From assembly GCA_038496445.1 (NCBI GenBank), contig JALMLS010000204.1, positions 1 to 64,000 of the forward strand: 64,000 nucleotides of DNA, given 5' to 3'. Source of the stretch: Trichosphaerium sp. ATCC 40318 (lineage: Eukaryota > Protista > Tubulinea). How positions within the stretch are numbered: the first letter of the stretch is position 1; each line of letters starts with the position of its first letter. The notes under the pieces are model-generated. The model had not been told where the DNA came from. It was given only the letters and a program-made list of their open reading frames with translations, and ran no database searches. The position numbers were made by a program, and so were the translations under genes. Shown here one piece after another: positions 1 to 64,000 of this stretch.

Positions 1-717
1 GTTCGAAATAAATGCAGTTTTTTATGGTTCGCCACTCACAGTGACGCAAACTTAACAATTATGGTTCGTTCGTTAATAAAATCATCGCTAAAGACCATTC
101 CAAGCTACGTTTGCAGTAAATAAAAAACTGCTTGTTCGAAATTCTTTTCGATCACGTGATACGATAATACGGCGTAAGGTAATCTATTGAGGACATGGTT
201 GTATCAAATCGTTCGAAAAGAATCTTTTTACGTAAAAGCAGTCAATGAAAAGTAACGCAATGCGAAAAACATGAATGATTTCGCTTAAAAACCATCCCTA
301 ATTAGCACGTCAGATAACGGAGTGTACGTACCTTGTACTTTTTTGTACTCGGGGAGTTATTATTCTGAAGAAAGTATACAAAACACGGCAATTCCAAAAA
401 AAACTGCAAACAAATACTACACAAAGTGTCGGATTTCATTTAAAGATGGCACGTGTTTAGGGATAATAAGTAGAAGCATACAAGCACCCGTTTTGTAGCT
501 CTGAGAAATTGAGACTTCTGTCCGAGAATTTCTTTTAACTAGCTTTACTAGCGTTTACTTTTTTGCTGTCTGTGGCGTGCATATAAACATAACAAAGTTC
601 TTACTAAAATGAAGATGAAATCTGACGTCAGATCTCAAGCACTTGCGTTTTTGGGACTCATTCCGATCAATTTCTTCTCAAGACAGTAAATGCTTATTGA
701 CATAGGTCTTGTTTTAT

Positions 718-2414
718 TTAAAGAGCAGGTTCAGCGTTTTTACAAAGAGCTAAAAAGTCGCTAGAGAACCATTGACCAGCTTCAGGTGCAGGTACGACAC
801 TATCTTCAGAGCGACAGTGGAAGTCGTATCTTGTGGATGTGGTATTTGTGGTACCATCAGATTCACCTGTTGAGAAAGAATAGTTAACAAAAAATTGCGT
901 GATGGAATTTAGAGCTTACCAGGAACTTTGACGAAGATGAAAGCGTCAATGTTGCTCACACCAGTAGATTGAGTGCTTGTGGTTGGTCTTACACCTAATC
1001 CTGATCCCTTGATGTTACACCAGTTTGAGCAGTCTTGGCGAGTGTCTGGGTCACCGTTTCTTGATGTATCAATGACAAATGTCTTTCCTGTGATACCAGC
1101 TTGTTCTAGCGCTCCAGAGAGAAGGCTTGTGTAAATGACTTCATTGATGGCATTGTTGTATTGTGATTTTAGTTTACAAGGGTCAGCGGTACTGCTCATG
1201 GATCCAAGAGGTTGGTAGTTGGCGACCTTAATAAAAGATTAGAAAAAAAGCAGACAAAGTATCAACATACGTTTGTAGCGAAACCGCGGATCTTGTCGTT
1301 ACCACCAGCAAGAGCCAAGACTTTAGAGAATACAGCAGATGCTTTTTGGAGGTTGTCTGGCCATCCGAGCCAACCACCGTGAGCGGCATCAACGTATAAG
1401 TGTACGTTGCTTAGGGTAGACAATTGTTGGATAGCGTAAGCAACACCCTAATACATGTTAACGTTTATACGCCGGAATATTTTTTCCTTACTTGTGTGTA
1501 AGCGGTTTCAGCTTCTTGACACTTTTGAATAGCCAAGTTGGTAGCGAGATTAGGCAACGAATCAGGTTCTGTTTTTTTTCGAAAAAAAGTAAGTGGATTA
1601 TTCTTTCATTGAGATTTCATGAGAAGTGTTACGTACCAACAATACCAACGATTGTTTGGTTAGGAAATCTCTTGAATGTAGCAACAATAGGATCAATGTA
1701 CTTTGTTTTGTATGTATTCAAACCTGGTAACAGTTAGCAAAAAAGAAATTTCCGCCAACATGTTTTATTTAGGATAAAAGTTCTTTCGAACGCGCTTGTA
1801 CGTACCGTCAGCGCATGCAGCGTTTGCACATAATATCTCTCCGTTGGAGGCAGCAGCGGCGCAATCGCGGTTAGGTAAATCGTAGATTACGAACATCGTC
1901 AATTCACCAGCAGCTTTTGCATTTTCGAGGACTTTCAAAGCGCCTGGAATTTTCGACATTGAGTCCATCTAAAAAAAAAAAGCGCGTTACGGTTTGGTGA
2001 CACGTGATTTTTTCTGTTCGTAAACTTTTCGTTTGAAAAAGTTGGCAAACTTACCCAATACGCTACTGGGATGTCTCTGGCTTTCTCCAATAGAGATTTT
2101 TCTGAAGGATAATCTTTAATGGAAGAATCAACCTCCGCTTGGTAGTCTGGGTTTACAAAGAATGTCTCGCCCTCAAAAGGGTTTCCAGCTATCTTAGGCT
2201 AAGTTAAAGAGTAAGTTACTGGCCTTTTTAATAAGTTGTAGGAAAGTACTGACGGTTGGGACACGGGAAGTGAGTAAAAAAAGTTACGCCCCGTGGTATT
2301 CACTTTTTAAAGCGTGTGTAGCTCGTTGAGAGTGTTCAGTACCTGATTTACTAATACTTCTGCTGAAAATGCAAAAAGCGCAGCAACGGCGCATAGTAAT
2401 ACGAATGTTCTCAT
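718..2414 (-). CDS. Secreted glycoside hydrolase family 6 (cellobiohydrolase/endoglucanase), about 8 exons
   Basis: Spliced reading gives a signal peptide (MRTFVLLCAVAALFAFSA), then GNPFEGETFFVNPDY, VIYDLPNRDCAAAASNGE, EPDSLPNL, YVDAAHGGWLGW, RGFATNVANY, FVIDTSRNG, WCNIKGSGLG, VKVPGESDG and APEAGQWF, all GH6 hallmarks. GT-AG introns checked. Confidence 0.93.
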
Positions 2415-3265
2415 GTGCGGCCTTTGTTGTGGGATACTTTTGAAAAAATGGACAAAAACGTGAAAAAAAAATGTGATAGGAAAAGTTTTACTGCTGAAAA
2501 CGCGGGCCAACTCACTTTATAAAAAAAATAATATTGGTCACAGGAATACTAGCGCAGCGTACAATTTCTTACTACAACCAATAGGTACTGAGTCAATGTG
2601 TGCATCAAAAAACAGTCACTCAAAACTTTCGCACAGGTAAGTCGACCAACCTACTCCGTGAGCTGTTCTTATCTCTTCCATTGAGTATATTCACACAACA
2701 TAGACAGCTAAAATACCAGAGATAGTTATTTCAGCAAGCTACACGCTGCGTGTGACTTTTTAAGGTCCTAGTCGCACTAGCAAATATGTGCGCCCTTACT
2801 TTTAGGTAAAGCTGTAATGCCCTTCTATTTTATCAATTTTATATGCTAACGATACTTTCTATTCTGTTAACAGTAATTTGATACGGAATAGCCACAGACA
2901 GTGAACGTTATTTGTCTACTTTCAAACATAGCATCTATAGTAATAAGTGCGCTCTTGAGCATAATTGATAAAAGCACGTGGCGTCTTTACGCTTTTGCGA
3001 TGAGACGGATTTATTGTTTTTTTAAAATTGATTGATTGTCAGGATTTGCTAGCGCTGCACTAGCGTCCACCAACGCCAATACTAGCTCACATGGCACATC
3101 ACAGATATCAACTACAAACAATAAATGTGCGGTTTGGTTGATTAAAATCGCGAGGGTGGACAGGCTTCACAATTTTAAGCTTAACAAAGCCTACTGTAGC
3201 GTAAAGCACATTTGATTGTGAAGGAAATCTTAATACAATAGGTTAAGGAAGTTTATTCAGAGTAG

Positions 3266-4750
3266 CTACACTTCAAGGAACATAAAAACTTGGTCTTCTT
3301 CATACTCTACCAGTTTTATATCGGTTTCATAAAGTGTATTAGCAAATTTTTGTGATACATTTGTGCAAAAAATACACAACACCTTGACACCACCAGAAAT
3401 AAGTGGTACAAGCCATTCATCTGTTGCATTTGTTGAGGACAGATCAATGGTATGAACACCTGCAATACTTTTCATACATGTTCCAGTGATACCTTTACAA
3501 GAAGCAAGGCCTAATTTATGTACACCAGCAAGTGCTGAGACTCCTTTGTCTGTAACTGATGTATGTTTTAAATCTATAACATGTACACCGCCCAATGCCA
3601 AGATACCTAAATCGGTGACTTTTGTACTATCCAAGCATATAGTATGAACGCCTGCTAGTGCCGAAACTCCTGCATCTGTGACGTTTGTTTCATCCAGTAG
3701 TATTTCATGGACACCAGCTAGAGCTATAATAGCTTCATCTGTTACTGGCATTTCGTTCAAGTCTATGGAATAAACACCAGCTAATGCTGAAATACCCTTG
3801 TCTGAGATCAATGTTTCTGTTAAATCTATAGTATGTACACCAGCTAGTGCTGAAACTCCAACGTCAGTTATTGTTTGTACCGAAACCACAGTTATTTGAT
3901 GAACCCCTGCCAATGGTGAAATGCCTTTATCAGTGACTGATGTACCGTTCAAGTAAATGGTATGTACACCTGCCAATGCTTTAACACCCTCATCTGTTAT
4001 AAGCTCACACTGGTTCAAACATATAAAGTGTACACCAGCCAATGCTATCAAACCGTCATCTGTAACTGATGTATTAGAAAAATCTATTTTGTATACTCCT
4101 GCAAGTGAAGAAACACCTGCACTTGTGAAATTCTTACAAGAACGCAAAGCTAAGGTATGCACTCCAGCATATCCACATAATATATCATCACTAATAGTGA
4201 CGCCGTCCATTTTGATCTTTTGTACCCCAGCTAGTGCTTTCAGCCCAATCTCAGTTACTTCAGGACGACTAAAGAAATCTATTGATTGAAGGTGTTTTGA
4301 GAGTTGCACGAGTGCTGAGTCTGTGATACCTGGACAACGAAAGGAACTCAAATGCTTTACTCCACATATAGACTTGACTCCCAAGTCTGTTATACAGTCG
4401 TTCTCGCATAGTTCTAGTTTATTAACACCAGAAAGAAGAGCAAGATCTGAATCTGTAGCTCTTCTAAAATACTTAAATGATATTGTTGTATTTTTAAGAA
4501 GCGGGCTACCAGCAAGCCGAGAACAACATGAGGTTGACTTAACCATAATGCGATTAAATCCAACATGGTGGAGTATGATAGTCAAGAGCAAGTTACAGGT
4601 TCTAGAAACGAGAAACCGAGAGGAAACATCCACAAACGTCAGTATATGAGCGATTATCTCTGTTGGAATATCTAGAAGCTCAATATTTCGATTTTTGAGC
4701 TCAAATAGTTCAAGCAAAGCTTCAGCTTTGTTCTTCGCTCCATTATACCC
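3266..4750 (-). CDS. F-box + leucine-rich-repeat protein (approx. 23-aa LAGVHTIxLxxTxVTDxG repeats); 5' exon not resolved
   Basis: F-box LLDIPTEIIAHILTFV...LVSRTC followed by many regular LRRs in one long exon. A splice acceptor lies near 4751. Confidence 0.85.
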   Translation of the reverse strand, partial: GYNGAKNKAEALLELFELKNRNIELLDIPTEIIAHILTFVDVSSRFLVSRTCNLLLTIILHHVGFNRIMVKSTSCCSRLAGSPLLKNTTISFKYFRRATDSDLALLSGVNKLELCENDCITDLGVKSICGVKHLSSFRCPGITDSALVQLSKHLQSIDFFSRPEVTEIGLKALAGVQKIKMDGVTISDDILCGYAGVHTLALRSCKNFTSAGVSSLAGVYKIDFSNTSVTDDGLIALAGVHFICLNQCELITDEGVKALAGVHTIYLNGTSVTDKGISPLAGVHQITVVSVQTITDVGVSALAGVHTIDLTETLISDKGISALAGVYSIDLNEMPVTDEAIIALAGVHEILLDETNVTDAGVSALAGVHTICLDSTKVTDLGILALGGVHVIDLKHTSVTDKGVSALAGVHKLGLASCKGITGTCMKSIAGVHTIDLSSTNATDEWLVPLISGGVKVLCIFCTNVSQKFANTLYETDIKLVEYEEDQVFMFLEV

Positions 4751-5215
4751 TGAGGATAGTCAGAAAGTGGTTTTACGTAACGAATAGACTTTATTTTAGG
4801 GTCAGTACCTTTTCACCTGTTTATGTTTCGAAGCTGAGAAATTGGTTGAAAAAGTCAACAATTATCTCGATTCTGCCACCGTCCACTCACATTGCCCCAC
4901 GTGTATAGACACTGTTGGTTGTGTTCAAACGTGAACTTAGTTACTATGAATAATGGTGATTGAGAGAACCCGCCAAAAACTATCGGGTTGTGACACCTTT
5001 ATTCACTAAAATGTCAGTTAATATACCTCCTATCGGGTCGTTATTACCAGTTTTGTTGTATTCTCATTGTCTGACTGATATGTGTACATAAGTTTGAGTT
5101 CAATTTCACTTAGGTCACTCCGTTATGCTAACATTTCTGATATCAGAACGTATTACGGCTACCCGCTTAAAGGAAAATAACTTACAATTATTTGGTGGAG
5201 ATGAAGTTAGCAGGT

Positions 5216-6684
5216 TTAATTCATTGTAATAGTGCTTGTGTATGTATTACTATCGAACTGTACAGTAGCTTTGGTCCATTTACGAACAAATACACCACTG
5301 TTAGTTGATGTCTCATGACAAACCTCTGTTGGTGTTCCATAGTCAACCTTGAGTTCATCTGGAAACAAGTATGGTTTGCCTTTAGCTCCTGGAGGATCTG
5401 AACCTGAAGAACAACCGCTCCAACCATATCCAATCCATGCATAAGGTCCTCTAACAAGTAGGAAACCCGCCAAGTCTTCTTTGAACTGAGGAAGAGGAGA
5501 TACAGCTCTATCTGTTGTTGTGTACTAAAACAAAACTCAGTGTTCATATTTGGTATACTGTTCTAACCGTGTAGTACAGAGCATTGGTATATGCTTCAGA
5601 GGTATTGCTACATTCAGCTCTGAATGTAAGGGCGCATTTTTCTTTCGTAGGTGTTGAAAAATCAGTGAATTGTTGCGAACTCCATCCTCCTTTTCCGGCA
5701 ATAGCAGCATGCACTTTGGCAATATTTGCTTTCCAACTAGTATAAATGGCTGTGGTGTCAGTTTGCGTGAGCCCCATATCTGCGGTGCAATAGTAGTCTT
5801 CTTCAGTGGCGCCACCTACGAAAGACTTAGATTGGCCATATTTGATTATAAAATACAAACCGTATTTGTAGTGATCGCAGAATCCTTGGTTCGGCTCCCA
5901 TTTTTTTCGTGCGTTAGGGAAATCAGTCCACCCATCATCAAGGTAAAACCCAGATATTTGATCGTTACCGAGGCCTAGTACGTTTAGACAAACACAAACA
6001 CTTTAATAGAAAACCTGTTTCACCAAGAATCACGTGATCGATCAAATAATCCGTCAAAGTCGTATTTCGATGATCCCAAAGGTATTCACCACATGGAACA
6101 CCTCCACAGTCGCATAGACTATTACAAGAACCATCTCCGTGAGGATGATGAGGTGTTTGACCTTGATCGTGATAAAACTCTGAACAAAGAGGCGGGTTGT
6201 AGGTTTTATCACATTGTGGTACGTGATAGTTGTTTTTTCCAGAGAACTTTAAAAACCACCCTGCGTAAGCAGCGTCTGTTATTTTCGTGCGAACATTCGT
6301 ATACCAAGGAAGCGCTGTCACGTGGGTTTAGTAAAGGAAGAAAAAAACAAAATGAAAAGTCGGTTTACCTTTGACAAGGTTTCTGTACACGAAAACTTTT
6401 GTTTTCGGATTCACAGCCTTTACACGTTTCACTTGTTCCACCAGTAGCTCTTCGCAGTTCATTGGTTTTGCGTTAGCCCATAACTGCTTCGCATTACTCC
6501 AATCGAAATCAGCAATACCAAACTGAGCTGCAAAGTTAGCATCAAAGAAGCCGGAGTAGTCATTACAAGGCATAAATATCGTTGACATTTGCATGTCATA
6601 CGTTGGCGTCCAATTTGGCGTTGTACCGCAATAGCCGAACTCCAACAAGGTGATGAACAGTACCAGATATATGTTGCGTATCAT
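5216..6684 (-). CDS. Secreted putative glycoside hydrolase (GHL15/GH168-like)
   Basis: Signal peptide; VKRVKAVNPKTKVFVYRN; YLWDHRN; GFYLDD; C-terminal AGFLLVRGPYAWIGYGW...DYGTPTEVCHET..GVFVRKWTKATV. This resembles the hypothetical glycosyl hydrolase family 15 architecture (recognised from memory, not searched). Confidence 0.55.
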
Positions 6685-7310
6685 ATGTTGGTTTGGGTAA
6701 TGGCTGCTTATTTCATATGTGCACTGCCTTAGAAAACTGCTATTTCTTTAAGTGTAACAAAAAAGTAGTTCGACCTTTCGCAATAGTGCTTGCCAATCTC
6801 AAAGACTAAATATTATTAATACGCGAGTATACTATTTATCGTTGTAGTGGGATTATTCTACTGGTTTTTCCGTTTTCTTTTATTTTTTTTTGAAGTTGTA
6901 CAAGTTAGAGATAAGATAACCAAGGAACTATTTGCGATTTGTAAGTCTGTACGTTCTGCGTTATGATTGTGGATAATGTAACGTAGTTCTACACGAGAAA
7001 AACGTCTTGCATAAGGTATCTATGAGAATAAAGTAAGTATGCCAAAAAAAAAAGACTTCTAATAATAGATTACGACTGAGGCTTTCAAAGACAATGTAAA
7101 GAATCTGAACACCTTTAATGTCTACTTGTAAAATACGTACAGGTTTTGCACTTATAGGTACTGTAATATTAAAACCCCTAGTAATTGTGAGCAATAAATA
7201 CAGCTGCTTTTCATTAAACTTGCCAGCACATTCACTTGTTTTAAGTGGAGTGTTTATTTTGCTACAAAGATTTATACATAATATTTTACAAAAAAAAAGA
7301 GGCAACAATG

Positions 7311-8576
7311 CTAAATCGAAATAACACCCTTTTCTACATCAACAACACTATTAGTGTTGGATGCTTTTTGAAGATTTGCGTCCCTACGCCTTTGGTTCTT
7401 TTTCTTGTACGCTTTTTGCTGGAAATGCTTCAATCCAAGTGCGAAGATAACTAAACCAAAAAGGTTAAAACAATCCAAGAAAAAGTAAAACATTAAGTTG
7501 CAATGCGACGTACCTGTTGTGTATACAACACTAAGAAGTATTTGTAGTGTAACTATAATATAAACAAACCATTTAACAGGTGTGATATCACCATATCCGA
7601 CTAGGAGTGTTAGAAGACTTAACAGAAAAACAAAGAAAAAAGCTAGGGTCAGCGCGGAATCTAAAAAAGAAGTCAGCGCTCAAACAAACCAACACATAAA
7701 AAAATAATATTCTAGAAGAACTTACGTTATGGTATAGATACCAGCAAATAAGAATATTGTACTCAAGAAACTCTGAGCTAAAAAGTAGCCAGATACAGTA
7801 CGATGAAGTACTTGTTTTGTAAGCTTTATAGATACAACCACTATAAGTATAGACAGGAGAAACTAGATAAGAAGCGTAAGCAGTAAGACTTCTCAAAAAT
7901 GAGAGAAAAAAAAAGAATAATCAATGATTCACGTGCCTGGAATGAACCCATGACAACAAAACCAATTATATCACCTGTACTTAGTTTTGTAGATGCACTT
8001 GAAGTGTTTTTTTTAAAACCTAGAGCTCATGGTAAGCAGAAATTTTAAATTAAATATAAAACTTTTTATTTGAAAGTTTTAATAAAAATCAATTACCTGA
8101 TTCTATCCACGTGAGTACGATAACATTAAGAACCTGCCATGCCAGGGTAAAGAAAAAAATATTGTTAACGAGCCAGTATGGTAGTTTAGTCTTTTTGGTC
8201 GGAGTCTACGAATATAAGTTACGAAGTCTTAAATTTCCATAGAAAAGTACGAGCAAACACTGCGAGCGCTTAACGTACGTATAGGATATCTTGACCACGA
8301 ATTTTAGATGTCACAAAATGTAAATCAGTTTGTATACGCTGAATAGCTTGAACTAGCTCTTGTAGATCATATCTATTGAGTCTTGGGAATTGTTAGTGAC
8401 CGGAATATAATATTTTGTTATTTGCTTGCAATTGAAGCGAATTTCGCTACGTACGCGTATTCACCTCCATCACCATCCGTAATTTCTAGGTGGGAGAGGA
8501 AAGGTTGTTTTGAATCTTCATCTTCTTCTTCTGGCTTTATAAATAAGCCTTTTACCTTTCTAGCGATTCTTTGCAT
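7311..8576 (-). CDS. Multi-exon membrane protein of unknown function
   Basis: ATG at 8576 (MQRIARKVKGLFIKPEEDEDS...), several GT/GC-AG introns, hydrophobic exons, and a last exon FLDCFNLFGLVIFALGLK...VISI*. Confidence 0.55.
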
Positions 8577-8607
8577 TGCAAAAAAGTAAGGCGTTCGTGT
8601 ATTGTTG

Positions 8608-8623
8608 AAGAATAAGAGAATTA
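8608..8623. repeat. Left target-site duplication of the LINE (AAGAATAAGAGAATTA)
   Basis: Identical 16-mer at 16775-16790. Confidence 0.95.
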
Positions 8624-8729
8624 GTTAGTTAGTTTATTGTTATTTTGTTAAGGCAGGTCATTGAACAAAGCGCCCTAAAGTCGCATTCTCTTCCCCTGAA
8701 GATTGTTCGATTCTGCCGTGTTAGATTTA

Positions 8730-11700
8730 TTATTTACCTCTATCAATTGGAAAAATTTCAGTAATTGGTATATTACCGTATCTGATATTCCAGCGTATGT
8801 AATCTGTGCTTACGTATTGTTTAAGGTGTTTCTTTATTTTTATTGTTCTATTGCACCTTACGCGGTATTTTTCGTATAGTAATCTCGTATATAATGTGTT
8901 GAGTTTATTCGCTAATTTTGTGGCAGATGCAGGTTCGATTTCGAAGTTTGTTTCTAGTTCTTTTACAAATTTTTTAGTTACGTATCCTTGTGCTCCACGG
9001 TATAGGTTCGGGTCGTTAGCTTCTTCTTCAGTAGTGAATATCCATTTCACTTTGAATGGTTTTGGGTTATTAATTTCTTTTTTTCCTATTATCGCTAGTT
9101 CTAATCTTTCGTTTGACGGTTCCTCCTTTCGGAACCATTTACATTTACAGAAGGAGTTCTTTGGGTTCACAATATTGTTGTATTTCTTTTTATTGCTTAC
9201 TTTATCCTCTACGTTGTTTTTTAGGTGTTCTTGCGTTATTCGGTTTGCGTGATGTTGCAGTCTTTCAAAGAAGTATGTTGAGTGACATAAGACAAAGTGC
9301 GTAAAGTTTTCTTCTTTTTCTAATTTCTTACGGGATTGGCATATAGAACAAAAAGGATTAGGGTACATTTTCATGTATCTCGCTTGAGTGATTGGGAATT
9401 TTATATGTTTACCTTTTTTATGCATGAAATTATTTAATGGAAGGCCGTTGCTTCTTACTTTTAACAGCCATGACGATATCGTTCTGTCAATATGTAGTTT
9501 ATTTTCTGTAACGCTGGCTTTGAAATTGATATTTTTTCTCGTTCTACAGTGTTTGTTAGAGTTCTCTTCGAGTTTGTCGAAAAAATATTCTGTAAAGCTA
9601 TTTGTTACATGTTCTCTCAATCCTGATTCAAGTATGGATCCATTGAACGTTATATTCCAGTTTGGTAGACCTTTTGGGATTCCTATAACTTTATTGTTAC
9701 TTCTTTCTTTATCCGCTAGTTTGTCTGCTTTAAAATTCATTAGTAAGAGTTTTTGCGTGATGATGGTACCGTGTTTACTTTCCAGTTGTTTGATTCGTTT
9801 AACGATATTAGGTTTATTAGCTTTTATTTTATCTTCTAGGGTGTGACTAGGCACCCATAAGAATCTAATTGGTTCCGATCTTTTATTAATTTCTCTGTGG
9901 ATTCTGTTAATGGTATGGTAATGCGGTTTGTTTATCTTTTTCTTTTTTGGCCAGTTATTCCAGTTGATGATAGATTCTATTGCTGATGTACAGTCTGAGG
10001 CAATCATTATTTTGGTGTCTAATGGAGATATTTTTAGTACTACTTCTATTGCTTCTAATTCCGCGTTAATTGACGTTTTGTTAAATAAAACTGGGAGGCT
10101 AATGTTGATATTATTTGGGGCATATATGCCTATACCTGCTTCGCCTTTATTTGATAGAGAGCCATCTGTAGCTATTGTGATATATTCATTGATGATGAGA
10201 GCGTTATTGTTGAATTCGGTTTTATCTCTTCTTGTCATTTTTCTTTCTATCTTTGATAATTCGTAATTGTGTTGTAATCTTAGGCCTGTTTTTTTTAGTA
10301 ATTCTGAGGCAATCGTTACCGAGTCTGAGTTTATATCAATATCTAATTCTTCATTTGTATTACATGAGGTACAGTACGTGGGTGAAGAGAAACATCTTCT
10401 TTCCGTGATTTTCCGTAGTGCTATATTGTCTGAATTTAGGCATTTTGAGATTAGGTTATTAACGTAACCCACTGTCTGATTTACGAAGAGGGATTTTAGG
10501 TTAGCGCCTGTAAGGGGTATTAGGAATCTTGCATTGAGAAGGTTATGACGTAGTTTGGCTGAGCCTTTAATTATACCTATTGCGTTGTTGTCCATTTCGT
10601 TAAGTGCTTCATTTCCCAAAAAGATCGAGGTGCTTACAAAATCTACAGCTGGATTAATTACTGTATTGATTAGTTTAACTTTGTTGTGTACCGATAGTTT
10701 ATTAGACCAAAGCGTCTTAAGTCTTTTTCTGTGAGTAGCAACTGTTTTATTTATCTGTTTTGTAAAGTCAAGGTTTGCATTCGTTAAAATACCTAGGTCT
10801 TTGTAATTTGTTTTTTCGTCTATGACCGGTATGATTTTGTCTTTCCAGATTAATGATGGTATGTTTTTCAAGTTTACGTACTTGTTGTATGTTAGGGCTG
10901 ATTTGGAGCAGTTTATTTCCATTCCGAAAAAAGAGCACCATTTTTTTAGTATTTTGAACATTTTTTCCATGTCTTGTTTAGATTTGGCCATAATTTTCAG
11001 GTCATCCGCATATGCTAGCACTGCAATTATGATATCTGACCACATATACCCCAGGTTAGATTGTTCTAATTCTTTAAGTAAGACGTTAATGAAAAGGGAG
11101 AAAAGGATAGGGCTTATTACGTCACCTTGTCTAACGCCTTTGTTTATGGGAAATTTCTTTGATCCTACTGGGATATTTAACTCTGTACTCACATCTTTCA
11201 GTAGGGACATAATTATGTCGCACCATTCTTTGGATAGTCCTTGTATTTTCAGTGCTGCCAGAAGGGCCCAGAATTGTACCGAATCGTAAGCCTTCTTGAA
11301 ATCTATGTAAAGGATAAATAAAGGTTTTTTTTTTAAATTTGCGTCTTCTAGTATTTGGTGATACATTTTGTGAGCCATGTGGATCGATCTATTGTTATAG
11401 AACCCAAATTGGAAATCTGATATTACCTTGTTCCTCCTTAGGATACTTGTTAGTCTCTTCGTTATAAGTGTGCTGTAGATTTTGTACATCGAGTTTAAGA
11501 GGCATATTGGGCGGTATTGTGAGACGTCATCCTTTTTCTGTTTGTTTTTTTCAAGAAGGATCATCGTTGATTCTTTCCATTGCCCTGGTATTTTCTTTGT
11601 TTTGAGGCATATGTTGCATAAGTTCTTTATTATTTTTATATTGTCGTATGAAAGTTCTTTATATATTTCGGCTCCTAGGCCAGTCGTACCTGGTGCTTTG

Positions 11701-14700
11701 AAAGACTTCATCTGTTTTATAATTGTGGTTATTTCTAGCGTATTTATACTACATATTTCCTGATTGTATATCGTGTTGAAACTAGCTTTAAAGTTAGGAG
11801 GTCTTGAGAGTGTAGGTATTGGACATTTTTTACTTTGGTCTTTGTATGGGTGATCGAAGTTGCTTTCAAATAGTTTAGACCAAAAGCTATAAAACTCATT
11901 GAAGATGGATTCGTCATCGTTCATTATTATTGGAATACCGTCGATTGAGCTTATAACACTTTCTGTGAAAGAGTTAGTTCCTTTTTTGTCGTTGAATTGT
12001 TTTAAATATTTGTATTTCTTGTATACCGTACGGTTCGATAGTTCTGAAAGTTCATCTATTGATCTGTCTACGCAGATTTTCTTCATGTTGTTTGTGAGGG
12101 CTTTGATCCAATGATTTAGTAAATTCGTGTTCTTTTTTAATATGATTTTTTGTACCGAGTTTTTTTCTTCAATTCTTGGGATCCTTAGGAGTTTGTTTTC
12201 TTCAGCTTTGTCCATCCATTTATTTACTTTGTTTATATTTCTATTGATAGGTCTATTAGGTTCCTCATTAGTTATTTGGTTATTGATCTTTCTACACATA
12301 TTTTTTAGGCTTTTTAATCTTTTATGTTCTGAGTGTTCCACGTACGGTTTTCTGTTGTGATTGTTGTTTCTGATTCCTACTTCTCTAGCTGTGTATTTAA
12401 ATAATTCTTTTGTAAAATTCGTTACTGCTCTGTCGACATAAATGTCACTTAGGTACTCGTCTTCTCCTGCATTTTTAATTAAATTCATAGTGTAGTCAGA
12501 GGGAGAGAAGAGAGGGATTTTGAGCTTTAGCTTTGGACTTCTCGTGTTTAGTTTCTTCTTTGTTTTTCTTGTCTTGGGTGTGTTCTTTACTTTGCTACAT
12601 GGGATGAAACGTGTTGTCAATATAATTGGTTTATGATCTGATGCGCACTCGTCTAATATTGTAATTAGTGATGATGTTTTTTTGGGATTTGTGGTTAACG
12701 CGAAGTCGATTCTTTCATGGAGTGTACCTTTACCATATTTCTTTATTTTTGTATTTAGTTTGAAGGTAAGACTCTTAGTACAGTTCTTTAAGTGATCTAT
12801 TGGGTCTGTAAGGCCGTTATGTAACTTAAATGTATTGAGAATGTTTTCGTACTTTGTTTTGATTTCTATGAATTTTTCGTTGAACCAAAATTGTTTATCT
12901 TTGTCGTATTGGGCCATATTCCAGTCCCCTATGAGTATTACGTTATTGATATCCTTATTTTTGTTTGTCATTTTTTTTGTGAACTTACTGATGATTTCGA
13001 GTTGTTCGATTTTGTTGTGGATTTTATAAGCGCATAGATACACATTGTATATTAGCGTTAGTTTGTTGTCTTTGTTTTTGATGGTGATGGCTTGGAAGAA
13101 ATTATTTGGATGACTAATTATTTTTGTAACTTTCATTAGCTCCTTGTGAACGAGGATTGCGAGGCCGCCTTTTGCTCTTGCCGATTTCGTTGTTAGTTTG
13201 TTTTTTAGGTCTATTTTTTCTGCATCAGACCAAGACATGTTATCTATGAGATCAGAGTTAGTCTTCATGTACGTGTTATTTATTTCATTTCTATTTGGGA
13301 CGTTTGCGAAGAATTTGAAGTTTATGAAGTGTTTTTTGAGTACTTTGTTGAAGGCGTCGCTCTTTATTTGTTCCGTGGATCTATGTATTTCTTGAAGGCA
13401 TATGATATCTAGGTTATTATTTTCGATTAGTGCTTTCACATTGCTTGATTTAGTTTCTATCCTACCTTTAATGTTCCATGAGGCAATGTTTATCTTGTTT
13501 TTGTATGATTTCGTAGTTTTTTGTTTGCCTCCTCCTCTTAGACGCCTTATAATTGTTATTTTGTTATTGATAAGCGTACTTACGCGTGACGATGTAGTAA
13601 CGTACTTGAAACAGGAGAGAAAGAAAAAGTCGTCAATCTTGGCATCAGAGTTAGGTTTCATTATGTTATTTAGGAGCGTACTTATCTTTATATCATAGTG
13701 ACATGTGTAGAGGGTGGAAAAGAAGCCGTTGATTTGGATGGTCTTTGGTTTTCTAAATTTGAGGACTTGACAAATATTGTGAACTATACGTGGTATGATT
13801 AATCGATTAATACAAATGTTAGAGGAAAAACCATGTTTATTAGGTATCTTAACATGTACGAAAAGGGGCTTTCGGTTGAACTCTAAAAATAATTTGGGTC
13901 TTAATGCTGTCGTAGCGCGTCGTGCATCGTATCTAGAATCTTTTATCGCCAAAACGAAGAAGTCTTTGTTTCTTGTTAATCTTGAGAGAGAACATTCCTT
14001 TGAACTGTCTTTCAACAGTCTTCTTAGCAGATACACTACCGAAACTGACAATATAATGCGATGTCTTGTTACCTTTTGCTGTGCAATCATAGCAAATACT
14101 GCGGGCGTATACCTAATATCCTTAGAAGCTATGTAAGTTGTTTTTGTTACCTTAATTTCAGCGAGTGCAATTAAAATATCTTTAGGAGTGCCCATCCATG
14201 TCTTACCAAGATACAAGGAGAGATTCTTGTCAAATTTCATTCTACAAGGAATAAAGCGACCGAACCCATTATCTTCTGCTAGAGCAAGGTGATATCCAGC
14301 GTTCTTGAGGACTGTAACTACTGAGCTCTTGTTTTGGTTTGGAGCTAAGATAATATCGGCGATAAATGACGTCCTTGATATTCCGTGGTTCGAATACGTT
14401 TGAGAGTCTACTATTACCGCTGGTTTTGGAGCATTGGGTTTCCATTTGGTCAAGATGTCGTTAACATTGAAGGGCTCGGTGTTACTCCATAGTGGAGCTA
14501 AGATAATATCGGCGATAAATGACGTCCTTGATATTCCGTGGTTCGAATACGTTTGAGAGTCTACTATTACCGCTGGTTTTGGAGCATTGGGTTTCCATTT
14601 GGTCAAGATGTCGTTAACATTGAAGGGCTCGGTGTTACTCCATAGCGTCAGTATACGGCAGTTCATGAAATCTTCCATATAGCGAAGGAAATCAATCAAC

Positions 14701-16703
14701 GTTTTGGTTCTGTCGATATCGAAGAAGGTATGAGCACTGGCAGGAATCAAGTTCTTTCTCAGCGTATCTTTGAAGAATTTGACTTCTTCTAAGTACGCTT
14801 CAGGAACAGTACCAATTTTCAAACCAAAAACGAATGCGCAATGACCATGTGGAAGGGGAACTGATGCGTAACCAACATATCCTATAGCATGATGAGTATT
14901 TGTTAACATTAAATAAAACTGTTTTTTTAGATTTTTTGTATTTTCGTAATTACTGCAATTGTTTACATTGTATTTTACAGTGCGAGAGGTATTGATATTT
15001 TTGAAGGTGTTGAAACGGGCATAGTTTAGTTCGTATTTTTTGAAAACAAGGGAGGATTTAGTTTTTAGTTTAGAGAAAATGTTCGTTTTAGATTTGTTTA
15101 ATACTACATTTTCAGAAAAGGAAAGAGAGTGAAGAGATAATGTCTTCTTTTGTTTAAAAGAGGAGAAAATATAAAAGCGAATCTTAAAAATAGGGTTTAC
15201 GTTACCTTTAGTTAGCCAGTTTCTGAATTTAGTAGGTAACTCTATCATCTTATTAACATCGATATCGGGAGATATTGGACCGCCTGGGTAGAAAACACCG
15301 AAAGCCGCTGAGAAGTGGATGAGCTGTGTCCATTCCACCAAGCGACCATAGCGCGTCGAAAGATCAACCTTATCTGGGTCATGTTGTTCGTTTGCAAAGA
15401 TACCATCCTCGTCCTGAAGAGAGATTAGGATTTTTTGGAGTTTGAGAAAAAGAAAAGAAGGTGATACAATACTTACTTCCTCGTCCTTGTTGGATGCATT
15501 AACAAAAGAGAGGAGAAGGTTTATATTCTCTTGTTCTTCTCTCTTTGTAATGGAATCCAGGACTTGTTTTTCGAGGGTTGCTTTGAAGGGACTATCTTGG
15601 AGTGATCCTAGTCTTACCATAGCTTCTTCACGGGTCATATTGGCGAAACCATTGAGACGATTGTTGTTGTTATTTGCAGACATGTTGTGTATGTGTTGAT
15701 GAGGCGACAAAAAGGATAAGGACTGAAAATAAATTATTTTATTAATTTTATTATATGTCCGTCGGGAGTTTATGGGGGAGTGTGGTTTTCCATCACTTGT
15801 GTTATATTTGTTTCTGTTGTATCTTTTTTTGAGATTTGGCTTTGCCGTAAAATGTTTACTTCTACTTCTTTTATTCTTGATTTCTGAACATTCGTTGGAG
15901 TAATTTGTGTTGTTATTTGGGGTGTTGTTTAGGGACATTATGAGTTCTGGTAAGATTTGAAAAGCTATTATGCGAAAATATAAAGAGACGAGAGGGAGAA
16001 TTTTAAAGTTTACTGTACTTACCTTTTTGTAATGTACGTTGTTACGCGTTTTGCAATTGTGTGGGATTTTTGTATTTTCTGTAAGAAGGAGGAGCAAGAT
16101 AAATGTAATACTTGGTAACGTTACGGTTGCCAGGATTAAAGGTTTGGGTAGATTTGTTTTTATTACGTTTTTTACAACATTTTTTACTAATCTTGAGGGG
16201 AAAGGGGTATATGTGAGGTTGTGGTAACTAAGCGTTTTGTGTTTTGTGTGTTTTCTGTAGATGAATTCCGTGTTTATCTTAATTTGTCTATTCTCTTGAT
16301 GGTAATGAGGTTGATTTATACGTACTGGCACGGTGTCTGTTACTAGTCTTTTGTGGTTTGGGTTGTATCTTTCGAAAGATTTTGTGTTTGGGTTGCATAT
16401 GTCTATCGACGATAGGTACAAACCTAACACTAGAATTCTCATTATGATTATTGATATTTTCTTAAGGTTAATTCTCGATTTTTGGGGAGAAGCTCGAACT
16501 CGCTTCTTCGCTACACCGCGGCACCTTATGGTATAAGCCTTGGCCGGTGTAATTGCACGATATTCCCTCGATTTTTTTTTGTTTTTTGTTTTTTGTTTTT
16601 GTTTACGGGGAACTTGTTCCCCGACCAGCACGTTAGCCGACGGTTGCAAAACTTTTTGGCCATCGACCAACGTACCGGTTCCTTTTGACGTTGTCGATGG
16701 CAT
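8730..16703 (-). CDS. LINE polyprotein: leader + ORF1-like region + ubiquitin-like domain + AP endonuclease + reverse transcriptase + RNase H + C-terminal Zn finger
   Basis: APE motifs IASWNIKG, DIICLQE, YNVY, LIGDWN, RIDF, SDHKPI (about 13490-12620). RT motifs KAPG, YRPICLLN, QFGF, IDFKKAYDSV, GVRQGDVISP, YADD (11012-11001), YKDLG. RNase H motifs ATDGS, AELEAI, SDC, WVPSH, ADKLA. CSIC...HFVLC near the C-terminus. Confidence 0.95.
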   Translation of the reverse strand: MPSTTSKGTGTLVDGQKVLQPSANVLVGEQVPRKQKQKTKNKKKSREYRAITPAKAYTIRCRGVAKKRVRASPQKSRINLKKISIIIMRILVLGLYLSSIDICNPNTKSFERYNPNHKRLVTDTVPVRINQPHYHQENRQIKINTEFIYRKHTKHKTLSYHNLTYTPFPSRLVKNVVKNVIKTNLPKPLILATVTLPSITFILLLLLTENTKIPHNCKTRNNVHYKKVSTVNFKILPLVSLYFRIIAFQILPELIMSLNNTPNNNTNYSNECSEIKNKRSRSKHFTAKPNLKKRYNRNKYNTSDGKPHSPINSRRTYNKINKIIYFQSLSFLSPHQHIHNMSANNNNNRLNGFANMTREEAMVRLGSLQDSPFKATLEKQVLDSITKREEQENINLLLSFVNASNKDEEVSIVSPSFLFLKLQKILISLQDEDGIFANEQHDPDKVDLSTRYGRLVEWTQLIHFSAAFGVFYPGGPISPDIDVNKMIELPTKFRNWLTKGNVNPIFKIRFYIFSSFKQKKTLSLHSLSFSENVVLNKSKTNIFSKLKTKSSLVFKKYELNYARFNTFKNINTSRTVKYNVNNCSNYENTKNLKKQFYLMLTNTHHAIGYVGYASVPLPHGHCAFVFGLKIGTVPEAYLEEVKFFKDTLRKNLIPASAHTFFDIDRTKTLIDFLRYMEDFMNCRILTLWSNTEPFNVNDILTKWKPNAPKPAVIVDSQTYSNHGISRTSFIADIILAPLWSNTEPFNVNDILTKWKPNAPKPAVIVDSQTYSNHGISRTSFIADIILAPNQNKSSVVTVLKNAGYHLALAEDNGFGRFIPCRMKFDKNLSLYLGKTWMGTPKDILIALAEIKVTKTTYIASKDIRYTPAVFAMIAQQKVTRHRIILSVSVVYLLRRLLKDSSKECSLSRLTRNKDFFVLAIKDSRYDARRATTALRPKLFLEFNRKPLFVHVKIPNKHGFSSNICINRLIIPRIVHNICQVLKFRKPKTIQINGFFSTLYTCHYDIKISTLLNNIMKPNSDAKIDDFFFLSCFKYVTTSSRVSTLINNKITIIRRLRGGGKQKTTKSYKNKINIASWNIKGRIETKSSNVKALIENNNLDIICLQEIHRSTEQIKSDAFNKVLKKHFINFKFFANVPNRNEINNTYMKTNSDLIDNMSWSDAEKIDLKNKLTTKSARAKGGLAILVHKELMKVTKIISHPNNFFQAITIKNKDNKLTLIYNVYLCAYKIHNKIEQLEIISKFTKKMTNKNKDINNVILIGDWNMAQYDKDKQFWFNEKFIEIKTKYENILNTFKLHNGLTDPIDHLKNCTKSLTFKLNTKIKKYGKGTLHERIDFALTTNPKKTSSLITILDECASDHKPIILTTRFIPCSKVKNTPKTRKTKKKLNTRSPKLKLKIPLFSPSDYTMNLIKNAGEDEYLSDIYVDRAVTNFTKELFKYTAREVGIRNNNHNRKPYVEHSEHKRLKSLKNMCRKINNQITNEEPNRPINRNINKVNKWMDKAEENKLLRIPRIEEKNSVQKIILKKNTNLLNHWIKALTNNMKKICVDRSIDELSELSNRTVYKKYKYLKQFNDKKGTNSFTESVISSIDGIPIIMNDDESIFNEFYSFWSKLFESNFDHPYKDQSKKCPIPTLSRPPNFKASFNTIYNQEICSINTLEITTIIKQMKSFKAPGTTGLGAEIYKELSYDNIKIIKNLCNICLKTKKIPGQWKESTMILLEKNKQKKDDVSQYRPICLLNSMYKIYSTLITKRLTSILRRNKVISDFQFGFYNNRSIHMAHKMYHQILEDANLKKKPLFILYIDFKKAYDSVQFWALLAALKIQGLSKEWCDIIMSLLKDVSTELNIPVGSKKFPINKGVRQGDVISPILFSLFINVLLKELEQSNLGYMWSDIIIAVLAYADDLKIMAKSKQDMEKMFKILKKWCSFFGMEINCSKSALTYNKYVNLKNIPSLIWKDKIIPVIDEKTNYKDLGILTNANLDFTKQINKTVATHRKRLKTLWSNKLSVHNKVKLINTVINPAVDFVSTSIFLGNEALNEMDNNAIGIIKGSAKLRHNLLNARFLIPLTGANLKSLFVNQTVGYVNNLISKCLNSDNIALRKITERRCFSSPTYCTSCNTNEELDIDINSDSVTIASELLKKTGLRLQHNYELSKIERKMTRRDKTEFNNNALIINEYITIATDGSLSNKGEAGIGIYAPNNINISLPVLFNKTSINAELEAIEVVLKISPLDTKIMIASDCTSAIESIINWNNWPKKKKINKPHYHTINRIHREINKRSEPIRFLWVPSHTLEDKIKANKPNIVKRIKQLESKHGTIITQKLLLMNFKADKLADKERSNNKVIGIPKGLPNWNITFNGSILESGLREHVTNSFTEYFFDKLEENSNKHCRTRKNINFKASVTENKLHIDRTISSWLLKVRSNGLPLNNFMHKKGKHIKFPITQARYMKMYPNPFCSICQSRKKLEKEENFTHFVLCHSTYFFERLQHHANRITQEHLKNNVEDKVSNKKKYNNIVNPKNSFCKCKWFRKEEPSNERLELAIIGKKEINNPKPFKVKWIFTTEEEANDPNLYRGAQGYVTKKFVKELETNFEIEPASATKLANKLNTLYTRLLYEKYRVRCNRTIKIKKHLKQYVSTDYIRWNIRYGNIPITEIFPIDRGK
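13933..15683 (-). CDS. Predicted spliced ORF1 protein (about 441 aa; exons 15683-15477, 15413-15206, 14881-14151, 14112-13933) ending in an RRM-like domain
   Basis: Three GT-AG introns matching host intron style. The last exon is in a different frame from the long ORF and reads VYARSICYDCTAKGNKTSHYIVSFGSVSAKKTVERQFKGMFSLKINKKQRLLRFGDKRF*. The start codon is a best guess. Confidence 0.6.
14340..14645. repeat. Perfect 153-bp tandem duplication (2 copies, 51 aa each) inside the LINE
   Basis: 14340-14492 equals 14493-14645; the protein shows LWSNTEPFNV...FIADIILAP twice. Confidence 0.95.
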
Positions 16704-16723
16704 AGATCTTGTTTTATTTAATT

Positions 16724-16774
16724 AGCGTCGTTGCCCAGGGTGAACTGCGTGGAAGTCGCTGGTGTTGTCACCCC
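16724..16774 (-). ncRNA. Minimal HDV-like self-cleaving ribozyme at the LINE 5' end
   Basis: GGGGUGA-CAACACC-AGCG-ACU-UCCACGC-AGU-UCACCCU-GG-GCAA-CGA-CGCU: 7-bp P1 with G1-U wobble, P2 AGCG/CGCU, P3 ACU/AGU, L3 UCCACGC, P1.1 CC/GG. G1 abuts the TSD. Confidence 0.8.
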
Positions 16775-16790
16775 AAGAATAAGAGAATTA
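16775..16790. repeat. Right target-site duplication of the LINE
   Basis: AAGAATAAGAGAATTA, identical to 8608-8623. Confidence 0.95.
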
Positions 16791-16833
16791 TAACAAAACT
16801 CGCTTATCACCCACAACACTTAAAGTAGCAATT

Positions 16834-17984
16834 ATGTTGCGCTTCACTAGGCCGCTCTATCAAAGTCTCAGCTTAGAGAGTGCATTAAGGAGGAGCAGAA
16901 GAAGACGCAAACCCACTAAGAAGGTCGAAGTTGATACAAAAGAACACATTGATTTAACAAGAGGTTTATACATTCGCATAAAATAGCGCTTTTATAACGT
17001 ATTTAGGTCCTCCGCAGCATTTTGCAGTTGTGAAGTCACCAAAAGAGTGGAAACAAGGTCTAACGCATAAACAATTCCACGTTACAAGAGAACACGGTAC
17101 TGAGCGTGCTTTTCATAACGAATATCACGATGAGAAGGCTAGCGTACGTAAAAGTCACTTCAAACGCGTAATAGACGTATTGTAGTACCCTTCGGACAAA
17201 AATACATCCGTAATAAATGTTTGTAGGGTATTTACTACTCAAGATGTGGTGGACAGCCTCTATTCAGTTCTGATCACAAATATGACAGTGGGACAGTGCG
17301 TACCTTTGACATTTTAATCAAACAACTAAACTCTACACAACAGGGATGGCCATCATTTTGGCGTCCTATAAAAGAAGAAGCTGTTTATTACAAGACAGAT
17401 AGTTCTTTTGGTTTTTCAAGGACAGAGGTAATGGATTTTTTTTTATAAATATTTGACAGATGACTTTCTTCTTCTAATACTCCGTTCAGGTACTTTGCTA
17501 TAAATCAGGCGCTCACTTAGGTTTGTGAAACACCCCTTTTACTATTTTAGTTAATGATGTTTCAGGACACGTGTTCTCAGATGGTCCAAAACCGACGGAA
17601 CTTCGGTATGCAAAAATTAGGGTTTCTTGGTGTTTTTCTGATTGTTGTACTGTCTAGTTATTGCATGAACTCTGCTTCTCTTGATTTCAAAGAGGGGATA
17701 TCTTCGCTTACGCCACCAGTTGAAGAAAAAGCGGATATAGAAAACGAAGAAGAAGACGGTATGGATGAAGCAGAACAAGAAGAAACCGACGATACAGAAT
17801 TTAACGAAGAAAGTGTTGAATCAACGGATACACCAGTTACAAACCAGACTGAGGATACACCACAACAGACTATAGATCCCAAAGATTCACCTTCAGATGC
17901 GGGTGTTGAACCAGAGATTGCACAAGGCACGTGTACTGGTACTAGAGGAGAGTACTAATAGTTTTGTTTATAGACAAAAAGTAA
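16834..17984 (+). CDS. msrB: Peptide methionine sulfoxide reductase B with N-terminal targeting-like leader and acidic C-terminal tail
   Basis: Spliced motifs [54 protein letters not shown]. Confidence 0.92.
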
Positions 17985-18158
17985 AATAAAAATACAGCTT
18001 GAGTGGGTCACAAATTATGTACCTTCAAATTTTACATATGACCTAAACCGTGCGGCTGTATTTAGAATGTAAAATAAAGGCGATACTTTTCTTTTGGGTA
18101 ATACAAATTAACAAGTTTTTTATTGTTTTTTGAAATCCATAGATATCGTATCTTGGTT

Positions 18159-20080
18159 TTACTTTGTTTTTGGCTTCTTTAGTACCCATACGTCATCACT
18201 ATCTTCTAACTCATCACGTGGTCTTTTTTTACCTACTATAACATTGCTAACAAAAAAAACGTCATCTAGCTGCACATGCATTAAAAAAATATAAATACAT
18301 TCAAAAAATAATATCAGCTACTGTTGGTACCTATGTACAAAATAATCTTCGTCTCCAGGATGACTAAAAGTAGACAAATGCTGTTGTTGCTTTCTATAGC
18401 AATTTGAACCATACTTACACTTTTGTCTTCCTTTATTGTTATGTTGTTTTTTTGATGTGTTTGTCTGAGAGAAGAAGTTAAGTCAAGATCAAAAAAAAAA
18501 AATTGAAATAGATTCTGGTTTTTTGTTCGGCCTTGTTGTAGTAACAGTTAACTCACCTGTTGTATTATTTCATCTTCATCATCGCTACTGTCTTCCATTG
18601 TAAAGTTTGCAAATAAAGGTTTTTTAGGATCTGGTACATCTGAATTGTTTTCTGTTGTATCTTCGTCTTCATCTTCATCTTGACCATTAAGCTTTGGTAT
18701 AGTCTTTGTAAACAAAAGACTCCTTGTTCTTTGTAATGTATGTAGCTTTTGCCTTGACTGTTCTTTCTCTTTCCAGTTCTCTAATACCTCGTCCCATGTA
18801 ACATCCTCTCGGACTCTCAAGAAAGAAGGAAATCTAGATAAGAAAACATGAGTAGCCAGATAGAGAATTTAAGGCGGAGTTTTATATGAAAGATTGGAGT
18901 GTACCTTGGTTTTCCTAGCTTTGTAAGTTCTTGGTACTGAAAGGTAACAATTGATCCAATAGGTGGAGGGTTACAATGCTCTATTTCTGTAAAACCACTT
19001 CCAATTGTAAAGTCATGTCCATTTGGCCTATTTTTTAGAATGAGTAAATTTTGTAAGTTTTGACCTTTCTGTATTGGCACCGTACATTTTACACATTAAA
19101 TGCCTGTGATTCTTATTGGTATTTCCAACTTTGTAACCTTGAAATATGCGTTACACAACAAGTAAAACACGATGAAAAACAATTTACAAAAAACAATCAT
19201 ACCTGTAACTTTAGCTTCCTCATCGTGGAACACCTTAACCTTCAACAAAGTAGACGACCGAACCCCTTTTAGATGTAAATAAGAGCAATACCAAAACATC
19301 ATTTATAACATTACCTTCGTAATAAGACTGTGGTTGCCTTAACATCAAACCTTCACCTCCTTGCTATTTTCTCAAGATTAGATATTTTAACACGTGCTAA
19401 AACGAAAAGGTACAATTAACTCTTGTACCTTTATGACATCCTTCAACATTTCACCAAGATGTTTCTTATTCTTACATTTTGTTTTACCAACACTTGTTGC
19501 ATACTTACACTTTGTAACTAACTTTTCAAACCGTTTACATCCTGAATTAGAAGTCGTAAGTTTCAGGTTTTCGACGTGTTGTTTTGTCTGATACTGCTAC
19601 TACTTTTGGTGCAGTGCTTGGTGGTAGTGTTCACGCACGTTTTTCATAAGGCTCTAGAATCTGTGGTGCATCAAAGACGAGATAGAGCACTTTTTTCCAC
19701 TCGTCGTGTTGTAGGTTTTTTGTTTTCTTTATAATGCCCACGGTTTGTTGAAACAAGCCTCTACCGCACCTAGGCGCCGTATCAGCTTAATGTAATAATA
19801 ACATAATTGGAAGGCAGAGTGAAATTCAAACAACGTTCTAAACGTGCCATAGTTCGCCATCAAGGTGCTCTGAAGGGAAATCAGCAGTAAACCAGTCCGG
19901 CGCTTTAAACGGGTTACCAGCGCGGCTACAAAGCGTTTTTCCGTCCCAATACGCCCTGACACCATCCAGCTTCTCAGAAACCCACCTTTAGGAGTATTAT
20001 TGATTAACGGTGGTTTTGTTTACGTACCAATCGGAAGGGTCATGTTTTTCTTCGTACTTTTTAGCAAGGAGGACGTTCAT
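18159..20080 (-). CDS. Compact bacterial-type ATP-dependent DNA ligase (adenylation + OB domains) with acidic/basic tail
   Basis: VLLAKKY, WVSEKLDGVRAYWDG (motif I), SRAGNPF, LDGELWCGRG, YLVFDAP, GGEGLMLR, RSSTLLKVK, FTIGSGF, PPIGSIVTFQYQELTKLGKPRFPSFLRVR. Confidence 0.9.
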
Positions 20081-20261
20081 TTCAATTCTGCCGCCTAAAT
20101 AGTGTACTTCGAATAAATTTCAACCGTAACTTAACAGACTAAGCCAGATCGCAGTTCTTTGAATCTGACAGTGCTGTCACATTTGACACTTGTGCAGCTT
20201 GTATCGTAGTGTTGTCATATTACAAACTATAGGGTATGATGTAGTTGTTTATTTTAGTGTT

Positions 20262-21433
20262 TTATTCGCTCTTAGTATCAGCAACACCTCTGAAAGAAGC
20301 TCTTTGTCCATTTGTAAACTTTGGTCGTTTGTCAGAGTTCAAATACGCTTTTATATTCGGTCTCTCTTTTATGTGCTTCATAAACGAGGTAAGAAGCTTG
20401 AACTCCTCTAGACCTTCTTCATTCAATCCCAAACAAGCTTCTACAGCTAAAAATACACTTATATCTGCGAATGTCAACTAAGAAAAAATGTAAGATACAC
20501 GTTCAACTATTGAAAAAAAAAAAAAAATCAAACTAAAAGTTTTGCGTACATCGTCTCCTACAAAGAATTTTCCGCCACCGTAGAACCCTCCATTTGCTAG
20601 AAGTAACGCTTCAAAATGACCAAACCATGTTGGCATAGTCTCAGTGATGAATTTATCCTTGTTAGCGTCCTAACAATAAAGTGAAAAAAAAAACAATAAA
20701 ATAATCTAAAAAATGCGAAAATAAATCTCTCTGTGCTTACAAAAGTCTTTTTATCGCTGTATGCGAGCCCTGTATATTTTCCTTTGAGATCCTCAGCTCC
20801 TCCAAAGACCATGTCAACCTTTAACCTTGTTAGCATTTCACTTTCAGAGAAACCTCTTAATCGAGCGAAAGAGCGTTCTGTTACGTACTTGCATTGCTTG
20901 GTCGGATGTTACACCATAGTATCCAGTAGCTCGTGCAATATGACGCATAATAGCGCCGCTAAAAGTGTCAGATTGAAATGTTCCTCACTATGTTCCATAC
21001 CTTTGTACGTAGTATTTTCCATCTATTTCAAGCTGTGGTACTTGTCCATAGCTGAATTGGGTTTTATCTGTTGTAATGAATTAATTATCGCTTGAATAAC
21101 GCTCTGTACTCTTTTTTTGCTCTGGCCAGTCTTCTCGTACGATGTACTCATCGATAAACTGTATTCCTACCAGAGAGGTTAATAACTCGATTTAAAACAT
21201 TTGTAATACCTGCTTCTGCGAGTAGTAACCGTATTTGATCAGCTTTCCCTCTGATATCAAAGTAACGTACAGTTATCTCGTGTAAACCTTAGTTTGCGCC
21301 ACAAAGCGTATTTGTGTACCTTGTTACCAAGTCTAAACGTTTTCTGGTATGTTGTTTGACCTAATAGCTCATCTTTGAAGTATACGCCAATCAACAGTGC
21401 GACAAGCGCCAATATGAGTAGGGCGTTGTCCAT
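20262..21433 (-). CDS. Glutathione S-transferase (Tyr-type, pi/sigma-like) with N-terminal hydrophobic segment
   Basis: YFDIRGKADQIRLLLAEAG, SGAIMRHIAR, FFVGD, TFADISVF, ERPNIKAYL; N-terminus MDNALLILALVALLIGVYF. Confidence 0.9.
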
Positions 21434-21747
21434 CAGCAGCTAAAGAATGACTCAGCAAGCGTCAACCAGAATTTGCATACCAAAAACCTAGCCAAACCTG
21501 GCCGGTTTAACAAAACCCGCTTGATTCCTTGATTAGACGAATACCGGTACAACATGGGTTGGAATTTCTACGTTCTCTTTGTACAAAGATGTTGAACAAC
21601 AAAAAGAAACTTCGAAATCCCACTTTTGTTCATCACTGCGAGCATGTAGTTCGTGTTGACAAGCACCTAGTTTTTACCTTATAGCGCCTGTTACACTAAA
21701 TATGAGCAATGGAGGTCAGACGTGGAACTTAAACACGTGCTCTTAAT

Positions 21748-24700
21748 TCATTCCTGCTCATCTTTATTCATATTTAATATCTCAGTAATACTTTGTACAT
21801 CTTCAGTTGGTACAATAAAAAGAGAAGAAGAGTCAGAATCAGTGCTATCATTTTCATTATCATTAATACTATCATTGTCATCATCAAGAAGACGTTGACG
21901 TTCAGCATTGCTTGCTTTTATACGTTTGAGTTTCTTTCGTATTCTGACGCATATAAACACAATCAAGGCTAGAATGCCCACTGCAAGCAATCCTCCTAAT
22001 CCATACAAAGCATAAACCCACCATCGAATAGTGCATAACCGACCTTGAAAAACCATCAACAACACTAACTAATTTGATTTGTTTTTACCTGCCCAAAAGA
22101 AAGTGCACTTGCACTTTCCGTCATTAGTTATGCCGTCGTTGCATGTACCATGAACGCATTTAGGGCATGGCTTACAGCTTGGCCCATAAAATTCGGGCCT
22201 AAACACAGAAATTAGATGAGAACCCAATGATAAAAATGATCAGACTATAGCGCACAAGCAGTATTCACAATTGTTTGTTGAATTTTCAAAACCAGGGAAA
22301 CAATCACAGTAAGGCGGGAGCTATTTTGAGCATAATTAGCAATAGAAGCTATAATATAAGGTACATACCGTGTCATTTTTGCATGTACCATGGCCATTGC
22401 ATACAATCTTTAAGTCACAATAGTGGTAGTATTCAATTGTAATATTGTCATCACTCCAATGTACTCCATCATTACTGACAGATACTGGTACTATACCTGG
22501 ATCATGTTTTGGTATCTCACATGTTGTTTTATTGTTCTCAAGGAACTTCCCTTTAACTGAGATGTTGCCAAAGCGACATGACACCAAACCTTGCAAAAAA
22601 AAATTAAACTTGTTGGTTTTTTTTTTTAATTCCCTATTATCGTTTTCATGTACCTGTTGGTTGAAAGAATTTCCCAGTGAAATATATTCCTCTACCAAAA
22701 CTACCTTGTTGTCTTGAGTTTGTTTGAGATATATTCAATAACTGTGGTGTCTTGTAGAACAAAAACTTAAGGTTTGATTTTGATACTTGTATTTGATTCA
22801 ACGTGATGGACACATCAACAAACCCCTAGCTATTTGTTAATAAAATAGCAACGAAATTAACTAATACGTCTTGTGTTGTCTCGGGCACTTCGCATGTCAA
22901 AGTTCTAGAATTTTTGGCTATACCTACAGTAACACTTGAACAAAAATAAGAAAAATGTCATATTGTCATTAAAGTATTGACCTTGTGCCAAAATGACAGG
23001 ATATTTTCCCTGCAAATTGTGGTATATTTAATCCTGATACCGTAACCTTTGTTGAAACTTTTGAGAAACCAATCTTTGGTGAGAGTGCAGACAGAATCAC
23101 CCAAGCTAAAAATTATTTCTTAGAAATCTTTCTAAACTCTGTTTCTTACCACATTTCGCTTGATAGAGCTTTGTTGCATTTACGGGTAGCGGACAAGTAA
23201 ATGTATTATATTTTAGTTCATGACCAGGTACATTAAGCAGAGCATTCTTCTAAAATGCGATTGTTACGAATAAAGGAAAAAGCAATGACTTTACACTATT
23301 AAAGAACTGTGGAACAATTCCTGTTAATTGATTTTCTGATAGATCCCTATAAAGGTTTGAGCGAACGATCATTACTGGCTAACTCGTACAATTGCTTGAG
23401 GTCAACCAAGTTGTATGGTTCACTAACTGTTTCAGGAATGCTGCCAACGAACTTGTTGTTATTCAAGTACCTATTCTAAGATTATTCCAATTTTTTTTAC
23501 GCAGTTGTCAAAAATCGTACAAATCAACTAATCCTAATTGAAAGATAGATGGCGGAATTGTACCAGTAAATTCGTTGTGATCAAGTTGCCTTTAAAAAAA
23601 TAAGATAAACTACAATCTGTAAATGTTCTTACAAGTTACGTATGTTGACAAGTCCAGGAAAACTAGAAGGAAGTGTTCCATTGAACTTGTTGAAAGATAA
23701 AAACCTATTGAGATAAGGCTCCTTAGAAGTAATGCTTGACTACATACAGTGCTTCAGTCGCAGAAAGAGACCATAATTCATTCGGTACTGGTCCTGTTAA
23801 GTAGTGCCCACCCGGATTGTCAACACGTGGACGACCTCCCAAGTTACTGCAGAATGTTTGAACTATTCTAAAAAGGCATAGACTTTTCGTACATTGTAGT
23901 TGTTGATTCAAGAGCACCAATGAACGATGGGCTATAATATGGATTATTAATTGATGCACAAATACTATTGATGATATTCGCACATTGTTCCAGTGAAAAA
24001 GTTGCCGCCCAATGAACTGCAAGTTATTTAGATTTATAAGAATAAAACAATATGTTTTAGTTATTCGCTTACAGGTAGGTTAATGGAAGAGAGAATAAAC
24101 TTCGTGGAATAGTCCCTGTTATACTGCAGAACGTAATGTCGCTAAAACCAGGTTGATAAAACACCATGAACAATAGGTATGTCAGGAGCAAAGGAAATAA
24201 GAACGTACAAGTTTTTTAGATTTTTTAATTTTCCAATGTCGGCAGGAAGCTTTCCTGTAAAATCATTGCTCCCAAGGTTTAGCAAATTAAGCTCAATCAG
24301 ATCCCATACATTTGGAAGAGGTCCTGAGAATTTGTTTAGTTCTAATTCTCTGAGAATAACAGTAAGTGAGAATCAAGAAACAGCTGCCATACAGTGACTT
24401 AAGTTTAGTCAGATTAGCAATCTTTGGAGATATACTTCCTGTTAACCCTCCTGTAAATGAAGAACCTTTCCTTCTCTTATTTATGTTTAGACGTCTAGAG
24501 TTTAAGTAAAGGATTAATACCGGAAAGTTTAAACAAGGCAATTAGTGAGGATACAAAGACTCCAAGTTTGTAAGTTGATAAATGCTGTCAGGAACTGGGC
24601 CAGAGAGATAATTCAAACTCAAGTCTCTTTAACATTGTCATATAAGTATTACAACAAAAGGGAAACCTGGCATATCGTACAAAGACATCAAACCAGTAAG

Positions 24701-25361
24701 AGTACCAATAGAGTTTGGTATTGCGCCAGTGATTTTGTTGTTTCCAAGGTTTCTAAAACAGGTTAAACGTTCGTCAATCAACACAAACGTACAGGACGTT
24801 AATGTCCTTCAATTTCGCAAAACTATCAGGTATAGTACCATCGATCTTATTATTGTCCATGAATCTGGTTAACAACCATCTTAGCGATCAACATGTTTCA
24901 AAAAAAAAAAAAAAAAGCAAACTTACATTTTTTCCATTCTTGTGAATCGCGAAAAATCGAAATCGTTGAGCTTCCCTGACAAGTTATTGCCAGGAAAGTT
25001 CCTATACTATGTTAGAGTTGAAATAAATCATCACGTGATCATACAGCTGAAAAACATGGTAAAGCTGTGGACCAGGATCCACTCTACATGCTAAACGTGT
25101 TACTAGTTAAACCCTCACGTGGTTTATAGCGTAGTCACGTGATTACCTATCCCTTTCCACACTCCCATAAGACACGGGTCTCCTTGTAGCCAATTCAACT
25201 TGTCAGTCCACCCATCGCCGTTAAAGTTCGTGTAAAAGTCACGAAGCGCTTGAACTAGTGCTTCCAGTTATAGATTCGCGTTTAAAGGTTATTGTACCTT
25301 CTGATGGGTCTGTTTCAGCTCCTTGAGCTATTGACATGAATAAATAGATTAACAGGAGCAT
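21748..25361 (-). CDS. Type I membrane protein: signal peptide, plant-type LRRs, IPT/TIG domains, EGF repeats, TM helix, short acidic tail
   Basis: ALRDFYTNFNGDGWTDKLNWLQGDPC...WKGI (LRR N-cap), LTGPVP/FNGTLP/FTGTIP repeats, SCRFG...CEIPKHDPGIVPVSVSNDG (TIG), CNGHGTC and CVHGTC (EGF), TM WWVYALYGLGGLLAVGILALIVFIC. Confidence 0.8.
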
Positions 25362-25481
25362 GTTATGAAGAGTTAAAAGCAATTTGCAGGCCGTCAGGTC
25401 TTCCAAAGTACAAACTGTTAAAAAAACTTTTTGTTGGAATTGTCACTCGCTTAGTCTCTTCTTTTTCAGGGTTCATTCACA

Positions 25482-25804
25482 ATGGGCGGGTGTTGTGGTG
25501 TTGGTGTTAAACACGAGGTACTCAGTCCAGAAGAAAAGCGCGCCAGAAGAGAACAACAGGCGACTGCGGCTGAAAAGCGTTACAAAGCAGAAGCGACGCG
25601 TGGAGGAGGAGGCAAGTATATTCAGAGCGTAAACAATTGCTCTGACATTGTAAATGTAGGAAAAATAAGCAAAAAGCTCGAAAAACAACGGCGCACAGGT
25701 GTAGCAGACGAGAAAACGCCATTAACGCACTCTAGCAAATTAAAGGTAAAAACCGTTTCACTATTTGTACGTACTGACTTCCCAAGTGGACTGTGGAACC
25801 GTAG
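25482..25804 (+). CDS. Small VCP/p97-interacting protein (SVIP)-like
   Basis: MGGCC acylation motif, EEKRARREQQATAAEKRYKAEATRG, spliced end LKWTVEP*. Confidence 0.7.
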
Positions 25805-26127
25805 AACATTAAAAACAATGCCTTGTCGTGTATGACAAGTGACACGAACTAAACGGAAGTAAAGTTTTTTGTACAGCCAGGCTTGGTTTCCATCGATTCT
25901 CTGCCCTACATCATTTTTGCGTACAGTACGCTCAACTATACCCTTTTCTAGCGCATAAAAGGAAGTAGAGGGTTTCTTTGTTAAACGCTTTAACAAAGCA
26001 TTGAGCAGGGTTTCGTTAACCTAGGCTACTTGCTTACTTTGAAGCAAATTAAGTAAGAAGGCGACTAAAACAAACGAAAAACCAAATTTGTTCTCCGTAG
26101 TAATTGCATCTTCGCAAAATATACGCG

Positions 26128-28765
26128 ATGAACACTACAGTGTCAAACCTGACGCTAACCGAAATGGTAGCTCTTCAGAGCGCTCAAATACAACTTCTCA
26201 ATGATAGCTTTAATATGCTATCAGCACAACAAGCTGCTGCTACTCAACAGATTGACGTTGGTTGGACGCTATTATGCGGTTTTCTAGTTTTATGTACGCA
26301 CTATACTTTAAAAATCCCCTCAGCGTTCCTTTTACCACATAAATGCATTGCACGGTAGTGAACATGAGTTGTGAACGCAGTAAAGGTGAATTACTCATTA
26401 TTATTGTGAATAGCACCAAACGCACTCGTTTCGTTGCTACAATAGGGTTCTATGCTTCCAACTCCGATTTTCTTTTTTAAAGCAAAATAACCTAAAAGTA
26501 TTGTATTGGTAGCCCTTTTGCTGCATAAGAACAAAAGACAGTATATCTTTTTAAAGCAATTCGAATTCAAACTTGGAAACTTTAGTTTTTCCACTTTTTT
26601 TTTTTGATTTACGGTTTTTGTCGTTGACAAGATTCTTTTTTAGTTATGCAAGCCGGATTCACTATGCTTGAAGCAGGAGCTGTCCGTTATAAATTTATTG
26701 GGGTATGTAGGATTTTATACAACCATTAGATTTCGCAAATCCTGAATTTGTTTTAATTTTATCCAATAACACATTTTTGACCTCTTTCTTGTAGTCTATC
26801 TTATTGAAGAATATCACTGATCAAGTTGTCGCTTGTATTGCTTTCTATTTATTCGGATACGCGTTCGCTTTTGGATTTGGAGGTGCTAGTAATCCGTTCA
26901 TCGTACGTTTTTTCACATCTCTGAAATACACAACATTTGGTTCGTCACTCATGCGGTAATAGGGTCTTAAATTTTTCGCTTTAACTGATGTGGATGATCC
27001 TGTTGCTACAGCTGACGATGCTTATACGCCGTCATTTCACCATTTCTTCTTTCAATTCACATTTGCATCCACTGCAGCAACAATAGGTAAGTCTCTCCGC
27101 GCAATACGCGTCTTTTCAACAATATTATTATTACTTACTCTCTATCTAACTAGTCAGCGGTGCTTTGGCTGAACGTATGAGATTGAGTGGATACTTATCT
27201 TTCACTGCAGCGTCTACTCTTATTATTTATCCTATTGCAACCCACTGGGTGAGATACTTACTCTTGTCTTGTTACAACTAATTATCTCAAAGGTGTGGAG
27301 TGTTGAAGGCTGGTTGACCGCATACAGACCAGACCCTATTCTCTTTGGTAACGGCTTTTTGGATTTTGCAGGTGCCGCTGTTGTCCACATGAACGGTGGT
27401 CTCCTTGGACTTATTGGTGCTTGGATAGTTGGTAAGCTACATTAAAAATGACTTTCAGCTCACCAGAATGTTAACAGGACCTCGTTTTGGTGTCAACAAT
27501 CCTCACTACAAAAGTCAGTTTGTAGAGAATAATGTAGTATATGTCACCTTGGGTACTATGATTCTATGGCTTGGTTGGTATGGATTCAACTGTGGATCAG
27601 CATTCCTAACTTCTGGTGTTGGTCTTGTAGGCAAAATTGCTGGTAAGCTATTGTTTGTTTGTGACTATGTTAGCGTTTTCTGATGATACTTATAGTCAAC
27701 ACTACCATTTGTGGTGTAGTAGCTTCATTCACAGCGTTAGTAATCGCAAGGTTATTCACAAAGAAATGGGATTTGGTGGTAAGTTGGTTGTTTTTTCTTG
27801 CTCAGTTGTGACATTTTTATTGAATTGTTTAGGCTTGCCTAAATGGTTTATTGGCCGGTCTTGTTGCAAGTACATCGTGTTGTCCATTTATCGAACCTTG
27901 GGCAGCTATTGTAAGTATTCAAACATGGAAGGATATTGATTACTTTGTTTTAGATTGTTGGAGTTCTTGGTGGTATTACATACTACTTTTTTGCCAAGCT
28001 TGTTGCTTGGGTTAAGATTGATGACCCTCTTGAGGCATCAGCTGTTCATTTCGCTTGTGGTGTACTTTCTTTGCTCATGACTGGTCTTTTCGCTACCAAG
28101 GTATGCCACCCACCTTAGTGGATTCGTAATTATAACATTCTCCGACAGGCAAATGTTGAGCTTACACTTGGACGTCCTGCTGATGGTTTTGGATTGTTCA
28201 TGGGCGGCGGAGGAAAACAAATAGCTCTTCAGGCTATCGGTACGTATATGCAACTAAGATGAGTATACTTGACTCACTTTTGTACAGGCGCTGTGGCTAT
28301 GTCTGTCTGGTTTATAGCGCTTGGATTTCCAACGTTTTATATTCTTAAATTTATTGGCATCCTCCGTGTGTCATCACTCACCGGTACATTACTTTTTTAG
28401 TATTATCTTTAACTACAATCCACTTACTTTCTATCTGTCTAGAAACTTCTGTAACAGATGAAATGACTGTGGCAAATGTAGCAGCACAAAGACCACAAAT
28501 AGCAAAAGCAGATAAAGGAGCACTTGGAGAATCGGTATTACAGTCTTTCAGCCTGTTTTTTTGCTCGAAACAATTGTACTTTCTTTTTTTTATTAATGGT
28601 GTTTTGCAGTCTTCGGATGAAGCTGAAGTTGCTGTGCCTACAATTACAATAGCTGGAAACCGACCTTCTGTTAACAAAGGTAAACCAGAAATTGCTATTT
28701 CTATGGGTGCTATGGTTAGCTATGATGGTGAAGAAGGATCAGATTCTTCAGATGACTATCAATAA
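26128..28765 (+). CDS. amt: Ammonium transporter (Amt/MEP family)
   Basis: MQAGFTMLEAG, FFFQFTFASTAATI, GALAER, DFAGAAVVHMNGG, LWLGWYGFNCGS, NGLLAGLV, KIDDPLEASAVHFACG. Confidence 0.95.
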
Positions 28766-28828
28766 GTTATTACAATTTACTAATAATAATAAAGTAGTTA
28801 ATGTCACGTTACTCCTGTTTTTTTTGAG

Positions 28829-31800
28829 TTACAAATCATCCACTTTCGTAAAACTTTCGTGAAAGCTCTAAAATAGTGTTGAATTAATATGTTCTGAGTG
28901 ACCGAATTGGTACAAAATAGGTTTGAAGCATAAAATCTGCAAAATAATCACGTGTAAAAAAAAAAATAGATTAAACTTGGAACGAATCATGAAGTAGCGA
29001 GCAGAAGGGATTTATTAGACACCTTTAGAACATTCGTTCGTGGTTTGAATTCAAGAAAAAAAATGAACACTGCTACCTTACTTGTTGATGCTCGGATACG
29101 ATTGTAAGAAATCAATCATATTCTTTATGTAAGCTTTATCTACTTTACGTCTTGTAACATATGCATCTTGCTTTCCTAACCTGCACTGATACGATATGTC
29201 AGGACCATAAAGGCCGCCTAAAAAAAAATTAAACAACAATCAACACAGAGCAATCAGCTAAAATTATTTTTACATACCTGCAAGATACATTATTATTGGT
29301 CGTAGGTAATCCATCTTTTCATAATAGATGAAGGTCGATGGATTGTTGTAGGCAAGCCAAGGCTCCCAGCACGTTTTATGAGTTGCTCTGATACCCACTT
29401 ACTTTGTGAATAACCTGAAGATGGCAGCATTTCAGAAGGAGTACAGGTAGTTCCTTCATGAGGATTTTGAGCTGAGTGAGGAAGCACTCCAATCGTAGAT
29501 ATATAGTGAAAAACTTTTAGATGATCCGAAGATGCTATCTCAAGCAATTCTATCTCCTTGTCAGTGATGTTTAGAGATTTATAGGCAAAAAATCGTACTT
29601 ATTGTAGAGTCTACGTTGATAGTTTTTAGTTTTTCGTAAGGTAGCAGAGCATTGAGATCAGCTGCACAATGAAAAATCTCGTCAACCTGGGTAAATTTTA
29701 GAATTCATAATTCATAGTACAGCTTTGAACGTACTGTTGTTTCAAGCATTTTAAGGGTTTCTTTTGAAAGTCCGAAATCACTTTTTAATAAATCTGAAGC
29801 ATATACTTTTATCCTTTCGTCATAGTCTTTCTCCCAAGGGATACGATAAAACTCAAACTTTTTTCTAAACGTAGTGTTGTTAAACATCAATTGAAATTAG
29901 ACAATCTCTGCATACTTTATACGTTCTTTTGCCGCCTCATTATTACTGCCACGCACAAGACAATATGTTATAGTTCTGCTATCCTCTTTGAGTATATCAT
30001 CAAGCAAAAAAGCGCCAAGAAAACCGGTTGCGCCGGTCAACAGCACATGTTTATGTTTTCGTTTATAGTCACCAGCAACTTCGACAGCTTTTACTATTGA
30101 TGCACGTAGTTCATCAGGCAAAACACTATCCCTTGCAAGTGTGATTGACGAAACAGAATCGGGGCTATTGAATACATTCGCCTTTGTTTTAGCAATAAAC
30201 TCAGCAATTGATCCTGCTGCAGATGTCTGCTGCTCCAACAGCATTTGAATAGGTACATCAATATTGAACTTTTCTTTCAGCACATTTGCAATTTTAATAG
30301 CACTCAAAGAATCTATTGCAAACGTAAGTGGCTAATACATTAAAAGCAAAAGGAAATAAACCATTTTAATAAAAATAAAGTAACCACGTGATTCACTTTC
30401 ATCCGCAAAAGAATGAGAAAAAAATGAGAAAAAAGTTGCGTGTACCCAAGTGAATGCCCTGATCTTCACCAAGAATGTCTGCAACAATAGACTTCATATC
30501 ACCAACATCTCCTTTTATATTATTCTCAACCGCTTCGTACAAGGCATTGACAGAACTTTCGAAATGTACACGAAGCTTAGGTCTTGATTTCTTCATAGTT
30601 AGTGTTAACAGCCCAAGCTCTTTGAATCCTTCTTTTGAAAAATGAACTAAGCGAGGTATTTCGTATCCATTAAGCTGTGATGCCTTCCCAGTGGTCACAA
30701 GGAGGTTGAGAATATACTTCATGAAAGACCTAGACCTCATCGCTCTTGCCTAAGCTTTGGGTCAAACTTGTTGAACGTTGTTTTTAATACTGCTATTACA
30801 CAAACGTACAGGGTCCATATTATTGTTTAATGCCCATAACTGATATATTTTTGTATCTGGTACAATCACAGCAACAATAAAAGGTTGTAACGAGTTACCA
30901 TGAATAAAGATATCTTGAATAATAGGTATTTTGATAAAAATATTCTCAAGCCTCTCAGGTCTAGTTTTTAAGAGTAAGACTGACTGGTTCAACTTGATCA
31001 ACCTAAATACGTACGCAACAAACTCTCCTTGAGCAAGTTTAAAGTAAGATTTACGTCTATCTATCACTTGAATTTTTCCACTGCCTTGAAACTGAAGTCA
31101 GCTTTCAACAGTAAACCTGTCTATTAACATACTTCTCTCCTCTACAATATCTCCAGTTCTGAAGTACCCATCTTTATCGAAAACCTCTGTACTAATTCAA
31201 ATCAATTTAAGGTAAAAAAAACAGGGACGCTTACGTTGCTTCTTCATCACCGTAATAGCCAGAAAACTAAAATAAAAAAAAAATGGTTAACAACATTACA
31301 GATTTGCTGTTTTCTTACCATGGTCCCTGTCTTTACTAGTAATTCACCTCTTGGTGGATTACCATCTTTGAAATAGCCCAATTCTGGTACACTCTCTAGT
31401 TTATAGTCCACATATATACTTCCATTACTACACAGCGAGCCAGCTTCTGTAATTCCATAACCATTATAAAATTTGGCTTTCGGGAAAGCAAGTCTTAAAA
31501 ACCGTGTTACAGCATCACTTGAAGCTGCTCCACCGGTTGTTCTAATTAAATAAGCTTTATATACGTCATAAGAAATCCTACATGACAGAGCATCTGTTGC
31601 CTACAACGGCACTGAAGGATTTTATAATCTGTGTCTTTATATCTCTTTTTTTCTGAAAGGTAGGAACAAAGTTAATACATAGGTCTTGTAGTTTGTTCTC
31701 TACTTACTCTTTCGTCTGTGATATTTGCTGTACGCTCCTCTAGTCTCTTCGTAAACTCTTGGTAGAGAACTGTCCATAGTCTGGCGTAAATGAGTACACC

Positions 31801-34258
31801 ATATTGTTGCTCTTAACAAGTACCTAGGTGGTGCACCAAAACGAGAAGGTCGAATCTTTGCTACTTCCTCAAATATTTGGCCCATGGGTACTGCGACTAT
31901 TGCTGTCTTTCCTCCACATAAAAGTGTACTATGTACGATCAACCTATCAGAAGCATGTGCTAAAGGGAGGTACGACACATTCTAAAACAATACATTTAAA
32001 ATAACACCTATAAACACTCGATTCCTTACAACTCTGAACACTAGTTTTCCAGCTGGTGTTAACACAGAACAAATATCATTCCTGAAAGCTTGCTCACTCA
32101 TCATCACGCCCTATTAAACTTAGTATATTAATGAGGCAGTCATCTAGGGATGAGTTAAAAAACCTTTGGTTTTCCAGTAGAACCAGAAGTAGAAATGATT
32201 GTCACGACATCTTTGTCATCTGTCTTGACAAGTTCAAATTTTTTCACATCCCCTTTATCCTCAACGTCCTTTATACTCATTACTGTAACAAAACCCTTCA
32301 ACTTCTCTTTGATTTCATCGTCACAATCCTCAAAAAGAATAACTAGCTTTAGTTTTGGTGTTGAGTCTATTACAGACACTAAATTTTCGAGTTGAGTGTT
32401 TGATAGAGCAATACTCGTCAATCCCATGTGATTTATACTGTACTTTAAAATCTCAGCATCTAATTTATATAAGCAGGCAAAAACATGAAGATTGTGAGAA
32501 TGCAAAAATGTAATTTTCAGCACATTGAATACGTCGTGCTTGATTGTCACGGTCAATATACGTACCTACGGTGTAGTGTATAGGCACCACTATTACTGAT
32601 TGTGTGATTGCAGCAAAATCAGTGATTATCCATGGAAGAGAATTCTCTCCGCAAATACCTGAATATTTTCTTTAATAAAACTATTACTAATGATTCCTGT
32701 ATGTACCTATACTATCACGTTTTTTTATACCAACTTCTGAAAATCCTGATGCTACACATTTTATTCTATCCCATACATCACGGTATGTGAAGTACTTATA
32801 TTTTTGTTGCCCTTCTTCCCTAGTGCCGAAACTTTGTCTGTCTCCGTATTGTTGAAAACAGTTTCTAAAGAAATCAGTGATCAGAACGGGAAATACGTCT
32901 CAGTATTCTTACCTAATGGTCTCAGCATATGATAGACTTTTAATCTTTGACGGAAGTACAGTAGGAAAAACTACTTAAAGTAAGCAAGCTCAAAAACAAA
33001 CTGATTCGTTGCAGACTCCAAGCTTACCAAATTCGCATTCCATCTCATGTTCTTGTTTCTTTGACATATAACACTCATCGCATAGATCATAGTCTGGTCT
33101 TACAGTACAATTCCATCTAATAACAACATGTTAAAACCAGACACCTGTGTGTGTATTTCTCAACATTGTAAAAAAACACGTGAGCTGTTACCTGTATTGG
33201 TCCTCATGGGGTATTAGCTTCTTTCTGCAGCCATCGCAAAAATAGTCAACGTACCACCATTCTTTATCAGCTTGAGCAAGTTTTGAAGCAAAGGCATCCT
33301 CTGGATCCCTCAAGGTTAAAGTCGTTGTTGTTTCATGAGATCCACCTGACCTCAACAAATCATCTCTGGAAGAATCCAAAGACTTTTTTAAAGACTGTCT
33401 AGACATAACACGGATTATTTGCTTTGGTGGAGGGTTACCCAAATCAGCGTCATATCTTATCCCAAGCTCATCACATTGTTTTCGCGTTCGTTTATAAAAG
33501 TATTTTTCGCATTGGAACCCTTTTTGGGAGAATAAGTATGTTTGCACTGAACAAGTTTCCAAAAAAAAATAAACCACGTGATACTCCAAGTGAATGTACC
33601 TTCTATTTTACTCTTATCCAAAGGATCATTTATGATCAGTGTGCATTTAAATGTACCACTTTGTACCTGCATACAAAACGATGTTAAAAACGTGTTCATT
33701 CACGTGATCTTAACTTTTTTTAGTTTGTCAACTGCTGACTCAGTTCCAAGTGATGGCTTCAAAACACTACGCTATATTGAGATCCCAAAGTGACATTTAT
33801 GGAACGTACGCAAAGTTTGTGATGCCCTGAATTGCTTTGTTCAATAAATCGTAAAACGTGCTCTGCACAGGTTCACTAGGTTGTTTCTACATAAAACCAA
33901 GTTAGTTTTTTTATCTGAATTTTTTTTGGAGGCGTCAGCTGTTTCAAACCATACTTTGAACTCAATTTCTGGAATCTCCACAGATGCTGAACGAGACAGA
34001 ATAACAATAGCCTATTTAATGTCACAAAAGCGTTATTTTACGCTTCGCACCTTTAAATGGTCCACAGAGAATATAGGGCACACCAAGCAAGCGCCATATT
34101 TAGCTAGAGGAACATCTACAACAAAATGAGCCCTAAAGGTTGTAAAAATGCCTCAAAGTACTTGTATCCTTTTCTGGCTCCAATATTGATTCTTTTGACG
34201 CCTCTATGACAAAGTTACACTGCAATGTAACTACAAGGTATAACGTACTATCTCCCAT
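28829..34258 (-). CDS. Carboxylic-acid-reductase-like NRPS-like enzyme (A-T-R) with N-terminal extension containing a ZZ-type zinc finger; start approximate
   Basis: YFCDGC...RWNCTVRPDYDLCDECY (ZZ); STSGSTGKPKG, SYLPLAH, YGITEAG, RGELLVK, YFRTGD, IDRRKSYFKLAQGEFV (adenylation); DSLSAIKI (carrier Ser); VLLTGATGFLG, GYSQSKWVSE (thioester reductase). Confidence 0.88.
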
Positions 34259-34688
34259 ACTCTAGAACGTTTGATTATGTTATCTCAATAGTAGTATGAT
34301 CAAATGAGAGCTTAGATTGCTGTTTCAGCGTTTTTCAACGAAAGTATTGTTCAAGAAGCAATAGCTAAATGTACGTTAAAATGTTTGTTTGGTTTATTCG
34401 ACTTAAGCAAGCTTAAATACAGGCGATCAGCGATACAGTGTAGTACAACACAAGCTGTCCATCGAGCTTGGGGAAAGCCTCTAGATGACGTTAAAAATAT
34501 CTTTTTACACAGTCACTATAATCCCAATTGTACGGCTTAAACACAGCCCAAAAAGTTGTTGTACAACACTGAAACGTTGCACGTGCAGTCTTATTTCAAA
34601 AGTTTAGCTAGCCTTGGAAAGTCATACAACACTTATTTCCTGGTTTATTCTTAACATAGAATGTATTTCAGACAGTTGTATTAATCTA

Positions 34689-36133
34689 CTACAAAACGTT
34701 TTCAATGTATGAACCTTTCAACACGCCGAGACCAACACTAGTCACGTTATGCATGTGTCTCATTTTTAATTCGTGAACACCAAAAAGAGCAGCAATGCCT
34801 ACATCAGTAACATTATAAAGACTCTCAAGAAATATAGTGTGGACACCTGCCAAAGCTTGAATACCTTCATCAGTAATCTTATTACTGTGAACCATGTCAA
34901 AAATGAAAATTGAATGGACACCTTTGAGCGCTTTAAGTCCTTCATCTGTTACTGAAGTACCTCCCATGTATATTGTATGAACACCTGAAAGATGTTTAAC
35001 ACCTTCATCTGTTATCTGAGAACAGTTATGAAGACTTATTTCATGTACACCTGCGAATACTTTAAGGTTTTCATCTGCTATTCTTGTCTTACTTAGACGT
35101 ATTGAATGAACTCCAGCAAGTGATTCAATACCTTTTCCAGTTATATTTCTACACCAATTTTTTTTTTTTTTTTTTTTTTAAATCTTTGGTTTTTATTACG
35201 AGATGTCTCACCATCCAGTTGTTACAACTTTACACAAGTACAATGAATTACACATAGTGGAGCACGTTTCCGCGTTAAGGGTTTGAACCTTTCCATTCTC
35301 ATGACCAAGCGGTTTTTGCAATGGTTGTCTCTCTTTTGTAGGTAACATCGCCTGTAGCTGAGGGGGTGGGACAGCCAATTATTTTATTAACCTTGCCTCG
35401 ATCACAGGGAGGAGTTTATTTTTACGGGGTACTCCAGTACTCATCTGGCGCACACAGTTCAAATTTCCCGTGAGGGGATTTGAACCGGTGACAATCAAAT
35501 ACGAATTATGTGTTTTTACCACTTAACCACAAGCGACTGCCCCCTTATTTCTACACCAATTAAGATTTATAGAGTGCACTCCAGCAAGAGCCTTTAATGT
35601 TGAGTCATCAATATCAAGATTTTTTAGGTTGATTTTTTTAACACCTGTTAGACATTTAATTTCAGGAAAAGGTACTTCACGGTATACTGAAAGATGAGAA
35701 AGATCAATATGTTTGACACCAGATAATTTAACAAGATGCTGTTTTTGCATTTCATACCCTATCATTGTACGTCTCATTATACCTTTGTACTGTGATATCA
35801 AATCAACATCTAAAGGGTTTGATATGGTAGCCTTAATGTAGCCAATATGGTCGTGAATAATATCAGAGAAAACGTGATTTAGTTGTACCATCTTGTATCG
35901 TAATGTATCCGGAGAGATTTCAGTAAGAAGCATTAACAACTCGATAGGCAAGCTTGTTATATTAACGCAGGTGCTTTCGATGCTACCAGACAGTCAGATG
36001 GGGTTTTGAAGGTTGTTTTTGTAAAAAACAGCTAAAACATAGTGTATCGGTCAGAGTGTTACACGTCTTTGCTTTTGGCGCAATGAAAAACGCACACAAG
36101 GTCGGTCAGCAATTTGTTAACTGTTTCAGCCAT
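34689..36133 (-). pseudogene. F-box/LRR gene interrupted by a SINE; start approximate
   Basis: Removing the insert plus one TSD copy restores ...INLNWCRNITGKGIESLAGVHSIRL... in frame with the 34689-34967 ORF. With the insert, translation stops at ...NKGAVACG*. Confidence 0.85.
35160..35545 (-). mobile_element. tRNA-derived SINE (about 390 bp) with poly(A) tail
   Basis: TSD TATTTCTACACCAATT at 35144-35159 and 35546-35561; Pol III A box TGGTTAAGTGG (35529-35519); B box GGTTCAAATCC (35486-35476); AATAAA then about 20 A residues. Confidence 0.9.
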
Positions 36134-36365
36134 AAGTGGCAGCAACAGTAAGGTTATATATATATATATTGTTTGCTTATTTAAGAGGTATGTTATGACG
36201 CGGTAGGAAATTCGCGGAGGATTTTCTTAGTGCAACATGACTTAACGATTCGAAAATTTTACAATTAAAAGCATGTGACTTGGTCCATTGAAATTTTTTT
36301 TTGTATTTACACCTTTTTAAAGTTACACCTAATACGTTAGGCCTTGAGAGCATCTTAAATTGAGA

Positions 36366-39300
36366 TCAAGCCTCCGCTTCGCTACTTAAATTTTCAGGTT
36401 TTTCACCTTCATTCTCTTCTGGACCTGTCATATCAGTATCATCATCTGATACATCATCACCAGTAGAGCCATCCTTGGTTAATATTCTAACCAAACAAAA
36501 AAACGTTAGTCGTTGTGTTTTTTTTTGAAGAGAGGCTTTGAAATGGCCTATAGCTTGCTGTACCCTGCTTCAGGAGGCATAAATGGCTTCGCGTAAATAT
36601 TAATACTTTCTCTAACTATTGCCGGTCCACCACCGTATGTATCATGGAAAAATAGCCAGACCTCTTCTACGACGCCACGATAATGCGCCCGCCTCTTTAG
36701 ATTTTCTTTTGGTGTAATACCATCATCCATCAACAAAGAATCATTTGAAATAGGTCCAGGAGGTATATCTGTCTTTTCTGTACATATAAACTCACGCCAA
36801 GCGCATAACCACTCTTGGTGTATCAAATACCAGAATTCTCCTGGCCTTAACGTAAGTCTATCGAGCGTCCTTATACGATTACACTCTTTAGAACGTCGTT
36901 TAGCAAGAGCGACTTTATCCTAAATGAGAAAAAGAGAATTAGTTCAAAATCGCTCAAACTAACTAAAAAAACGCACCACACAGACAGAACAAGCGCCTTT
37001 AGAAGGATCTAGAACAACTCCGCCGTAATTATCAATAAATTCATCTCCAACAGACCTAGGAAGCTAAAAAAACCGTCAAATAAGTGTGCTAGCTATTGAA
37101 GTGGTTCTTTAACACACCTCTACAATTCGGTCTTGTAATGATTCAAAAATTGATTTCTCTATGTTACCGTGTTTGCACAGTATATCAGCGTTTGTTATTG
37201 GTCCTGGGTCTACTAAAGTACGCCACTTATGAAACCATAGCTTAGATACATAGACAGCATGATCATTATTTGTTATCTGTTCATCCAAGTAATCTTGTCT
37301 GTATTGTTTAATAGTTGCCATTACACGCGCTCGTTCATCCTATTAGTACGTTAGCACGTAAAAGTGATTTAAATGATGACGTACCAATTTTGTTGGAGAA
37401 TCTTTACGCACGTAAACCAACACGTAGGCTTCAACATTCTCAACTAATTACTAGTTAGTACAACTGTTTTTAGTACTAAATAAAGATTAAAATACCTTCT
37501 CTTGCAGATACTTCTCTTACATGAGAGTCATCATACTCATACCACTTGTTACTTACGCGATTTCTACAATAAGCAACATAATGGCCACCTATTTGACGTG
37601 TTATATTCACTGAATTTGAGAAACTCGGATTGAAACGTTTTCTCAAAAAATCGTACCATTTAGGCTTCCACGATGATTAATTACACCGACACAATTATAC
37701 AATGTTGACAATGAGCTATCTTTTACCAGTTCTCGCGTACAAAACGGAGCAAGATTAAGATTGTTCAAAGGAAAACTAATATGATCTGATAGCTTACTGC
37801 CAAAGTAACTATCATATTTAAACCGTTTTACATGCACAGTTAAAACCTAAAAGTTGCGCGTAAATAATAGATTTTTTGTATTCCTTCGCAACTAATCAAA
37901 AAAGCTACATACTTGAGGAACTTTGGCTATGGCAAACTCCTTTCTGGCTTCGCTGTACTTTTTACATTTTTCGCAAAGATACTTATCACGCCCAACAAGT
38001 TCGTCAGGGCAACAAAATCCATGTAACAAATCAATCAACTTGAACTTTCGAGTTGAGAATCTGGAAGAAAAAGGTTAACTTCCTTCATCACCTTAAAAAC
38101 AACGCAAGTACCCTACTAAATTGCTAAATGACGCAAAGAAACCTTCTTTAACTTGAATAGCTTCTTTTCCCATCTCTTCTAGTCTCTTGGATATTTTCTC
38201 TCTTAATTTACGGTTGGGCAAGCTAAGAGATACTTCAAAGAAGGTTTGAGCGCAATCTGATATTTCCTTGCACTGAAGGCAAAAAATTCGACTTCGAAGA
38301 ACACCACCAAACACGTTTTCGAGCACAGAGTCGTATGTTATCCGCCTACGTGTTTCTTTCGCTTCTTGTTCTGTATCATTTGTCGAAGAATTTGTACTCA
38401 CTTCAGACGAAGCATCTACTGCTGTTTCTTCAGGTGTTTGCTCGTTTTTGTGATTCTTCAATTCTTCAGCATCTTTAATTTTTTTAGCCTTTTGAGCCTT
38501 CATGGCCTAAGAAATTTACGTTAACAGCACCCAAGACAATTTAACATGATAGTTGCACTTACGCGTTCTACAGATTCTGGGATTTCGTCTTGCAATTTAT
38601 CTGATAAATACCCAATAATCGTCCGTAGAGCCTCTTGAGCATCCTAAAAAATCATTTTAACGATTTTTCGGCAATTTTAAGCGACAGTTTTCGCTGCTAA
38701 ATGTATTCTCGTCTTTTTTTTTCTGTTTCACTAAAACAAACAAAAATACACAAAAGATGCTAGCTTACTTGTTGTGCGAATCCTCTAAAGATCGGGTTTA
38801 TAAATGCCAAGCTTCTAAAAACATTCTTTGGCGCTATACTACGGCTAAAAAAAATCACGTGAGCATACCGAGCGCAGCAAAAAAAAATCAAAAAAAAAAA
38901 AGAATAATTATACTTACTAGGAACCAGACCACATGGCATTCATAAACTGTGCCATATCGATAGCTAATTTAGCTTTTCTTCCACTAAAATGGGTACCACA
39001 ATGCGCGAAATAGTCGGTAAAAGGAGGTGTATTACTTAGAGTCTGCAACGCTGAATTGAGGAAACAAGTGTTGCCTAGATTAACAAGTCCTACAAGACCT
39101 GTAATACAAATTAGTTTTTATTCTCGAGGGCAGGTGTGGCAATGTTTTATGTCCTAAGGAATATCTAGGGCTTTTTTTTTTCAACTCAAGAATTTATCAA
39201 AAAAAACGTGCCTACACTCTTACTAGAGTACTTATTTTTCTCGTCTTTTGGCTATAGAGGTGTATTAGCGTATAGATGCGTGTGGCCGGATAAATGATGG

Positions 39301-39881
39301 GAGGTTATTTTTCTCGTTTATAAACGGTCGGTGTTGGTTTGTAGAATTAAAATCCGTTTTAAACTCTCATGTGGTACGCACGATAGGAGGTAGAAACGCT
39401 TCTTGAACTTTGAGGAGTAATTTTCCCAATGGCTTCGTTTCACTCACAGTTACATAGTCGTCGCATGCGTAGCACCAGATCTGCCCGTTGGAGAGATTTA
39501 TACACACATTGTGCTGAAAGAAATTAATAAATTGCGGTTTTACCAGTGCTGGTCGCCCACGTACTCCTGTTTCTTTTTGATGCGTCAAGAAGTGTTTATT
39601 TTTTTGCCTACCACAACCAACGAAATTACATTCGCTCTAACTCCATGAATATAAGTCTCTAGTGTAGTTTTACGTACTCTCAAGCAAGACCAGAGAAAAG
39701 GAGGAGAACAATCGCATTTTGCGCATGTCACGCTGTTCTTTTTTGTTCGTAGTATCGCCTGGGCGATTAATATTAAGAGGTTGTTTAAATAACAGCAATG
39801 TCATACCCCAATTTGTTTATACTTCTCAATTAGCTCGTCAGGCTCAACTGAGCTTAAATACTCGGAGATGTGATCACACAT
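36366..39881 (-). CDS. Ubiquitin-specific protease, USP20/33-like (zf-UBP, USP catalytic domain, two DUSP domains)
   Basis: [10 protein letters not shown]; [17 protein letters not shown] (Cys box); QQDAQE; HVKRFKYD; HRGSLNGGHYVAY (His box); PGPITN and PPGPISN...YGGGP (DUSP). Confidence 0.92.
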
Positions 39882-40094
39882 GCTGTTCAAAACATCACAG
39901 CAAGCTTTTTAATTAACACTGTTGATGAAAGGAATGTGCTTGACCATCAGTTACATGTAACACGTTGCTCTTTTACACTTGCAGAATTACACTTTTTTAA
40001 AGTATCCCCACGCATAACAAAACGCAATTATCGAGCATTTTAGTTTTGTATTAGATTTCTTTTTTACAAAAACATGCAGATGTCATAAATATTA

Positions 40095-40551
40095 TTACTG
40101 TCGCCCTTCTACAAGGAGAATGTGCCAGCTACAGGTGTATGAGAATACGAAACAAGAAATGTTCTGTCATACCCGAATTTTGTTTTAAACGGTTCTGTTG
40201 GGACATTGAGAGGCTGTGAGAACGCTTTTTCTTGAAATGCGCCTACCATTGATCCGCGAACCATCCAACCCAAATCACCTCCACGGCGTGCCTTATCTTC
40301 TGACAGCTCTTTGGCTACATCAGCGAATGCCTCACCGTTCTTAATACGCTCGTGTGCTTGTTGACACTTTGCAAGCTTCTCACATAGTACGTGTCTCACC
40401 TTACGACAATAAACATACCTTTGAGCATATAAAAACGTACCTTGACCTTTGTACCGCCTGTCTTTCCTTTTCCGCCTCCTTGGGCGTCGTTACCACCTTT
40501 ACCACCTTTATTACCGCCTTTGTTGCCTTTGTTACCCTTTTTACGCGGCAT
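40095..40551 (-). CDS. PIN4: Parvulin-type peptidyl-prolyl isomerase Par14
   Basis: Basic Gly-rich N-terminus, [49 protein letters not shown]. Confidence 0.93.
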
Positions 40552-40667
40552 TGTACAACGAGAAAGAGACAAAAGACGAAAAAGAAACTTAACTGAAACA
40601 GACTTGAACTGAAAACTAGTACTAGAACACAAAATAAAAATTTACAACGTCAGTTTGATTCATTCTC

Positions 40668-43032
40668 CTACAACCGTACACGGTCATCGTAATGATCATT
40701 TGGCTGTTTAACTTCAACGTGAAATTGCCTCAACACTACAGGTTTATACTGTGATACGCATGTCTGCCTTTGTATTCGTTGTAGGAATTCGACCAATACC
40801 TCATCTTTTTGAATATTATCAAGTAGTGGCTCAGCCGCTGTAGCATGGTGAACCTATCGATGCCAAGTGTTAGAAAAGCGTGTTGAAAGAAATTTTTAGA
40901 AACAACAAAAAACTTGTCGTTAGTGCTCTACATGCGCGTAGTGTACACGTACATTTCCATCAGTGAATTTATACGATATGATCCAATTCATGCCTCCATT
41001 TTTGTATCTTGAAGTCTGTAGCCGCACCAGAAACGTGCTGGGTTTCATTTTCTGTAAACATAGTTCTGCATTATCACGTGATAAAAAGAAGATATACCTT
41101 TTGTTAAAAAAACCAGTTAGCCAAGACGAGAGTGAGAAAAAAAGACTTTCACCGTAAATCAAAGCGAGAATTTTATGGGAAAGAGTAACTTTCAATAAAA
41201 AACGTGGGCTCAACAAAACTAACTTGTTTAAAAGCAAGGCAATCAACAAAAAATTTAGCTTGAAAGCGCTGAAAATTATAACGAAGTGTCGTTGGAAAAA
41301 TTAAAAAAATTGTAAACAACAAAAAGGTAGTACCCAGCTTTCTTCAACTCTGTCATATTTTTTACTCGTAGTTTATTAAGAGCAAGTCCAAACCACTCCC
41401 AAAGGTAAGAGAAGTGTTTGTTTTGTATATGATTAAAGTTGATTGAACTAAACTTAGGACCAAGGATGTGATCTCGTAAAAAGTCGTAATCGTAGTCTTG
41501 AAGCAATCTAAGAAAAAAAAAACAGTTAGGAAAAAACAAGATCTATTTTTAATACCCTGCGTATCCATGTCTTTGTAGTATACGCTCTATCTTTTTACTC
41601 AGCTCAGTGAATGTAACAGTACGATCCACTGCTCTGCTGAACACTACAAGCTTAGTGTCAATGGTGAAAATCTATTTCATTGTCTTTTCCAAAAAATATA
41701 CAAAATGTCTCTCAAAGGTGCGTACTGTCCATTCTTAGAAGCTCTTTAATACCATCAGCAAATTGCTTCGAGTAATTTGATAATACAATGATAGGCAATT
41801 CCTGAGAGCATATATTTGTTTCAATGATACCTTGACCAGGTACTATCACGTGTAATGTAAATTTAAGTTTTTCAGCTTTCTTCCCTGAAGAGTTCGGGAA
41901 GTACAGGTTCTAAACAAAGTGTTAAAAACAAAGCGCACTCACTAAAACCAATAATAAAAAATAAAGCGGTTGTAGGTAAAGAAATAATACGATCTAAACA
42001 AGTGCAAAGCAAATGTTAAACTCACGTCAAAGCTGACAAGTAACTCGTTAATATTCATGTCTTGGTCACCGTTCCAAAGCTTAATGATACAGTTCGCACG
42101 GACCGTAAAGCGAACATTATTATGAAGTAACCATGGAACAAGGTCTCCGCGCCCGTGCAAACCATCAAGGAATAGACGTATTGGTGTATCTAATTCCTTT
42201 TTATGTGTAGCAAGCACGCCATCAAGAAGATCAGGTGTAGCAAGACGTAAATATGCTGTACTTCCTAATCTCCTAAACCAATAAATTAACTTCCCGACTC
42301 ATAAACACGTGGTATAAATCAAAAATAATCGACAGAAAAAGTTAACAACATAAAAGTTGCAACTTGCGTTTTCTTTCATTGTGTTTAAAGCTGTTTTCAG
42401 TTCCTAGATGATTATACGCACTGTAATACTTCTCTAGCAGTGACTCTATATGTATGCGCTCTTTTGTGAGGAGGACCGTCTAAAGGAACCACGTCTTCGC
42501 AATAAAAAGGCTGTTTACGCTTTTGTGCTGCGTGAGGTGATAACATTTTATCATTCCTCTGCGCTTGCTCATTGTTCCAAGTAACATTATCCTAAAAACG
42601 ATATTTAGAACCCTTCACCAAAAAGTTATTGTAATACTAAAAATAATTATTATTTTAATAATATCACGTGATAAAAAACGTAAAAACGTTTAGCAAACCG
42701 CTTGTTTCCTCAAAAAAAAAAGTTGGTTTGTTTTTTGCTTCCGTAAACAATTTCAAACATCGTACAGCATTTTGTGAGATATTAGGTTGTAGATTCTGAT
42801 CAAAGCCAACCTGCGGGAACATATTGTTTCGTTCAGGACCAGGTAAATAGTCTTGAGTTTGCTTTGGTGGGTCTGTAGGAACGTGGCTTTCCAAAGCGGC
42901 GCTGTATAAAGTGAATTCGGTTTGTGGAGCAGTGTAATTGGTAGGATGGTCAAGTGGTCCTAATTCATCGTAAGGGCCCCTGCTAACATCCATTGGAGAC
43001 GAAGGAGGGCAAGGGGCGTAAGGGTAAGCCAT
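40668..43032 (-). CDS. STAT-like SH2-domain protein
   Basis: LWEWFGLALNKLR linker, then FLSRDNAELCLQKMKPSTFLVRL (SH2 FLVR), and a C-terminal tyrosine motif NDHYDDRVRL*; Pro-rich N-terminus. Same layout as Dictyostelium STATs. Confidence 0.65.
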
Positions 43033-43815
43033 TAAGTTTTTAATTTTCGTTTAAAGTTATATCCCTTTAAAAAGCACTTGATTGTATCCAAAGATCTGGA
43101 GAAATACCAAATATTACGGAGGAAACGCGGGATAACAAGTCAGTTGAGACAAAAAATCCGCAAAAAAAAATCTCACAAAACCGGTGTACTGTGGTCTTTT
43201 TTGTACACACAAACCCAAGCGGGTTTATAAGGGCGCTGTAGTGCGCGCTTGAGTGTACTGAGGTTTTTTATTGCTAGTTCGATGTTGAAACAAAGTAGGA
43301 AAAGCGAACAACTCCTAATTCAACATTAGGTCATTCCAATACAAGTGGGTGGTTGAACAGAGAGCTGTGTATAATATTGCCATTGACAATTGTTTTTTAC
43401 TATCCTTTACTGACCCTTTGTCGCAGTAATTTGTGAATGTGGCTTTCGTTGTCCGCGGTGTTTTGCAATCACTTGTGATACGCCCGTGTTTCATTGGACT
43501 TATCTTAAACAAGCTATATTATACTATCCTCCTGTTGTGCTGTGCTACAAGATAAGAAAAAAAAAACAAAGGTCCAATATACTGGGCTGACAAAAGCACT
43601 TCTTTGTATTTGATTTCATCCACGCGTCAAATCACTGCAACCTTAGACATCTTGGGACTCAAAGTTCGTTGGTTACCTTGGAATCCCTGTTCGTTTAAAC
43701 AACACGCAACACATTCGTCAATATTCAGGGTAGTTCTTGAACGAACACGCATTTTCAGGCAAGTTCCTCTTCAGGCAAAAAGGACCAAAAAAGGCAGTTG
43801 CATTACAATTCTAAC

Positions 43816-44628
43816 ATGCAAACATCTACTCCCGTACTGTTATCTCTAGTCGTAGTATTAGCTGTATCTGCTTTCGCAGCGCCTTTTCCATTCAAATCTG
43901 CTGCATTTGAATTCGTAGGGTCAGGAACTGGCCCTGATGGCGTTGCCTTGACAGTAGAAGGGGTAACAATGTTCCTAGCAACTGGAGGAAACTCATGGGA
44001 GAACTACGGCAACGTTACTACTAAGGTTAGCGGTTTTACCGTACAAAGCGAAACAATCACGATTGCAATAGAAACCTCGGTACGCTTTAGCTTGTTCTAC
44101 CGACGTAGTTCGGTTTTAGTTATTTTCTACTATGCTTACGCCTCTCTCACGCGGTAGACTACAACATACCAGATTGTAGACAATGTATGCAAAGCGCATG
44201 TTGATAGAACTGGGGGTACACCATGTACTTGGACAACCACCTCAAACGGTTTCCACGGTCAATGCACAAAGGGCGCAGTTAATGAGACACTTACTATTGT
44301 AACGAACTCAAATGGTAAACAACAGATTTCTCAACTTGATCTTCTTTTTTTTTTTAACCACTCGCAATAGGAGATATTGTATCCGTTGATACTACTACAA
44401 ATACCCCAGCAGGAATTGTACAACTTAATATTAAGGCCACAAAGATCCTACCAACTCCTGTAGACTCTGATTTTGTTGTACGGGATTTTTGGGTTTTTTG
44501 AATATCTTTTTTTTATGACTTATGAAATAATTTAGGTACCAATGATCTGCATTAGAGCTGAAAGACAAATCTCACATGAAAAGTGCCACCCAGCTCATAT
44601 TCAACACTTTTTGTCAAAAGTTCAATAA
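43816..44628 (+). CDS. Secreted beta-rich protein, possibly ependymin-related (EPDR/LolA fold)
   Basis: Signal peptide MQTSTPVLLSLVVVLAVSAFA, alternating beta pattern, YQIVDNVCK, C-terminal DSDFVVPMIC. Confidence 0.5.
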
Positions 44629-44938
44629 ATAGTTTGTCAACTCCTGGTACCTCCGCTGTCATCAATGTAGAGGTTCAACTAATAACACTTAAAAAAAGAA
44701 GATATCTGTTAATTAATTTGTGTTCGATTGTCTTGAATGTTACAAATACTTTTCTTTTAGTGAACAGTAGTTCGCTCAACAGAATAGAACAAGATGTAAT
44801 TAGTACATACCCTGCAATTTGAGAAAAAAAATAACACGTTTGTGAGTACTCTTGATAGTCAAATCCAAGTACAGTACAAGTAAAAACCGAGAGCAGATAT
44901 TGTAAAAAAAGTAATCAACTTTATTTTCTTTTTTGAAC

Positions 44939-45851
44939 TTATTGACTGTTGACATTTGTCTCTTGTTCCTCTGCGATTTGTTTTTCAGCAGCTGCTAGTT
45001 CTTCATTAACACCAAGACATGCAAGTGATTTCAAAAAGAAAGCCTGAAGAGGAAAACCCGTTAGACGAGAGGATACAGAACAGAAATAATACGTACTCTG
45101 CGTGAAGGCCATCCGTTCAATTGAGAGCAAGGTGTGTGACCACAGTTGATGATATCAGCAGTTGCTCTGTATCCATTCAAGGTACCATCACAGAATCTAC
45201 GTAGAGGATCAGTGCGCTGACTCGTGGGAACTTGAATTGTACCTGTTTAGGCTTCTTCCGGATAGATCTTGCCAAACACATGCAACAGTACCGAAACCGA
45301 TAGAAGCATGGCTAGATACGAGATCTGGGTAGTTTACAATATTGGAGCAGTTGCAACTTGCTTGACGTGCGCAAAATGCGTAGTTTCCTTTGAATGTGAG
45401 TTGAAGAGGACCACGTCCACAGTATGGAGCATCTAGAGTTTGCGTAAGCAAAAAAAACGAACATGTACGAAAGCTCGGCTCAAAACTCTTACCAGTAGCA
45501 GCGTTACATGGTCTTTGGGTCCAAAGTGTCAAACCAGCACTTTCAGTACCGATATTACCGAGAACAGCAGCCCATTGGCAAGCGTTAGTGAATACATTAC
45601 CACCTGCAAGAGCGATTTAGTAAACGAGGTGCGTTACTAAAAGGGAAATGGTTCTCAAACAAGAAAACCCGCAGTAGCGCTCATTTACCTGTATGTACAG
45701 TCATTGATTGAGCGTAAAGCTGAGCTTTAGCTGATGGAAGGTTTGAGTAAATGCACTCAAGCTCAGCAGCAGTAACAGCGTTCTTTGAGTAGCATTGAGA
45801 GAGCGCTACAGCAAAGAGAGCGCCGAGAAGAACAACAGTACGGAGTTGCAT
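44939..45851 (-). CDS. Secreted GH19 chitinase/lysozyme-like protein
   Basis: Signal peptide; AAVLGNIGTESAGL; YCGRGPLQLTFKGNY; YPDLVS; ADIINCG. Confidence 0.85.
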
Positions 45852-46182
45852 AGTGTCTAAAGAATAAAGCGGTTAGTACAGTACAACACTCCGGAGCATA
45901 TAAAGAGAGGACATACGTGTTGCAACAGTTTCTAAAAGTCTGGATTTGCGTTGACATTTTGTACCAATAACGATAAATAATTACGAATTTTGATCAAACA
46001 GTTTTCGTCTTTATCAACTAATAAAAAAAGATTGATGTTGTTTTTTCAAACCTACAGCTTGAATTGGGAGAATCTAATAAAGAACAAAAGGGAGACAACT
46101 TTTCATGTGAAGGGTTATTGAAATACTCAGTCAAGTTTTTTTAATGTATACATAATACAAGTTCAATTATCGCTATGTTATT

Positions 46183-48016
46183 CTAACAGAGTAAAACAAA
46201 AATCAAGGCAATAAAAAGACCTGCTGCTTTAGCTACGAATCCAGTTGAAGGAACAGTATCTACAGGAGCAGAAGGCATTGTGTGGCTATGCTCAGTAGGA
46301 GATTCTGTAGTCGTAGCAGCTGCGTGGACTTGAACACCAAATTGGGTAAAAATCATAGATTCGTGTTGTGTATCATCATCAAATTTGATTTGGGTGATAA
46401 GCATCCAGTTTCCAGAGAATGGGAAGTTAAAGTTGATTAACAACTTGGATCCCAAGTGTTTAGTCTCATCAAATCCCCCAATAGCATGATTATGCGCACA
46501 AGCATCATCAGAATGAGTGTCACCCTTGGGAAACACTGTTAGCTAAAAGACTTTTTTTTGATTTCTTTTTTTGGAAGAATCTCACGTACGTGATCTCTTT
46601 TGTGGTGACCAGTAGTGTCGTTATGAGAATCATGTGTGCTGTTATCTTGAGTACCATGGACATGATAAAAGTAGGATTTATCTCTATCTTCGTGAACGAA
46701 GACTTGGAAAAAAGATAAGTACTCGAACTCGTCGCGTAAGTAAAAAAAGGCTCAGCTTTCACGTACTAGCATGCATTGGCGCGTCCAAGTATGGTAGGAT
46801 GTTGGCTAGCTCTGAACCGTCTGGTTTGTAGAAGCTAAACGCAACTGATACACAATTCTCAGCGTGAACCATCTCTCCTCCGTTTACTTTAACGTCTACC
46901 TTATGACCACCAGGTAAAAGGTTATCAGCGAATGAAACGTGTTCTACGTATTGGTCTTCACCAACGAGTTCGTAGGTCTTGAAATGCTACGCGAGTAGTT
47001 AGATAGGTGTCCATTAACGAAAGATTTTTTATGATTTCGTACCCTCGATGTATCAAAGTTATCGATTACTGGAGTGCTTTGAGCAGGTCCAGTAACTTCA
47101 ATGGTAGTATAAACATCAATGACGCTATTGGGAGTAAGAACAGAACAGTAAAAACGGAGAAGGAAGGAGAAATTACGCACGTTTTGTTTCCATCAACTTC
47201 ATGTAAAAAGTCAATACCAACAATCCACTTGCCGCCAAGAGGGAAGGTAGTATTAATTAAATCTAACACGCTAGTCAGTATAAATAAAAAGTGATTTTAT
47301 CGCACATTTCTCTTCAGCGTTAGACGCGTGAATATCAGTGGTCCAATCCTACGAGCATTATTGTGAGCATTCGCTATCACACGCGTTTTATCTCTTCTTA
47401 CCTCCGGATGAGTATGTACTATGTGAGAGTAGTCGTGTGCAAGCAAGATAACATGGATAAACCTATTTTGAAGAAAGTTAGAGTCAAGATGTTGTATTTT
47501 ATACGGAATTCTTTTCAGAGCCTTACCTGTCGTGGATGAGATGTAATGTACTAGTATTTACGAATGAATCCAAGTGGGTTGGTTTTAGTTCCAATGTAAT
47601 CTCTTGGCTAGCAATGAACTAAAAATGATCATCAGCGTGTTTAAAATTCGAAAAAAAAGGTGTAGTAGCATAGTACAGGTGGTAGAGCAATTAGGGAGTT
47701 CTCTTTCCCGACCGAATTTCGAAATAAAAAAAAAGTAGTAATATCATTTTAGTTTAAACGCTTTAGTGGGGTACTACTCATAATGAGTAGCGTGTTTTCG
47801 AAAAAATCAGACGAATTGCGTGGTTACTCTTCGCAAATTTCGTTTTTTTTGTCTGAAAAAAAACAAAACACGTACTGCTCCACCGCCTTGTCTTGTTACT
47901 TCCAAGTCATATCCTTCAGTTGTAGAGTGAGGATCGCCATGATCTTGTGTGTACGCGTTAATACACGCAGCTATGATCAAGAAAAGCGCAAGTGTGGTCG
48001 TCAGTTGTAACATCAT
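46183..48016 (-). CDS. His-rich secreted/GPI-anchored protein with two YtkA-like putative metal-binding repeats
   Basis: Signal peptide; IHVILLAHDYSHIVHTHPE...FPLGGKWIVGIDF; LPYLDAPMHA...FYHVHG...FPFSGNWMLITQ; Ser/Thr stalk and hydrophobic C-terminus. Confidence 0.6.
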
Positions 48017-48929
48017 CGTTTTATGCTTGCTTTTGCTACACCAAATTAGGGAAACTTACGCAAATTTTGTTCCCAAACAACAAGCGTATTTTAGCGCTTT
48101 TGGAACGTACCGTGGCGATTTTGTAAAATAGCGTGGTTTTTAACAACAGTACGACGCGTCGATTTATATGTTTTGCCTGCAAGTGCCTTGTAGTGCTTTT
48201 GAGCAATGTTTTAGGGCTACCATTTTCTCCCCCTTTTTCCGGAGCTACCAGCAGCGTTTGAATTACCGCTATTGGTTTCCTTAGTATCCTCGAAACCATA
48301 TTTGTGACTTCCGCAACAATCCAACGTTATTACCAATATGGATTACTTGCGCTAGTAAGAACCGCCTGAGCAAAACCCAATTTTGTCCACTGAGTCTGAG
48401 TTTCTGTACTATTTTATGCTAGTGTGGCTTGTAATACCGCGAGAAGGTGTATTTTGGGGCGGGTGGTTGCTTTCGGCCTGGTTTATCGGTGTCGGGTGGA
48501 ATAGTCGGCTACTTCTTTCACAAAGTCTATTTAGCACGCACATTGAATATAAGTAGGGTAATAAGGGTATTGAAGAGGTAACCTGAACGAGCTTTAGCAA
48601 TGATTGTAGTGATCAAAAAAGGCTGTAACCAACAAGAATGAAGAATTACCTCGAGGTGTTGGCGTATTTGCTCGACTTCTGCTTGTGGGACTTAAACAAT
48701 TGCCCGAAAACTGCCTTAAGAGCCCGAATACGCCCGAAAGTTGTCAATACAAATTATTTCGACTTGCAACAAACTTAAAAAAATATGGCCCGCGTAAATA
48801 GCCTTTATTTACAAGAGTATAATACAAGTAACATGTGTTGTGTCTATTTGTCACTGAGTCACCCAAGGTAAGGTTACTGATAAAAGTACAATCTATGTCA
48901 CAAAAATTGGCGACTAAAAGCGCGCTTTC

Positions 48930-51226
48930 TTATGCATAGGTTTTCCAATGCTCAGTTTTGAGCCGTTTAGGCATTGGCATTTCAATACTAGAGTTTAAGA
49001 ATGCGCTGTAAGCGTACTCGTCATCAACAGGTGTAAAACATGGCGTATCTAAAAAACCAGTGCCAGCGAGTGGTTGTAGCACATGAGGTTGTAATACTTC
49101 ATGTATTGGGGCCTAGAGAAGGATTTAGTTTTTAAGTTAAAGGGAAGGGTAGCATCGTACCTCTAAAGGCATAATTGGCTCTGATTTGTAGAAGCTATCT
49201 TTTACCTCACCAGGTTCTGGATGTCTAAACGAAGTATTGTGTTGCATAAGACCACTGTACGAGTAAAATCCTCCAGATTGACCGTGACCATAGGAATAAT
49301 TACTGTTACTGCAAGTTTCTGATTCTGTTTGACTGGCTGTGCTATAGCTGTTGCTGTAGCTATCACCATTGTGATACCAACCATGTATATCAGTTGAATC
49401 TTCAGTTTCAACATAGCTCTCACAAAGGGACTCAACACAAGACTCTTCTTCCTATCGATAACGGTTAGAAACTATATTTGAAATGACCGAATTTACCTGA
49501 AAAGGAGTTGCAGATTCAACTCTTTCATTTTGCTTCTCTACAGTATTGTTGGAGCGCGGCGAAAGCATTTTGTTAGTTGCTGGCCAATAAGGTCGATTCA
49601 TGACGCAATTCGTAACAGGGACGTCATAACACTCAGTGCCGCTGCTACGGTCTGAATCCGCAGTCATAAAAATGCTGTTTCCTCGAGTAACCATACCATC
49701 CGTCGTAGGTGCGCAAGGAGAAGTCGTGCGGTCCAACTAAACGCACAATTGTTAGCTCAACCTAAAAAGTGACTGTGTACCAAAAAAAAAAGAAAGAAAG
49801 TTGTTAGTTGTAAAAGTTAACGCCTTACCTTCAAAGATACTACGCGCGCTTTTACTACGCGCATAGCGCCAAGAGAGGCTGCTTGTCTTGTAAGTTTTGG
49901 TTTTCCATTTCTACCCAAAGGAGGTGCTTCCCAACGCAGCTTTGGCCTTGGTTTGGTCTTTTTTCTCGTATTTGAAGTCTTTTCTGATATCGCCTTTTTG
50001 GTTTGTTTACTTTTGTCTTTCTGCAGTTGTACGCCACTCGAGCGCGTTTTATGCGTGCTGAACATATTTATATCGCAGTCTGGTGCTTGCGTAGAAGACT
50101 GTTTTTCGCTTTTAACCTTTACAGTTTCGTTGCTTTCTAAAAGGCGCTTTCTATCGGCATCAAGCTCTTGTTGTTTCTTAACTTGGCGTTTTAAAGTTGA
50201 GTTCCACCGATTCTTCACCGCGTTCGCAGGACTGAATATTATTTTAACACGAGGGGTTTTTGTGTTCGTTTTAGTATAACGTACCGGCCTGGTAGTGACT
50301 TTGAAATTTCAGACCACTTGCTTCCAAATTTGTCGTGAAGTTCGATTATAATTTCATCTTCTTTCTCAAGCCATTTGGCGTTTATAATTTCGGGGTCTAG
50401 ATGATTGTACCATCTTTCTCTACATTGCTTGCCGTTCCTTCCTAGGAAGACTGATTAGAATTCCGAAAATAAATTAGGCTTTTTAAACTGTCTTTTGTGC
50501 TCGTATCACAACGAAAGTTTGTCACAAGATGGATCATAATACATAGTATTACACAGACAACCGTCAGCGAATACTGATTGCTTGAAGCTGCGAAACTTTC
50601 TTTTTTTGTAATATCAATTACCTGATGCTATGTCCTTTGCAATCTTGCTCCAACTCTTGGTACCGTGTTTTTCCACTAATTTACGGACCATATCATCTTC
50701 CTAGTATACACGTGTTACACTGGCTTGGAAATTGGCTGAGCCGTACCAAAACAGTCCAACGACCTTTAACTAACGCTGGATTAGTAACGCGTTGCCATCT
50801 ATGCAGACATTGAACGTCTGTGCGGTCGGGTATGTATGACGCAATCAATTTCCAATTTTTCGGCCCGTATCGCTTTACTACACTACGAAGTACTTTATCC
50901 TAGCATTTGTTAGGAAAAAAATCGCTAAAACATGTTTTGTTTTTTGCATTGCACTAGAGAACGTGAAAAGTAGGAAAACAAATATTATCATGCAAACGAA
51001 GCTAGTTTATAGCACTATTGATGAATTAAAAGAATCAGCGCACCTCCGATTTTGTCCATCTCCCTTTTACGTTTCGCAGGTTGTGTACATAAGGGCCGAA
51101 CTCACCAGCATTAAAACTATGCTATTTGAGCTAAAGATCGCTATTCTACAAGAAATTTACATACCCTTTTTTATTGGTCTTTTGCTTGGTTTGCTTCTCT
51201 GATAGGCGCTTCGCCTTCCTCTTCAT
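48930..51226 (-). CDS. R1R2R3 (3R) Myb transcription factor
   Basis: KGRWTKSEDKVL...KNWKLIA...RTDVQCLHRW; LVKGRWT..ED...GRNGKQCRERWYNHLDP; ED..IIELHDKFGSKWSEISKSLPGR..NAVKNRWNSTLKR. Confidence 0.93.
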
Positions 51227-52011
51227 AGTATTAAAACTATTCAAATGTCAGCAAGATACAAATATCTCACTGAAGGTGAGGCAACCGCTTTTATTTATAA
51301 CCGTAAGATACTTAAAATACAAATTAAGTCCTAGCTCTTTGGGAATTGACTAGATCGGTTTGGTAGTAAGGCACAGGCTTAGTATTAGCGTTGCGAATAC
51401 GTGTAGTACATTTACAGACAATAATTATACGTTATTCGTTGTATATTTGATTAATTACGACCTGCGCCCGTACGTACGATGTGGAAGCGCTAATACGTCA
51501 TTGTGCATGTCACACTCTACAGTATCGCAGAAAAGGCTTCGTGCGCACTCAATAGTTACGTTCACAACCATAGTTCGCGAGTGTTGTAACCACTTTTTAT
51601 TTTTCTTCAAACGCTCCTAGTTTTTAAGGCTTTACGTACCAACCATCTCCGAAGTTTAAATTCACGCCTCCAGATACCCCCCAAGCGCGCTCCACTTCGA
51701 ACCTGGTTTAACGAGCTTGAGATTACATGTAGGCAAAATCTTTTTTACTAGCGATTCATTGCACATTCACCCACTCTGTCACAGATACTATAAATATTGA
51801 GTCGGGCCTTTTATGTTACATAAAGTTACTACCACGTGATTTTTAGGCGCATTGATGGACTCCGTACTTACAATATTACAAAGTACAATGATTCAGTTGT
51901 ATCTCAAATAGTTTATGCTTACCAGTTTCAGAGGCGTAGACGTGCACAAAAGAAACTATTATTTACTCTATTTATTATTTCTAACACTTTTTGTTGGATT
52001 CCCAAAATAAA

Positions 52012-53615
52012 TCAACCCCAGTTTCCGTATAATTTAACACCTAGAGCTTTTACTGCTTCACCAGTGATTCTAGTTCTTCTTATATCAACAGATTGAAGAC
52101 TTTTCAAACCAGAAATAGCATCATCTGTTAACTGAGAACAACCAGTAAGATAAAGAGTATTTATCCCTTCCAAAGATTTAACACCTTCATTCGTTATTTT
52201 TAAGCAATCTCCTAAATCCATGTACTCAACTCCTTTCACTGCTTTTAGACCTTCATCAGTGATATTAATACAACCTTCTACAAATATCCACTTTGCTCCA
52301 GCAATACCCTTGAGACCTCTATCAGTAATATTTACACAAAATGACATGAATATCTTCTCAACACCGCTCAAAGCAACAATGCCCTCGTCAGTCAGTTGAT
52401 TACATTTTGACATGTGTATCTCTCTTACACCTGCGAGTGCTTTGACACCTTCATCTGTAATCCTGGAGCACTTATCTAGATGTATTGACTCGATACCAGC
52501 AAGTGTTTGAAGCCAAGCGTCAGTGGCTGGCATTCCGTCAATACTAATGGTCTTGACATTTTTAAGAAATTTTATGCCTGTAAGCCCAACACTTGAAGAA
52601 TCAAGGTAAATTGATGTTACAGTACTACCAATATACTGCATAGCTTTAGATGTTACCAAATGACAATATTGGATCTTTAGAGATGAGACACCTTTTAGGT
52701 GTTCAATTCCTTTATCAGTTATATTTCTACATCTCGAAATAAAAATTGAATGAGCGCCTGCCAATGACTTCAATCCTTCATCTTGTATACTTTGATTATT
52801 GCATAGACTGATCTTATACAAATTATCACTACTAATACTCTTAAGACCAACATCAGTTATATCAGTAGAATCAGCAAAAAGAGTGTGAACTCCAACTAAG
52901 TGTTTGATTCCAGCATCAGTGATATCACATCCATTGATATTAACATGATGTGCTCCAGCAAATGCTGCTACAGCTTCATCTGTTATCTTTGTATAGCTAA
53001 CATCGACTTTATACACACCAGCAAGAGCTTGGTAACCCTTATCGGTGACAAGAGGACAAGAGTATATTTCAATAGTATGAATTCTTTTTGAAATAATAGA
53101 TATAATCTCATCTGTAATTGTTGGACATTTTTGGATGTTTATGTGATGTACGCCTTGTAGATTTATCAAATCTTTGATATCGCCGATGTATTTCTTTAGT
53201 TTTATTGGTGTATTCCTTAATAGCGATTTATGTTTGATAATAAACTTGAGATTGTTTCGGTTCGATACTCTGTATTTATGGAACCCTGTGTGCTCAAAAA
53301 TGACGTTACGCATCAGCCAACAAGTCTGAGATATTGGTATTCGCGTTGTAGGGATGAATGTACATATTAGAGCGATTAATTCTGTTGGTAAGCTGAAAAT
53401 ACTAATAAAGTGGCGTTAGCGATAGAAATTAGGTGTAAAGCGCAAGAAACAATGATTTATAGCAAGAACGTGGTTTGGCGGTTAAAACAATCGAAAAGTT
53501 TTAATTAGACACAAGGATAAGCGCAAACGCGTCGAAAGCGGGGTTTTTGAAACCGGTAGCGTTACAGACACAATACAAAAGAAAATACATCATACTCTTG
53601 CGTTTTGTCTCCCAT
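52012..53615 (-). CDS. F-box + LRR protein, paralogue of 3266-4750; first exon approximate
   Basis: IFSLPTELIALICTFI F-box upstream of the listed ORF; LAGV/ITDEG repeats in one long exon. Confidence 0.85.
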
Positions 53616-53871
53616 GGCGTCGGGAAGTTACATCAAATTGATAACCAAGCGTAACGAGGAGATATTAGACTAATATTAGCGAAACGTTTCGATTTGGAAG
53701 TCAATACCATTCTTGGCGACTAAGCCAATTAAAATAGCTGTCAGTGGCTTCGGCACGGTGTTCAACAAGTCTGAGTGTCCTTTGACGCATTGGTTGTACC
53801 GAGTTCCTGCAGGGATCACTTAAGGGGTTCGAAGGAACTAGCAGTACAAAACCGTTTATTAAATACCAACG

Positions 53872-56278
53872 ATGGGTGATAAAAGTGCTGAAGTAGCAAG
53901 GATAGCACAGAGATATGCAGCGTTTCAAAGAGAACAAAATGCTGCTCTCCAGGCTGACAAAAATGCTAGAATTCAGCAAAATCTAGTACAAGCTGATGCT
54001 GTTATCGCAGGGGAAGAAAAACAAAAACTAGACGCCAAACAAGCTGAAATTGACAAACTTCAACAAAATGGTACGTTAACCCTTTACTGACGCGTCAGCA
54101 AGTAAAATACTATTTTTTTCAAAATGACAAAAACAAAATAACGTGATTGTCTAGCCAACGCTGCTTGTGCTTCGCTTCAGTCTAAGTATTGGCAACACCA
54201 GTTGGACAAAAAGTTCTTCGACATGGACACCAAAGTCGAGATAGGTGCGGGCGCTTCAGCTACCGTCTACAAGGTATCATACAAGTCTCCTGGATGCCGC
54301 ACAATTCAAGTTGCCTTGAAGGTAATGACACACCATGTTTGTTAACAGAACCAAAAACGAAACGTTTTTTGCTTTTTTTTTTTAAATGTTTGGAGACATG
54401 ACACTGTTAGGTGTTTACGACTAGTAATGCTATTGGATCAACAGAAACTGTAGCGTACATGCAAGATGAAACGAAACTTTTATCAAAACTAGCGTAAGGC
54501 CTTACAACACAAAAACCGCTTCAAAAATCCAAGAGAAAAAAAACGTGTGCTAATTTTTTTTTACCCACAGCAAATGTCATCACGAAAATATTGTCACTTT
54601 TTATGGTCTCATATTTGATGGGATTAAACCTACGGCTATAGCGCTGGAATATGTAAATGGTACGTCGACAACACAAAGAAGAAAATTTCCGAAAGAAAAA
54701 AATACATTCAAATATTTTCTTCCTTTTGAACTTACAAGAACAGGGAGAGACTTGTATTATTATTTATACACTGACAAGAATTTTCGCTTTACTCTTGAAC
54801 AAAAGAACACTATCATAAGTAAGATTATTCAAGCGATGGCGTATGTTCATGAACACATTGGCGTAAGTGACTTGTTTTTTCAATATTAATAATTATTTCT
54901 TTAAGTCCTTTCTATTCATTTGTTATTTCTACTACTCCTCAGTTATTTAGTGTTAATATTTTTATAGATTATACACAGAGATATAAAATCAAGCAATATT
55001 ATGGTATTAAAACAACGCCTGTTTACAACAGAATCCAAAAAAACCCAACTCTGTTAATTGGTTTTTTTTTCATTAGATTATGCATGATGGTGATCACTAC
55101 GTCCCTAAGATAACTGACTTTGGCGTTGGTAAAGAATTATCAAATAACTTAGTATCATCGTTGGGTAGTGGAGGCGCAACAGTTACAGCAATGACATGTA
55201 ACCAGGGTACGTAATAAAGTAACATGTTTAACCTTCCAATCTTTTAATAAGCAAATCCTACTAACTGATACTAGGTACTCCATTGTGGATGGCACCAGAG
55301 GTGATGAGAGGTCAACCATACAACCAAAGTTGTGATGTTTATTCTTTTGGATTAGTCGTATACGAACTGGCTACTGGAAAGTTGCCTTGGCCAAAGACGA
55401 TAACCTTACTTGAGCTCAAAAATAACATATGCCGATTTAAAAAACGACCAATTATTCCAAAGGATTGCGACCCAAACCTCAAGCATCTCATGGAGATATG
55501 CTGGGCCGAGAACCAGGAGAAGAGACCATCTTTCATTGCTCTTGAGTCGCTAAGGATACAAAATGAAGACCATAAGCGCAGAGCAACGATGAAAGCAGTC
55601 AAACAAGCTGAAGAACTCGAGAAAACACTTGTACTGTCGAAGTACATGAGTTTTATGATACACCCTTGCTTTTGCTTATATATCATGTTTAGGTTGATTC
55701 ATGTAGCAACATGTGTGGAAGATACTTGTAATAACCCTTTCGTTGGTTACAAAACATCCGCAATGGTTCGCACAACGCTAGAGATAGCTTTAGACGATTT
55801 ACAGGCAATATCACGTGAGTACTTTTTGTATTTTTCGTTTTAGTTTTTGTGGACACGGGGAACCACTATGATTTGTCCATTTGCTTGATACTACCGAAAT
55901 CGTAAAGATATACATAATAAGTTGTTGAATCCTTGTTGTATGCAAGCACTCACACGTCAAAATCGTTTCACTATTCTTATTATTTTCTTATTTAGTACAA
56001 CTTAAAGACCTTTCTATGAAACGAGAAGAAGAGAGGGTAAAAACCCTCACAAACAAATCCATCTCAATGCTAGAAACACTTAAAAAAGTAGATACAATAG
56101 CAGAAATGTTTAGAATAGCTCCAGAGCGTGCTTTAAAAGACCTAAAGCTCTTGGATGGAAATCTTAATAACACAATTAGTTATTGCATAGATGTATACGG
56201 TAACAAGTAAAGACACTTGAGAGCCTTTCTTGTTAATTAAACTTCATCACATCTTTGATTCCTTTAGATGCAAAATAG
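53872..56278 (+). CDS. Tyrosine-kinase-like (TKL) protein kinase with N-terminal coiled coil and C-terminal UBA-like helices
   Basis: IGAGASATVYK, VALK, HENIVTFYG, HRDIKSSNI, KITDFG, GTPLWMAPE, DVYSFG, RPSF. Confidence 0.9.
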
Positions 56279-56689
56279 ACAGTTTGATACATTGTTCACT
56301 TACACAGTTAATAAACTAATTTCTCACTTTGCTAATTGGTCTTATGAACGGAGAGGTTTCTAAATTTAAGTCTTAAGGATCTCGGTAGTTTAATGAACAA
56401 GAAGTATTGTATTTATTTACACTATTTTATATACTCAGCAGATACAACAATACAATCGAACCTAGATAACATACTCAGCATACAATTGTTTAGCTGAAGA
56501 ACTAACACAAGACAGATGTACTAAGTATCTTACATTGCGATATTTCAATAGTTCACGTGGAATGTACCTATTAGAATCTACAAAGATTTGTTTTTTCGCT
56601 CGTGTTGGATTGAGTAATAAATTAATGACGAAAAGACAGGTTGTTGAGTTTTCAGCACGTTTTGAAAAAAAAGAAAGAAAACACGAGTC

Positions 56690-58503
56690 AGTGGCTACAA
56701 GTCACTCCTTGTTCACAAATGGTGGAAAAGACACGCTAGGCATGAGATATAAAATAGTACATTTTAACAGGCTTGTTCCTTGAATCTACAAGAAGTAAAC
56801 GATATCAACATCAAACCAATCCTTATTAAGTTAATATTCAAGTCACCCAAAATCTACTATCTAAGAGAGCAACGGTGAGTGAGAGTTTGTTTTCAATGGA
56901 AAAAAAGCTTTAAACTAACCATCTATTTCATATGTTTCTTCTTCCTCCTGAGTTTTATCATCCTCTTCAACTTGTTCTTCGTCAACATACTCTTCTTCAT
57001 ATCCTTCAGGATGATCCTTTTTATATTCTTCCATATGTGCCTCATACTCTTGAGTGTATTCTTGAGCGTATTCCTCAGCGTATTTATCAAGATAAGACAT
57101 GTATTCTTCCCAGTATTCTTCCATATACGCTTGAGCTACTTTTTCTCCATACTCCTCAGCGTAGTCTTTATAATGCATGTCATATTCCTCCTGATACTGT
57201 TGCCTGTATTCTTCAATATACTCTTCAATATACGCTTGAACGTATTCTCCATATTCCTTCTTTTTGCCATCTTCATCATAATCACCTGGGTCTTGGTACT
57301 CTCCTGTATATTCGTCTTCATAAATAACATCTTCTTCAAAATGTTCTACAACATCATCTTTCACGTGTTCTTGTTCTTCTGGTACGTTAACCTCCTACGA
57401 ATAAATTAAACGCGTTCACCGTTGAGTTAGCGCACTTGGTGGGTATTTGTATTCTCTACTTGAGGTACTACAGCTTCTTTCTCAACCGCGGAGTTCTTCC
57501 CTTCGCGCAGTTGAGCTGAAAATCGCTAAAAACGTCAATGATTTAGAGGATTATTGAAGGTTGATCTTACTTTAAATTTAGTTGGTCTGAACGGGTTAGC
57601 TTTACTCTCGCCAACAAGCCATCGCTTCCCTTCGAACAAACAATAAGTATTGAAGTAGAACAACATCAAAAGAGAAAAAAAGTTGTCACCTGTGTACACT
57701 TTCTTTACAAGCACTTTATTGCTCTTCGTAGCCTTTAGTACTTCTTGGTTATGTACCTAAGTACGTTTTAACACAAGTTAAAGTAAACAATAAAAACCTC
57801 TTGAAGAGTTTCCGCTGTGCCGTCTTTTATTTGTGCTATTTTAGCGTTAAAAATGCTAAAAATATGCTATACATCCACGTGCCTACGCTTCTTCGCTGGT
57901 AACTCTTTTTATTCCCTGGCTTGCCAAGAAGAGATCTCTTCTTTGTTTCTTAAGAGAACATTGTAAACAAAGAGGGAGGAAGGGACTGTTTTAGGTATTG
58001 TCTGTTTTTCGTACCAACAAATCTTCCCGTGTTTATAAACTGCTTCTTTTTAAGCTCAGCATGCTCTGTTATTGACAGCTTACGCAGTTCATCCAAGTTT
58101 ACGGAATCAACAGCTATATTTGCGCTTTTAACAGTATTTTCGTTCTAATCGTCGTTTAGTTAATCCTATCACGTGATATAATGCCCAAACGGTTTTACCG
58201 TGAAATCGGCTTCTGTTTCCCAATCGTCGTCCCCCTTCACAAAATTTAGTTCGATAATAACCTAATATAGTGCGTGTACATCTGCTTCAGGTGGTAAATC
58301 GTTGTAGAAAAGAGACATAAGCGCTGACAATCAAACCAGTACAAAACAAGAAGATCCAAAAAAAGTCTCCTGATTTCTTTTTTTGTTTCACCTTTGATTC
58401 GAACAATGTGACAAGTGTCAACACATATTGCAATGGAGAAACGAGTCGATTCGCATAGCCACAAAGAAACGCAACGAGATCAAATATGAATTTCCTGTCC
58501 ATT
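56690..58503 (-). CDS. Putative membrane-anchored protein with Glu/Tyr-rich repeat exon; boundaries approximate
   Basis: Hydrophobic segment FFWIFLFCTGLIVSAYVSFL, several short exons, and the exon 56920-57395 with xEEY tetrads. Confidence 0.5.
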
Positions 58504-59073
58504 AAATTTAAATTGAATATCGATTTACTTTGCTGTGACACCGTAACAACTGGTAATGGTAGCACTCTAGTGCTTGTAGGTTAGACTAACGACAGCATAA
58601 GGATATCAAACGCTGCCATATTTCAAACATACTTAAACCTTCTAATGAGAACGCTTCTTGTTGGACGCTGTTTTGTAAAAAACATGGAGACTTCAGATAG
58701 GTTACTAAACTGTGCGACACTTGATCAATGGCCGTATTTTTTACAATCCTACACAAGCCTAAAGTCACTACCCAAGCCACTACAGAGGCCGTGGTACTTG
58801 TAGGATCGCGTAACTACGTGTGTACATCCACAAGTCAACTTACAATAAAAACGTGACCTAATTTGCAAGTTGCAATGTCGGTAGTAGTACTAAAGGATCA
58901 AACCGTATTTTTTACCAGTTGTACAGCACCTAGCACTACCAGTAATGAATCTAAACGCAACGTTCCATGCTTTATATTCACCTGAAAACACTTATTTCAC
59001 TGATATTGCACTTAACAGATGACGTTTAAAATGGCGTCGCATTGTTACAACAAATGTTGTCAAACCAAGGTCT

Positions 59074-60266
59074 TCAATCAACGCCAAGTTTCATTTTCAC
59101 ACCGAGATGCATCATGCATTCGAAACAAAAAGAAACTTGTGAACTGATATTTTTGCGTTGCTACTTATTTCGCGAAATTATTTTACCGTAAACCCAGGAA
59201 AATTGGGTCTTGTTCGGGTGGCGTTTTTGAGGGTGACCCGTTTTTACTACCTTGTATCAATTCCGTTGTCATAGAGAAAGCGGAGCGACCTCATTGTTGT
59301 TCCGGCTTCCGCAATTTCAGCTAAAATTCCACCTGTCAACGTAATAAACGAGATTTCTGTTTTACATACAATACAAGTTTTATTTTTATTCACAAGAGGT
59401 TTAGTTTGGTTGCTGTTTGTTTTCTTTCAACCTTTTTTTTTTTCTGAAAATTTCGAAGTCAGCTGAGCTTTCTAATACTGCGAACGCGGTTGTTTTACAA
59501 GTGCTGCGTCAAATTGAATAGTGCAAGCGTTGTTAAATATTGGTTTTACGCTGAGATCAATACTTGTAGGATTTGCTCGTTGTGGGAACCGTCTGCAGTC
59601 TATAGCTTGTGGCATTCCAGGAGATGGGGGCTGTTGGAGGTATTGTTGTTGTTGGTTTTGATGCTGTTGTTGTTCAGCTACTTGCTTTCGTAGTTGCTCT
59701 ATGTGTTCAATAGCAGCTTCTAAGCGACGTTCTTGAGTAACTCTCTTTCCATCGTTAAAAAGGCTCCATTCTTGTAACATTGTTTGTAATTTAAGTTCGA
59801 GGCTTTTTACGCGCTTTCTACGCTTCTCTTCGGAAATTGTAGAGTTCTTTTTCTTGTCTTTTTTACCTTTAGAATTTGAGCGTTTGAAAGGTACTCTAGA
59901 ATAAAGAAGTAAGCATTGATGTAAAACCAAGTAGAAAAGTAAACAAAAAAAAAACGTGGCAAACTATTAAACCCTGGTAAAAACGGTTACTAAAGTAATA
60001 ACGTACCTAAGAGGTTCGCTCACGGTTATTTCAACGCGTGGTTGTGTAATACGGTTTCGGCTTCTACTATTTTTACTTGTATCGTATTGTACAGGGTCAA
60101 GCATATTGTTTGAGTCGAAGTTACTGTTCAGTATGTTGGAAAATTGTTGCTCTGGGAAAATATCTTGTTGAGCTACGCTAAGGCCACAGCTGATTGGTGT
60201 TGAGAATGGGCTATATTCGAAAGGAAGAGGTGTTGCTCTCCAGTTGTTGGTACAAGAAGTTGTCAT
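59074..60266 (-). CDS. bHLH(-ZIP) transcription factor; 3' end approximate
   Basis: NSTISEEKRRKRVKSLELKLQTML...TQERRLEAAIEHIEQLRKQV matches basic region, helix 1, loop and helix 2, followed by poly-Q. Confidence 0.7.
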
Positions 60267-61128
60267 TGTTGTGTGTTCGGTGTAAGTTTGATATTTTTTT
60301 TCATACCTAAACAGGACACTCGTTTATGAATATTTGTGATTCTTGTGAGCTGCCTAATTTCCCGACCCTACACGAAGCCGTAGTACATGTTTAATAGATA
60401 AGAGGAGGGTTTTGTTTATTTTTAGAGGTACTTTATGCACCATCACAATCGGTTCCATGGCGCTAGTTGAGCTCACTGATAGTGCGTGTATTCATGCAAC
60501 TTGTTTCAGCTGAATTGAGACGCCATACATCGAGGTGCTTTGAATAAACGGGTAAATATTGCGCAGATCTTTTCACGCCCGAACCCGTGATCTCAACTCG
60601 ATAAGGTAAAGCCCACAGCCTTTTGACGGCGAATGGAGCCGGGAAAATACAATAAATTTTAACACAGTTTGATCTTCGGACCAAAGATCTCCCAACATTT
60701 AGCCGAAACGTAACACCCGTTGTACGGCTCTTTTCAGCGGAAGTCGGAAAATAAAGGCCAGTCAATTATCGTTTTGTAAAATTTCATTGAAGATTCAGCT
60801 ATGCCTTTATCGCGTACAAGCTCTAAGTGCAATATAAAGGCGTCTGGAGCGATATGGAAAATACGGCAAATGGTCGCGACATACTCAAAAATCTCACTTA
60901 AAAAACGCACGTGTTTTTTTTCTTTCTAACTTCTCCTTCGTTTCGCAAGTCTCTTTGTAAACCGAATTTTCAACCAAAAACGACTGCAATAGGTGACCAG
61001 CTCACTGTGGCTATTATGTAGAGTGGTAAAAAGGGCGAAGGCTTTTTTTTTGCGAGACCAAGAAATTCTCAGCGCTTTTTTTTTTTGGTTTTAGTTCGTA
61101 CTTTTCAACCAACCGCACGTGGGCCGTG

Positions 61129-62501
61129 ATGAGCACCCAAGATGGTACGCTATCTATACACTACATAAATAATTATAAACAAACCGTGAATGTGACAACC
61201 CCTTTCTCTCGCAGTGCAGATGGAAATGGTTAGCCCATTGAAAAACGTGCAGATTGCACCCGCTATAGTGCATGTTTTCGATGGCACTGGGGACGTAAAT
61301 GGGCCTTTTGGTAACACTTCTTTTAAACAACCGCGGTACCTTTCGCATGGAAAAAAACGCGAGGTACAGCGCTAGTATATTAACAATAGAGAAAAAAAAA
61401 GTTTCAGCAATTTAGATTTGTAAAGATAATCAAAAAGCCTACCACTAAACCGCATTATAGCTCTTTGTATCGAATTTTCAGGACGGTATTTACGTTGTAG
61501 ATTTGGAAAATTGCAAGGTGACGCATGTAAACGGTACAGAAGGCCCTGGTAGATTAGTACGCCGAGGACTACACGTGAACATTTGAGCTTAATTATATTG
61601 TAGTTGTGGGGTGTCTCGTACGATTACAAGAGAAGTAGTATAATAGCTAGCGATGCAAGAAAGGTACCATTTAAAATAAACCATAAAAATAACCAACAGT
61701 AATAAAAGCAAGCCGAGCTTGAATTATTTCTGCTTCGAATTAAAAAAAATTTGTTTTAGGGTACCAAACGCCACTACGTTTTAAATATTGCAAACACTGG
61801 TCGCATAACAATGATAAGCGACGGGTTCTATTTTCCAAGAGGCGTTGCTGTAAATTCTGATGGTTTCCGGGTGGTTGCGGATAATGTGGGCATTTATGAG
61901 CTACCAGACATGGGTGAAAAAAAAAGCTCGTGTGCGTTTTGACAAAGGTTCCTTTTTGTGTGTTATAAAACAGAAACAAAAGCTGTCAAGAATTTTTTTT
62001 TTTTTCACAAACAATTCTGGTTTTTCCCTTCTTTTTTTTATGTAAATCGTTTTGGTGGTTTTGCAACTGACGTACGTTTTCATAGCAAAGTGGTTCTCGC
62101 GGACGCCTTCTAAAAAATTGCTGGCTAATATTGTGGCGTCGGATATGTGCTTTACAACTAAAGATCAGCTTATTGTAGCGACAGTAACTGCGACAAAGAG
62201 TACTATCCAGGCTGTAGCTTTGAATGGTGCTTTAGAAGAAACCCTGCTGACACTCGGCGGTAAGAAACATATCGCATTGAGTTACGCTAGTAAGAGGCAA
62301 GTCCTTTACGCGGTTGTCCAAAACACAGACGAAGTGTATTGTATTCACATGGCAACAAAGGCGGTGCTCAGAATTAAGCTACCAGAGAACTTTAAAACCC
62401 TGACCGCTATCGTTACCTTTGGGAATAACGTTTATCTCTTCAGTGGATCTACACTGCTACAATTTGGCCAAGACCCTATCGTGGCCGCTCTGATGCAATG
62501 A
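61129..62501 (+). CDS. NHL-repeat/beta-propeller protein
   Basis: Spliced exons give GTGDVNGPFGNTSFKQP, DGIYVVDL, FYFPRGVAVNSDGFRVVAD, and IALSYASKRQVLYAV. Confidence 0.65.
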
Positions 62502-62791
62502 TTTGGGAGTGGTTATGGGTAAAAACAAAAAGCTGTGTTAGTTGGTACTTTTTAATATAAATAGATTCTATAGTTGTACTCCTTAGCACGTTTAGCTCGT
62601 AGCTAGTAAAAACCAGCGTATACTGCACTCAAAAAGTGATTTTTTTCCTTGTTTTGCAAAACAAATGTGCGACAAGTACTACCGCTTTGTAATATGACGT
62701 AACAATGCAACCGCGGCTGCGGCCGTTACTTTAAAACTTAGTAAATAAAGTCAGATCAATTCTATTAACCTTATTCGGCTACTCTCGCACC

Positions 62792-64000
62792 ATGACAGAC
62801 ATTGACACGGTCAATACTACCTTAGACGGCCCTATTCGCGATGACCACGAAGACATAGACTTATCGGACAATGCTACCACGTCGAGCTCAGAAGTGACAC
62901 CAGACTCTTCAACACCAGCTCTTAAGCCTGCTACTGCAGAAGACGAGCACCACGACTATTTAGTGCGCACTTATCATAAAGTGCGCACCGGTGTCCCACT
63001 AGCGATGTTAATTCACGGTATTATCGCAGTAACCGTTTGTGTCGTTTGTTTCTTTAGTGCGTATTTCCAAACCTATAAAAATGCAGCATTTTAACTCCTT
63101 TCGTTCTAGTTTGGCATTGGGTCAGCACACCTGACGTAAACGTATGTTTTCAACCGCAACAATTTCAAACAAACCCCAAAACTTTTGCTTTATGCTTTGC
63201 CGCCAATAACTGCTTTTTGTTTACACTCATAATAGGGCTCAGTATGGTGGTGGCTCATTCCAATATTTGTATTTATTACAAGCATCTTTTCGCATCAATA
63301 CGTGCGTCGAACTGGTTTTCTAAATCAAATACGCTTTACTGACGCCATACTAAGTTCTTTTTGGATAAAAAATACTTTGAAGGCGTTGTTGGCGTTATAA
63401 TAATCGTAAACGTTGCTGTAGTGCTCTCATGGCAACTACTATTTAGTGCGTATACTAGCAATCAACTAAAACTGCAATTCCAGCCCCTCATGCACTACAC
63501 GTGGTGACCCGAAACGATTTTTTCAAATTCTGTTTTTGTAACTTTTCTCGTATTCTAACCCAATCTTTTTATAGATAGCCATCACCCATGGTTTCTTTAC
63601 ATTAACTTTGCAAGTGCTATGGGATCAACAGTTGCTTATTACATGATCTACAAGAGAGAACAACCAGCAATGGTTTTACTCATGTGTGAGCACTTGTTCT
63701 GGCAAATTAACCTCCTTCTCTTCCTTGTTTGGGCGAACACAGGCCATAAGCACCCATGGTACGCATATTCAATGCGTATTACGTTTCCTTGTCTTACTTT
63801 TTGCAATTAAGGTTCATCTACCCTCTTTTCGTCATGGTTCTTCCAATCGGCCTTGCTCGCTTTTACATTATTGCCAAGGACAGACGTAAATGGGTTTACT
63901 CTGGATTAGCTGGTTTGTGGGTTTGCTTATTGACTTTCTTTGTCTGGGGATTCACTGGATCCAACTGGCCTTGGTTTGTTTTCGTTTGGGCATGTCACAT
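62792..64000 (+). CDS. Multi-pass membrane protein with 2TM-like repeats (3' partial)
   Basis: Repeated H...NLLLFLVWANTG..HPWF-type units, e.g. QINLLLFLVWANTGHKHPW and LLLTFFVWGFTGSNWPWFVF; the gene runs off the window end. Confidence 0.6.

Follow-up and report, generated by a model that had tools for sequence, protein, structure and literature searches.

Element A, a non-LTR retrotransposon (LINE) on the minus strand of the window (the whole 64,000-nt stretch analysed), appears to pick between an RNA-binding protein and its copying enzyme by removal or retention of an intron, with a ubiquitin-like tag freeing the enzyme. The best explanation, given a probability of roughly 0.55, is a LINE with an HDV-defined RNA, an intron that switches between ORF1p and ORF2p, and ubiquitin-like release of ORF2p. 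The element would be transcribed, possibly within a longer transcript, and an HDV-like ribozyme would cut at its first base and set the 5′ end. Ribosomes would start at the first AUG, inside the ribozyme P4 loop, and traverse a non-conserved, stop-free leader. Splicing of intron 3 would shift the frame into a conserved C-terminal exon and a stop, the spliced RNA yielding the ORF1 protein only. In unspliced RNA one frame would continue across the introns and a junk linker and on into the ubiquitin-like module and ORF2, and a host ubiquitin or ubiquitin-like protease would cut after GG to give a clean 1599-aa ORF2p. As ORF2p is encoded only by RNA that retains its introns, cis-preferential copying would pass the introns on. 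No published precedent for this layout of intron switch and ubiquitin-like release in LINEs was found in the literature.

Element A, its copies and its relatives

Element A (16774–8623, minus strand) is a full-length LINE with 15-bp target-site duplications (TSDs), and its minus strand carries a single ATG-to-stop ORF of 2657 codons (16703–8730); both the TSD-bounded element and the stop-free ORF had been proposed from the letters alone and were recovered at those positions. Pfam places an endonuclease (APE) at aa 1074–1357 of this ORF, a reverse transcriptase (RT) at aa 1723–1944 (E 3e-37) and RNase H at aa 2173–2288. The whole RNA is one translatable frame, open from end to end. Other copies have TSDs different from that of element A. 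A second copy, at G000:C265, has unrelated flanks and a TSD of its own; apart from the absence of a 153-bp tandem duplication, a single base separates it from element A. The copies are near-identical and hence young; element A has few copies, encodes APE, RT and RNase H, and was active recently.

Relatives in the same genome were used for comparison: C, ~67 % identical to A, and D and E (D/E), ~35 % identical in protein, giving four elements of three lineages. These relatives support the design proposed for element A. The predicted intron switch would replace a two-ORF layout that is still present in sister families of the same genome. Features of element A, all on the minus strand, are as follows.

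16775..16789, 5′ target-site duplication AATTCTCTTATTCTT, identical to the 15-mer at 8608–8622
16675..16774, HDV-like ribozyme candidate, G1 being the element's first base (full-length alignment to Rfam RF00094)
15684..16703, leader of 340 codons, stop-free and in frame with ORF1 and ORF2; first AUG 16703–16701
15477..15683, predicted ORF1 exon 1, starting MSANNNN, conserved with relatives C and D
15414..15476, candidate intron 1, 63 nt, GTAAGT...CAG, a multiple of 3, stop-free; C has a 72-nt intron at the same site
15206..15413, predicted ORF1 exon 2
14882..15205, candidate intron 2, 324 nt, GTAACG...TAG, phase 1, a multiple of 3, stop-free
14151..14881, predicted ORF1 exon 3, with a copy-specific, in-frame 153-bp tandem duplication (14340–14492 and 14493–14645)
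14113..14150, candidate intron 3, the frame switch, 38 nt, GTAACA...TAG, phase 0, length 2 mod 3
13933..14112, predicted last ORF1 exon in the shifted frame, 59 codons and TAG; the long frame reads it as linker
13770..13932, long-frame linker, stop-free, poorly conserved
13530..13769, degenerate ubiquitin-like segment ending RRLRGG; proposed cleavage after GG, codons 13535–13530
8730..13529, ORF2 part, 1599 aa and stop (Pfam and coordinates)
13484–12633, APE (Pfam)
11537–10872, RT (Pfam)
10187–9840, RNase H (Pfam)
aa 2452 of the long ORF, CCHC motif, inside the ORF2 part
8623..8729, 3′ UTR, ending in an (ACTA)n-like tail
8608..8622, 3′ target-site duplication, 15 nt, AATTCTCTTATTCTT, matching 16789–16775

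The candidate ribozyme and the segment ahead of the endonuclease

The HDV-like fold claimed for the 5′ end stands as an alignment, since the Rfam HDV_ribozyme model (RF00094) matches end to end over 16776–16675 with its cleavage-site G on the element's first base, but it is sub-threshold, scoring 26.2 bits where the gathering score is 50. Every element of the HDV fold can be drawn: a 7-bp P1 closed by a G.U pair, P3/L3 with CC, CUGGGCAAC, a P4 whose variable loop holds the first AUG, and C then AAA ahead of P2. Alternatively, the 5′ end could be set by a promoter inside the element that fixes the transcription start, and the HDV likeness could be a decayed relic or a weak match by chance. The low score is consistent with this, as are the sub-threshold matches that the HDV model also gives in bacterial control genomes. 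Likewise, the D/E lineage has precise 5′ ends and a similar hairpin at its start but lacks the GGGCAAC needed for P1.1, and a defined transcription start could therefore account for the sharp 5′ ends. However, in three insertions the full-length model aligns with its cleavage site precisely at the first base defined by the TSD, and the ribozyme core is identical between A and C at 46 of 48 bases, compared with 71 % in the remaining alignable leader. Additionally, the genome contains a second HDV-like family, in which compensatory changes preserve P1. A fixed start is possible but rather doubtful, and we infer that the RNA of element A would cleave itself at the element's first base.

Directly upstream of the endonuclease, RLRGG is found at 13544–13530, leaving downstream the 1599 aa that had been proposed for ORF2p; the length agrees and the cleavage is predicted. 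A ubiquitin-like domain ending in this motif had also been claimed. The motif is present, but no ubiquitin fold can be recognized in element A itself: only an 8-residue tail aligns with host ubiquitin (to LVLRLRGG), the part upstream of GG has no match in Pfam or the protein atlas in either A or C, and the AlphaFold model of the segment (pLDDT 37) contains no recognizable ubiquitin fold. The segment is nevertheless the positional homologue of a D/E domain that is ubiquitin-like by sequence, language-model and predicted-fold evidence. In a PDB sequence search the sole match of this domain is a ubiquitin variant, the protein atlas groups it with ubiquitin families at 0.93, and hhalign aligns it with host ubiquitin over 55 columns (E 0.0018) with the register kept to GG. 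Its AlphaFold model (pLDDT 67) has the order beta-beta-alpha-beta-beta, and all top Foldseek matches and all 50 top VIA matches are ubiquitin-like folds (Z 4.3–5.4). The D/E domain is also under constraint, with 43 of 83 changes at third positions (P 4e-4).

The GG stands at the domain end, 11–20 aa upstream of the APE start, as RLRGG in A, KLKGG in C and IIGG in D/E; a GG-terminated domain, as aligned, is conserved directly before the endonuclease. A comparable arrangement is found in an unrelated metagenomic LINE polyprotein, P0027 (JGI contig Ga0633754_008622, locus L056), in which a Pfam ubiquitin (E 1.3e-13) ends in LCGG ~40 aa upstream of APE. As in element A, a single frame contains an ORF1-like region, ubiquitin with GG, APE, RT and RNase H; unlike element A, the ubiquitin is canonical and a switch intron is not evident. 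P0027 belongs to a different RT clade and its nearest relative is without ubiquitin, so its ubiquitin was probably captured independently.

These observations give indirect support to a release function, in which a deubiquitinase would cut after GG. The segment might instead not be a cleavage module: ORF2 could function within a giant fusion, or the segment could have another role, for instance in binding the proteasome or a partner, with an incidental GG. Many integral UBL domains stay uncleaved, A and C show no detectable ubiquitin-like fold, and the D/E tail, EPIIGG, differs from the LRLRGG that ubiquitin hydrolases read and would be a non-canonical deubiquitinase site. Yet a terminal GG is usually absent from integral UBLs, whereas here it lies exactly at the domain end in four of four elements and in the independent ubiquitin of P0027. 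Furthermore, the upstream leader and linker evolve as junk that is merely kept open, which is sensible only if they are removed. An uncleaved segment is judged unlikely.

ORF1 exons, the candidate switch intron and the open frame

The three intron-like segments of the sequence-only reading are all GT...AG, with junctions at 15477/15413, 15206/14881 and 14151/14112 as it gave them. Homologues of the third, the switch intron, lie at the same site in all four elements (38 nt in A, 47 in C, 56 in D and 56 in E), each GT...AG, phase 0 and 2 mod 3. At the site and in the phase of intron 2, C carries an intron of 177 nt, and the D/E lineage has the switch intron only. The expected retention of introns in relatives applies to the switch intron in C, D and E, and in C also to introns 1 and 2, which are absent from D/E; the splice signals of the switch intron and the domain-end GG, whose loss from relatives would have spoken against the design, are kept in C, D and E. 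All eight intron segments start with GTA and end with AG and are T-rich and G-poor; their lengths vary, and those of different lineages do not align. Host actin introns show the same signals (GTACGC...YAG), and host introns of ~50–125 nt follow from the spacing of matched actin exons. The three candidate introns of element A carry host-type signals, and their splicing is predicted from these.

Beyond the junction lies the alternative-frame exon that had been claimed to end ORF1, which is conserved in A, C and D from its first residue. Between D and E its changes fall 2, 2 and 14 at the three codon positions of the shifted frame (14 of 18 third, P 1.4e-4), and 59/63 amino acids are identical in the shifted frame vs 47/62 in the long frame. 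This pattern demonstrates purifying selection on the exon in its shifted frame. Removal of all three introns would give a product of 441 aa ending at TAG 13935–13933. The ~441 aa put forward for ORF1p is therefore matched, but is inflated by the copy-specific duplication, the copy without it giving 390 aa; predicted spliced products of 390, 391 and 421 aa can be aligned over their full lengths. Neither homologues nor domains were detected for ORF1p, and its RNA-binding role is for this reason only assumed. Together, the comparisons support a switch intron that would separate a stop-terminated ORF1p (spliced RNA) from ORF1–ORF2 read-through (unspliced RNA).

Programmed ribosomal frameshifting into the last exon, with the GT...AG segments as translated inserts, is very improbable. 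An A-rich run in the D/E segment, CAAAAAAC, is possibly slippery. However, in A and C the last three bases of the shifted frame ahead of the conserved residues are TAG, at the 3′ splice site, and a frameshift therefore cannot reach those residues; the shared composition, variable length and host-like signals of the eight segments also argue against translated inserts.

The intron switch further presupposes that the unspliced RNA can be read throughout. The 1020-nt leader of element A has 0 stops in the long frame vs 27 and 19 in the other frames; the corresponding counts are 0 vs 18 and 17 in C and 0 vs 16 and 18 in D, so that no stops interrupt the leader of any lineage. In C the leader is interrupted by a nested TIR element (2066 bp with a 2-bp TSD), and once this and its TSD are discounted C is again one frame from its first AUG. 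The leader is not conserved as protein, and its D vs E substitutions have no third-position excess. Intron 2 of element A has 0 stops in the long frame vs 11 and 8 elsewhere (P ~0.0004). As anticipated for copies and relatives, introns 1 and 2 contain no stops in A or in C and have lengths divisible by 3 in each, even though the A and C versions do not align. The homologous linkers of D and E share 57 % identity, and five of five indels between them are multiples of 3. These patterns support an unspliced RNA that is kept translatable along its entire length. That the frame is an accident of the A-rich, T-poor sense strand in a decaying element has a negligible probability and is ruled out by composition-matched shuffles, which give ~21 leader stops (mean 21), and it conflicts with the other two frames, the same pattern in three lineages and the youth of the near-identical copies; chance origin of the open frame is excluded.

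The open leader shares the frame of ORF1, and initiation is therefore probable at the AUG within the ribozyme region (16703) rather than at the ORF1 AUG alone. The spliced product then need not have the ~50 kDa that had been predicted, a detail that is likely wrong. If the leader start is true, ORF1p from spliced RNA would gain a 340-aa junk extension, which counts against the best explanation.

Relation to known systems

The frame of R2 is open toward the 5′ end, and element A resembles R2 in that its open frame begins inside or just after a ribozyme, here a candidate. HDV-like ribozymes at the 5′ end are known in R2, L1Tc/ingi and other LINEs (PMC3774820, PMC4035085, PMC4908430). As in these, a self-cleaving fold at the first base would free the RNA of element A and define its 5′ end; unlike these, the sub-threshold candidate heads a two-protein element with a predicted intron-made choice between ORF1 and ORF2.

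Single-frame LINE polyproteins are also known from L1Tc, in which a 2A peptide separates the products by ribosome skipping. Element A would likewise achieve separation without an element-encoded protease, but through a ubiquitin-like fusion, and such an intron switch is not known from L1Tc. Cytopathic pestiviruses carry captured host ubiquitin ahead of NS3 and cells encode ubiquitin–ribosomal protein fusions; both are cut by host ubiquitin hydrolases and need no protease of their own. Element A shares with them a predicted GG-ended ubiquitin-like part in frame before the protein to be released. Unlike in these systems, the module would be stable and ancestral in a transposon lineage, and highly diverged.

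In copia-type LTR retrotransposons the spliced RNA encodes the structural protein only, and the unspliced RNA is both genome and polymerase mRNA. Element A, as proposed, divides its RNAs as copia and retroviruses do, and splicing efficiency would set the product ratio. It differs in being non-LTR, in lacking a protease and in the 38–56 nt length of the intron, whose removal would create a stop by frame shift rather than delete pol. The export problem of unspliced RNA has been described for retroviruses and LTR elements (PMC10309623). Human L1 RNA is also spliced by the host, and this splicing is damaging and gives dead copies (SpIREs; PMC5860796). Element A is like human L1 in that its RNA is predicted to be spliceable by the host; unlike in human L1, the splice sites are conserved and the predicted spliced product carries a selected exon.

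Element A and its relatives in the same genome

Element A is almost certainly a real, active LINE. It combines a LINE-type reverse transcriptase (RT) with an APE endonuclease upstream (both identified by Pfam), and it has no LTRs. The TSDs are of variable sequence (15, 12 and 12 nt at three loci), and the 3′ end of A is a simple-repeat, (ACTA)n-like tail. A CCHC motif is located downstream of the RNase H domain. The features of element A are as follows.

Features of element A
16774–8623, (−): complete non-LTR retrotransposon, TSD-bounded
16789–16775 and 8622–8608: TSD, perfect, 15 nt, AATTCTCTTATTCTT
16703–8730, (−): long frame, ATG to stop, 2657 codons
15476–15414, (−): predicted intron 1 of ORF1, 63 nt
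15205–14882, (−): predicted intron 2 of ORF1, 324 nt
14150–14113, (−): predicted intron 3 of ORF1 (switch intron), 38 nt
Residues 1074–1357 of the long ORF: APE endonuclease, Pfam Exo_endo_phos, E 3e-9
Residues 1723–1944 of the long ORF: reverse transcriptase, Pfam RVT_1, E 3e-37
Residues 2173–2288 of the long ORF: RNase H, Pfam

A second full-length copy (B) is present on contig C265 of the genome assembly (70 Mb, 642 contigs), where it has flanks unrelated to those of A and its own TSD, AAAACTCCGAAA. A single base differs between the two copies. Additionally, B lacks a perfect 153-bp in-frame tandem duplication (51 codons) found in A at 14340–14645, inside ORF1 exon 3. Given that nothing else separates the copies, the A/B family has moved very recently. 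Exact look-up in public assemblies returned no exact record of the long protein of A. An exhaustive protein search with a cut-off of E 1e-10 retrieved 30717 proteins, and the ones inspected are LINE-type APE–RT proteins.

Diverged relatives are located on three further contigs. Element C (contig C361) shares 67 % DNA identity with A over ORF2 and 78 % over the first 338 nt. Element D (C99) and its degraded cousin E (C80) share about 35 % protein identity with A in the endonuclease region. Each of C, D and E has its own TSD and a run of G at its start. A, C, D and E group as a single clade (SH-aLRT 97) in an RT tree built from 109 sequences, and the sisters of this clade are two other families of the same genome, L037 (G000:C440) and L038 (G000:C462). 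Both sisters show the ordinary layout, a separate ORF1 of 552–569 codons followed by an ORF2 of 1652–1656 codons in another frame, with the two ORFs overlapping by 4 nt or separated by 24 nt. For the origin of the intron switch they serve as the natural outgroup. An RT phylogeny had been proposed in the sequence-only reading as a way to assign the clade; the tree groups A, C, D and E and identifies their sisters. The closest relatives are unnamed and 27–31 % identical.

On the sense strand the D/E family terminates in roughly 25 consecutive T, with neither poly(A) nor a short repeat (L034, G000:C99, near 73650–73680; L035, G000:C80, about 43350–43385). Identity between D and E (L033, L036) is 94 % over the first 1027 bp and 77–78 % over the remainder, a contrast that suggests 5′ module exchange between lineages.

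A probable switch intron and predicted read-through of the unspliced RNA

Three intron-like segments had been proposed within ORF1 of A, and all three hold up, each with GTA at its start and AG at its end. Compared with the introns of host actin they have GT...AG boundaries, a host-like 5′ site, a branch site or pyrimidine tract and a host-like size, as spliceosomal introns do. The actin introns carry the same signals (GTACGC...TTTAG, with CTTAC-like branch sites) and, judging from the gaps that separate matched actin exons, measure about 50–125 nt. Element C has introns of 72, 177 and 47 nt at exactly the sites and in exactly the phases seen in A, with sequences that are not alignable to those of A. 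Only the third intron (56 nt) is found in D and E.

Intron 3 is always in phase 0 and always 2 mod 3 in length (A, C, D and E). Its removal leads into another frame for 59–63 residues, followed by a stop. These switched-frame residues are conserved from the first residue past the junction, and the spliced ORF1 proteins align end to end (390 aa in B, 391 in C and 421 in D). The earlier estimate of approximately 441 aa for ORF1p is right for A, which carries the 153-bp duplication, but not for B, in which the protein is 390 aa without it. The last ORF1 exon shows 18 differences between D and E, of which 14 affect the third codon position when read in the shifted frame (P 1.4e-4), and amino acid identity is 59/63 in the shifted frame vs 47/62 in the long frame. 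Both the third-position excess and the higher identity indicate that the shifted frame is the one translated and selected.

The last ORF1 exon could in principle be reached through an upstream ribosomal frameshift instead. However, in A and C a TAG in the shifted frame directly adjoins the start of this exon and blocks that route. Thus, a frameshift cannot yield the conserved residues, and splicing alone fits all four elements. On the comparative evidence, a frame-switch intron is very probable.

The ‘RRM-like’ label and the RNA-binding role suggested for ORF1p are unconfirmed, since neither relatives nor domains were detected. ORF1 exon 3 gave no match in a word-index search, none of the four exons matched Pfam, a profile of the last exon had only chance matches (titin and YoeB) in the PDB, and BLASTP against the ORF1 of the sister families on C440 and C462 was not significant.

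If intron 3 is retained, the long frame continues into ORF2, and this frame is stop-free wherever stops would block read-through. The leader of A, which runs 1020 nt from the first AUG to ORF1, contains no stops in the long frame vs 27 and 19 in the other frames and about 21 in shuffled sequences. Likewise, the 782-nt leader of D has none (16 and 18 in the other frames), and neither do the 186 codons preceding ORF1 in C (18 and 17). The leader of C is broken by a nested pair of TIR elements of about 1035 bp each; once 2066 bp and the 2-bp TSD are discounted, a single frame running from the first AUG is restored. In A as in C, intron 1 and intron 2 each have a length divisible by three and contain no stops (4/4).

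Between D and E, the leader has 13, 20 and 23 changes at the three codon positions. The linker, from the ORF1 stop to the ubiquitin-like segment, is 57 % identical between them, and its indels are multiples of three in 5/5 cases. Neither region is conserved as protein, and both are merely kept open, the pattern expected if ribosomes read through and the product is discarded later. The first AUG is in the long frame in every lineage. Out-of-frame AUGs also occur in the leader, which makes scanning to the ORF1 AUG unlikely as the only route. End-to-end translation of the unspliced RNA is probable from these patterns.

The element of about 1035 bp that interrupts the leader of C has TIRs CAGGGCTGAAACTCAAC and a 2-bp TSD (GA), and more than 40 copies of it are present at 96–100 % identity. 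It is nested twice in the C leader (L018, G000:C361:18013–20078, C positions 567–2632) and interrupts E as well; another copy is located just outside the window (G000:C30:84188–85223). It is apparently a non-autonomous DNA transposon, and a very active one.

A candidate ubiquitin-like segment and proposed processing of the polyprotein

Directly before the endonuclease, every lineage has a segment of about 75 residues that terminates in GG, with the tails RRLRGG in A, FKLKGG in C and EPIIGG in D and E. The closing diglycine is conserved in position, as expected of the ubiquitin family, and its exposure by processing is a prediction here. Several lines of evidence, each weak but independent of the others, point to a ubiquitin-like domain in D/E. 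The sole PDB sequence match is a ubiquitin variant, a protein atlas places the segment with ubiquitin families (0.93, 177 shared features), and pairwise hhalign with host ubiquitin aligns 55 columns at E 0.0018 and stays in register to the GG. The AlphaFold model (pLDDT 67) has the order beta-beta-alpha-beta-beta; all its top Foldseek matches are ubiquitin-like folds, at a Foldseek E of about 0.3, as are the top 50/50 in an exhaustive structural search, at Z of only 4.3–5.4. Changes at third positions account for 43/83 in this segment, indicating purifying selection.

Pfam PF00240 was not matched in A, C, D or E. In the A/C segment ubiquitin was detected neither by Pfam nor by the protein atlas, the AlphaFold model was unusable (pLDDT 37), and hhalign found no match between the A/C and D/E profiles. 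The ubiquitin match of A and C is limited to the tail of the segment, which in A is identical to that of ubiquitin. Of the domain ending RLRGG that had been claimed before APE, the tail is therefore upheld but the fold is not (Pfam, atlas, AlphaFold); for A we infer a ubiquitin-like fold from position and tail. Ubiquitin fusions in general are released after GG, and by this analogy release at the same point by host enzymes is marginally probable for the LINE polyprotein.

Among the 150 representatives that came closest in the exhaustive protein search, one has a Pfam-significant ubiquitin. This protein, P0027, is a LINE polyprotein of 2588 aa on a 7988-nt metagenome contig (JGI contig Ga0633754_008622). 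Its ubiquitin (Pfam E 1.3e-13) terminates in LCGG, some 40 residues ahead of the endonuclease, and shares one reading frame with an ORF1-like region. In the RT tree P0027 falls in a part other than that of A, C, D and E, beside a ubiquitin-less relative, a placement from which ubiquitin was probably captured twice. A query of the ubiquitin-like segment plus APE (residues 1–500) found no wider relatives at E 1e-5, and a query with the P0027 ubiquitin–APE junction returned only P0027 itself and a polyubiquitin-like protein.

Several distant LINE relatives of metagenomic origin (P0006, P0018, P0044, P0063 and P0103) carry, immediately ahead of the endonuclease, a hydrophobic stretch that resembles a signal peptide and includes a small-residue motif; in some of them it follows a long same-frame ORF1-like region. 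The stretch could be another host-protease release device.

Read jointly, and with a probability of about 0.5, these features would describe a protist LINE lineage that swapped the two-ORF layout for a retrovirus-like intron switch of 38–56 nt, which gives an ORF1–ORF2 polyprotein when retained and ORF1 alone when removed. A captured ubiquitin would recruit host proteases for processing, with at least two independent ubiquitin captures among LINEs. Known LINE solutions to the expression of ORF1 and ORF2 are unconventional reinitiation, stop–start overlap, frameshifting and 2A peptides. The nearest working analogies to the design of A are copia, which makes spliced gag RNAs, the pestiviruses, in which NS3 is released through ubiquitin, and L1Tc, with its 2A peptide. 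If the reading is correct, it adds a copia- or retrovirus-like ORF1p/ORF2p solution at which a non-LTR element arrived independently. LINEs would also gain a protease-free processing device, the ubiquitin-like fusion, of which the cases known so far are pestiviruses and cellular ubiquitin fusions. A full-text literature search of incomplete coverage turned up neither a LINE carrying a ubiquitin domain nor one whose ORF1/ORF2 switch is operated by an intron; human L1 is known to undergo splicing, which is harmful (PMC5860796).

Two standing questions are touched: how the ORF1p:ORF2p ratio of LINEs is set, and how a retroelement keeps introns. The polymerase would be encoded by the intron-containing RNA only, making the family a natural test of cis-preference. 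The family also shows selection holding a non-coding leader and introns merely open. With parts this small and clearly delimited, every step is open to a direct test in a heterologous reporter.

The 5′ end and a candidate ribozyme

Ribozyme-headed LINEs are already known (PMC3774820, PMC4035085). The Rfam HDV model (RF00094) aligns full-length at 16776–16675 with its cleavage-site G at the first base of A, scoring 26.2 bits against a gathering threshold of 50. The elements expected of the nested double pseudoknot, P1.1 and a catalytic C in J4/2 among them, can all be drawn by hand on A and C. The drawing has a 7-bp P1 closed by G1.U, a P3 whose loop contains CC, CUGGGCAAC, a P4 with the first AUG in its variable loop, a C with AAA or GAAA after it, and a short P2. 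A and C are identical at 46/48 of the first 48 bases and 71 % identical further on. A ribozyme in A and C is fairly likely. D and E have a similar starting hairpin without the GGGCAAC element, and Rfam found no ribozyme in them. Sequence upstream of D resembles the P3–P1 strand of A and was rejected as a ribozyme part, as the TSD of D identifies it as target DNA.

A second HDV-like family in the same genome keeps P1 via compensatory changes. Its copies (L039–L042) are located at G000:C133:10432–10513, C225:81201–81282 and C636:559–640 and 1713–1794, the two on C636 being inverted. They score 28–29 bits, above the candidate of the window, with P1 GGGGUAC/GUACCCU and a clean 6-bp P2.

Shortly after the candidate ribozyme region, A (16590–16625, −) and D (about 200 nt in, L033) each have a perfect hairpin followed by GUAAACAAAAA. 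The stems are GGGGAAC...GUUCCCC in A and GCGGGAC...GUCCCCGC in D; the sequences differ and the pairing is kept, which suggests a conserved RNA element.

Follow-up and report, generated by a model that had tools for sequence, protein, structure and literature searches.

A LINE of Trichosphaerium sp. with candidate introns in ORF1 and a possible frame-shifting splicing switch

The window, as the whole 64,000-nucleotide stretch of Trichosphaerium DNA analysed here is called, carries on its minus strand a retrotransposon in which one frame of 2,657 codons runs through ORF1 and ORF2 without a stop. This locus raises the question whether the long frame is translated as one giant protein, or whether splicing brings ORF1 to an end inside it. 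A sequence-only reading had proposed the second possibility, in the form of a 38-nt intron that shifts the frame, exposes the remainder of an RRM-like domain and leads to the ORF1 stop.

The element and its long open frame

The element is an APE-type non-LTR retrotransposon (LINE), young and intact; its features outside ORF1 are as follows:

8624 to 16774, minus strand: full-length LINE of 8,151 nt, flanked by 16-bp direct repeats
16775 to 16790, minus strand: 5' copy of the target-site duplication, 16 bp
8608 to 8623, minus strand: 3' copy of the target-site duplication, preceded by a short (CTAA)n tail that lacks poly(A)
16675 to 16776, minus strand: candidate HDV-like ribozyme at the first base of the element (Rfam RF00094, below the family threshold)
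8730 to 16703, minus strand: single stop-free frame of 2,657 codons with an ATG at 16703, from open-frame translation
15684 to 16703, minus strand: 5' runway of 340 open codons before the ORF1 start, with a G content of 0.13
13530 to 13932, minus strand: spacer, read only in the long frame, with AATAAA at 13841 and an RRLRGG end directly before ORF2
8730 to 13529, minus strand: ORF2 with AP endonuclease, reverse transcriptase (RT), RNase H and a C-terminal Cys/His knuckle, from Pfam and translation

ORF2 is matched in Pfam by PF03372 (E 2.7e-9), PF00078 (E 2.9e-37) and PF00075, and its best PDB matches are the R2 and L1 ORF2 proteins; the AP endonuclease, RT and RNase H sit in the last 1,600 residues of the long frame, and their catalytic motifs are intact as judged by eye. 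Repeat comparison and Pfam searches of the element revealed no terminal repeats, and no LTRs, Gag, protease or integrase; Pfam also detected no GIY-YIG endonuclease, the AP endonuclease being found in its place. The accuracy of the sequence is argued from the 2,657-codon open frame, the intact catalytic motifs and the 16-bp target-site duplication. The ribozyme candidate reaches 26.2 bits (E 1.8), where the gathering score of the family is 50; its P1 and P3 fold, and P2 is not resolved.

Two RNA-type runs of the same organism were compared over 5,801 letters of the stretch; two GT..AG joints in a neighbouring host transcript show that they are spliced RNA. Within the element, their contigs cover only 16307-16774, without joints and without differences from the sequence of the 5' end; no contig lies over 16306-11450, a region that includes all three candidate introns. 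At exactly 16774, one contig of another copy runs out of the element into another flanking sequence, which indicates that other copies exist and that the 5' end is placed correctly. No abundant ORF1 message appeared in these two small runs, which speaks slightly against high expression there.

The long frame spans the runway, ORF1 exons 1 to 3, introns A, B and C, an out-of-frame last exon, the spacer and ORF2 (the ORF1 parts are listed below). Runway, intron B block and spacer are all G-poor and unlike protein in their amino-acid log-ratios (-0.23, -0.37 and -0.18, respectively), yet their approximately 580 non-protein-like codons are free of stops; the chance of finding no stop is 3.6e-10 for the runway, 3.6e-4 for intron B and 2e-4 for the spacer, and 5e-5 across the 136 codons from intron C onward (14150-13743). 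Stretches that are unlike protein and nevertheless stop-free at such low chance argue that the long frame is deliberately kept open. Within the spacer, the AATAAA at 13841 is expected by chance in A-rich DNA. The RRLRGG end of the spacer had no ubiquitin match in Pfam or among PDB sequences, and a ubiquitin-like reading, backed by neither, was dropped; literature linking LRLRGG to retrotransposons was not found within an incomplete coverage.

Candidate exons and introns of ORF1

Three protein-like blocks in the first part of the long frame alternate with two GT..AG blocks whose lengths are multiples of three (introns A and B), and on this basis ORF1 looks like a gene of four exons that lies inside the long frame. 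Its putative parts, in the order of reading, are:

15477 to 15683, minus strand: exon 1, with a presumed ATG at 15683, first-codon-position G of 0.30 and a log-ratio of +0.08
15414 to 15476, minus strand: candidate intron A, 63 nt, 3n, stop-free, GTAAGT..CTAAT..CAG, with a score of 17.2 that lies within the host range
15206 to 15413, minus strand: exon 2, first-codon-position G of 0.34 and a log-ratio of +0.10
14882 to 15205, minus strand: candidate intron B, 324 nt, 3n, stop-free, G 0.07
14151 to 14881, minus strand: exon 3, from composition, with an RRM-like pattern by eye
14340 to 14645, minus strand: exact 153-nt tandem duplication within exon 3, 51 codons, in frame, from repeat comparison
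14113 to 14150, minus strand: candidate intron C, 38 nt (3n+2), proposed to switch the frame, from sequence and splice scoring
13933 to 14112, minus strand: candidate exon 4, with 59 codons and a stop in the second frame, overlapped by the long frame, from G content

Introns A and B both begin with GT, end with AG, carry a branch-like motif and have a length that is a multiple of three, and both are set apart by their G content and amino-acid composition; the interior of intron A has a G content of 0.02, and intron B combines a good acceptor (rank 13 of 461) with a weak donor (rank 125 of 285). Exon 3 also holds, by eye, the opening strand and helix of the final RRM-like domain. Exon arithmetic gives a predicted ORF1p of 441 aa, or 390 if the 153-nt duplication of the present copy is subtracted.

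The 38-nt GT..AG stretch at 14150-14113 is present on the minus strand as originally quoted, in phase 0 of the long frame. It was compared with 18 host introns from the window, 16 of them deduced from gene frames and two observed as joints in the RNA contigs. Intron C has the form GTAACA..CTAAG..TTAG, with its branch motif 13 nt from the end, inside the 13-23 nt expected for a CTRAY-like motif of a host intron; its length is 38 nt versus 40-92 nt in the host set, and its score of 12.1 falls near the bottom of the host range of 9.3-24.1. Among all sites in the element, its donor ranks 66th of 285 GTs, its acceptor 112th of 461 AGs, and the pair 124th of 1,109. The 40-nt host intron at 6014-5975 that had been invoked as a precedent is real and shares this branch geometry, its CTAA motif starting 13 nt from the intron end, and a CTAAG branch-like site occurs in the host intron at 5860-5816. 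The branch spacing equals that of the intron at 6014-5975, while the size of 38 nt is below that of all 18 host introns. The weak donors of introns B and C fit regulated retention, and also chance; taken on its own, the evidence for intron C is modest. Elsewhere in the same window, a host gene carries a probable 1-nt indel near 5955.

From 14112 onward, the second frame is open for 59 codons to a TAG at 13935-13933, with the translation that the sequence-only reading had given; as the same DNA (14112-13933) also lies inside the 2,657-codon frame, it is open in two frames. The open length of the second frame was dropped as evidence, because the element contains nine off-frame open stretches of at least 55 codons; the chance of 60 stop-free codons at the composition of the element is approximately 0.012 for one test. 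The G content of exon 4, at 0.21, is like that of exons 1 to 3 (p 0.76) and unlike that of the introns, runway and spacer (p 0.001), and a changepoint in G falls near 13905, approximately 30 nt beyond the exon 4 stop (permutation p 0.03). Amino-acid composition over exon 4 does not separate the two frames in this element (-0.08 versus -0.10).

The exact position of the junction has to be considered separately from the presence of a switch. A real switch could use other sites, either 14206 to 14121 (86 nt) or 14150 to 14099 (52 nt), in which case the open 59-codon frame would be a coincidence; the ORF1 stop would fall one codon later at 14113 in the 86-nt form and at 14087 in the 52-nt form, and this near-immediate stop resembles the arrangement in EVD and BARE1 (PMC5580714). 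Both pairs score higher than the 38-nt intron (18.4 for 86 nt and 14.1 for 52 nt, versus 12.1), both lengths are inside the host range, and the donor at 14206 is stronger than that at 14150. Neither form, however, explains the exon-like G of 14112-13933, and both would truncate the RRM-like domain where relatives end ORF1 with one; moreover, the extra 5' part of the 86-nt form is G-rich compared to host introns (0.20 versus 0.13, p 0.10), and in the 52-nt form the CTAAG is 27 nt away from the acceptor, farther than in most host introns. Such alternative sites are therefore unlikely, and for the preferred 38-nt intron the chances that its splice sites are exactly 14150-14113 are even.

The RRM-like domain and the layout of relatives

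An RRM in the ORF1 of the window element, recognized as a pattern by eye, is plausible. Exon-by-exon searches for this domain returned no match in Pfam, PDB sequences or Atlas, and exon 3 compared with 1.84 billion representatives gave a single repeat-rich match that was taken as spurious. A search with the stretch from exon 3 to the endonuclease found no ORF1 homologues, and a scan of JGI metagenomes for such homologues produced one LINE, unrelated and broken. A single-sequence structure model of exon 3 has a pLDDT of 38 and no usable fold. Pairwise comparisons of exons 3 and 4 with two relatives, L005 and L007, were not significant, and no ORF1 similarity to relatives was found. The blank results in Pfam and PDB sequences weigh little, since the RRM of L007, which is backed by a fold model, is equally invisible there. 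Profiles built from RRM-like pieces of relatives were also tried on the two frames: a profile from seven relatives favours the second frame (28 of 1,000 shuffles versus 453), whereas a three-piece profile favours the long frame (18 versus 79); with these results in conflict, the profiles were set aside.

The RT search yielded only distant relatives, with identities of 26-39%, and the RT tree contains metagenome relatives only, the nearest at 37%. L007 (JGI 3300045996, 48% GC, from another organism) has an RT that is 33% identical to that of the window element. A frame of 1,011 codons runs in L007 from 90 to 3125 and meets its stop inside the first three ORF2 codons; it contains three G-poor candidate GT..AG introns of 201, 66 and 67 nt (3n, 3n and 3n+1), and the last exon, at 2641-3003, lies in a second frame. 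Folded alone in a single-sequence model (pLDDT 56), this exon has the order E6-12 H18-27 E36-38 E57-63 H66-78 E90-93, and RRMs account for almost all of the 50 best matches of the model in Foldseek and VIA, with Foldseek probabilities of 0.97-0.99 and a best E of 0.01; in VIA the best Z is 6.5 (rmsd 3.7 over 84 residues), and L1 ORF1p is matched at Z 5.8. With moderate confidence in the model, the off-frame last exon of L007 is predicted to adopt the beta-alpha-beta-beta-alpha-beta fold of an RRM. Over this exon, the second frame of L007 is protein-like (+0.12) and the long frame is not (-0.38), and the long frame looks like filler that is kept free of stops, as opposed to a second folded protein. 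By analogy, the long frame over exon 4 of the window element is likely to be filler too, so that the earlier description of this region as dual-coding applies in the sense that both frames are open but is too strong as a statement about two proteins.

L007 and the window element thus share a layout of three candidate introns and an off-frame last exon, but differ in the transition to ORF2, which is a stop-start overlap in L007 and an in-frame fusion in the window element. L007 does not group with the window element in the RT tree, and the intron positions cannot be aligned; the likeness may thus come from shared ancestry or from convergence. The sister of the window element in the RT tree is L005 (100/97); L005 and a further relative, L010, have a runway and an ORF1 with RRM-like blocks by eye, without evident introns. 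Their ORF1 appears by eye to end in an RRM-like domain, and its stop overlaps the ORF2 ATG. L001 and L002 each show a runway and a single ORF, in which a 2A-like motif precedes the endonuclease. An open-frame map of 80 LINE loci from bacterial genome bins revealed none with the layout of the window element where the upstream DNA sufficed.

The relatives with one ORF recall a simpler explanation of the window element, in which intron C does not exist, ORF1 and ORF2 are fused in a polyprotein that is cut, for example at RLRGG, and the second frame is a product of chance or a relic of an older ORF1 end. Single-ORF LINEs exist, and the fusion would agree with the weak splice signals of intron C, the nine similar off-frame stretches and an RRM that goes undetected in searches. 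It provides no account, however, of the survival of introns A and B through retrotransposition, of the step in G near 13905 or of the three-intron layout of L007, and the long-frame peptide after 14150 resembles filler, as in the log-ratio of the spacer; a fused polyprotein is accordingly improbable. Far less probable still is entry into the 59-codon frame without splicing, through a programmed -1 shift of the ribosome immediately past 14113: the second frame does lie in the -1 register and stays open from 14112 onward, but 14400-13933 contains no slippery heptamer of the type X XXY YYZ, the junction shows no unusual fold (z +1.1) and 14215-14100 no stable fold, a majority product would demand near-complete shifting, and the last intron of L007, at 3n+1, would shift in the opposite direction. 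An assembly artefact or a chance reading of the layout, which the host-gene indel and the exact duplication in ORF1 might suggest, is hardly credible in view of the open frame, catalytic motifs and target-site duplication described above, the RNA contigs that match the 5' end, and the independent DNA of L007.

A splicing switch among known retrotransposon strategies

A Copia-like splicing switch in a LINE, with exon 4 as the last part of ORF1, is probable. The original proposal of a frame-shifting intron that ends ORF1 gains indirectly from the exon-like G of exon 4, from introns A and B and from the layout of L007, and is weakened by a donor at 14206 that is stronger than the one at 14150. 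Splicing would remove introns A and B in frame, and the loss of intron C would shift the frame by 38 nt; ORF1p would then gain the remaining half of its final RRM-like domain and end at 13933, with ORF2 out of reach. The unspliced RNA would start at 16774, and ribosomes would read from 16703 through the three introns, with exon 4 as filler, into ORF2. LINE ORF2p prefers its own mRNA as template, as established for mammalian L1; if ORF2p likewise copies the RNA that encoded it, as is assumed here, only the intron-retaining RNA would be retrotransposed. This cis-preference, together with an ORF2 that is translated only from unspliced RNA, implies that new copies would keep the introns. Conversely, a full-length copy that has a target-site duplication and carries introns A and B requires that spliced RNA be barred from copying, and intron C would do so. 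In this scheme, the ORF1 message would also have an internal promoter and be polyadenylated close to the AATAAA at 13841, ORF2p would be freed at RLRGG, and the candidate ribozyme would cleave the RNA.

Extended to a group of protist LINEs, the scheme would have each of the two proteins made from an RNA of its own: ORF1p from a spliced message, and ORF2p from an unspliced RNA that a ribozyme may release and whose single frame would stay open through the introns solely to bring ribosomes to ORF2; this extension may as easily be wrong as right. The same balance applies to the associated reading that introns in this group are inherited through reverse transcription and that the hand-over to ORF2 differs among members, as an RLRGG fusion in the window element and an overlap in L007.

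Splicing that shifts the frame into a stop is documented in Arabidopsis EVADE, barley BARE1 and Drosophila copia, where it yields a Gag-only RNA and the full-length RNA keeps the intron (PMC5580714). The window element is similar in having one long ORF if unspliced and a frame shift with a new stop if spliced, a likeness known here from sequence data. It differs from Ty1/Copia elements as an APE-type LINE without LTRs, Gag, integrase or protease; its shift would add 59 codons that complete a domain, whereas the Ty1/Copia elements stop at once, and it keeps two further in-frame introns and a 340-codon runway free of stops. The switch itself is known from these plant and fly LTR elements; a LINE with ORF1 introns or a splicing switch was not found in the literature covered, which is incomplete and does not include Repbase.

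LINEs are taken as intronless because copying from RNA erases introns, and Penelope-like elements are the cited exception; these retain spliceosomal introns after retrotransposition, mostly in the 5' UTR and with a meaning that is unknown (PMC8557442). In contrast to Penelope-like elements, which combine a GIY-YIG endonuclease with a telomerase-like RT, the window element encodes an AP endonuclease together with RNase H, and the candidate introns are inside ORF1. Coupled translation of a bicistronic RNA is described for SART1, with an overlapping stop and start, and for mammalian L1 (PMC5972666). The window element resembles them in that ORF2 would be reached from an upstream frame, as do L005, L010 and L007 with their overlap of stop and ORF2 ATG; the long-frame stop of L007 within the ORF2 start corresponds to the geometry of termination-reinitiation (PMC5972666). 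SART1 and L1, however, use one unspliced RNA and have no ORF1 introns, whereas the ORF1p of the window element would come from a separate spliced RNA.

LINE ORF1 proteins usually bear one or two RNA-binding RRM domains (PMC3905857), and the C-terminal part of the window ORF1 is RRM-like by pattern; it differs in that no CCHC knuckle was seen and that the putative domain would be split by an intron and lie partly in the second frame. HDV-like ribozymes at the 5' end of L1Tc/ingi and R2 elements, and a 2A peptide in L1Tc, are described (PMC3185411, PMC3708506). The window element shares with them a candidate ribozyme-like fold at the first base, one long frame and a possible release signal before the endonuclease, but its ribozyme match is below threshold and its signal is RLRGG, not 2A. 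To our knowledge, no ORF1 introns are known in L1Tc/ingi and R2 elements.

If the proposed splicing is true, the window element is a LINE that keeps introns for a testable reason, in that only the unspliced RNA makes the copying enzyme. Cis-preference would then make intron retention self-perpetuating, and spliceosomal introns would be inherited via reverse transcription. Annotation by open reading frames only would misread such elements as encoding one giant protein and miss the true end of ORF1. LINEs and Copia elements would also share a solution to a common need, that of producing far more structural protein than polymerase.

Candidate introns in the runway and the repeat in ORF1

The runway, the stretch of 340 open codons upstream of ORF1 in the LINE, contains three strong donor sites (16675, 16022 and 16423), whose partner acceptors are good and lie in every case at a spacing divisible by three:

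Donor 16675 with acceptor 16325, minus strand: 351 nt
Donor 16022 with acceptor 15723, minus strand: 300 nt
Donor 16423 with acceptor 16325, minus strand: 99 nt

Judged by these splice signals, the pairs are possible additional 5' introns of the element; positions 16675, 16423 and 16325 are crossed without splicing by contigs from the organism's RNA runs. Within ORF1 exon 3, 51 residues of an RRM-like block are repeated in frame by an exact duplication, which may be genuine in this LINE copy or an assembly artefact:

14645-14340, minus strand: 153-nt tandem duplication

Flanks of ORF2 and neighboring host genes

Immediately 5' of ORF2 (13560-13530, minus strand) the frame encodes RRLRGG, which resembles the ubiquitin C-terminus; neither Pfam nor PDB supported a ubiquitin fold, and a link between this motif and retrotransposons was not found in the papers searched. 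At the 3' terminus of the LINE (8640-8624, minus strand), an AATAAA precedes the short CTAA repeats with which the element closes, and poly(A) is absent.

About 55 nt beyond the 5' end of the LINE, and directed away from it, begins an expressed host transcript (16830-17250, plus strand) with two RNA-supported introns:

16964-17006, plus strand: intron
17144-17226, plus strand: intron

The host gene at 6686-5220 (minus strand) shows an apparent one-base loss of frame at about 5960-5945, after its 40-nt intron, possibly reflecting an assembly indel or a pseudogene.

Distant LINE relatives

Eighty LINE fragments of eukaryotic type (L014-L093) occur within genome bins that carry bacterial or archaeal labels; bin contamination is the most likely explanation. 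The string ATGACCAGTAA is common to two distant LINEs, L006 (230-250) and L007 (3112-3125, from another organism, JGI 3300045996), and in both it marks the end point of an upstream frame; L007 also has a perfect 13-bp hairpin near its 5' end (140-190; fold z -4.9) and chromodomains in its ORF2 protein. The closest relative, L005 (3191-6318), has a runway; its ORF1 is interrupted by three stop codons (TAG, TAG, TAA) and its endonuclease region by a frameshift, defects that would reflect either a damaged copy or long-read errors. A recognisable ORF1 is absent from the LINEs L001 (91-1190) and L002 (88-1130), where a runway of 320-350 codons ends in a 2A-like GIEPNPGP and the endonuclease follows directly.

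Follow-up and report, generated by a model that had tools for sequence, protein, structure and literature searches.

Retroelements are copied from RNA, and introns are for this reason expected to vanish from them. LINEs in particular are generally described as intron-less, with ORF1p and ORF2p being produced from one unspliced bicistronic RNA, and, to our knowledge, a ratio of structural protein to polymerase that is set by the spliceosome has so far been documented for LTR elements and retroviruses. In Drosophila copia, splicing controls the expression of Gag versus Gag-Pol. The same control has been reported among Ty1/copia elements for BARE in barley (PMC3735527), as well as for EVD and other copia elements of Arabidopsis (PMC5580714). 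In these systems the long ORF is read on the unspliced genomic RNA, the spliced subgenomic RNA provides the structural protein only, in excess over the catalytic ones, and it is the unspliced RNA that is copied. Regarding Penelope-like elements, Arkhipova et al. reportedly described in 2003 that they retain spliceosomal introns, and we know of no rule by which an open frame is kept through those introns. The persistence of spliceosomal introns in these retroelements is also described elsewhere (PMC4209133). In human LINE-1, RNA splicing gives rise to spliced integrated retrotransposed elements, SpIREs (PMC5860796). Usable splice sites are present in the RNA of a LINE, splicing conflicts with the copying of full-length RNA, and in L1 it represents a defect yielding dead copies. 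Finally, L1Tc/ingi are single-ORF non-LTR elements whose polyprotein, bearing an N-terminal 2A peptide, is processed.

The locus here described lies in a window of 64,000 nucleotides of Trichosphaerium sp. ATCC 40318 (contig JALMLS010000204.1), on whose minus strand a full-length non-LTR (LINE) retrotransposon of 8.15 kb extends from 16774 to 8623. It begins with GGGGTGACAAC, has a 3′ tail formed by a short (CTAA)-type repeat, and is flanked by target-site duplications of 15 nt each on the same strand (AATTCTCTTATTCTT at 16775..16789 for the 5′ copy, 8608..8622 for the 3′ copy). A near-identical second copy occurs at another locus (G000:C265:38206-46202), and identity to it starts and stops at these boundaries, the only differences being 1 nt and one 153-nt duplication. 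This second copy has different flanks and its own target-site duplication (AAACTCCGAAA, about 11 nt), which differs from that at 16775..16789 and thereby identifies two separate insertions. Pfam domains appear along the ORF in the order Exo_endo_phos (PF03372, 1.4e-10), RVT_1 (PF00078, 9e-38), and RNase_H (PF00075, 3e-11), and neither Pfam nor the comparison of both copies revealed LTRs, or protease or integrase domains. Regarding the AP endonuclease class, two insertions at unrelated loci, with target-site duplications and without LTRs, are found. The element is a young and recently active LINE, and the original prediction of a retrotransposon ORF is borne out by its Pfam domains, its 15-nt target-site duplications, and its second copy. 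An Rfam scan of positions 8000-17500, with E values up to 1, returned zero families, so that the 5′ end of the element matches none of the ribozymes recognised there.

A single open frame of 2663 codons (8733..16721, minus strand, as all features below unless assigned to other contigs) spans the leader, ORF1 with its candidate introns, the spacer, and ORF2, and ends at the TAA at 8732-8730; this frame contains 0 stops, whereas the two alternative ones have 251 and 206. The 5′ leader (15684..16703) is open for 340 codons from the first ATG at 16703, an openness with a probability of about 4e-10 as calculated from base composition, and shows no codon-position periodicity, its G content being flat across codon positions. 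Identity of its first 338 nt to an element on contig C361, the sole diverged relative available for comparison (53% amino acid identity over 2362 residues), amounts to 78%. ORF1 follows with exon 1 (15477..15683, 69 codons, ATG at 15683, G at codon position 1 of 0.30), exon 2 (15206..15413, 208 nt), and exon 3 (14151..14881), which share, respectively, 57%, 43%, and 50% of their amino acids with C361. In exon 3, 153 nt are perfectly duplicated in tandem (14340-14492 and 14493-14645), a feature of the window copy and not of the C265 one. The spacer that follows the ORF1 stop and precedes the endonuclease (13482..13932) is open in the read-through frame and ends in RRLRGGG (13547-13527). Five LINE families of the genome have a motif (L/I)(R/K)GG(G) ahead of the endonuclease, and the ubiquitin-like RLRGG of the present element is a candidate processing signal. 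ORF2 (8733..13481) comprises the AP-type endonuclease, the reverse transcriptase, and RNase H, and its closest outside relatives share about 30% identity. For ORF1, a profile built on both ORF1 sequences gave 0 matches among 1.84 billion representative proteins, Pfam returned nothing on the unspliced ORF1 or exon by exon, and exon 3 gave no usable match in the ESM Atlas. AlphaFold modelling of the unspliced ORF1 on a two-sequence alignment reached a mean pLDDT of 34, too low to judge whether the inserts interrupt a fold.

Candidate intron A (15414..15476, 63 nt, phase 0) reads GAA/GTAAGT...CCTAATCTCTCTTCAG/GAC, with CTAAT before its terminal CTTCAG, while candidate intron B (14882..15205, 324 nt, phase 1) reads AAAG/GTAACG...TGTTAAC...GCTATAG/GA. 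In the frame of the flanking exons A translates as VSIVSPSFLFLKLQKILISLQ and B as an F/K/N/S-rich 108-mer, both without a stop. The observation of two segments within ORF1 that are bounded by GT and AG, have lengths divisible by three, and lack in-frame stops is, thus, confirmed. These last two features also give A and B the look of plain coding sequence, and their strongest alternative explanation is that they are never spliced, being fast-evolving low-complexity linkers of a giant polyprotein whose GT and AG are coincidental parts of codons (GTA Val, CAG Gln, GGT Gly); we regard it as unlikely, while deserving serious consideration. Upon 20,000 shuffles, segment A came out stop-free with a probability of 0.52, versus 0.0004 for segment B, so that B alone is remarkable as a stop-free segment; its two other frames hold 11 and 8 stops. 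Composition speaks against linkers, since A and B lack coding periodicity, are G-poor (6-7%) and T-rich (33-43%), and exhibit at codon position 1 a G frequency of 0.07-0.10 versus 0.20-0.33 in the exons. On these grounds both segments look non-coding, unlike all the exons that flank them. Motifs resembling branch sites also occur at 10-40 nt from the acceptor on its upstream side (in A a CTAAT whose end is 11 nt away from the AG, TTAAC and CTCAT in B, CTCAC and CTGAT in C361), even though they are common in AT-rich sequence and constitute a weak test.

In C361, homologues of A (17265-17194, 72 nt, GTACAC...CTTCAG) and B (16982-16806, 177 nt, GTACGC...CACACAG) are also multiples of three and stop-free, and, like A (GTAAGT...CAG) and B (GTAACG...TAG), retain the GT...AG ends. 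When a third candidate, intron C, is included, GT and AG stand at the same aligned sites in both elements at all six boundaries, while overall the elements share no more than 30% of their GT and 28% of their AG dinucleotides, which argues against coincidental codons. Length differences between both elements are multiples of three for A, B, and C. The homologue of B has a probability of 0.07 of being stop-free by shuffling, and the product of the six shuffle probabilities (A, B, and C in both elements, all stop-free in the read-through frame) is about 2e-6. Together with the lengths changing by whole codons, this upholds the proposal that the open frame through these segments has been under selection. 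Position and phase are kept while the interior diverges, clearly in B (16% identical columns with 49 gap columns, 324 versus 177 nt, interior unalignable) and weakly in A (38%, 63 versus 72 nt). The difference of 49 codons between relatives in B is hard to reconcile with a linker. Regarding amino acid conservation relative to the exons, B falls, as predicted for an intron, well below their 43-57%, but the value of A comes close to that of exon 2, and its peptide has in common with C361 the pattern L-x-K-[IL]-L-x-x-L-Q, two features that favour a coding linker at this site. No intron-less (processed) copy of the family of this element was found in the assembly.

Candidate intron C (14113..14150, 38 nt, 2 mod 3; GTAACA...ACTTAC...TTAG) has a homologue of 47 nt, also 2 mod 3, at 16221-16175 of C361, and its removal shifts the frame. 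The shifted frame opens exactly at the TAG acceptor of C and constitutes a hidden exon 4 of 59 codons followed by a TAG at 13935-13933 (13933..14112), where the read-through frame is also open. In its shifted frame, exon 4 shares with C361 24 of 59 residues, 13 codons differ synonymously, and the stop falls at the same codon, versus 16 of 58 identical residues in the read-through frame. Intron C leads, hence, into a conserved frame ending at a shared stop, so that spliced RNA would give ORF1p alone and unspliced RNA would be read on into the polymerase, a coding logic that resembles that of Gag and Gag-Pol. Such a neighbour, needed for a conserved out-of-frame exon, is not expected if A and B were never spliced. 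Programmed -1 frameshifting was also considered as a way into exon 4, and rejected; no slippery X XXY YYZ heptamer is seen in the first exon 4 codons common to both elements, and the shifted frame opens right at the acceptor.

Splice-site strength was evaluated with a model trained on 23 host introns, reconstructed from five HSP70 paralogues, and is expressed as percentiles among all GT-AG pairs in the element. Host introns have GTA[CA] donors and lengths of 43-120 nt, 6 of 23 being multiples of three; B is longer than all of them, and the donor types GTAAGT and GTAACG both occur in host genes. The HSP70 of this genome shares about 65% identity with its counterparts in animals, fungi, and plants alike and thus points to no particular lineage, nor did an ESM Atlas search with the reverse transcriptase, and a host ORF looked up as an exact protein had no recorded match. 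A ranks at the 90th percentile for its donor, the 95th for its acceptor, and the 97th for the pair, versus 70th, 80th, and 82nd for B, with 27 and 85 GT sites in the element, respectively, outscoring their donors. Pair scores are 8.9 for A and 1.4 for B, while host introns show a median of 17.6 (99.9th percentile) and a minimum of 2.8. The original prediction that both segments match the signals of host introns meets, therefore, with a mixed result, the pair of A ranking high and that of B not, and both remaining far below the host median; the unremarkable score of B and the distance of both from host introns are further points in favour of linkers. In C361, the sites homologous to A, B, and C, picked by alignment alone, reach the 69th, 98th, and 90th percentiles as pairs.

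A comparable situation is found in another LINE family of the genome, in which one ORF1 site carries a GT..AG segment of 51 nt in C153 and of 60 nt in C375, multiple of three, stop-free, and unconserved in its interior, that is precisely absent in C47. Judging from these sequences it is an independent replicate; the absence in C47 supports this kind of feature rather than A and B themselves, and it also speaks against linkers. Two further comparisons were discarded. The ORF1 of the C99 family, considered as an outgroup for intron positions, showed only a 43-residue N-terminal similarity with a probability of 7% upon profile comparison. The C80 copy of that same family, in which 63 ORF1 residues are missing, was considered as a case of intron loss, but the missing stretch looks coding and the frame changes, indicating a deletion and not an intron.

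Considering that (i) the sites are kept in C361, (ii) A and B have a non-coding look, and (iii) intron C leads to a conserved exon, the spliceosomal reading of these segments receives partial support, with the weak splice score of B and the conservation of A standing against it. We assign a probability of roughly 60% to a reading in which ORF1 of a recently active LINE bears A and B as weak spliceosomal introns of the GT-AG type, with C as a third one, and in which the unspliced RNA acts both as template and as polymerase message. A and B would then probably be real, weak, retained introns that are kept translatable. The unspliced full-length RNA would serve as template for target-primed reverse transcription. 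Both copies with target-site duplications retain all three introns, which indicates that the RNA copied was unspliced, and its use as template would explain why the introns are kept in every copy. Ribosomes starting at or upstream of the ORF1 ATG would reach the endonuclease and the reverse transcriptase only on this unspliced RNA, presumably through synthesis of a long fusion protein. With such RNA as the sole route to both enzymes, introns upstream of ORF2 would have to be translatable: A and B would be held at multiples of three and stop-free, and C at 2 mod 3 and stop-free, with the unspliced frame continuing. On the contrary, removal of A, B, and C would shift the frame in exon 4 and end translation at its TAG. 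The spliced mRNA would in this way make ORF1p only, and splicing would set the ratio of ORF1p to polymerase.

A less probable explanation, which we consider decidedly unlikely, is that A and B, as genuine introns, are efficiently removed, with the open frame merely sparing the unspliced RNA from nonsense-mediated decay or arising as a by-product, and with ribosomes gaining access to ORF2 through reinitiation or internal entry, in the manner of mammalian L1. It is known that decay is triggered when a retained intron contains a premature stop, the peptides encoded by the introns resemble translated junk, and beyond the ORF1 stop the spacer holds an in-frame ATG, all of which would suit this explanation. 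Nonetheless, the read-through frame stays open over exon 4 and the spacer (13932-13482), within a stretch between ORF1 and the endonuclease, 14126-13482, that has a probability of about 3.5e-7 of lacking stops, something that reinitiation would not need. In addition, several further LINE families of the genome likewise have one giant frame of 2100-2800 codons, and weak splice sites suit retention better than efficient removal. That the ORF1-like part is instead a host gene, captured together with its introns and joined to a LINE in frame by chance, would fit its lack of homologues and of a recognisable LINE ORF1 domain, but is hardly credible and already contradicted by the region being enclosed by target-site duplications in each of two separate insertions, being shared, collinear, and conserved in the diverged C361 element, and having no separate host copy in the genome.

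Regarding the systems described above, the weak-intron reading here favoured would make this element resemble Ty1/copia in having a long ORF on unspliced genomic RNA, a spliced RNA for the structural protein, and the unspliced RNA being copied. The element may, therefore, work in a copia-like manner, but it is not a Ty1/copia member, lacking LTRs, protease, and integrase domains. Ty1/copia elements replicate in particles and their intron removes pol sequence, whereas here a non-LTR LINE would carry its introns inside the structural gene, two of them frame-silent and the third acting as a frame switch. With Penelope-like elements it would share genomic copies that hold spliceosomal introns, thus copied from unspliced RNA; those, however, combine a reverse transcriptase of telomerase-like type with a GIY-YIG nuclease, while the AP endonuclease (Exo_endo_phos), LINE-type reverse transcriptase, and RNase H of this element rule out its membership. 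In contrast to the defective splicing of human LINE-1, the architecture is conserved here at 53% protein identity and looks adaptive. The one long ORF over the whole element recalls L1Tc/ingi, which are without introns. A literature search found no report of a splicing switch of the Ty1/copia kind in LINEs.

If translatability is maintained in all introns that precede ORF2, as here proposed, the polymerase could be made only from intron-bearing RNA. With cis-preference, the polymerase favouring the RNA that encoded it, only such RNA would be copied, and a non-LTR element would possess, in splicing, a ratio switch of the Gag/Pol type, an extension that we advance tentatively and at somewhat less than even odds. 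Should it be true, the host spliceosome would be serving a LINE to adjust how much ORF1p is made relative to polymerase, and it would be explained how introns can persist in a retroelement. It would also represent a natural case of selection on translated intron content, of relevance to nonsense-mediated decay and to the retention, gain, and loss of introns.

The two candidate introns A and B lie in a mobile element that runs on the minus strand from 16774 to about 8623, as delimited by its end-to-end match to a second copy in the same assembly (C265:38206-46202), identity ceasing at the element ends. Both copies begin at exactly the same base; a single-base difference (window 16205) separates them, as does a 153-nt tandem duplication that the C265 copy lacks. 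The target-site duplications differ between the copies, AATTCTCTTATTCTT flanking the window element (16775-16789 and 8608-8622) and AAACTCCGAAA the one on contig C265, and Pfam domains follow the order AP-type endonuclease, reverse transcriptase and RNase H. These three features together identify a young, full-length non-LTR (LINE) retrotransposon with at least two recent insertions. Its ORF2 is ~30% identical to its nearest relatives outside the genome, and a 640-nt ORF2 fragment, 94% identical (G000:C132:135422-136059), represents an older, truncated third insertion. The 153-nt duplication is perfect and in frame, repeating 51 codons of ORF1 exon 3 (14340-14492 and 14493-14645, minus strand); since it is missing from the otherwise identical copy, it evidently arose during or after insertion. 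An HDV-like ribozyme had also been proposed at the 5' end (16774-16724), for which Rfam, at E up to 1, returned no family across 8000-17500.

Re-reading of the sequence confirms A (15476-15414, 63 nt) and B (15205-14882, 324 nt), in ORF1 on the minus strand, as GT...AG segments with lengths divisible by three and no stops in the flanking frame. Selection for this stop-free state, part of the original prediction, is upheld for B (P = 0.0004 by shuffling; 11 and 8 stops in its remaining two frames), A being unremarkable (P = 0.52). The whole element is a single open frame of 2663 codons (16721 to 8733), the remaining sense frames containing 251 and 206 stops. Also open in this frame are the 340-codon leader (P about 4e-10) and the 215 codons that separate ORF1 from the endonuclease (14126-13482; P about 3.5e-7), codon periodicity being absent from both.

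Comparison within the family relied on one diverged relative, on contig C361, whose own open frame of 2389 codons shows 53% amino-acid identity across 2362 residues. Identity reaches 57%, 43% and 50% in exons 1, 2 and 3, respectively. The lower conservation expected of A and B relative to their flanking exons is clear for B (16%, with 49 gap columns) and less so for A (38%, against 57% in exon 1 and 43% in exon 2). At the A site the relative carries GTACAC...CTTCAG (72 nt) and at the B site GTACGC...CACACAG (177 nt), both again multiples of three and stop-free. All proposed intron boundaries are common to both elements, allowing one gap-placement artefact at B's acceptor; just 30% of GT and 28% of AG dinucleotides in the region are shared. 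G at codon position 1 has a frequency of 0.07-0.10 in A and B versus 0.20-0.33 in the exons and ORF2, and both segments are T-rich, with G at just 6-7%. Judging from this missing G excess, the composition and the comparison with the relative, A and B appear to behave as non-coding sequence under two constraints only, phase and absence of stops.

Splice sites were scored with position weight matrices trained on 23 host introns, rebuilt from five multi-exon HSP70 paralogues, the sole criteria for their boundaries being GT/AG, reading frame and the score of the alignment with an intron-less paralogue. These introns measure 43-120 nt (median 57), with donor consensus GTACGT and 43% T, and 6 of the 23 are multiples of three. 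The host genome (70 Mb, roughly 37% GC) is that of an intron-rich eukaryote; host genes at window 53870-55850 (plus strand) and at HSP70 loci L034-L042 are likewise intron-rich, with the same very short introns and unusual donor. The cytosolic-type HSP70 is intron-less, in four copies, and ~65% identical at most to any protein found, so the host lineage seems poorly sampled.

Among all GT/AG sites of the element, donor and acceptor fall at the 90th and 95th percentiles for A, the 70th and 80th for B, and the 34th and 95th for a third candidate, C. As donor-acceptor pairs, A (97th) stands out from random GT/AG pairs as predicted, B (82nd) does not, and C reaches the 83rd; the homologues of A, B and C in C361 lie at the 69th, 98th and 90th. 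The host median is the 99.9th; on these scores, the sites of A, B and C are better than random yet clearly weak. Such weakness fits introns meant for frequent retention, and it fits equally well an absence of splicing, with A and B as plain linker peptides. We consider this latter explanation unlikely, and favor A and B being real introns kept translatable for read-through, with a probability of about 0.6 on the sequence evidence.

Bearing on the intron interpretation is candidate C (14150-14113, minus strand), a 38-nt GTAACA...ACTTAC...TTAG segment with a 47-nt homologue in the relative (C361:16221-16175), both lengths being 2 modulo 3. Downstream, both elements have a 59-codon open stretch in a shifted frame that begins exactly at C's acceptor and terminates at the same codon in each (TAG, 13935-13933). 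The read-through frame is stop-free too, although less conserved (16/58 identical residues versus 24/59 in the shifted frame, with 7 versus 13 synonymous codon differences). As removal of C would shift the frame into this conserved exon, a complete ORF1p is predicted from spliced RNA, while unspliced RNA would lead ribosomes into ORF2. ORF1 is an orphan: a profile built from both ORF1s had no hit among 1.84 billion representative proteins, Pfam recognised nothing in the unspliced ORF1 or in its exons taken singly, and ESM Atlas yielded no usable match to exon 3. The AlphaFold model of its unspliced form is too poor to use (mean pLDDT 34).

Further features were noted along the frame. The leader (16703-15684) holds the best host-type donor of the entire element (16675, GTACGT, score 13.3), 28 nt past the first ATG and kept in C361 (20550). 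Its three best acceptors (16424, 16403 and 16079) are all in phase with that donor, giving 252, 273 or 597 nt, and the leader may hold another in-frame intron. The relative's leader (C361:20644-18024) spans 3.1 kb, against 1.1 kb in the window element, and is interrupted by stops. It also carries TTAGGG repeats (near 19619) together with several very strong acceptors and donors of host type, and possibly contains inserted foreign sequence. A 77-nt GTACGC...CTAAC...TTTCAAG segment (13681-13605, minus strand) combines the element's best acceptor (11.7) with a strong donor (9.6); C361 shows no conserved counterpart, and the segment may be due to chance. Immediately before the endonuclease, RRLRGGG (13547-13527) resembles a ubiquitin tail, and the (L/I)(R/K)GG(G) motif recurs at this position in five LINE families of the genome (the window element and those on C361, C47, C153 and C99). 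Pfam detected no ubiquitin domain there; the motif might be a cleavage site releasing ORF2p from the fusion.

In other LINE families of the genome, too, one giant frame spans 2135 or 2761 codons. One of these families offers an independent replicate: at one ORF1 site shared by two relatives, GT...AG segments of 51 nt (C153:15401-15351) and 60 nt (C375:21415-21356) are both multiples of three and stop-free in frame, with unrelated interiors and similarly weak splice scores. In a third relative (C47, near 317518) the segment is precisely missing, the flanks joining as ...ATAG|GCAAAG.... A segment that is either there or missing exactly at its GT..AG borders is the classical mark of an intron at the genome level, and these three elements evidently provide such a case for a LINE intron.

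Literature searches found no LINE described with such a splicing design. The proposed design resembles that of the Ty1/copia elements BARE (PMC3735527) and EVD (PMC5580714), but would operate in a non-LTR element; it also recalls the Penelope-like elements, which bear introns (PMC4209133). In the proposed mechanism, the full-length unspliced RNA would be both the transposition template and the sole message for the polymerase, and for this reason introns ahead of ORF2 would be kept translatable. Splicing would then yield an mRNA for ORF1p alone, and would fix the ratio of ORF1p to polymerase.
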